From the NCBI RefSeq assembly GCF_900095195.1, contig NZ_LT606950.1, positions 877,207 through 909,206 of the forward strand: 32,000 nucleotides of DNA, given 5' to 3'. The notes beneath the pieces were generated by a model. That model was not told where the DNA came from. It was given only the letters and a program-made list of their open reading frames with translations, and did not search any database. This document shows, in pieces, positions 1-32,000 of the stretch. The translations under genes and the position numbers were made by a program. How positions within the stretch are numbered: position 1 is the first letter of the stretch; each line of letters opens with the position of its first letter. This stretch comes from Polynucleobacter necessarius (GTDB lineage: Bacteria; Pseudomonadota; Gammaproteobacteria; Burkholderiales; Burkholderiaceae).

Positions 1-301
1 CTGATTAATGCCTGAGACCACCAAATCGGGTTTCTCATCCAAGAATCCTGTCATGGCCACGTGGACACAATCGGTTGGCGTACCATTAATAAAGAAAAGC
101 CATCGCGCTCGCCGCCTGCAACCCGATGTATCGAGAGTGGTCGCGACAGCGTCAGGGAGTTGGATGCGCCACTGTGTTTTGCTCAGGCGCAATTACCGTT
201 ACGCGACCCAAGGGACGCACTGCATTCACGAGCGCCAGGATACCGGGTGCTAAATAGCCATCATCGTTCGAAACCAGGATATGGGGTTGACGATTACTCA
301 T
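1..301 (-). pseudogene. surE: 5'/3'-nucleotidase SurE, 5' part, frameshifted (continues past the left edge)
   Basis: Not in the ORF track. The reverse-strand ATG at 301-299 reads [42 protein letters not shown], the SurE N-terminus with its NDDG motif. Homology continues only after frame changes: [18 protein letters not shown] in a second frame, then [30 protein letters not shown] in a third. Confidence 0.8.
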
Positions 302-332
302 AACAGATGGCTTTCAGTGCGGTTTATTGAGC

Positions 333-2983
333 TCAGATTCTACTGGCTTGAGCTTGCGTTAATTCACGGCCACGGAACCAGCCATAAATAACCGGGAGCA
401 CTAAAAGCGTCAGAATGATCGTCGTTACCATGCCACCCACGATCACCAAAGCCAATGGGCGCTGCACCTCAGAACCAATCGAGTGGGACAAGGCGGCAGG
501 CAACAGACCTAAACCCGAGAGCGCAGCCGTCATGAGTGCCGGACGAACACGCAACGATGCGCCCTCTACCATGATGTCTTTCATCTCACCATGCTCGCTA
601 GCTGCAGTCTTATTAATGAAGGAGATCAAAATCACACCGTCCTGAATCGCAATGCCAAAAAGCGATAAAAAAACCAAAGAATGCCGAGACACTGAGGGTT
701 TCACCAGCGAGATGCAAGGCAATGACTCCGCCAATGGCTGCAAATGGCACATTGATCATCACAATAAAAGCGTCGCGGAAATTGCCGAAAGCGCTCACTA
801 GTAACAAGAAGATACCCAACAGCGCTAACGGTACGATCAACATTAATTTCTTTTGTGCCTGCTTCATCTGATTGAACCGGCCATCAAACGTCTTCTCATC
901 TTTGAGTAAGTTTGTCACCGCTGCGCCACCAATGGCATTCGCTACGACCGTCTGAATATCGTTCACATTGATGTTGTAGAGTGATGCACGCTCGCGATCA
1001 ATCTGAATATTCAAGGTGGGTTGACCCAATTCTTTCAAGATGCCTTCATCCACTACGCCACGCACTTTCTTGAGTTGCTCAATGTTGCTCAATCACCTCA
1101 TGCGCTTTTTGATCGAGCACCTCTAAGTCAGTACCGTAAATCTTGACCGAGTTCTCCCCCTTGACTCCAGAGAGTGCTTCATTGACGTTATCTTGGATGC
1201 ACTGAGAGAAGCTATAAGCAATCCTTGGAATCTTATTGAGCTCCGTCTCAAGGTGTGCAATCAGATCTTTCTTAGAAGATTCGCTGGGCATATTCTCGGG
1301 ACTCTTAAGGTATAAACCGTATTCCTGGTCAAACACCCCCGTCGAATCCGTGCGAGATCATTTGGACGTCCAATTTGGGCGGCAACCTTATCAATCTCCG
1401 GTTGCTTCATAAAAGTTTCGCGCAATTGATTGGCAATCTTGACCGAGTAACCGAGATCCACAGTATTTGGTAGCGTGACACGCAACCAAATATTATTCTC
1501 TTCTAAAGTCGGTAAGAACGCTGTTCCCAAGCGGGTCATACTGAGGAGAGTTAAGCCCAACACAAAGACTGCGACTGAGAAAATGGTTAATGGACGATCC
1601 ATCCAGCGTTTGAGGAGTGGCTTGTAGCTATCCAAAATCTTCGTAATAAAGGATGGGGTTTGTGATGCAGGTTCTCACCAAAAACCAATGAGATCATGTC
1701 CGGCAAGAACGTCAGACTGAGTACCATTGCGGCAATCAAAGCAAAGCCCATTGTAAATGCCGTCGGTTTAAAGATGATGCCTTCAACGCCACCCAAAAAG
1801 AACAAGGGCGAGTAAGCCACGATGATGATGCCAGTGGAGTACACCACAAATGCATCTGAATGAACGAAACGCACAATGCTAATGGAATGACAGCGGCCAC
1901 TACCGCAGCAGCCCGAATATTGCCCAAGAAGAAAAACAACACAGCCAACACCAACGAGATTCCAAAGAACAAGGTGTGTTTAACGGTACCAATCATCCAA
2001 GAGCACTTGGCGGTCATAAAACGGTTTTACCGCAACACCCGGCGGCAGAATATGTTTGTTAATGTTATCCACCGTATTGCGAACGCGTGCCAACACTTCG
2101 GCAGCATTCTCACCACGACGCAAGTACACAATGCCTTCTACAGCATCGGGATTGTCATTGAATTGGAACATCCCCAAACGTGGCGCGTTTCCAATTTGCA
2201 CCGTGGCGACATCGCCAATCCGAATAGGCACACCCTTGTTATTGGTAATAACTACTTGCTTAATGTCGTCAATGTTCTTTAGTAAACCAACGCCGCGCAC
2301 CACAAACTGCTTTCTCCGCTTGGTAACAAGCCGCTACCAGTATTGCTGTTGGCATTGGTTAACGCCAGAATTAATTCATTAATGGTGACGCCCTTCGCCT
2401 GCAAGCTTTCTGGGCTCACAATCACTTGATATTGGCGCACCTTACCGCCAAATGATGAGACATCCGCCCCCCCTGGGGTTTGCTTAAGCTCTTTGTATAT
2501 TTCGTAGTTTTGTAAAGTCTTGAGTAAGGTTGAGGTGGCGCACTCTGAGCGCACCTCATAACGTATGATCTCACCAGTAGCATCCGAGTCCGGACTGATG
2601 CTGGATGTGACGCCCGGAGGGAAGCTCACATTTTGAAGGTTTGCGATAAAAATTTGGCGTGCCTTGAAGGGATCCGCTGATTCGTTGAACTTGAGCGTGA
2701 CAACAGACAGACCAAATAGTGACACCGAGCGAAATGCTTGAAGGCCAGGAATACCAGCCAATGCGTTTTCAACAGGGATGGTGACTTGCTGCTCGACCTC
2801 GGTTGTACTTCTACCGGGCCATTGTGAAATTGCTTGAATCGTCAGTGGCGCTACACCAGGATAGGGCTGAATGGGTAACTTGCTCAAACTGAACATGCCC
2901 AGACCCAAGAGCACGATCGACGCAAAAATGACAAGCACGCGCTTCTCAACGACCCCTCGAATAAAGGAGGTGAAAGCGCTCAC
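333..2983 (-). pseudogene. CusA/CzcA-family RND efflux permease, multiply frameshifted with an internal deletion
   Basis: Eight overlapping minus-strand ORF fragments read colinearly as one RND permease: 2279-2983, 1980-2303, 1736-2017, 1587-1874, 1261-1635, 1079-1336, 613-1092 and 333-752. They run from MSAFTSFIRGVVEKRVLV...PIQPYPGVAP...GLSVVTLKF to ...GSEVQRPLALVIVGGMVTTIILTLLVLPVIYGWF. One example frame change lies near 2316-2322 (LLPSGE | QFVVRGVGLLKN). The 2651-nt span is well short of the roughly 1050-aa family norm. An apparent deletion junction lies near 880-886 (DEKTFD | GRFNQMKQAQKKLMLIVP). Confidence 0.9.
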
Positions 2984-2987
2984 TTAG

Positions 2988-4253
2988 TCATCCTGCTTCG
3001 CAAAGCGGTCGTTTAACAATACTGCGCCCTCTGCCAAGACCTGCCACCTGCTCGACCCCTTCAGTGATGGCAAAAGCCTTACTGTTGAGGTCATACCCTT
3101 TAACAGGCACACGGCGGAATGTATCGGGACCTATCTTAATAATCGCAAGGCGGTTCTCACGCACACGCACAATGGCTGATTGCGGAACAACCACAGCATC
3201 TGCTTGACCCGTAGTCAACAAACCCGAGGCATACATGTCGGGGCGCAACAAATCATCGGTGTTATCAACATCCGCACGAATTAACAAAGCGCTGGTTTGT
3301 GGATCAATTGTTGGTGCAATGTAATTAGCGTAGGCAACGAACTCTTTCTCTGGATACGCCTCTAAGCGCCAGGTCATTTTCTGCCTTTGTTTAATCATCC
3401 GAAAGTCTTGTTCAACAACATTGCCTAAGAACCAAAGATGTTTGGGATCGGCCAATGTGGCAATCACGTCACCCGAACTCACAGCAGAACCTGGTTCGAC
3501 ATTCCGTTTCACCACCACGCCTTTTAAGGGCGAGCGCATGATTAAGTTACTGGTTGTCTTACCGGAGGTTTCAATGCTCTTAATATCGCCCTCGCCTGCG
3601 CCAAGATTGCGCATACGATTAGCAGCCGCCTGTTGCGTGATACGCGCATCGCCCAACAAATCACTCATGGTCTTACTGGTCTCGAGTACTTTAGCGGTTT
3701 TCGATGAAAGCAAATACTCTTGCTGTGCGGAGAGAAACTCAGGGCTGTAGAGCTCTACAATAGGTGAACCAATTTCCACTAATGCGCCATCAAACGCGTA
3801 AATGCGCTCCACTCTGCCAGGTGCACGTGCGGACAGCACTTTGGATTTTTCTGCGTTGAAAGCCAAACGCCCAGGGACCTTAATGTTTACTGGAACTTGT
3901 ACTTTTTCGGCAGCTTGAAAAACATAAATTTCCGGATTGAGATTAATACCAGGTAACTTCAATTCCAAGACGCCCGTTTTCTCAACCTTAAGCGCTTTAT
4001 CCGATGCCTCAATTTTCACAGCGCGGTTAACGTTGGTTAAGCGCCCCACCACAATACCGACCGACAAAATCGCAAAGGCAAACGCGGCCAGACGCACTCG
4101 GTGGCGATTTTGCGGTGTCAAATTCCAATACAAGCCAGCTAAACCTGCGGCAGTCGCTTTTGCATGATGTGCACCGTGCTCAGCGCCCTTATGCAAAATC
4201 GGCTTTGCCTTTTCAAACCAGCGTTTTAGAAACGACCAAATTTTGTCTATCAA
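2988..4253 (-). CDS. RND efflux periplasmic adaptor (membrane fusion protein, HlyD/CzcB family), long ORF with a probable C-terminal frameshift
   Basis: A 421-aa ORF with a TTG start preceded by AAGGAG. It has an N-terminal TM segment followed by typical lipoyl/beta-barrel adaptor text (VPGRLAFNAEKSKVLSARAPGRVERIYAFDGALVEIGSPIVELYSPEFLSAQQEYL). The last ~20 residues (AGLGRGRSIVKRPLCEAG) look unnatural. The neighbouring frame reads AEGAVLLNDRFAKQDD and stops at 2986-2984, directly abutting the permease GTG at 2983. Confidence 0.85.
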   Translation of the reverse strand: MIDKIWSFLKRWFEKAKPILHKGAEHGAHHAKATAAGLAGLYWNLTPQNRHRVRLAAFAFAILSVGIVVGRLTNVNRAVKIEASDKALKVEKTGVLELKLPGINLNPEIYVFQAAEKVQVPVNIKVPGRLAFNAEKSKVLSARAPGRVERIYAFDGALVEIGSPIVELYSPEFLSAQQEYLLSSKTAKVLETSKTMSDLLGDARITQQAAANRMRNLGAGEGDIKSIETSGKTTSNLIMRSPLKGVVVKRNVEPGSAVSSGDVIATLADPKHLWFLGNVVEQDFRMIKQRQKMTWRLEAYPEKEFVAYANYIAPTIDPQTSALLIRADVDNTDDLLRPDMYASGLLTTGQADAVVVPQSAIVRVRENRLAIIKIGPDTFRRVPVKGYDLNSKAFAITEGVEQVAGLGRGRSIVKRPLCEAG

Positions 4254-4262
4254 CGCTACTCC

Positions 4263-5520
4263 TTAAAAAGGCTCTTTGCCTGCTGAAACCATTAATACTG
4301 CTTGCGGCTGCAACAAATTACTTTCTGCTTGTGCTAGCGATATCTCTAAGTTACGCAATTGGGTTTGCGCAGTCAATAAATCATTAAATCCCTGACCATT
4401 ATTCGAGTACTGGTCAGACCAACCTTATACGCTGCATCCGCTTGCGGAACTTGGCGCTCTCGCAGAAACGTTGCTGCTGTTTTAGCTTGCTGATACGTCG
4501 CATATGCTGAATTCACGGCAAGCACTACTTGCTGTCGATTGGAAATTTCGTTTGCTTCCGTGCGTTGTTTTATCAGTTTGAGTTGGATCTCATTGTTCCG
4601 TTGTTTTACCAAGGAAAAGTATGGAGTAGAGCAGGCGCAACGCAATCAAGCATCTGCGGAAGTTAGAAGCGAAGGGGCCACGCAGCGTGTAGGAAGAACC
4701 AATCACCTGAAAATCCGGCAAGTATGCTTTCTTGGCTAAGGTCACGCCTTTGCGCGCAGCATCCAACTGCAAGGCAGAACTTTTTAAACTGGGATGACTG
4801 GATTCGGCATAGTCCTCGAGCTCCACCAACGTTGGCACTGCACTCATGGAGCGCGGATATCCCCTTTCAGAATCAGTTTTTCGCGCGAGTGACGACCAAT
4901 CAGGGTATTAATATTTTTAATGCCCACTTCAGGCTGACGCTCTAAGTTAAATTGATCGGCTTCTGCTGCGCTTTGCGCTACTTGCGCATTGAGGTATTCC
5001 ACATAGGCAGCAGCGTTGTTGGCGTAGCGGGCTTTGGCTACGTTCTTGATCATCTCTAAACGCACTACGGACTCTTTGAGTACCTGCGACTGTTTTTGCG
5101 TTGCCAGCGTATTGTAGTAGAGAGTCGAGAGCTGAGCGCCTAACTGTAAGTAGGTAGACTTCGAGTTTGCTAATAATGCTTCTGCGTTGGTATCGGCAAT
5201 ATCGGCCGCTAAGCTTTTCTTGCCTGGGAACTGAAACGGCTGAGCAAAATTGACGCAGATCCATTTCAACTGGACCCGATGGCGCACTCTTAACAAAATT
5301 TTTGGGCGTATTCGCTTTAGTAACGGGCGCAAATAATTCGGCTGCTTTGCTGGGCTTATCTTGCGCACTCAGTTGAGCACCAATCGATGGCGGCGCAGCT
5401 AACAATGCATCACTGGTTTGCACGGTCACACTGGCGGGAGGCGTGTTGTTCGCAGCAGACTAGGCGAGCACATTAAAAGCAAGGGAAGCGAAGACCAAAT
5501 GGCTAACCCCTTTCAAGATG
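4263..5520 (-). pseudogene. Outer-membrane efflux factor (TolC/CzcC family), frameshifted with an in-frame stop
   Basis: Minus-strand fragments 4947-5429, 4844-5368, 4590-4847 and 4373-4645, plus a tail ending DLLTAQTQLRNLEISLAQAESNLLQPQAVLMVSAGKEPF* (TAA at 4265-4263), carry TolC-family repeat text (LGAQLSTLYYNTLATQKQSQVLKESVVRLEMIKNVAKARYANNAAAYVEYLNAQV). The signal-peptide region reads ...VFASLAFNVLA*SAANN, with an in-frame TAG. The 5' boundary is approximate. Confidence 0.8.
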
Positions 5521-5741
5521 TCTGATGCGCTAATTGTGCGTGTGCCGAGAATGAACAAAGGCGGCTGCCTCTAAATCAATAATGCTGTTTTTATAGCCCC
5601 TGAAACAGGTTTTGGTCTAACCAACGCCAATTACAGGGGATTTTAAGGATTGTATGGTAGAAAACGCAAATGTCGAATTATTGACGCCTCCTATCTTATT
5701 GATTCTAAAGATAATAATTAGAGCAATAGGCTGCCAAGCCC

Positions 5742-7155
5742 TTAAAACTCGGCATGAACCCGAAATGAGGCGATGTTTACCGGCCCACGAGCAGAGTTAT
5801 AGGCAGGATTATTGATGTGCTGAAAGTTCACACCCAACAAGACATTTTTGACTAGCAAGGCGTTGTAGCAAATCTCGCCCACCCGCTCTGGTCGGTAGTT
5901 AATGGTTTGACCGGGCCCAGCGTGAGGGCTAGGTGTATCACCAATGAAATAGGAAATGCCACCTGCTTGGAGGTAGTTGCGTCGAAAGCTCGACAGTCCG
6001 TTTTGCATCATTGAAATACCAATCGTGTCAAACGGTCTAGTCCAACCGGCACCATTCAAACTCATGCCCACTGAAATGGAATTATCTGCTTCCGCAAACG
6101 ACATTGTCTCGGTATGACCATCCGAGGTGAAGGCACGACCATAGATGCCCAAGGTTTTTGTCAGGGCTTGTTCGCCATTAATGCCAATACCAGTTTTGTA
6201 TTGGTAGTTGTTGCGCACATTGTTAATCGCTTGCGTACCTTGCGCGTTATTCGCAATCAGATAATTCGTAGCATCTTGGAAACGCACCAAGATCATCTTA
6301 TTACGATAGGCCAGAACACTCACCTTGCCTGGAAGGTCGCCAATAGTATGTTGACGCTCTACTTCAAATTGATCGCCATAGGCATTAAAAATTTGCCAGT
6401 TCAAATTGAGACCATTAGGAGTCTTCGGGGTGATCATGCGCGAGGCACGTAACACCCAATTATCAAGATACCACTCGCCCGCCAAGCCCCAGCTGTAGCC
6501 GCGAGCATCAGCAGCATAGTCATACGCCAGATAGGTCATATTGCCCCAGCTCATAAACTGAATGCAAGGGTCTTTGGCATATTTGCTGTCGTCAAAAATA
6601 TCCAAAGTCGAAAACTGGCCTGCAGTCAGCACCACACGATTGCTATTCACCGTTTGAGTAATTTGATTAGCATCGTTTTCGAGGACAACCTTGTCGCCTT
6701 CTTGATTAAAGGTCTGACGTAAAAATGCGCGCGCTGAGTAAAACTTCGCTTGCGCACCATTGGTTTTCGTTGCCTCGCCGTTAGTAAATCCACCCAAACC
6801 AACCAAGCCGGAAAATGGTACGCACGACACGACCTCGGGATTGAAATAAATATCGGTATTTGGTGCTAAGCGTGCGCCAAAAAACAAAGTGCAGACCAGG
6901 TGTAGCTCATCGCTTTCTGCGCTGAGAGACTATTTAGCCCAGAGTAGCTAGATGTGAAATTGTTGTAACGCTGATTAATGTAAGTGGTTTGACATGCACG
7001 TTCACCGGCAAACCCAAGAACTCACCTTCCGTTGGTAGCCAATCTAAATCATTGGCAAAACTGGCAATTTGGTCAGCACCCGAACCTGCCCTTTGCGCAT
7101 GCGCAAAAGCAGTAAACAGACTTAGCAGGAGAATGAGCAGTAATTTGCGAGTCAT
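5742..7155 (-). pseudogene. OprB-family (carbohydrate-selective type) outer-membrane porin, frameshifted near the 5' end
   Basis: The ORF at 6934-7155 supplies a signal peptide (MTRKLLLILLLSLFTAFAHAQ...). The ORF at 5742-6887 supplies a beta-barrel body ending ...NIASFRVHAEF, with the terminal Phe. The two are joined only through a third frame across 6888-6960 (TYINQRYNNFTSSYSGLNSLSAQKAMSYTWSA). The family assignment is from memory of OprB-like sequences. Confidence 0.7.
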
Positions 7156-7389
7156 TCACGATTTCGGATTAGGTTGCCGAGTCAGTTACTAACTCTATAA
7201 AGGCAACAAATTGATGGGAACCTCAGGCACCTCACGACTTAGGATTGAAGCCCAAGGGTGGTGCAGCCCAAATTATCCCCAAGAAGAGGCAATTTACCTA
7301 GTATTTATGTCGGAAGAATGACAGAACTTCGAGGAACGGGCATCAGACTGTGCCGCTACTACAACTAAAGCTGCCAAACTCGATGAAGA

Positions 7390-8004
7390 TTAACGACGAT
7401 CCATTAAAGCCCTAGCCAATGTGCCTGCATCGACATACTCGAGCTCACCGCCCACTGGAATACCTCTGGCGATTCGGGTGACCTTGATGCCTTTAGCTTT
7501 AAACACTTCGCCGATGTAATGGGCAGTAGCCTCACCTTCGCTCGTAAAGTTCGTAGCCAATACCACCTCCCGAATGGGTACACCCTTGTCAGCATTTTCA
7601 ATGCGCGTGAGTAAACGATCAAAATGAATTTCATTCGGACCCATGCCATCGAGTGGCGAAATGCGCCCCATCAGCACAAAATAGTTACCTTTAAAGCTGA
7701 GGGTTTGCTCCACCATCACTTGATCGGCAGGTGTCTCCACAATGCACAGCAGTGATGGATCACGGCGCCCGTCCGCGCAGGTATTGCAAATTTGTGTTTC
7801 GGAGAATGTATTGCAACGAGCGCAATGACCTACAGTTTCCACTGCCTCACCCAGGGACTGCGCCAGTACAGCCGCGCCATTACGGTCATGTTGCAATAAA
7901 TAAAACGCCATGCGTTGCGCAGACTTCGGACCCACTCCCGGCAATACCCGCAAGGCCTCAATTAATCGACCGAGTGCATCTTGCGGTGCTTCGTGACGTG
8001 CCAT
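7390..8004 (-). CDS. recR: Recombination protein RecR
   Basis: An intact 204-aa ORF with the HhH motif [17 protein letters not shown], the C4 zinc finger [16 protein letters not shown] and a Toprim region. Confidence 0.97.
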
Positions 8005-8045
8005 GAATGTAAGGAGCTAAATGAAAAAGTAAAAGTGAAAGTAAT

Positions 8046-8369
8046 TTAGAGCGGTAACTTAAAGCCAGGGGGCATCGGCATGCCCGCAGTAGCTCCCGAC
8101 ATCAATTGGCTACTTGCCGCTTCCACTTGTTTAAAGGCCTCAGTATATGCAGTGACGATGAGATCTTCTAGCATCTCGCGATCATCCATCGCGCCCGGAT
8201 CAATTTGCACGCGCTTGAGTTCAAATTTGCCAGAAACGGTAACTTTGACCAAACCACCAGCGGCTTGACCGGTGACTTCTAACGCAGCCAATTGGGCTTG
8301 CGCGGTTTTCATTTTCTCTTGCATCTGCTGCGCCTGTTTCATGAGGCCAGCTAGTCCACCTTTCATCAT
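8046..8369 (-). CDS. ybaB: Nucleoid-associated protein YbaB/EbfC
   Basis: A 107-aa ORF ([21 protein letters not shown]...[21 protein letters not shown]) in the conserved position between dnaX and recR. Confidence 0.95.
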
Positions 8370-8425
8370 TGCTTCGTTTCCTTCTGATGTGTTTTTATGG
8401 AAATTATTAAATCATCTAAACCGAC

Positions 8426-10105
8426 TTAGAGCGGCTTGACTGAGCCACCAACCACTTTGGCGCCAAACTCTTTTTCCAATTGCTGAATAAAGGGATCGGC
8501 TGCAATCAATTGCTCTGCATTTAAGCGCTTCTCTCGATGAATCTGCGCATCAACTTTAGCAACGGTCTTGCCTTCTACTTCGCCCTTCTCCACCGCCAAT
8601 TTGACAGTCTTACCAAAATAGTTGGTTAATGCTTCGGCTAAGCGCGCAATTGACGCTTCCGAAGCGAGTTGGGGCATGGGCGTCACGATCGTCGCTTTCA
8701 CACCCATTGGAGAATCATTCCAATCTTGCAACTCGGTTTGATGGGCTAACTGTTGCACTAGACCACGCACTGGCAATTGACGCATGAGGCCATGCCAATC
8801 AGGGCGCTCCACTGGACCCGCATTAACTGGTGTCGATTTTGCAGGCATTGGGGCGGATGCTGGTGCTGGCGCAGTAGCTTTGGCACTCGGCGCTGGAGAA
8901 GCTGCGCGATTGGCTGGCGTGGGTGCCGATGCCGCAGCCGCTGGACGGGCAGTATTTACTGGTGGCGCCGATGGTGCTGGTGTTGAACTGGAAGCTGAAC
9001 CTGGACGAAACGCCAACATGCGCAGCAAGGTCATTGCAAAACCGGTTTGCTCATCGGGCGCAAGGGATAAATCGGGGCGGCTCGTAATCGTAATTTGATA
9101 AAAGAGTTGCGCCTCTTCTTTGGAAAGCTCGCTCGCTAAGCGACGAATCTCCGCCGCTTCTGGCCAATCATCCAATACGGATTCGGGTACGACTTGTGCT
9201 GCAGCAATCTTTTGCAACAAACTAGATAAATCTTGTAAGGCAAGTAAGAACGACATACTGCGCTCACCCATTTCATTGGCAACTGCTAAAAGACTTTTGC
9301 CATCTTTGGCGATCAAACAATCCAGAATGCGCACTAAATAGGCATCATCTAAAGTTCCGAGCATGCCACGCACCGATTCTTCGGTTACCTTTCCGGCAGC
9401 ATAAGCAATCGCTTGGTCAGTTAATGAGAGCGCATCGCGCATTGAGCCTTGGGCGGCTTTTGCAAGAACACGCAAGGCATTGACTTCGTACGCCACTTTT
9501 TCAGCGGCAAGCACCTTTTCTAAATGCTCAACGATGAGGGGTACCGGCATTTGCTTGAGATTGAACTGCAAGCAACGCGACAAAATCGTAACGGGTATCT
9601 TTTGCGGATCGGTGGTTGCCAGAATAAATTTAACGTGCTCTGGTGGCTCTTCCAATGTTTTGAGCATGGCATTAAAGGCATGATTCGTGAGCATGTGCAC
9701 CTCGTCAATCATGTACACCTTATAGCGACCATTGCTTGGTGCGTATGCCGCTTTCTCCAATAAAGAGGCAATGTCATCAACACCACGATTACTAGCGGCG
9801 TCCATCTCAATGTAATCGACAAAACGACCCGCATCGATTTCCATACAGGCGGGGCATTTTCCACAGGGCTCTGAAGTCATCTTGCCAGAACCATCAGCAC
9901 CAGTGCAATTGAGTGCTTTGGCCATGATTCGAGAAATCGTGGTCTTACCAACGCCTCGAGTACCTGTAAATAGCCACGCATGGTGTAAGCGACCCTGATC
10001 CAAAGCATGGATTAAGGCCTTGACCACATGGTCTTGTCCAATTAACTCATAGAATGTTTTGGGGCGCCACGAACGGGCTAATGCTAAAGCGGTCATAAAT
10101 TCCAT
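8426..10105 (-). CDS. dnaX: DNA polymerase III subunit gamma/tau
   Basis: A 559-aa ORF with Walker A GTRGVGKTT, the zinc module CGKCPAC, SRC-type clamp-loader motifs and a Pro/Ala-rich linker (about 8780-9000). The alternative start at ATG 10096 (MTALALARSWRPKTF) fits family N-termini better than ATG 10105. Confidence 0.97.
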   Translation of the reverse strand: MEFMTALALARSWRPKTFYELIGQDHVVKALIHALDQGRLHHAWLFTGTRGVGKTTISRIMAKALNCTGADGSGKMTSEPCGKCPACMEIDAGRFVDYIEMDAASNRGVDDIASLLEKAAYAPSNGRYKVYMIDEVHMLTNHAFNAMLKTLEEPPEHVKFILATTDPQKIPVTILSRCLQFNLKQMPVPLIVEHLEKVLAAEKVAYEVNALRVLAKAAQGSMRDALSLTDQAIAYAAGKVTEESVRGMLGTLDDAYLVRILDCLIAKDGKSLLAVANEMGERSMSFLLALQDLSSLLQKIAAAQVVPESVLDDWPEAAEIRRLASELSKEEAQLFYQITITSRPDLSLAPDEQTGFAMTLLRMLAFRPGSASSSTPAPSAPPVNTARPAAAASAPTPANRAASPAPSAKATAPAPASAPMPAKSTPVNAGPVERPDWHGLMRQLPVRGLVQQLAHQTELQDWNDSPMGVKATIVTPMPQLASEASIARLAEALTNYFGKTVKLAVEKGEVEGKTVAKVDAQIHREKRLNAEQLIAADPFIQQLEKEFGAKVVGGSVKPL

Positions 10106-10127
10106 TTTAACAAGCTAAAATGGAATT
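10098..10127. repeat. Perfect 12-bp inverted repeat AATTCCATTTTA-N6-TAAAATGGAATT spanning the dnaX initiation region
   Basis: Read directly: 10098-10109 aattccatttta, loop acaagc, 10116-10127 taaaatggaatt. ATG 10105 lies inside one arm and ATG 10096 lies 1 nt outside the repeat. Function is unknown. Confidence 0.6.
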
Positions 10128-10229
10128 GGATGGGCCTCCCCGCATGGTGGGTTGGATAACCTGGTCAGGTCGGGAACGAAGCAGCCAAACCCAATTTCTG
10201 CCAGTGCCGGGGGTTTGGCTCATCCACCC
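10127..10229 (+). ncRNA. ffs: Signal recognition particle RNA (4.5S-type)
   Basis: The plus strand carries CTGGTCAGGTCGGGAACGAAGCAGCCAAACC. This matches the conserved domain IV of bacterial SRP RNA (E. coli GGUCAGGUCCGGAAGGAAGCAGCC), with a GGAA tetraloop closed by G-C. A downstream GCCGGGG and terminal GGTGG/CCACC pairing close the helix. The ends are approximate. Confidence 0.8.
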
Positions 10230-10507
10230 TAACCCAATTTCGATTCCATTAGCGTTGCCTTATTAGCAACGAATGTTGCCTCCAATGCAACATTTAATTT
10301 TCCTAAAATATCCTCAAAATCCGGAAGATGCCCCAAATCATCCAAATGATGAGCAAAACGACGACGGTTCTTACGTCTAACTGAATCTTGAAAAGACACA
10401 ATGCCTTATGGGTGCACTCGACAGAGACTTGCAAACCAAACCCTCCTCTATATAGAAAGATTCAGCGTAGTGATTTCAATAGGAAATCAATAGAGGCGAT
10501 GTATGAA

Positions 10508-10543
10508 ATGAATGTAGGAAAAGATTTTCTTTCCTACATTCAT
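10508..10543. repeat. Perfect 14-bp inverted repeat (ATGAATGTAGGAAA-N8-TTTCCTACATTCAT) in non-coding DNA
   Basis: Read directly from the sequence. It is AT-rich and has no adjacent T-run on either strand, so it is not a classical terminator. Confidence 0.6.
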
Positions 10544-10622
10544 ATAGTTGATTTAGAACTTACTACTCATAGGCCATAACAACAAATAATCCCACTAACT
10601 ACTCATACTAACTACTACTCAA

Positions 10623-11875
10623 TTACTTTTGAGAATCCGTATTACGTCCTTGTGAAACCTTCTTGCGCATAAAGGCAGGCTTTACTGCTTCTGCATCAGC
10701 ACAGAACATCACCATGCCATTCAATTCCGCAACACGGTTTTTGAGCTTATCGGAGGAGTACATGAGTTCTTTTTCATAGCCTCATAGTCGCGTCTCTCTA
10801 AGAGCGTACGCAAGTAACGCACTGTCTCTTCTAACCATGGGTTCTCACGAGCACGTTCCTCGAGTTTTCGCATAAGGCGCTCTACTGCTGACCAGTTACG
10901 ATCTCTCACAAACAAGTGGGCTTCCCGTTGAATATCGGCTGCCTCCACCTCATTAAAGCGTCTTGCGACCAATTCATTTTCTTGGTCTAATTGGTAGTCT
11001 GCCAGAGTTACCACGCGCATTTGTGGCAGGCTGACAGCAAACTCATGCTCAATGCCATCTTGGTCTTTTGCCAGGATGATGCAACGTAATACAGGGCCGT
11101 TATCTTGGAGATGAATGACTCAGACATCGATAGTGAGATTGCCATCCAGACTTCAGAGCCTTGGGCGATTGCTGGGAGGCAATACTGTCCGACAGTATTT
11201 TGCACATAGTCATTGCGCATTCTGATTTGACCCATACGAGGCAACAATTGGGTTTCTAGTTTGACTCTGACATCTTGCCAAACGAGACTGGTCAAGAATC
11301 CCAACTCTGCATCAAATGATTCAGCAAGATCTTCTGCACGTTGACCATACCAACTATTGCCTTGACCAGCTTTTGCAATCGCTGTCATGAGCTCTTCATT
11401 AAAGCCAAAGCCTATGCCTACTGTTGAAGTGGTCACTCCGGCACTAGCCAAGTCGCGCACTTGCTCGCAAATACCCTCAACAGCAAGTAAGCCTCTATTT
11501 GCTTGTCCGTCTGATAGCAAGATGAGGCGACTCACCATGCCCCGCCCTGCTCTTGGGGCTAGCGTTTCTGCAGCCTTGAGCCAGCCACCATGAAGGTTGG
11601 TCATGTTTCTGGGCTGTATCTCATCTAATCGAATCGGCAATAAGGTTTTAGCTACCTGCACCGACATTGCGTTTTGCTTCATCTAATTTGCCATCACCCA
11701 TTGAGCCTGAGCGATCTATTACTAGAGATACCGCTAATTGGGAGCGGGTTTGGCCAATGTTTTCTTGTTCGGGTGCACGCAAGCGTAGCAATACATCCAA
11801 ACTTTCCCCTGTATGACTCGCAAGGACCTCTTTGCGGGTATCGAGCACTACTTCTAATGAACTTCCGTTAATCAT
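10623..11875 (-). pseudogene. von Willebrand factor type A (vWA) domain protein, at least three frameshifts
   Basis: Fragments 11648-11875 (with the MIDAS motif DRSGSMGDGKLDEAK), 11008-11682 (TNLHGGWLKAAE...LLSDGQANRG...TTSTVGIGFGFNEELMTAIA) and 10721-11020. Frame changes lie near 11660, near 11095 (true frame VLRCIILAKDQDGIEHEFAVSLPQMRVVTLADYQ) and near 10770. After the last one, KKELMYSSDKLKNRVAELNG...DSQK* ends at 10625-10623. Confidence 0.8.
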
Positions 11876-12202
11876 GATTTCTCCTGTCTTTGTCTAAATT
11901 TGCAGCAGGGACAAATACAGGCGGTTATGAAAGCAACAGGTTCAGATTAGGGGTGGTGAGGCTCGTGGAGTGAGCTAGGGAATTTCAAAGGTCGCGCCAA
12001 ACATTAAATAATTTCAAACAAATAGCAGTTGCTAGAAAAATATTTATTCAGTTCACTATTAATGCATGTTTTATCGAATGAAGGAACTAATTTCATTTGC
12101 AAATTGAATAGATTAAATACGTGATTAAGCATCAAAAATTACCAAGAATATTTTATTAAATAGGTTAAGATTGATATTCATCAAATTAATATTTTCATTT
12201 TT

Positions 12203-13135
12203 ATGAAATTAGAAGAATTTTTAACAAAAAATACAACGGGAGAAAGTTAGCCTACTCCAACCAAGCCTTTATAAAAAATGTCTTTTACCCCACATGGGGT
12301 GAGTATGGTTTAAATTTAATTCATCCCGAAAAAGAATTTTTATCCTGCACAGAAGAAAGATATTTCATTGACTTTATAGTGCAATCTGAGTATCGATCCT
12401 ATTTAATTGAGATAGATGACTATTCCTCACACGCAAGTAGTCCAGACAGATTTGCCAAGCACAATCGTAAAATTAGCGACATTCAAATGTCACTAGACTC
12501 CGGAGAATTTAAATGTGGCTTGATTGAGGGGGAAAAATTTACCCTAGCGTAATTAATTTGACTCTAAATGAAATACAAGAAAACGCTCAGTCTTATGTCA
12601 CGAGGCTTTTTAAAATCTTTCTTGCCGATAAGTATTTAAATATTTACTTCTCAAGAAGATACGGTGTCGACATAATACCAACGTTGCCACAAAAATTACG
12701 CTTGAGAAAATCAGGGCCTCTAGGAATGCTGGCAGCAAAAAAGGATTGATTTCGTTAACGACAGCCCTGGGGAAAACATTTATCTCAATATTTCATGCAA
12801 AAGAATATGGAGGAAACGTTTTATTCCTAGCCCATATAGTGGATATATTAAATCAAGCAGAAAATTCATTCTTATTAGCCTGGCCTGAAATAAAAAATAA
12901 TATAGGGTACGTAACCGGAGAAGAAAAAGTATTTAATAAACAAGTAACGCTCGCATCTATACAAGCGCTATCACGTGTTCATACTTTGGAGCTATTTGAT
13001 CCTAAATATTTTGACACCATCAAAATCGATGAAACTCATCACGCAACTTCCCCAACCTACTCAAAGGTAATTAACTACTTTAAGCCTAAGCTCCCGTTGG
13101 GGGTTACAGGAACACACGAGAGGCACGATGGTAAA
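12203..13135 (+). pseudogene. Relic of an AT-rich, probably acquired gene: PD-(D/E)XK-like nuclease domain fused to an SF2 DExH helicase, frameshifted and 3'-truncated
   Basis: ATG 12203 gives MKLEEFLTKNTTGES*. The next frame (12253-12552) reads ...EERYFIDFIVQSEYRSYLIEIDDYSSHASSPDRFAKHNRK, a Vsr/DUF559-like D...ExD...H...R pattern. ORFs 12558-12749 and 12746 onward then carry helicase motif I (TALGKT), motif II (KIDETHH) and motif III (LGVTGTHER). Homology stops at about 13135. The region is strongly AT-rich compared with its flanks. Confidence 0.65.
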
Positions 13136-14072
13136 CAAGCGCACATTGAATTGCGTGAGGTTGAGCTTCCAGTGCCAGGCCCTGATCAAATACTGGTTCG
13201 GGTAAAAGCCGCCAGTCTTAATCGTGGTGAATTCATCCTCGGTCATGGACTGCACAAATCGGGTTCAGCAAAACCCATCGGCATGGAAGCCTCTGGAGAG
13301 GCTGTAGCTTGTGGCAATGCGTAACCACGTTTCAGGTGGGCGATCGTGTCATGGGCCGTTGCCCAGGGGGATTTCAGAGTATGCATTGATGACTGAGCGT
13401 GAAACGATGCATATCCCAACCCCCTTAAATTGGGAACAGGCCGCTGCTATGCCATTAACTTCTGCCGTGGTATTCGACATGCTGGTTTCTCAAGGTCGCA
13501 TTAAATCAGGGGAATGGGTTTTGATCACTGGAGTGACCTTTGGGGTCGGTGTCACTGCGCTCTCAATGGCCAAAGCCCTTGGAGCAAAAGTGATCGGCAC
13601 CTCTGGATCTCAAGACAAATTAGATCAGTTAAAAATAATGGCCTTGATGTCGGTATTTGCACTCGCCAACCCAATTTTTATGATGCCATTGGCCACAGAT
13701 AACAAAGGCGTCGACATTGTGATTAATACGGTAGGGGGCACTGTTTTTGCTGAATGTATTCGGTCAATGGCATTCGAGGGTCGCTTAGCTACCGTCGGAT
13801 ATGTCGATGGGGTGCTCAAAGCGGAGATTGATATCGAGGCTTTGCATTCCAAGCGTTTAACTTTATTTGGCGTTTCGAATAAGTTGCGCACTCAACAACA
13901 ACGATCTGGAGCGATACCAGCGTTTAAAGCGCAAATCTTACCGCTAGTTGAAGCGGGTCGTATCGTACCGATGATTTACAAAACCTTTCCGTTCGAGCAA
14001 TTGCTCGAAGCCAAAGCAGCTGTGGATGCAAATTAGCATTTGGGGAAAATTATTTTAGCTGGAACGCCATAA
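13136..14072 (+). pseudogene. NADPH:quinone oxidoreductase / zinc-type alcohol dehydrogenase family, 5'-truncated with frameshifts and a nonsense codon
   Basis: It starts mid-protein as AHIELREVELPVPGPDQILVRVKAASLNRGEF. Frame breaks around 13320-13385 recover VTTFQVGDRVMGRCPGGF, then SEYALMTERETMHIP. An out-and-back frame excursion at about 13625-13700 has its true text LKNNGLDVGICTRQPNFYDAI in ORF 13514-13702. TAG at 14034-14036 is followed in frame by HLGKIILAGTP* (stop at 14070-14072). Confidence 0.85.
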
Positions 14073-14142
14073 ATAAATCCCACATCTTTTTCTAACATAA
14101 CATTAAAAAATAAATATCGTTCATTCATCACAGGAGACTTGA

Positions 14143-14406
14143 ATGTTTACACGGAAACTATGGATCGCCCTTGGCATATCAGTGCTGATGGGTGGTGTTC
14201 AAGCTCGGTCTTACCCAAACAAGCCGATCAAACTGGTGGTTGGCTTTACTCCTGGTGGCGCTGCGGATTATGTAGCCCGTAATTTGAGTGTCCCGTTAGG
14301 GCAGGCATTGGGGCAATCGGTTGTTGTAGAGAACAAGCCGGGTGCGGGTTCAAGCATTGCCGCAGATCAGGTGGCTAAATCCACTCCCGATGGATACACC
14401 AACTAG
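14143..14406 (+). pseudogene. Bug-family (TctC-like tripartite tricarboxylate transporter) periplasmic binding protein, N-terminal ~85 codons only
   Basis: A signal peptide plus the family signature YPNKPIKLVVGFTPGGAADYVARNLSVPLGQALGQSVVVENKPGAGSSIAADQVAKSTPDGYT. The homology then ends abruptly at about 14400. Confidence 0.8.
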
Positions 14407-14851
14407 CGCCAATACCAACACATACTGGTAATCCAGTTGTCTCTTTTACGTGTTGCTTAATGCATTGGCCTAACTCAATCGTGTTGCGATGTTGCTTTAA
14501 GACGCTCTCAATTTGCAGAAAACTTTCATCAATGCTGTAAACCTCTAAGTTGGGCGTAAAGCCTCGTAACACCTGGACTACCCGGTTACTCATATCCCCG
14601 TATAAGGTGTATTTGAGGAGTAAGCGGTAATGCCATGTTGCTTGGCTAGATCCTGAATCGAAACCAAGGCGTTCCCATCTTCACGCCCAATGCTTTGACT
14701 TCCGCACTGCGCGCTACAGCGCAGCCATCGTTATTGGATACCACACCATGGGTACGTTCTCTAACTTTGGCTGAAATACACGCTCACACGAAACGCGAAA
14801 GTTATTCACGTCGACTAAAGCAAATAAAGCCTGGGAAGTTAATGCGCTCAT
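14375..14851 (-). pseudogene. umuC: Y-family translesion polymerase UmuC, N-terminal third only, frameshifted
   Basis: The reverse strand from ATG 14851-14849 reads MSALTSQALFALVDVNNFRVSCERVFQPKLENVP. After frame changes it continues SNNDGCAVARSAEVKALGVKMGTPWF, then MSNRVVQVLRGFTPNLEVYSIDESFLQIE...TGLPVCVGIG. Homology ends near 14410, whereas UmuC proteins are about 420 aa. Confidence 0.8.
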
Positions 14852-14946
14852 TGCTTCTCACCTTTGCTGTATCGCACACTAGCACTGCTGTACTTGCGTA
14901 CTACTCCAACTACCACGCCACAAATTTGCAATTCAGCACCTTCGAT
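14848..14946 (-). pseudogene. umuD: C-terminal ~30-codon remnant of UmuD (S24 LexA-like peptidase)
   Basis: The reverse strand reads IEGAELQICGVVVGVVRKYSSASVRYSKGEKQ*. This resembles the UmuD C-terminus (E. coli ...DTLDVFGVVIHVVKAMR). Its TGA overlaps the umuC ATG (ATGA). There is no room upstream for the rest of the gene. Confidence 0.5.
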
Positions 14947-14962
14947 AAGTATGTTTGTACAG
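14947..14962 (-). promoter_or_regulatory. Degenerate LexA (SOS) box, half-site conserved
   Basis: The minus strand reads TACTGT-ACAAACAT-ACTTAT, against the beta/gamma-proteobacterial consensus CTGT-N8-ACAG. The left half is perfect and the right half has 2 mismatches. It abuts the umuD remnant. Confidence 0.25.
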
Positions 14963-15030
14963 TATATATAAAAACCGTAAAAGTGACGTACTTTTTGTTA
15001 TTTTTTGAAGAAATTGCTCAAAATTTAGGC

Positions 15031-15054
15031 AATAAAAAACCACCCGTAGGTGGC
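15031..15054 (-). terminator. Candidate intrinsic terminator
   Basis: The minus strand reads GCCACC-TACG-GGTGGT followed by TTTTTATT. The stem is short (5 bp plus a G-U pair). It lies about 190 nt downstream of the 15242 stop. Confidence 0.4.
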
Positions 15055-15241
15055 TTCAAAACGGCGCTTCAGGGATGGCGAAGCGTTCTAGCAAAAAGCA
15101 AATGCAAGCAATGCGGGGTCATCTAAAAACGCATTGGATAAATACACACTGACCCGAAATAGCCAAGTATCGATGATTTCTGAAAAATATTCCATGGGGC
15201 TAGTTTAACTGCGACGGTTCTCTAGCCCCTACTTTTCTCAA

Positions 15242-16051
15242 TTACACGTCGTTCATGAAATCACCACCGCCATTGTCATCCCAAGAACTGGCACCAGTGT
15301 CATTCCATGAACTCGCATCATTCACACCAAAATTAGGATCGAGTGATGTTGGTCCACCCACTTGAGTGAGATCAGGGTTGGTATTACTGTGACTACTTTC
15401 ATGACCACCCATCAAGCTGCTCGCAATTGCTTGACCAGCAACCATACCCGCACCTAATGCGGCACCTGTTGCCAAGCTACCCATAAGACCACTACCCATA
15501 CCGCCAGCAGCGGGGGCACCAGGGTAACCTGGAGGATAACCAGCGGGACCGCCCGGTGTTCCGGGATAACCAGCGCGGGGTGCGTTATAAACTTCGACAG
15601 CATCTGCCTTACGACGTCTCATCACTATGATGACGCCCACTACTAAGATGGCAATCAAACCCCAAAAGAGTGGATTGCTAAATATCGAACTTTGACTGGT
15701 AACTGGGCCAACTGCACCACTAGCCAATTGCATCTGTAACTTTTGTACAGACTCTGGTTGCGCAAATGGCAATCCAGGCGCCAAATTTTCTGCTCTCACA
15801 AACGCCTGTCGTGCAGCTTCCAGCTTTCCCTCTTTCAGGTAGAGCTCAGCGGCAACATAGTGCGCCTTGGCGCTATTCGAATGGTTTTGCAAAACTTCTT
15901 TCATCATGGCATCTGCTTTTGCCAGCTGCCCCAATTGAATGGCTTGATAGACCTCTGGCAAAGTGGCTTCCGCAAAAGCGACGTTGCTCATTAGCAATAC
16001 GGCTGCAGCGCATACGCCAGCGAGCACATTAATTAGGTTACGCATTTTCAT
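15242..16051 (-). CDS. Signal-peptide protein with a TPR-like N-domain, one TM helix and a Gly/Pro-rich glycine-zipper tail (function unknown)
   Basis: An intact 269-aa ORF. It has a signal peptide ending VAFAEA, TPR-like text (AKAHYVAAELYLKEGKLEAARQAFVRAENLAP), the TM segment LFWGLIAILVVGVIIVM, then GYPGTPGGPAGYPPGYPGAP and GAALGAGMVAGQAIASSLMGG. Confidence 0.6.
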   Translation of the reverse strand: MKMRNLINVLAGVCAAAVLLMSNVAFAEATLPEVYQAIQLGQLAKADAMMKEVLQNHSNSAKAHYVAAELYLKEGKLEAARQAFVRAENLAPGLPFAQPESVQKLQMQLASGAVGPVTSQSSIFSNPLFWGLIAILVVGVIIVMRRRKADAVEVYNAPRAGYPGTPGGPAGYPPGYPGAPAAGGMGSGLMGSLATGAALGAGMVAGQAIASSLMGGHESSHSNTNPDLTQVGGPTSLDPNFGVNDASSWNDTGASSWDDNGGGDFMNDV

Positions 16052-16168
16052 TAGGACTCCTTTTATAGGATGTTACTTGCAATTTGATTATCTCTAGTTT
16101 TGGTATTTCCGCTATTCCCCACTGATATGGGGGTATTTGGGAGAAATTCAAGGTGATTTTCGGATGAA

Positions 16169-19100
16169 CTAGACAATTTGATGCAGCTTGCCCACTGCAG
16201 AAATGAGATAGGCCTTGTTGGGCTTATCTTTGCGGATGCGGGTGAGCTCCTTCTGGTAGTTCTGGAGCTGCTCTCGGTATTTTTCGTATTTTTCGGTTCC
16301 CACTTCGGGAATGGTGAGCTTGTAATCGAGAATGGCAATGTGGTTCTCAAACTCCACTAAACGGTCCATGCGATAGCTCTTACCCTCTTTACTCGCAATA
16401 TCCAATTCATTCCATGCGGCAACCCATTCGCCCGATGTCAGGTAAGGTTTGAGTTCTAATGAAGCCAATACGTTTTTAGTACGTTCCAGCACTTTTGCTG
16501 CATGCGCTTGATCAACATCAAGCCAATTCATCACCTCTGATTCGCTTGGCAGTTGCGGTGCCTGCACTTTAGAAGAGTCTGCCGTTACAAACTCTAGCAA
16601 TTTATGAAAGTGCACGCCCTCTTCCAAGATCTCAGGATCAGGCTCTGGTGCTTTTTCACTCTCGCCCGCAAACACTTCAACCGTAACGCCACTTTCGATA
16701 TCGCGCAGTAATTGCGCCTGACTCTCTTGTGCAGGCTTCCACGTCAAAACAAAATCATCGACTGTACTTTCCGATGCATACGCTTTCTGAGTAGGGGCAT
16801 TTTTAGACTGATTCGTCCGATCTTGGCCAAGCTGATAAACGGGTACCTCAGCAGCGCTGGCCTTGCCATACCAAGAGGTCTTATCAAAACCATCCGGATT
16901 ATTCTTGGTGGGTTTTTGCGCATCACCGCTTATCCAAAGCCCCTGACGAGCTCGAGTCATAGCTACATAAAGCAGATTCCAGTTCTCATTCTCACCAATA
17001 CGCTTTTCTTCATCATTGATTTCAGTACGCGGGCTCGTTAATGTTTTTGAAGTAAAGAGGGAAAGGTGCGATGGACTTTCTTTATCAGGAGACCAATCCA
17101 TCAATACACCGCTGTAGTCTATGTTGGTATCGGTATAGTTTGCATCCAAGATGATGACAAATGGGGATTCCAAACCCTTTGCCCCATGAATCGTCATTAA
17201 GCGCACGCGCTTATGGCGATCTTCTTCCGACATTTCATTTTCTTCATCAACGTCTACCAGATTGTCATCACTTGCGACATCAACATCACCCTCATCCGGC
17301 GTCTCATCGCCATCGCCACGGCGCTTTGCGTTGATTTCTTGAATGAAGCGACTAAGACTAGGGTATTGACCACCATCTTGATTGAGTGCCACCTCCAAGA
17401 AAGCATCCAAGTTTGCCAATGCTTGCGGACGGTCAATTTCCCGACAAACCGCAGCGTATTTGACACGCACATCACCCTCTTGATAGATGCGATCCAATAA
17501 ATCATGTACTGGTAAGCGTTCACCAAGCAGATGCCAGTGCTGCAGATAGCGTGCCGCTACCCGCAAACGCTCATCTTGACTATCGTGCAGGGCGTCCCAC
17601 CATGAGCGGTACCGACCAGAGGTCATTGCAACTGCAAGTTGTTGCATTTGCTTTTCAGCAAAACTGAAAATTGGACTGCGCAGAACCTGTGCCAACGGTA
17701 AATCATGACGCGGTGTTACGAGAACAGTTAACAAAGCGATCAGATCATCGATCTCCAGCGTATTTAATAAGCCGCCTAATCGGGAACTCTCATAGGCCAA
17801 ATCCGCTTCACGCAATGCTCTCTCGTAGTAGGTCAGATATTTACGGCGCTTGACAAGCAATAGAAAATCGCTTGCCCTAGCAGCGCGCCAAACCTCTATG
17901 CCATTTTCTTTATCGGCCACTTTGCGTGTGGCCATAATTTCTTGAATGAGCCGAGCAACACATTCACCTTCTTGCTGACGCTGAACTACAGCGATGGTTT
18001 CACTTGCATCGGTAATGGCCACATCAAACGCACTACCCTCTCTCACGTCTGCGGGTTTTTCTGCGTACGGAATCAATGGCAGCAAGTAAATCTCGCCGTC
18101 GCTTGCGTACGCTTCTATTGGTTTGCTGTCTTTAGGGCTTTCCCAAAGCGTTTCTTGCTTGGTATAGAGATATTCCGGCGAGATTTGCTCGCCCATAAAG
18201 ATCGTGTTGACTGCTTTATTAATTTTTTGAGCATTACGACGTGTTTTATTTTGCTCAATGTAAGCGGCGCCGAGGTTCTGATGCAAAAACGCACTGGCAC
18301 TAACAAATAGTCGTGGATCAGCACGACGGAACCGATAAATGGATTGTTTAGGATCACCAACGATAAATACTTTCGGTGTCTCATCACCGTCACCATATCC
18401 GGACAGCCATGCTCGCAGAATTTGCCATTGCAAGGGATTGGTATCTTGAAATTCATCAACCAATATTTGCTTGTACTTCGCATCCAATCGCGACTGCAAA
18501 TAGGCGGCATTGGCAGAGTCGCTCATCAGCAAACTTACGCCAACCTCTAAATCATCAAAGTCCCGCACGCGCATATTCTCTTTAGCGGCATTCGCGTGAG
18601 CCATCATGGATTGATTCAGTGCAAACCATGCTGCATTAATGACATAAATATCTTGCTCCGCCTGCCAGAGCAAATACTCCTCAAAAGCATGCCCCCAGGC
18701 CTGTTTGATAGCAATATGCTCCTCGATTCGATCCGCTTCACCGCACTTCTCTAGGTATTTTTTTGCGTCCCCTAAGGCCTTATTGTTATTGCTTCGATAT
18801 TTCGGATCATCCTTGGTTAAGAAAGTAGTTTGAAAAATCCCAACCACGTCCATCACATCGCCACCATGCTGCTTGCAAGCAATCGCTGGACGTAGATACT
18901 CCAATAAATCACTATCTTGTGTACTGCTATTAGCAAAGCATCTCTCTAGAAACTCTAAATCCGCTAATGCATTCGGTGCATTCCACAGCGCCAACAAAGG
19001 ATTTGGTAAATCGAGTTTGTGCAGTGTTTTCTTCAAAGACTCAATGGGGCTGATGCCGGCACGTTTACATTCTTTCTCGAAAAATGTCCACGCACCTCGC

Positions 19101-19723
19101 TGCTTGAATAGACTACCTCGTCCCATCAAGAGCTTTTGCGTCTCATGCGAACCGAGCTGCTTTAGCAATACGTCGTAATACGCTTTATTCTCAGGCGTGA
19201 GATCGCCCCACCAATCGTCTAAGCATTCCTCCTGTAAACGCTTCACATCCTCGCGCAACAAAAATCCTGGTTGCACCCCTAACGATACTGGTGCTGCACC
19301 CAATAATTTGCCAAACCAACCATGGAAGGTATCAATCACGATGGGTTGAGGGTTCGCCAACACTTGCTCATAAAGCATGTGGGCTTTGGGCAATGCTTGC
19401 TTTGCCTGCTCTGGGGTCATGCCTCTGATAGTGAGCTCTTTAGCGAGAGTAGCATCGTCTACTTTGGCGAATTGCTCTAATAATCCAGACAAGCGATCAC
19501 GCATTTCTTGCGCAGCTTTGCGTGTAAACGTGAGTGCCAGGATTTCTTGTGGCTTTACATCGGCCAGCAAGAGGCGCACGATACGCGCAACCAATAACCA
19601 AGTCTTTCCACTGCCAGCACAAGCCGAAACAATGACCGATCGTTGTGGATCACAAGCGAGTGACTCTGAATAGGGTTGCTTTTCTGGAAGCATGCTGTTG
19701 GCCTCACTCATCTTGAAACTCAC
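16169..19723 (-). CDS. addA: AddA-type UvrD-family helicase with a C-terminal PD-(D/E)XK nuclease (double-strand break processing)
   Basis: An intact 1184-aa ORF with Walker A SACAGSGKTWLL, motif II VDEFQDTNPLQW, a later TIHGAKGLE and VAMTRAR, and a C-terminal nuclease motif RMDRLVEF...AILDYKLT. Its ATG overlaps the upstream gene's stop (ATGA at 19720-19723). Confidence 0.85.
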   Translation of the reverse strand: MSFKMSEANSMLPEKQPYSESLACDPQRSVIVSACAGSGKTWLLVARIVRLLLADVKPQEILALTFTRKAAQEMRDRLSGLLEQFAKVDDATLAKELTIRGMTPEQAKQALPKAHMLYEQVLANPQPIVIDTFHGWFGKLLGAAPVSLGVQPGFLLREDVKRLQEECLDDWWGDLTPENKAYYDVLLKQLGSHETQKLLMGRGSLFKQRGAWTFFEKECKRAGISPIESLKKTLHKLDLPNPLLALWNAPNALADLEFLERCFANSSTQDSDLLEYLRPAIACKQHGGDVMDVVGIFQTTFLTKDDPKYRSNNNKALGDAKKYLEKCGEADRIEEHIAIKQAWGHAFEEYLLWQAEQDIYVINAAWFALNQSMMAHANAAKENMRVRDFDDLEVGVSLLMSDSANAAYLQSRLDAKYKQILVDEFQDTNPLQWQILRAWLSGYGDGDETPKVFIVGDPKQSIYRFRRADPRLFVSASAFLHQNLGAAYIEQNKTRRNAQKINKAVNTIFMGEQISPEYLYTKQETLWESPKDSKPIEAYASDGEIYLLPLIPYAEKPADVREGSAFDVAITDASETIAVVQRQQEGECVARLIQEIMATRKVADKENGIEVWRAARASDFLLLVKRRKYLTYYERALREADLAYESSRLGGLLNTLEIDDLIALLTVLVTPRHDLPLAQVLRSPIFSFAEKQMQQLAVAMTSGRYRSWWDALHDSQDERLRVAARYLQHWHLLGERLPVHDLLDRIYQEGDVRVKYAAVCREIDRPQALANLDAFLEVALNQDGGQYPSLSRFIQEINAKRRGDGDETPDEGDVDVASDDNLVDVDEENEMSEEDRHKRVRLMTIHGAKGLESPFVIILDANYTDTNIDYSGVLMDWSPDKESPSHLSLFTSKTLTSPRTEINDEEKRIGENENWNLLYVAMTRARQGLWISGDAQKPTKNNPDGFDKTSWYGKASAAEVPVYQLGQDRTNQSKNAPTQKAYASESTVDDFVLTWKPAQESQAQLLRDIESGVTVEVFAGESEKAPEPDPEILEEGVHFHKLLEFVTADSSKVQAPQLPSESEVMNWLDVDQAHAAKVLERTKNVLASLELKPYLTSGEWVAAWNELDIASKEGKSYRMDRLVEFENHIAILDYKLTIPEVGTEKYEKYREQLQNYQKELTRIRKDKPNKAYLISAVGKLHQIV

Positions 19724-22689
19724 CAGATACCCTTTCTACAAATACCGCGTGCCTCACAGTATTGGCAAACACCTTCGGGCGCAAAAGCGTGCATGGGCTT
19801 TTTAGCCCAAAGTTGCTCAATGTCCTCGGTAATTTGGGCGTTGAACTCCTTTAATAAGACTGACATGTCACCCACTTCTTGAGAGCGGATGGCTTTTTGG
19901 TCACCCTTGGATAGATCGGCTTTTAAAGCAACCCACTCGGCCTGCTGCACTTGGTGACCAGCCAATTTGTGATTTTCTTGATCCCCATTGGCGGCGCGAG
20001 CATAGATTAATAGCTGTGGATCATCCAACAAGTGCTCAGCTCGCACCTTCACGCGCTCATAGCGTTGGTTTTTGTAATCCAGCACCGATGCTATTTTGGC
20101 GTTTTCTGTTTGAACATCATAGCGATCCGCAAATCCTTCAATGCGAATAGTTCTCCGTTCGCCTTGGTCATCCTCAAATGGCAAACCAAATCCAACCTTT
20201 ACTTCGCCATCAAAATATTCCCAACCAGCCTGCTCGCGTTGCAACTGCCAATCAATAAAACTCGGAATTTGTTTTTGCCAATCCCTTAAAGTTCCCATGA
20301 CTCTGGCATCACCCTCAATTAACTGAGCAAACTCTTGCTCCGAATACAAGGAGAGATGTTTTTCCATCCAAGCGCGTCGTTGCTCCCGATCGGTTTTGAT
20401 TGCCGAGTTGGTATGTTCATGGGTTTTCAGTGCCTGACAAAAACGCTTAAGCAATTTATGTAAGGTCTGCCCCGCCAAGGAAGCATCAAACCCTTCATCA
20501 AACCCCTTATTTTTACGAAGGCCTAATAGGCTGCGTACGTAATAGCGATACGGGCAATCCCGCAGGGCTTTGTAAGCACTCGGGCTCATGGACAGCGGCA
20601 TTGGCAATGCTTCCTCAACATGCGCTACTGCCATGTCCATGGGTTTGGCATCAAACAGGCGTTTATCTAATTGTGTTGGCAACGCCTCCCAAGCGATTTG
20701 GTTTTGTAAGCGCTGTATCCAGGCGGATGGACGCAATGGCTCTCCGTTATTGCTTTTACTTTGCCAGAGTAGATCAACATGCGCGCAAGAGACTAATAAT
20801 TGCGAAAGGTCTCTAGCTTGCTGTATGAACTGCAGGGCAATCGTTGAGGTCTTCAGGGGTTGATTGAGTGCATCGGAGAAAAATAACGGTGGCTCTGCAT
20901 ACGCTGGCAATTGCTGTTCATCGCAACCCACAATGACTACAGCATCAAAATCCCGCATCCTTGTAGAGCTCAGAGGCAAGATGCTAAGTGTTGCTTGTGC
21001 TTCTTTGCTAGCCTCTTTGTAACTCGCCTCCTCGATGACGATTTTGAGTAAGCTCAACCACTCACTTAACCGAATCGACGTCTCTTGGTACTGTGTTTTG
21101 CCTAAATCAAATGTCTTGAGTACCTCTAACAATTGCTTGCCAGCGGAGTCTTGCTCCAGACCCTGCTCCAAGCCAGTTGCCTGAAGATTGCTCTGTAATA
21201 AGAAATACGCCTTTTTACAATCCACTTTTAGAGTCAGCCACTCATGATGACGCTCCTTCACAAACTGCAATAACTCCAATAGAGCTGTGCTGGGCATCCT
21301 GCTCATTGTTTTTGCAGCGTTCTCCTGCGCGCCTTCAACGGCTAAATAGAATGTTTTCCAGCCAGACTCGGCTTTACTCGCCACCAAAATATCTTCAAGC
21401 TCTGCAATGAGGCCAATACATCCCGCTGCATCACGTTGCAGAATTTTTTCAAGATCGATAAACGGATTTTGCAAGAACTCCAACAAAACTTCTGCGCTGG
21501 GCCCATCTTTAGGTGATCGAATGAGTTCCAACCAGCTATTAAGTGCAGCAGCCACTCGTGTTGTCGAAAGTTTCCAGCCAGTCTCATCCCGAATATTTAA
21601 GGCTGGGCCGAGACGCGCCAGTAGTGCGCGCGCCCTTCTCGCGACCAAACGGTCTTGCGCTACCAGCGCGACTTTGGTCTTACCATCGATCAAATGCTGC
21701 TCTACTCTTTTGGCCGTTGCCCAGGCCAACTCTTCAAAGCGTTTTGCAGAAATTAATTTCCACCGACTGCTGTGTGTGCGTTTGGCATTTGCCGCAGCAG
21801 CACCTTGCGCCTCCGCGGAACCAATAGCTTCTGGCCACAGCCCTGCCTCACGCCAATCCATTTTGACTTCGATCGCTGGCGCATATTGTGCATACTCACC
21901 CAGAAATTGATGAATGATTTCTTGATCAATAGATGTGGGATCAGCAGTCTCCACCCAAATCAGCGGTCTTGCAGGAACGTGGTGGTTAGCTAGGGCATCA
22001 AGATGGGCTGCCATCGCAAACTGATTTCGAAATGCAGGATCGCTCACACTGGCGGTATAGCGCCAAAAAGTCAGAAGCACTTTGGTCTCTTGGTCTACGA
22101 CTTTGCGCGCCATACCGGAATAGACCCGCGTGATAGTGGTGTCGAGTAACTGTTGAGCCTGTGCTTGCGATGCCTCAGTAAACGCTGCCCACTGAGAGGA
22201 ATCCTGATTCATGAATGCTCGCAATAGCACTTGTAGCTGTGGACTAATAGTTTTGGATAAGGTGTCACACGCTTTCACAATCGCTTGCGCCAAACCCCAT
22301 GCACCACTTTCGGTCTCGGATTTAAACCACGCCTGCAAGTCCGGATGATTGCGTAAGGCGGAGTACACACTCAACCACCGCTCCAAATCAGGTTGTTTCT
22401 TGGGAAACTTCCATGCACCGGGCGCTGCTTCCAACCAATCTGCAAAGCTCATGACTTTGGGTAAGAGCGCGATGTTATTTGGTAGGTTGTCTGGTCGGTA
22501 TTTTTCTAGCGCTGCCCGCACACCAATCAGCGGGCCAGCAGTACTGAGCACCACCAAGGGGCGTTGTCCAGTTTGCACTACACAATCCCAAATGCCCCCT
22601 GCCAACTGTTCCAAAGCGCTGGCATCGGGCGTGATTGCCCAAGACAACACTTGCTTTTGATCGGAAATGGCGGGAAATGGCTGCGGCAT
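19720..22689 (-). CDS. addB: AddB-type PD-(D/E)XK nuclease subunit with Fe-S cluster cysteines
   Basis: An intact 989-aa ORF with no Walker A motif. The C-terminal nuclease has VLDYKNQ, and the cysteine pattern C(RDCPYRYY)...CQYCEARGIC is C-Xn-C-X2-C-X5-C, as in AddB iron-staple nucleases. The addB-addA gene order is typical of the proteobacterial type. Confidence 0.8.
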   Translation of the reverse strand: MPQPFPAISDQKQVLSWAITPDASALEQLAGGIWDCVVQTGQRPLVVLSTAGPLIGVRAALEKYRPDNLPNNIALLPKVMSFADWLEAAPGAWKFPKKQPDLERWLSVYSALRNHPDLQAWFKSETESGAWGLAQAIVKACDTLSKTISPQLQVLLRAFMNQDSSQWAAFTEASQAQAQQLLDTTITRVYSGMARKVVDQETKVLLTFWRYTASVSDPAFRNQFAMAAHLDALANHHVPARPLIWVETADPTSIDQEIIHQFLGEYAQYAPAIEVKMDWREAGLWPEAIGSAEAQGAAAANAKRTHSSRWKLISAKRFEELAWATAKRVEQHLIDGKTKVALVAQDRLVARRARALLARLGPALNIRDETGWKLSTTRVAAALNSWLELIRSPKDGPSAEVLLEFLQNPFIDLEKILQRDAAGCIGLIAELEDILVASKAESGWKTFYLAVEGAQENAAKTMSRMPSTALLELLQFVKERHHEWLTLKVDCKKAYFLLQSNLQATGLEQGLEQDSAGKQLLEVLKTFDLGKTQYQETSIRLSEWLSLLKIVIEEASYKEASKEAQATLSILPLSSTRMRDFDAVVIVGCDEQQLPAYAEPPLFFSDALNQPLKTSTIALQFIQQARDLSQLLVSCAHVDLLWQSKSNNGEPLRPSAWIQRLQNQIAWEALPTQLDKRLFDAKPMDMAVAHVEEALPMPLSMSPSAYKALRDCPYRYYVRSLLGLRKNKGFDEGFDASLAGQTLHKLLKRFCQALKTHEHTNSAIKTDREQRRAWMEKHLSLYSEQEFAQLIEGDARVMGTLRDWQKQIPSFIDWQLQREQAGWEYFDGEVKVGFGLPFEDDQGERRTIRIEGFADRYDVQTENAKIASVLDYKNQRYERVKVRAEHLLDDPQLLIYARAANGDQENHKLAGHQVQQAEWVALKADLSKGDQKAIRSQEVGDMSVLLKEFNAQITEDIEQLWAKKPMHAFAPEGVCQYCEARGICRKGIW

Positions 22690-22820
22690 GAGGCGATTGG
22701 AATGGTTTAGGCTGGATGGCGAATATTCATTTTTGAGCAGGATCTTGCGCTTATTGCTAATATAAGCGCTGTAACGCTATAACAACATAAGTCACTAATA
22801 ATCCCAAATAAGGAATTTTC

Positions 22821-23147
22821 ATGAATGCCGGCATTAAATATGTAACTGACGCCTCTTTCGAACAAGACGTCCTCAAATCCGATAAACCTGTCCTGCTCGA
22901 TTTTTGGGCGGAATGGTGTGGTCCTTGCAAAATGATTGGCCCCATCCTAGAAGAGCTTTCTGGTGAGTACAGCAACAAATTGCAAATCGCCAAAATGAAT
23001 GTGGATGAGAACCAAGGCGTGCCAACCCAGTTCAATATTCGTGGCATTCCAACCCTGATCCTATTCAAAAACGGCACCGTAGCTGCTCAAAAAGTAGGCG
23101 CTTTGGCTAAATCGCAGTTGACCGCATTTATCGATAGTCATCTGTAA
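22821..23147 (+). CDS. trxA: Thioredoxin
   Basis: A 108-aa ORF with the active site [14 protein letters not shown] lies upstream of the ATG. Confidence 0.97.
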
Positions 23148-23162
23148 ATCATCCTAGATCAC

Positions 23163-23190
23163 AGGCTCTCCTATTGAGCCTATGGTTTTT
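23163..23190 (+). terminator. Weak candidate terminator after trxA
   Basis: AGGCTC-tcctatt-GAGCCT followed by atggttttt. The stem is only 6 bp. Confidence 0.35.
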
Positions 23191-23428
23191 CCCTCGAGTT
23201 TTAGCACTATCCGCATTGATCCCAACCGTTTTTAGTGTAGCATTTCGATTAACAGCAGTTCAGCGTTTCACGGTATTTATCTAGAACGCGCCTTTCCAGC
23301 AATTTATTCCCCCTTCTTTTAGCAGATTGCAAAATTCCTGTTTTTCCATATCTGCGTGATCTTCATCAGCGCGGCGATAACCCAAAACTCAACTTCATTC
23401 TTTATTTTTATCAACACCCGAGAACCAC

Positions 23429-23529
23429 ATGCAATTAACTGAACTCAAAGGCCTACACGTATCCGCCCTGCTTGAAATGGCAGCTGGCTTGGAGATGAAA
23501 ACACTCAACGGATGCGCAAATAAGAACTC
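23429..23529 (+). other. rho: Disrupted 5' end of rho (1-nt deletion plus an in-frame TAA)
   Basis: ATG 23429 reads MQLTELKGLHVSALLEMAAGLE, the Rho N-terminal helix. After GAG 23492-23494 the homologous text (ENTQRMRK) continues in another frame. That frame hits TAA at 23521-23523, where Rho proteins have Gln (RMRKQ), just before ELMFAILKK. Confidence 0.85.
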
Positions 23530-24690
23530 ATGTTTGCGATTCTGAAAAAACGCGCCAAGGCTGGTGAAACCGTTTATGGCGATGGCACATTGGAAGTATT
23601 GCCAGATGGCTTTGGTTTCTTGCGCTCTCCTGAAACCTCCTACATGGCATCCCCCGATGACATTTACATCTCCCCTGCACAGATTCGCCGTTTCAATTTA
23701 CATACTGGCGATAGCGTTGAAGGTGAAGTACGTACCCCGAAGGATGGTGAGCGTTACTTTGCGTTAGTCAAAGTCGACAAGATCAACGGTTTGGCTCCGG
23801 AGGCCCTCAAGAACCGCATCATGTTCGAAAACTTAACGCCTTTGCACCCTAACCGCGTCATTGGTTTGGAGCGCGACATTAAGGCGGAAGAAAACTTAAC
23901 GGGTCGCATTATCGACATGATCTCTCCCATTGGTTACGGCCAACGCGGTTTGATTGTGGCCCCACCCAAGTCTGGTAAGACCGTGATGATGCAGCACATT
24001 GCTCACGCGATTTCGGCGAACAATCCCGATGCGATTTTGATTGTTTTGCTCATTGATGAGCGCCCAGAAGAAGTTACTGAAATGCAGCGCTCGGTGCGCG
24101 GTGAAGTTGTTGCCTCAACCTTCGATGAGCCTGCAGTACGTCACGTGCAAGTTGCTGAGATGGTGATTGAAAAAGCTAAGCGCTTAGTAGAGATGGGCAA
24201 AGACGTCATCATCTTGCTCGACTCGATTACTCGTCTGGCGCGCGCATACAACACAGTAGTACCTTCTTCCGGAAAGGTACTTTCAGGTGGTGTGGATGCC
24301 AATGCGCTGCAACGTCCAAAACGTTTCTTTGGCGCAGCCCGTAACATAGAAGAAGGTGGCTCCTTAACAATCATCGCTACTGCCCTGATTGAAACGGGTA
24401 GCCGTATGGATGACCTCATCTATGAGGAATTCAAAGGTACCGGCAATATGGAAGTCCATTTGGAGCGTCGTCTGGCTGAACATCGCGTCTATCCTTCAAT
24501 TAACCTCAACAAATCTGGTACCCGCCGTGAGGAATTACTGGTTAAACCAGAAAACCTCCAGAAGATCTGGGTATTGCGGAAATTGCTCGCCGATATGGAC
24601 GATATCGAGGCGATGAACTTCATCGTGGATAAGCTCAAATCGACCAAAAACAATGGTGAATTCTTCGACCTGATGCGTCGCGGAGGCTAA
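23530..24690 (+). CDS. rho: Transcription termination factor Rho, uninterrupted ORF lacking the first ~33 codons
   Basis: 386 uninterrupted codons. They carry the CSD-like RNA-binding region (GFGFLRSP...[16 protein letters not shown]), Walker [22 protein letters not shown], and strong colinearity with E. coli Rho through the C-terminus. Confidence 0.9.
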
Positions 24691-24856
24691 TTTGGGGGTC
24701 TAGGGGCCTATTTAGCCCATTTTAGGCTTCAAAAGTGCGCTTTGTTATTGATTTCATGGCATAATTTCGCCTTTATTGCTGTAACAAGCGCTTTTAAAAC
24801 CTGGGAAAGTATTTAGGTGAGTTCACTTAAACGGCTACCCGCTGATAGGACCCAAC

Positions 24857-25204
24857 ATGAAACCTGGCATTCACCCTGAATATCGTGAAATCGTCTTTTT
24901 GGACGTTTCTAATAATTTCAGTTTCAAGACTCGCTCCACTATGGCCACGAAAGAGACCATCAAGTGGGAAGACGGCAATGAATATCCATTAGCCAAGATC
25001 GAGACTTCTTCTGAATCACACCCTTTCTACACTGGTACCCAAAAAATCATGGATACCGCTGGTCGTGTTGAGAAATTCCGTCAGAAATTCGGTAGCAAAG
25101 CGGTTGCGAAAGCTTCTGGCGATGGCGCTGCAAGAACTGCTGAGAAAAAAGCGGCGGCTGCAGAAGCCAAAGCTGCTGAAAAAGCAACCAAGAAGAAGGC
25201 TTAA
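24857..25204 (+). CDS. rpmE2: 50S ribosomal protein L31 type B with a Lys/Ala-rich C-terminal extension
   Basis: [14 protein letters not shown]...[29 protein letters not shown], with no CxxC zinc motif, hence type B. A tail of about 30 residues follows: [35 protein letters not shown]. Confidence 0.92.
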
Positions 25205-25254
25205 TACACTTCTGAATCGCAGGGTGCGGTAACGCCCTTCTCTGCGAGATAATC

Positions 25255-25285
25255 AAGGCAGCGTTTGCTGCCTTTTTTATTTTTG
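25255..25285 (+). terminator. Rho-independent terminator of rpmE2
   Basis: AAGGCAGC-gttt-GCTGCCTT (25255-25274), running into TTTTTTATTTTTG. Confidence 0.85.
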
Positions 25286-25320
25286 ATTATTTTGTTTTTT
25301 GTTTTGCCTAAACTCCATTC

Positions 25321-27039
25321 ATGGTCAAACTCACCGCTGCTGCCACTCGATCGATTCCACGCATCATCATTTTTGCGTTGACGATTGTCTATGGTTTCGC
25401 AGGTCTTTTCTTTCGGGATCCTTGGAAGAATGAAGACGCGATTGGTTTTGGCGGGATGTGGACTTTATTTCGTGGCAACTCGCTCGATTGGATCGTGCCC
25501 CACTTAGCAGGTCGCGCTCTTTCTCTCGGATCACCACTGCCCTACTGGATGGGCGCCACTCTGATTCAATTATTTAGCGGCTGGATTGGTGCAGCCAATG
25601 CTGCGCGTTTGTATTCAGCGATTTGTTTCTTTGCAGCAGCGTTAGCCATTTGGTATGCCACCTATTTATTAGGTCGTCGGCGTGAAGTGCAACCGATGGC
25701 TCTGGCAGTTGGCGGACAACCGGACATGAAGAGTTACGGCATGACACTTGCCGATGGCGCATTACTCATCTTTTTGGCATGCGTCGGTCTTGCGCAGCGC
25801 GCTCATGAAACTACACCCATGATGGCGCAACTCATGGGCATCAGTATCGTGCTCTATGGGACTGTGCGTGGCTTAGATAAGCCCTGGCAAGGTGGATTGT
25901 GGACCGGCTTAGGAATTGCCATTGTGGCACTGTCGAGCAACCTCACATTAAGCCTCATCATCGTTACCTCTACCATCATTGCTGTAATCGCGAGTAACGC
26001 GAAATTGCGTTTTCTGTGGACTCTCACGAGCACAGTCATCGGCCTAATCGGTTTTGCTGTTTGGCCTATCCTTTGGTATGTCTTCGATTTGCCGACTTCA
26101 TGGCGACACATTGCCCAAGAGGGTTGGCACAATGTACCTGAGATGCGCTCAACCCCATCCTTGGAATCCTTAAGCTTTTTGAGCGTGAACTTCTGGGCCT
26201 ACGCATGGCCTGTGTGGCCGCTAGCCGCCATCTCCTTAGCGCACTGGGGTCGCGTGAAAGAAGCCGGTGCATGGCGCGCCCCTCATCTGTGTATTCCGCT
26301 CAGTCTATTTATTGGTAGCTTGATTTATGTTCTGTTTCGTTTGGAAGCCAACGAACATGACCTCATGATCCTGATTCCAAGTCTATCGATCATTGCCGCC
26401 TTTAGCTTACCGATTCTCAAGCGCAGCATGATTAGCTTTATTGATTGGTTTGCGATGTTTAGCTTTACGCTCATCGCATTGGCTATTTGGATTATCTGGC
26501 TGGCTAAAGTGACCGGCTTTCCAGAATCCACCGCAGCCAACATCGCTCGCTTTCTGCCAGGCTTTGAGGGTCAATTTAATTGGCTGGCATTTATCGTTGC
26601 TCTTGCAATTACGGGGGTTTGGTTAGCAGTCGTGCGTTGGAGAACATCGCGCGCCCCGAAAGAAATTTGGCGTTGCTTGATTATTTCTGCATCGGGTACA
26701 ACCTTGATGTGGGTGCTCCTCATGACCTTATGGCTGCCTACCATTAACTTCGCTAAAACGTATCGCCCTGTATCCGTTCGCTTGGCACAAGTAGTGCCCT
26801 CTGGCGGAGGCTGTATTGATACTAGCAATATCGGTCCAGCCCAGTTAGCGTCGTTTGATTACTTTACAAAACTCACTCTGCGTGATGATCCCGATTGCCC
26901 TTGGATGCTCACGCAGAATCAATTGGAAGCACAGGCCTACGCACGCCCGAACAATAAGAAAGTGCATCTCCTTTGGGAAGATCGTCGTGCCGCAGACCGC
27001 GATGAACGCTTACGTCTTTACGAAGTCATTCCGGAATAA
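25321..27039 (+). CDS. Polytopic inner-membrane protein, possibly a GT-C fold (family 39/83-like, ArnT/PMT-type) glycosyltransferase
   Basis: An intact 572-aa ORF with many predicted TM helices. The first-loop acidic motif (DPWKNEDAIGFG) is reminiscent of GT-C enzymes. The functional call is tentative and made from memory only. Confidence 0.5.
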   Translation: MVKLTAAATRSIPRIIIFALTIVYGFAGLFFRDPWKNEDAIGFGGMWTLFRGNSLDWIVPHLAGRALSLGSPLPYWMGATLIQLFSGWIGAANAARLYSAICFFAAALAIWYATYLLGRRREVQPMALAVGGQPDMKSYGMTLADGALLIFLACVGLAQRAHETTPMMAQLMGISIVLYGTVRGLDKPWQGGLWTGLGIAIVALSSNLTLSLIIVTSTIIAVIASNAKLRFLWTLTSTVIGLIGFAVWPILWYVFDLPTSWRHIAQEGWHNVPEMRSTPSLESLSFLSVNFWAYAWPVWPLAAISLAHWGRVKEAGAWRAPHLCIPLSLFIGSLIYVLFRLEANEHDLMILIPSLSIIAAFSLPILKRSMISFIDWFAMFSFTLIALAIWIIWLAKVTGFPESTAANIARFLPGFEGQFNWLAFIVALAITGVWLAVVRWRTSRAPKEIWRCLIISASGTTLMWVLLMTLWLPTINFAKTYRPVSVRLAQVVPSGGGCIDTSNIGPAQLASFDYFTKLTLRDDPDCPWMLTQNQLEAQAYARPNNKKVHLLWEDRRAADRDERLRLYEVIPE

Positions 27040-27042
27040 GGC

Positions 27043-28434
27043 GTGCTGCACTTTAAGCTATCGCGTCTTCGCGAGGATATTCCTGCTCTACTAAAACTTG
27101 CTGGCCCTCTCTTAATTGGTCAGCTCGCAGTCATCGCATTTGGTGTTTTAGATACCGCTATGACCGCACGCTATTCTGCTAATGACTTGGCTGCTCTTGC
27201 CATGGCCTCGGCCATCTTCATTAGCGTCTACGTTGGCTTAACGGGGGTTGTCTCAGCGCTTGCACCGATCGCTGGGCAACTGTTTGCCGCCAAACGCTTG
27301 AGCGATATCGGTGAAGAGGTGCGTCAAGCTACCTGGCTAGCATTGGGTCTCACCATTTTAGGTTGCTGGATACTGCTCAATGCCCAACCCCTGTTAGCAA
27401 TCTCACGGGTAGCACCCGAAATTGAAAGCAATGCCCGATTGTATTTAAGTATCTTGGCGTTAGGCCTGCCTGCCAGTATGGGCATGCGCGTATTGATGAC
27501 GCTTCACAATGCCGTGTCGCGTCCTGCAGTGATCACGGTAGTGCAGTTGATTGGTTTAGCACTCAAGCTACCGTTAAATTTGCTCTTCATTTACGGCGGT
27601 CTTGGTATTGAGGGTATGGGTGGGCCTGGTTGCGCAGTGGCTACCGTCATCATCAACTGGTCATGGCTATTGATGACGCTGGGCTTTGTTGTATTTGATC
27701 GCTTTTATCGCCCCTTCAAAATCTTTGAACGCTTTAGCCTACCCAATTGGCATCGCATCTGGACTCTTTTGAAACTGGGAACACCCATTGGCTTTAGTTA
27801 TTTGATTGAAGTGACTTCATTCACACTCATGTCATTGTTTATTGCCCGCTTAGGGACTACCGCCTTGGCTGGCCATCAAATTGTGGCAAACATAGGGACC
27901 GCCATTTACATGGTGCCCCTCTCACTCTCGATTGCAACCATGACATTGGTATCGCAATCGATTGGCGCCAATCAACAAGAGCGCGCCGAAGAAATTGGCT
28001 GGTCGTCCGTGTTCTTTACAACCGCGCTGTGCATCACGATTGGCGTTGCGGTTTGGGTATTTCGCATTCAATTGCTGAATTTATATGATTTACCACAAGA
28101 GGTCAAAGCGTTTTCCATTCCACTATTTCTATTTATCGCGTTTTATCAAGTCTTTGATGCCCTGCAAGTGACTGCTGCATTTATTCTGCGAGCCTATCGC
28201 ATCGCATTTTGGCCAATGGTCATTTATGCAGGTTCACTTTGGGGCGTTGGCCTAGGTGGCGGTTACCTAATGGGCTTTAATGTGCTTGGTAATACGCCCC
28301 CCTTCTTGCAAGGGGCCAACGGTTTTTGGGCTGGCAACAGCATCAGCCTCGGACTCGCAGCGTGTTTACTGCTATACCTCTTTCGAAAAACGGCGGGGCG
28401 TTACGAGAAAACGCATCCACCTGTTGAAGTTTAG
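27043..28434 (+). CDS. MATE-family multidrug/toxin efflux transporter
   Basis: An intact 463-aa ORF (GTG start) with about 12 TM segments and typical MATE text (LLKLAGPLLIGQLAVIAFGVLDTAMTARYSANDLAALAMA). Confidence 0.85.
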   Translation: MLHFKLSRLREDIPALLKLAGPLLIGQLAVIAFGVLDTAMTARYSANDLAALAMASAIFISVYVGLTGVVSALAPIAGQLFAAKRLSDIGEEVRQATWLALGLTILGCWILLNAQPLLAISRVAPEIESNARLYLSILALGLPASMGMRVLMTLHNAVSRPAVITVVQLIGLALKLPLNLLFIYGGLGIEGMGGPGCAVATVIINWSWLLMTLGFVVFDRFYRPFKIFERFSLPNWHRIWTLLKLGTPIGFSYLIEVTSFTLMSLFIARLGTTALAGHQIVANIGTAIYMVPLSLSIATMTLVSQSIGANQQERAEEIGWSSVFFTTALCITIGVAVWVFRIQLLNLYDLPQEVKAFSIPLFLFIAFYQVFDALQVTAAFILRAYRIAFWPMVIYAGSLWGVGLGGGYLMGFNVLGNTPPFLQGANGFWAGNSISLGLAACLLLYLFRKTAGRYEKTHPPVEV

Positions 28435-28448
28435 GAATTCAGATGTGG

Positions 28449-28919
28449 TTAGCGGTAGCTGGGGTTCGCTACTGGCACTGCATGGCTAGGCACTTGATTG
28501 CCTTTGGCATACATACACTGTTGATACGCGATGTTGTATTGCGTTTGCGCTTGATTTTGCTTACCAGCAGAATTCATTGCGCCCATGGCAGCACCGCCAA
28601 GCAATCCTACGCCAGTACCAGTACCGATATTTTGACTACTACCGCCCCGAATGACAGCACCTGCTGCCGCACCGAGTGCAGCTCCAATAGCAGCGCTCGT
28701 GGCGCCCTCTTTTAACGCCGCACTGCTCGTATCTTTTACGGCATTGGCTGCAAACTCGCGACACTGCTGATCTTCTTGCTGAAAGACTTCAAATGACTTG
28801 CCTTCGCGCGGCATGATAGCGATTGTGGGTCCTGTCGGTGCAGATACACATCCCACCAAACTAGCTAAAGATGCCAACACTGAAACCGAAAGAATGGCAC
28901 GGCGCGTAAATCGTTTCAT
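28449..28919 (-). CDS. Glycine-zipper lipoprotein
   Basis: A 156-aa ORF with the lipobox LASLVGC and a Gly/Ala zipper (AAIGAALGAAAGAVIRGG...GVGLLGGAAMGAM). Confidence 0.6.
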   Translation of the reverse strand: MKRFTRRAILSVSVLASLASLVGCVSAPTGPTIAIMPREGKSFEVFQQEDQQCREFAANAVKDTSSAALKEGATSAAIGAALGAAAGAVIRGGSSQNIGTGTGVGLLGGAAMGAMNSAGKQNQAQTQYNIAYQQCMYAKGNQVPSHAVPVANPSYR

Positions 28920-28955
28920 AAATACCCTTTGATTACTGAAATTACTGAACAGAGA

Positions 28956-29415
28956 TTAATACTGTGGACGGCGCTGTGGTGCGTTACTGGTTGGCGGCGT
29001 AGCGGATTGTGCTTGCCATCCTGTTGGGCGCTCCTGCGCATACGGAAAATATTTACCACTGGCTTCGCAGTAATACCAAACGGTCGGTTGTGGTTGCGCT
29101 GCTAACACCATCGGTTGTGGTGGTGGCGCATAAGTCACCACTGGCGGTGGAGCGTAAACAACTGGGGGAGCATGGTAACCAGGATAGGGGCCGTAATAGC
29201 CACTATATGCCCAGCCACCTCGCCAACCGGGTTCCCCAACCATGACCCCATCCGGGTCCAGCATAGGGGCCATAAGCTGTTGGTCGCCAACCACCGTATC
29301 TGCCGCCCACGGACACATTCCAAGCAACATTACCAGCATTGGCTACCACTGGAGCTAACGTGAGTAGCGCTGCAACAATGATTCCTAATATGCTGATTTG
29401 ATTGAGTTGTTTCAT
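28956..29415 (-). pseudogene. Small secreted Gly/Pro/Tyr/Trp-rich protein with a C-terminal WYYC...YFPY motif, single frameshift
   Basis: GAGGGG sits upstream of ATG 29415-29413. The frame reads MKQLNQISILGIIVAALLTLAPVVANA (signal peptide), then ...GPYAGPGWGHGWG. It must shift near 29232-29236 (a GGGG run) to continue as EPGWRGGWAYSGYYGPYPGYHAPP...TVWYYCEASGKYFPYAQERPTGWQAQSATPP. Confidence 0.55.
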
Positions 29416-29559
29416 GATTGACCCCCCTCTATTTAGTGCTGTGTGGTCTTCTGAATACGGTTGTCTTGATCCTATTGGGGATTCGATAAAGAATCCCTTA
29501 CTCACAATAACGCATAACGAACGAGCACGCTGACACAAAAGTTATTTATTTATCAGATC

Positions 29560-30575
29560 CTACTGATCCAATTTTGCACTCGATTGCACAACCACACGCG
29601 ACCATTTAGCCGACTCATGGGTGATCAGCTTTGCTAGATCTTTAGAGCTGCCCGGATTGGGCTCCAATCCCCCTGCCAATAAGCGACTTCTGATCTCAGG
29701 CTGATTTAAGGTACTGCGCGTGAGTTGATTTAAGCGTTTTTGAATATGGGGCGGTAAGTTTGCTGGTGCCATTAACGAAAACCAAGACACCGCTTCAAAT
29801 CCAGGCAGACCCTGTTCGGCCAATGTGGGGATTTCAGAGGCGGCGGGCAATCGTTTGAGCGTAGTTACCCCTAACGCTTGTACCTCACCCGCTTTAATCA
29901 GCAGCAGTGAAGAAGATAGGTTATCAAAGAGCATTGAAATACGACCGCTTACCAAATCGGGCAATGATTGTACCCTACCCTTATATGGAATATGCCGTAT
30001 TTGAATACCGGCCATCTCTTTGAATAATTCACCAGACATATGCAATGAAGTGCCAACGCCCGAAGAACCAAATGTCAATTGATTGGGCTTGGCTTTGGCT
30101 AACTCAATCAACTCATGTATGTTGGTAACACCCAATTGTTTATTCACAATCAGAACATTCGGCGTGCTCGCCAAAAAACTAATGGGCGTGAAATCCTCAA
30201 TCGGATTAAATGACATCTTTTCATAGATGGCGCCATTAATCGCATGAATACCTACCGTACCAGTCAAGAGCATAAACCACCATCAGGGTCACTCTTGGCA
30301 ACGAGCTCAGCGCCAATATTACCGCCATATCCCGGTTTATTTTCAACCAGGACTGGCATACCTAAGGCCTGTTGCCAATTCTCCGCCAATACGCAAGCCA
30401 ATATGTCAGGGGCTCCGCCAGGAGTAAACGTCACAATAATGCGAATGGCTTGCTTGGGCCACGTTGCATTTTTCGAAGCGTTGAGATTGGAAACTGTCTG
30501 GGCCTGAACCACTAGGGTGATCATCGCCAACAGAATCGATACGCAGAGGTTACGTGCTACCTTCAACAATTGCAT
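29560..30575 (-). pseudogene. Bug-family (TctC-like) periplasmic binding protein, frameshifted
   Basis: The ORF at 30264-30575 (signal peptide, IRIIVTFTPGGAPDILACVLAENWQQALGMPVLVENKPGYGGNIGAELVAKSDPDG) and the ORF at 29560-30273 (LLTGTVGIHAINGAIYEKMSFNPIEDFTPISFLASTPNVLIVNK...) are colinear halves of one protein. They are split at about 30270. Confidence 0.85.
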
Positions 30576-30617
30576 GACCCACAGCCCAAATGGATGGACT
30601 AGCTTAAGAATAAGAAA

Positions 30618-31190
30618 TTAAAAACCAAAACGAGAGCGAAGCCACAACCATCCATCGTAACGCACAGGATCATCGGCACATGCTCCAATGCCACACCCTA
30701 GTAGGGTGGAAATTAAATTACCAAACACGATCAAGATAAAAAGAATGATCAAAGTATTCGCAAACCATGAGCGAGAGCGCACATCTCGGTTGGGCAGCAT
30801 CAATAAGATGGCGAACCCAATTAACAAACCAAGATAACCAATAAATGCCCAAGTGTAAAAATGCAACTCTAAAAAGGTTGCACCAAACCCTTTATCACCA
30901 GACAAGATATGAATGAATATCTGGCGTAGTGAGGCCATCATCCCTACTAAGCCGCCAAAAATGCCCCAGCCATAATGGGCAGAATGTGCGCCACAACGAA
31001 TGTTCAGTACCAGCGCGAAACCAATAATGACAAAGCCAATACGTTGCATGAGGCAGAGTGGGCATGGCAACTCACCAAAATAGAGTTGATCGATAAAGGC
31101 GTAAGACAAAGTCCCAACAACCGCCAATAGAGCCAGTTGATTGCCTAGTGATGCAAGAGATGGAAACGAGGCTCTTTTCACGATGATCAC
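30618..31190 (-). CDS. DsbB-family disulfide bond formation protein
   Basis: A 190-aa ORF (GTG start) with 4 or more TM segments, the signature PCPLCLMQR, and a second cysteine pair near the C-terminus (GCGIGAC). Confidence 0.7.
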   Translation of the reverse strand: MIIVKRASFPSLASLGNQLALLAVVGTLSYAFIDQLYFGELPCPLCLMQRIGFVIIGFALVLNIRCGAHSAHYGWGIFGGLVGMMASLRQIFIHILSGDKGFGATFLELHFYTWAFIGYLGLLIGFAILLMLPNRDVRSRSWFANTLIILFILIVFGNLISTLLGCGIGACADDPVRYDGWLWLRSRFGF

Positions 31191-31345
31191 AAATTAATGT
31201 GGAGATGACTCGTTGCATGGAAGCGGAACCACAGCATCAGAATAAATACCGTAATCGCCAACATGCATAGACCTGCCAAACGTTTTTCAAACCAGACCAA
31301 GACAAGTCCGATAAGCGCTGTCAGAAAAGGCAGGAACATATACAT
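31187..31345 (-). CDS. Candidate 52-aa two-TM membrane peptide, translationally coupled to the DsbB-like gene
   Basis: Not in the ORF track. The reverse strand reads MYMFLPFLTALIGLVLVWFEKRLAGLCMLAITVFILMLWFRFHATSHLHINL*. Its TGA overlaps the downstream GTG (GTGA at 31187-31190). It resembles small DUF-type peptides that I recall accompanying DsbB-like genes. Confidence 0.4.
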   Translation of the reverse strand: MYMFLPFLTALIGLVLVWFEKRLAGLCMLAITVFILMLWFRFHATSHLHINL

Positions 31346-31437
31346 ACTGGAATTCTAGCGCAGGATGGTTTCGAGTCTTTGAAATCACTGCCTTAGGAAT
31401 GCTTAACCCTACCGATGGCTTTGTTTAGAATGCCTAC

Positions 31438-32000
31438 ATGACCACTCGATCCACCCCGCCCTGCCTCGACCTAACGCTAGAAGGCGCTATTGCAAGGATT
31501 ACCTTCAATAACCCTGCAGCACGCAATGCAATGACTTGGCCTATGTATGAAGAGCTCAAGTCTATATGCGATGCATTAGCCAAAAACGATTCTGTTCGCG
31601 TCGCCATTTTCCGAGGTGCTGGTGATAAGGCATTTGTCTCGGGGAGTGATATTGAGCAATTTGTAAATTTGCAAAAAGATGAAGCGTACGAAGTGGCTGT
31701 GGATGATATCTTTCACTCACTACACACCTACCCATACCCACTATTGCTCTGATTGAAGATTTAGCGGTTGGAAGCGGTTTATTGATTGCCACCGCATGCG
31801 ACTTTCGTATTTCCACACCCGACGCACGCTTTGGTATTCCAGTAGCGCGCACTTTGGGAAATTGTTTATCACCAAGCAATCTGGCTTGGATTAGTGCGCA
31901 CCTAGGTATACCCTATGGTGAAAAAAATGTTGCTCACAAGCGAATTGATCAAAGCGCCAGAACTCCTTGCTACTGGCTACCTATATCAAACCGCTCCAGC
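31438..32000 (+). pseudogene. Enoyl-CoA hydratase/isomerase (crotonase) family, at least two frameshifts (runs off the right edge)
   Basis: The ORF at 31438-31752 reads ITFNNPAARNAMTWPMYEELK...IFRGAGDKAFVSGSDI. It continues in a second frame as PTIALIEDLAVGSGLLIATACDFRISTPDARFGIPVARTLGNCLS. From about 31917 it continues in a third frame as VKKMLLTSELIKAPELLATGYLYQTAP. Confidence 0.8.

Follow-up and report, generated by a model that had tools for sequence, protein, structure and literature searches.

The rho gene studied here lies within a 32,000-nt stretch of Polynucleobacter necessarius DNA (contig NZ_LT606950.1, positions 877,207 to 909,206 of the forward strand), the whole of which is referred to below as the window. 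The gene order around it is addA/addB-like, trxA, rho, rpmE, a gene for a 572-aa membrane protein, and MatE. The same order is found in the 'Polynucleobacter necessarius' symbiont chromosome LT606948 (L082), in which rho is intact, and in many lake metagenome contigs. The features of the locus, in order of their first position, are as follows.

22821..23147, + strand: trxA (thioredoxin), intact, upstream neighbour of rho; 96% identical to the orthologue in L086, with synteny in L081-L083
23163..23190, + strand: hairpin followed by a T-run, resembling an intrinsic terminator, after trxA; found by a terminator scan, position kept in relatives
23216..23243, + strand: putative rho promoter, proposed from a conserved block in an alignment of the trxA-rho spacer of 10 lineages
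23244..23428, + strand: rho 5' leader, conserved block by block in relatives
23429..23494, + strand: codons 1-22 of rho, still in the native frame; weak Shine-Dalgarno (SD) sequence, initiation region unstructured
23429..23545, + strand: leader ORF of 38 codons that results from the frameshift (MQLT...GLE plus 16 residues), with its TGA stop at 23543-23545
23495..23496, + strand: lesion 1, the remnant AT of codon 23 (Ile), which is ATT or ATC in relatives
23509..23544, + strand: predicted mRNA hairpin over codons 27-39, minimum free energy (MFE) -14.2 kcal/mol
23521..23523, + strand: lesion 2, TAA in place of the CAA codon of Gln32; the C>T change leaves U.G where the hairpin had C-G
23530..24690, + strand: 386-codon ORF for Rho residues 35-420, with OB-fold and RecA-type ATPase (Walker A APPKSGKT)
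24857..25204, + strand: rpmE (L31), intact, downstream neighbour of rho; from the ORF list and relatives

The putative promoter consists of a -35 element TTGATC (23216-23221), a 16-nt spacer, and a -10 element TAGCAT (23238-23243). The corresponding block in relatives reads TTGTCA and TAGTAT, so that the window version is weaker by one match, and with 8 of 12 consensus matches it was not called by a consensus promoter scan. Additional bases are present in the window immediately 5' of the putative -35 element. Within the leader, a hairpin at approximately 23352-23378 shows compensatory changes in other lineages; an Rfam search of the leader and the 5' coding region returned no family.

Translation from the native start codon (ATG 23429) proceeds through 22 in-frame codons (23429-23494), reading MQLTELKGLHVSALLEMAAGLE. 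At codon 23, one T has been deleted (23495/23496) and the frame shifts, leaving GAGAT-GAA in the window vs. GAG ATT/ATC GAA in the closest Polynucleobacter relatives. The frame that continues from 23497 encodes the conserved ENTQRMRK and then runs into the TAA of codon 32 (CAA>TAA). From Met35 onward (ATG 23530), 386 codons are uninterrupted. When the protein was repaired conceptually, it aligned with E. coli Rho structures over residues 1-420 with zero gaps, so E. coli numbering applies directly to the window Rho; Met35 corresponds to Ile35 of the E. coli protein. Full-length Rho cannot be produced from the window locus, unless the sequence is wrong, because the reading frame is lost at codon 23 and, even if restored, runs into a stop codon. 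The original prediction had described the same frames, the TAA at 23521-23523, and the 386-codon ORF, and all of these sequence statements hold on re-reading. It had also spoken of two independent lesions in the first 31 codons. There are indeed two; they lie within the first 32 codons rather than 31, and they may not be independent, as the deletion and the nonsense codon are only 27 nt apart and could represent a single clustered mutational event.

The nearest genomes among the matches listed were from Polynucleobacter (at least two genomes of this genus). The comparison drew on 55 full-length Polynucleobacter rho genes and on a metagenome scan in which the 572-aa neighbour, a faster-evolving gene, served as the seed and which yielded 80 loci. 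An intact 1263-nt rho was present in all 55 full-length relatives, the nearest relatives of the window Rho were all canonical 420-aa proteins, and each of the 50 distinct Polynucleobacter rho sequences has a Gln codon, CAA or CAG, at position 32. Such a pattern exceeds chance, and the two lesions stand out as genuine departures from a state that is invariant elsewhere. This alignment with close relatives, which the original prediction had proposed as a check, defines the differences from the intact genes as the loss of one T and a CAA>TAA change: relative to 55 intact orthologues, the gene carries two disabling lesions, a 1-nt deletion and a nonsense codon, as expected of a pseudogene. The closest of the recovered relatives in the 80-locus scan reached 87% nucleotide identity in rho.

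The surroundings of the gene confirm the supposition, made from the sequence at the outset, that the genome is eroding. An RND (AcrB/CusA-type) transporter gene lies in at least six pieces (333-2983), the gene for its OEP outer-membrane partner is broken up (4844-5429), the VWA, ResIII, and ADH genes are truncated, and the TctC gene and a 151-aa gene have acquired a +2 and a +1 insertion, respectively, both outside homopolymers. These fragments of accessory genes stand beside approximately 16 kb of uninterrupted housekeeping ORFs, comprising the addA-like, addB-like, dnaX, recR, ybaB, trxA, rpmE, 572-aa, and MatE genes. The window thus has the features of an eroding endosymbiont genome of the Polynucleobacter type.

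This context bears on whether the damage to rho exists in the organism, the original prediction having listed sequence error among its options. Under this explanation the organism has an intact rho, and sequencing or assembly has introduced both the deletion and the stop codon. The deletion, C94T, and G102C (all private to the window) and the rare T100C do fall inside 35 nt of an unusually conserved region, while the other 1161 nt hold only six private states, and locally poor sequence quality could give this picture. Nevertheless, sequencing error is unlikely because accessory genes of the same window are shattered while its ~16 kb of housekeeping ORFs contain no frameshift or stop. In addition, the deletion sits in a TT dinucleotide rather than a long homopolymer, the nonsense codon arose by substitution, an intact rho would require both calls to be wrong, and the other broken genes carry multiple non-homopolymer lesions that are typical of real decay. 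Taken together, these observations leave error as an improbable account of the two lesions. Programmed recoding, in the form of ribosomal frameshifting, transcriptional slippage, or stop codon read-through, would accept the sequence and still yield full-length Rho. Endosymbionts rescue some frameshifts in long poly-A tracts via transcriptional slippage, and the deletion in rho creates the mildly A-rich sequence GAG AUG AAA ACA. However, homopolymers of seven or more bases are absent at the deletion, no stimulatory structure is suitably placed, and correcting the frame at codon 23 leads only to the TAA of codon 32, which means that two separate recoding events would be required. Recoding thus fails to restore full-length Rho because of the TAA in the corrected frame; ribosomal frameshifting and transcriptional slippage were both rejected on this ground and for want of a long homopolymer, and recoding as a whole is barely credible here, far less so than error.

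The domain content of the remaining ORF indicates what kind of protein it could specify. The 386-aa sequence matches the Pfam families PF07497 (Rho_RNA_bind, 110.8 bits) and PF00006 (ATPase, 97 bits) and has no Pfam match to PF07498 (Rho_N), to which the repaired N-terminus scores 59.7 bits over residues 5-47. It exceeds the cut-offs of the canonical Rho families TIGR00767 (661 bits vs. 509; profile positions 35-414) and NF006886 (658.6 bits vs. 315; profile positions 35 to ~414), and with 446.4 bits vs. a cut-off of 628 it falls below membership of the short-form family NF041509 ('paralog_Rho2'). To judge from these profile matches, the locus specifies a Rho of the canonical Type 1 that fresh lesions have cut short. 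The ORF keeps residues 35-47, which are the last 13 of the N-terminal helix bundle, but of the three N-terminal helices a product begun at Met35 would be missing two and a half, and with them the RMRK motif; R(M/L)RK is a conserved block of the Rho N-terminal domain (PMC11347177).

Two kinds of truncated Rho offer a guide to the consequences. RNA binding is reported to be lost when residues 1-27 are removed from E. coli Rho (Modrak and Richardson, 1994, cited in PMC11347177). This was an engineered fragment studied in vitro, from which most of the same helices had been removed; the window allele differs in that 34 residues would be lost in a full-length hexameric context. Natural Rho proteins of Type 4, or group B (PMC11347177), and of NF041509 ('Rho, short form') likewise combine the OB-fold and ATPase without the helix bundle. 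There are 58 natural Type 4 proteins without the N-terminal domain, and in Fusobacterium nucleatum the sole Rho is of Type 4 and its gene is essential (PMC11347177). These natural short forms are old, separately evolving families, whereas the window ORF is canonical. Because the 1-27 deletion loses RNA binding while a natural Type 4 protein is essential in F. nucleatum, it is conceivable by analogy that Rho minus residues 1-34 would be weak and partly functional, though not normal.

Any such protein would have to be initiated at ATG 23530, and this site appears poor. The SD check agrees with the original prediction, which had seen no obvious SD sequence: none is correctly placed at ATG 23530. 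At the native start, ATG 23429, the SD sequence is weak (-3.0 kcal/mol) and the initiation region is without structure (MFE 0.0). Within the predicted hairpin over codons 27-39, positions 23515-23522 form the inner stem with 23531-23538, which makes the A of ATG 23530 the last base of the loop and places its U and G in pairs. The hairpin is predicted in 50 relatives, at -9 to -16 kcal/mol, and its stability exceeds that of synonymous recodings of this segment, with a mean z of -2.0 in 48 relatives vs. ~0 in control segments. On this structural model, free initiation at ATG 23530 is unlikely, and reinitiation would be the more realistic way to a protein.

Restarts of translation downstream of an early nonsense or frameshift mutation are classically known from lacI and T4 rIIB. 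As in the window, a premature stop lies near an in-frame AUG, and the outcome can be an N-terminally shortened protein. In the window, ribosomes that start at ATG 23429 would leave the frame at codon 23 and stop at the TGA of the 38-codon leader ORF (23543-23545), a peptide that had no match in a Pfam search. Their passage may melt the hairpin that hides AUG 23530, and a fraction of the terminating ribosomes may then reinitiate 13 nt upstream at this AUG, in which case the only protein remaining to the locus would be Rho minus residues 1-34. The TGA lies 13 nt beyond ATG 23530 and the two ORFs overlap by 16 nt. [quoted passage not shown] Known coupling systems are efficient within this range (PMC6728339, PMC10666635), unlike the window arrangement, with its 16-nt overlap and no SD sequence. 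The yield of Met35 Rho by reinitiation should consequently be low, since the overlap lies outside the distances at which coupled ORF pairs operate efficiently. The original prediction had named a truncated Rho made from ATG 23530 as one of three explanations that it left side by side; this is possible, yet the start site is worse than was said, combining the missing SD sequence with the hairpin and the overlap. We argue that any Met35 Rho would be scarce and impaired in primary-site RNA binding because of the missing SD sequence, the 16-nt overlap, and the loss of most of the N-terminal helices and RMRK. A three-codon ORF from ATG 23512 would end 6 nt before ATG 23530, and there is no sign of initiation at this ATG. 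A window-specific change of the Leu34 codon (TTG>CTC) was considered as an improvement of the restart site and rejected, as hairpin energy and SD pairing are unaltered; four relatives have CTN at this codon.

The age of the lesions was approached through the substitutions in the gene body. The window rho sits on a long terminal branch because no relative exceeds 87% nucleotide identity. By parsimony, this branch carries 70 synonymous and three non-synonymous changes in the 386 codons, and the same count in lineages with an intact rho gave 61-79 and 0-4, respectively. The ORF contains ~890 non-synonymous and ~268 synonymous sites, such that, if a fraction f of the branch had evolved neutrally, ~230 x f non-synonymous changes would be added to a background of ~1.4. 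Three observed changes vs. ~1.4 from background would limit neutral drift of the gene body to less than ~3% of the terminal branch, and we infer from these counts that the rho lesions are evolutionarily recent. Pairwise dN/dS for the window rho is ~0.01, a value that mostly reflects the long time preceding the lesions; for this reason, it was rejected as evidence of maintenance, as were counts of private states. The private substitutions of the 386-codon ORF are S179P and V209I, both of which are the E. coli states and speak against decay, and R352H, which counts on the side of decay and is found only in the window, all 125 other sequences examined having K or R at this position. An alignment of 130 Rho sequences has 173 columns with 99% conservation or more, and the window ORF departs from none of them.

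The position of the lesions carries some information as well. Both lie 5' of Met35, the only nearby in-frame AUG. The chance of this is ~0.007 if the lesions arose independently and were uniformly placed, and the chance that the second falls upstream of Met35, given the first, is ~0.08; should they be a single clustered event, the positional argument falls to the latter figure. Their placement fits what selection still guarding the gene body would produce. A clean 386-codon ORF is nonetheless no proof of maintenance, because a very young pseudogene looks identical. Recent inactivation, the first explanation offered in the original prediction, is compatible with all of the data, but neither the clean ORF nor branch counts equal to those of intact genes single out a pseudogene.

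Our best reading, with a probability of roughly 0.5, takes the window rho for a pseudogene of very recent origin, or at most for a leaky hypomorph headed towards loss, rather than for a stably maintained new form of Rho. Its main competitor is tentatively held and somewhat less probable: a functional short Rho lacking residues 1-34 would be maintained by leader-coupled translation, perhaps boosted by autoderepression of rho, and the 5' lesions would be tolerated. Such maintenance would account for the occurrence of both lesions before Met35 and of none in the next 386 codons, for the unblemished conserved columns, and for a non-synonymous to synonymous ratio on the terminal branch like that of intact genes. 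It also has precedents in the essential natural Type 4 Rho of F. nucleatum (PMC11347177) and in the NCBIfam 'Rho short form' family, it is consistent with a 5'-only lesion in a lake metagenome sequence (L167, described below), where a true null would not be expected, and no other loss of Rho is known from Pseudomonadota with a genome of this size. On the other hand, an intact ORF is equally expected of a pseudogene younger than ~3% of the branch, the restart site is poor, the NF041509 score (446 bits vs. 628) is that of a non-member, and the E. coli 1-27 deletion reportedly abolishes RNA binding. Moreover, the positional argument is worth only ~0.08 if the lesions are one clustered event. The stronger proposition, that a canonical Rho has freshly been turned into a Rho without its N-terminal domain which is made by restart, sustains the organism, and is under selection, is doubtful and a shade less probable again. 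If it were true, 5'-confined lesions, those of the window together with that of L167, would be a recurrent natural means of lowering Rho without losing it, and the locus would illustrate a route by which Type 4 short Rho factors arise.

The second 5' lesion was found in the lake metagenome scaffold L167, in which a 50-nt frameshifting deletion removes sequence from codons 3-19 and the gene body is otherwise open. The L167 gene is 99.6% identical over the ORF to the intact allele L168 from the same sampling series, and its Rho has I79L and Y80D within the primary RNA-binding site. The deletion is independent of the window lesions, and it lends some support to the idea that 5' damage is tolerated; it may also be an assembly artefact. 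With the window and L167 taken together, all three lesions among ~57 related rho genes sit in the first 32 codons. Other candidates for a short Rho were set aside. P0131 (386 aa) was rejected because a contig end cuts the gene, and P0117 (407 aa) because its N-terminus is normal. Cupriavidus entries of 392, 404, and 410 aa are probably the result of start-site calls, since 420-aa calls coexist in the same genus.

Rho is essential in most Pseudomonadota, and its near-universal retention in the phylum weighs against an outright loss here. Among 2730 genomes surveyed in 2024, none of the 284 Rho-less species belonged to this phylum (PMC11347177). P. necessarius endosymbiont genomes are rich in pseudogenes (PMC5018217), and the pseudogenes described for obligate P. 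necessarius endosymbionts of Euplotes (Boscaro et al., 2013, as reported in PMC5018217) resemble the window in synteny, in sequence family, and in having frameshifts and stops beside intact housekeeping genes. The difference is that the gene broken here is for a core transcription factor. Pseudogenisation in Polynucleobacter symbionts is thus already known, and rho as its target is the unusual part. No paper on rho of Polynucleobacter symbionts, or on a pseudogenised rho in endosymbionts, came up in a literature search. For now, the locus is best taken as an example of ordinary genome erosion and not of a new mechanism.

A parallel is the extreme case of Hodgkinia, whose tiny genome has no rho and which shows transcriptional read-through (PMC10287537). 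The window organism would likewise be an intracellular symbiont without full-length Rho, in which read-through and antisense transcription are expected; unlike Hodgkinia, it has a complete rho gene body and a genome at an early stage of erosion. The suggestion in the original prediction that damage to rho would alter genome-wide termination and the silencing of pseudogenes is reasonable as a putative effect. An early-stage endosymbiont just past the loss of full-length Rho would be a natural experiment, raising the questions of how dispensable Rho-dependent termination is after horizontal gene transfer and prophages have disappeared, whether pseudogene transcription is unleashed by Rho loss, and whether the N-terminal helix bundle is required in vivo. 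Portiera and Sulcia differ from the window organism in having kept rho in much smaller symbiont genomes, and Rho is retained in symbionts with genomes five times smaller.

A second rho gene with an apparent lesion at its 5′ end was observed in one of a pair of closely related lake-metagenome scaffolds from the same sampling series, L167 (positions 2630-2700) and L168 (895-1010), whose rho genes are 99.6% identical. While L168 encodes a normal Rho of 420 amino acids, codons 3-19 of the L167 gene are removed by a single frameshifting deletion of 50 nt, such that the gene reads ATG CAA CTC TCT TGA. The gene body of L167 is open from Met29 (392 codons), and its product carries the substitutions I79L and Y80D, both within the primary RNA-binding site. 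The trxA-rho spacer of the L167/L168 lineage is ~850 nt long, as compared to ~280 nt in the window. The L167 deletion is either an independent rho lesion confined to the 5′ end of the gene or else an assembly artefact.

The following RNA and promoter features were identified in and upstream of rho in the window:

23200-23243, putative rho promoter, with a -35 region unlike that of every relative
23352-23378, hairpin in the rho 5′ leader, CTGCGTGATCTTCATCAGCGCGG
23509-23544, conserved mRNA hairpin inside the rho coding region (codons 27-39)

The hairpin within the coding region is more stable than synonymous recodings of the same codons (mean z of -2.0 over 48 Polynucleobacter sequences), and third-position diversity is ~0.17 in codons 1-30 versus ~0.38 across the remainder of the gene. 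Together, this stability and the low third-position diversity suggest that the 5′ end of rho has a role at the level of RNA, which might be autoregulation. One stem pair of this hairpin is weakened by the nonsense mutation of the window. The leader hairpin exhibits compensatory changes in other lineages, being CTGTCTGAT...ATCAGGACAG in locus L001 and in L082 (LT606948, the chromosome of a ‘P. necessarius’ symbiont), and a search of Rfam revealed no family matching the rho leader of the window. In the putative promoter, the -35 element is TTGATC, with ~8 extra bases upstream, as opposed to TTGTCA in relatives, and the -10 element is TAGCAT rather than TAGTAT; this promoter may be slightly weakened. 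Within the rho gene body, the only change that looks unusual is R352H (24482-24484), which is private to the window. Position 352 is occupied by Arg in 50 Polynucleobacter sequences, and of 75 further Rho sequences that were compared, 74 have Lys or Arg there and one has a gap.

Elsewhere in the window, a heavy-metal/RND efflux operon (333-5429, minus strand) is in decay, and two further genes are frameshifted downstream of rho:

333-2983, minus, AcrB/CusA-type pump, at least six ORF fragments
2988-4253, minus, membrane-fusion protein gene (HlyD_D23), still open
4844-5429, minus, outer-membrane factor, fragmented
28956-29415, minus, Gly/Trp-rich gene of 151 amino acids, +1 insertion near 29232
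29560-30578, minus, TctC-family gene, +2 insertion near 30277

The LT606948 symbiont likewise carries a split TctC gene, and because the breaks lie at different positions, they indicate parallel decay. GC content falls sharply to 0.32 at 12001-13324, from ~0.48 elsewhere, and a truncated ResIII (restriction/helicase) ORF (12746-13324) adjoins this drop; the segment may be left over from foreign DNA. Next to dnaX, the window encodes a bacterial small SRP RNA (10129-10227, plus strand; RF00169, 77 bits), which is intact.
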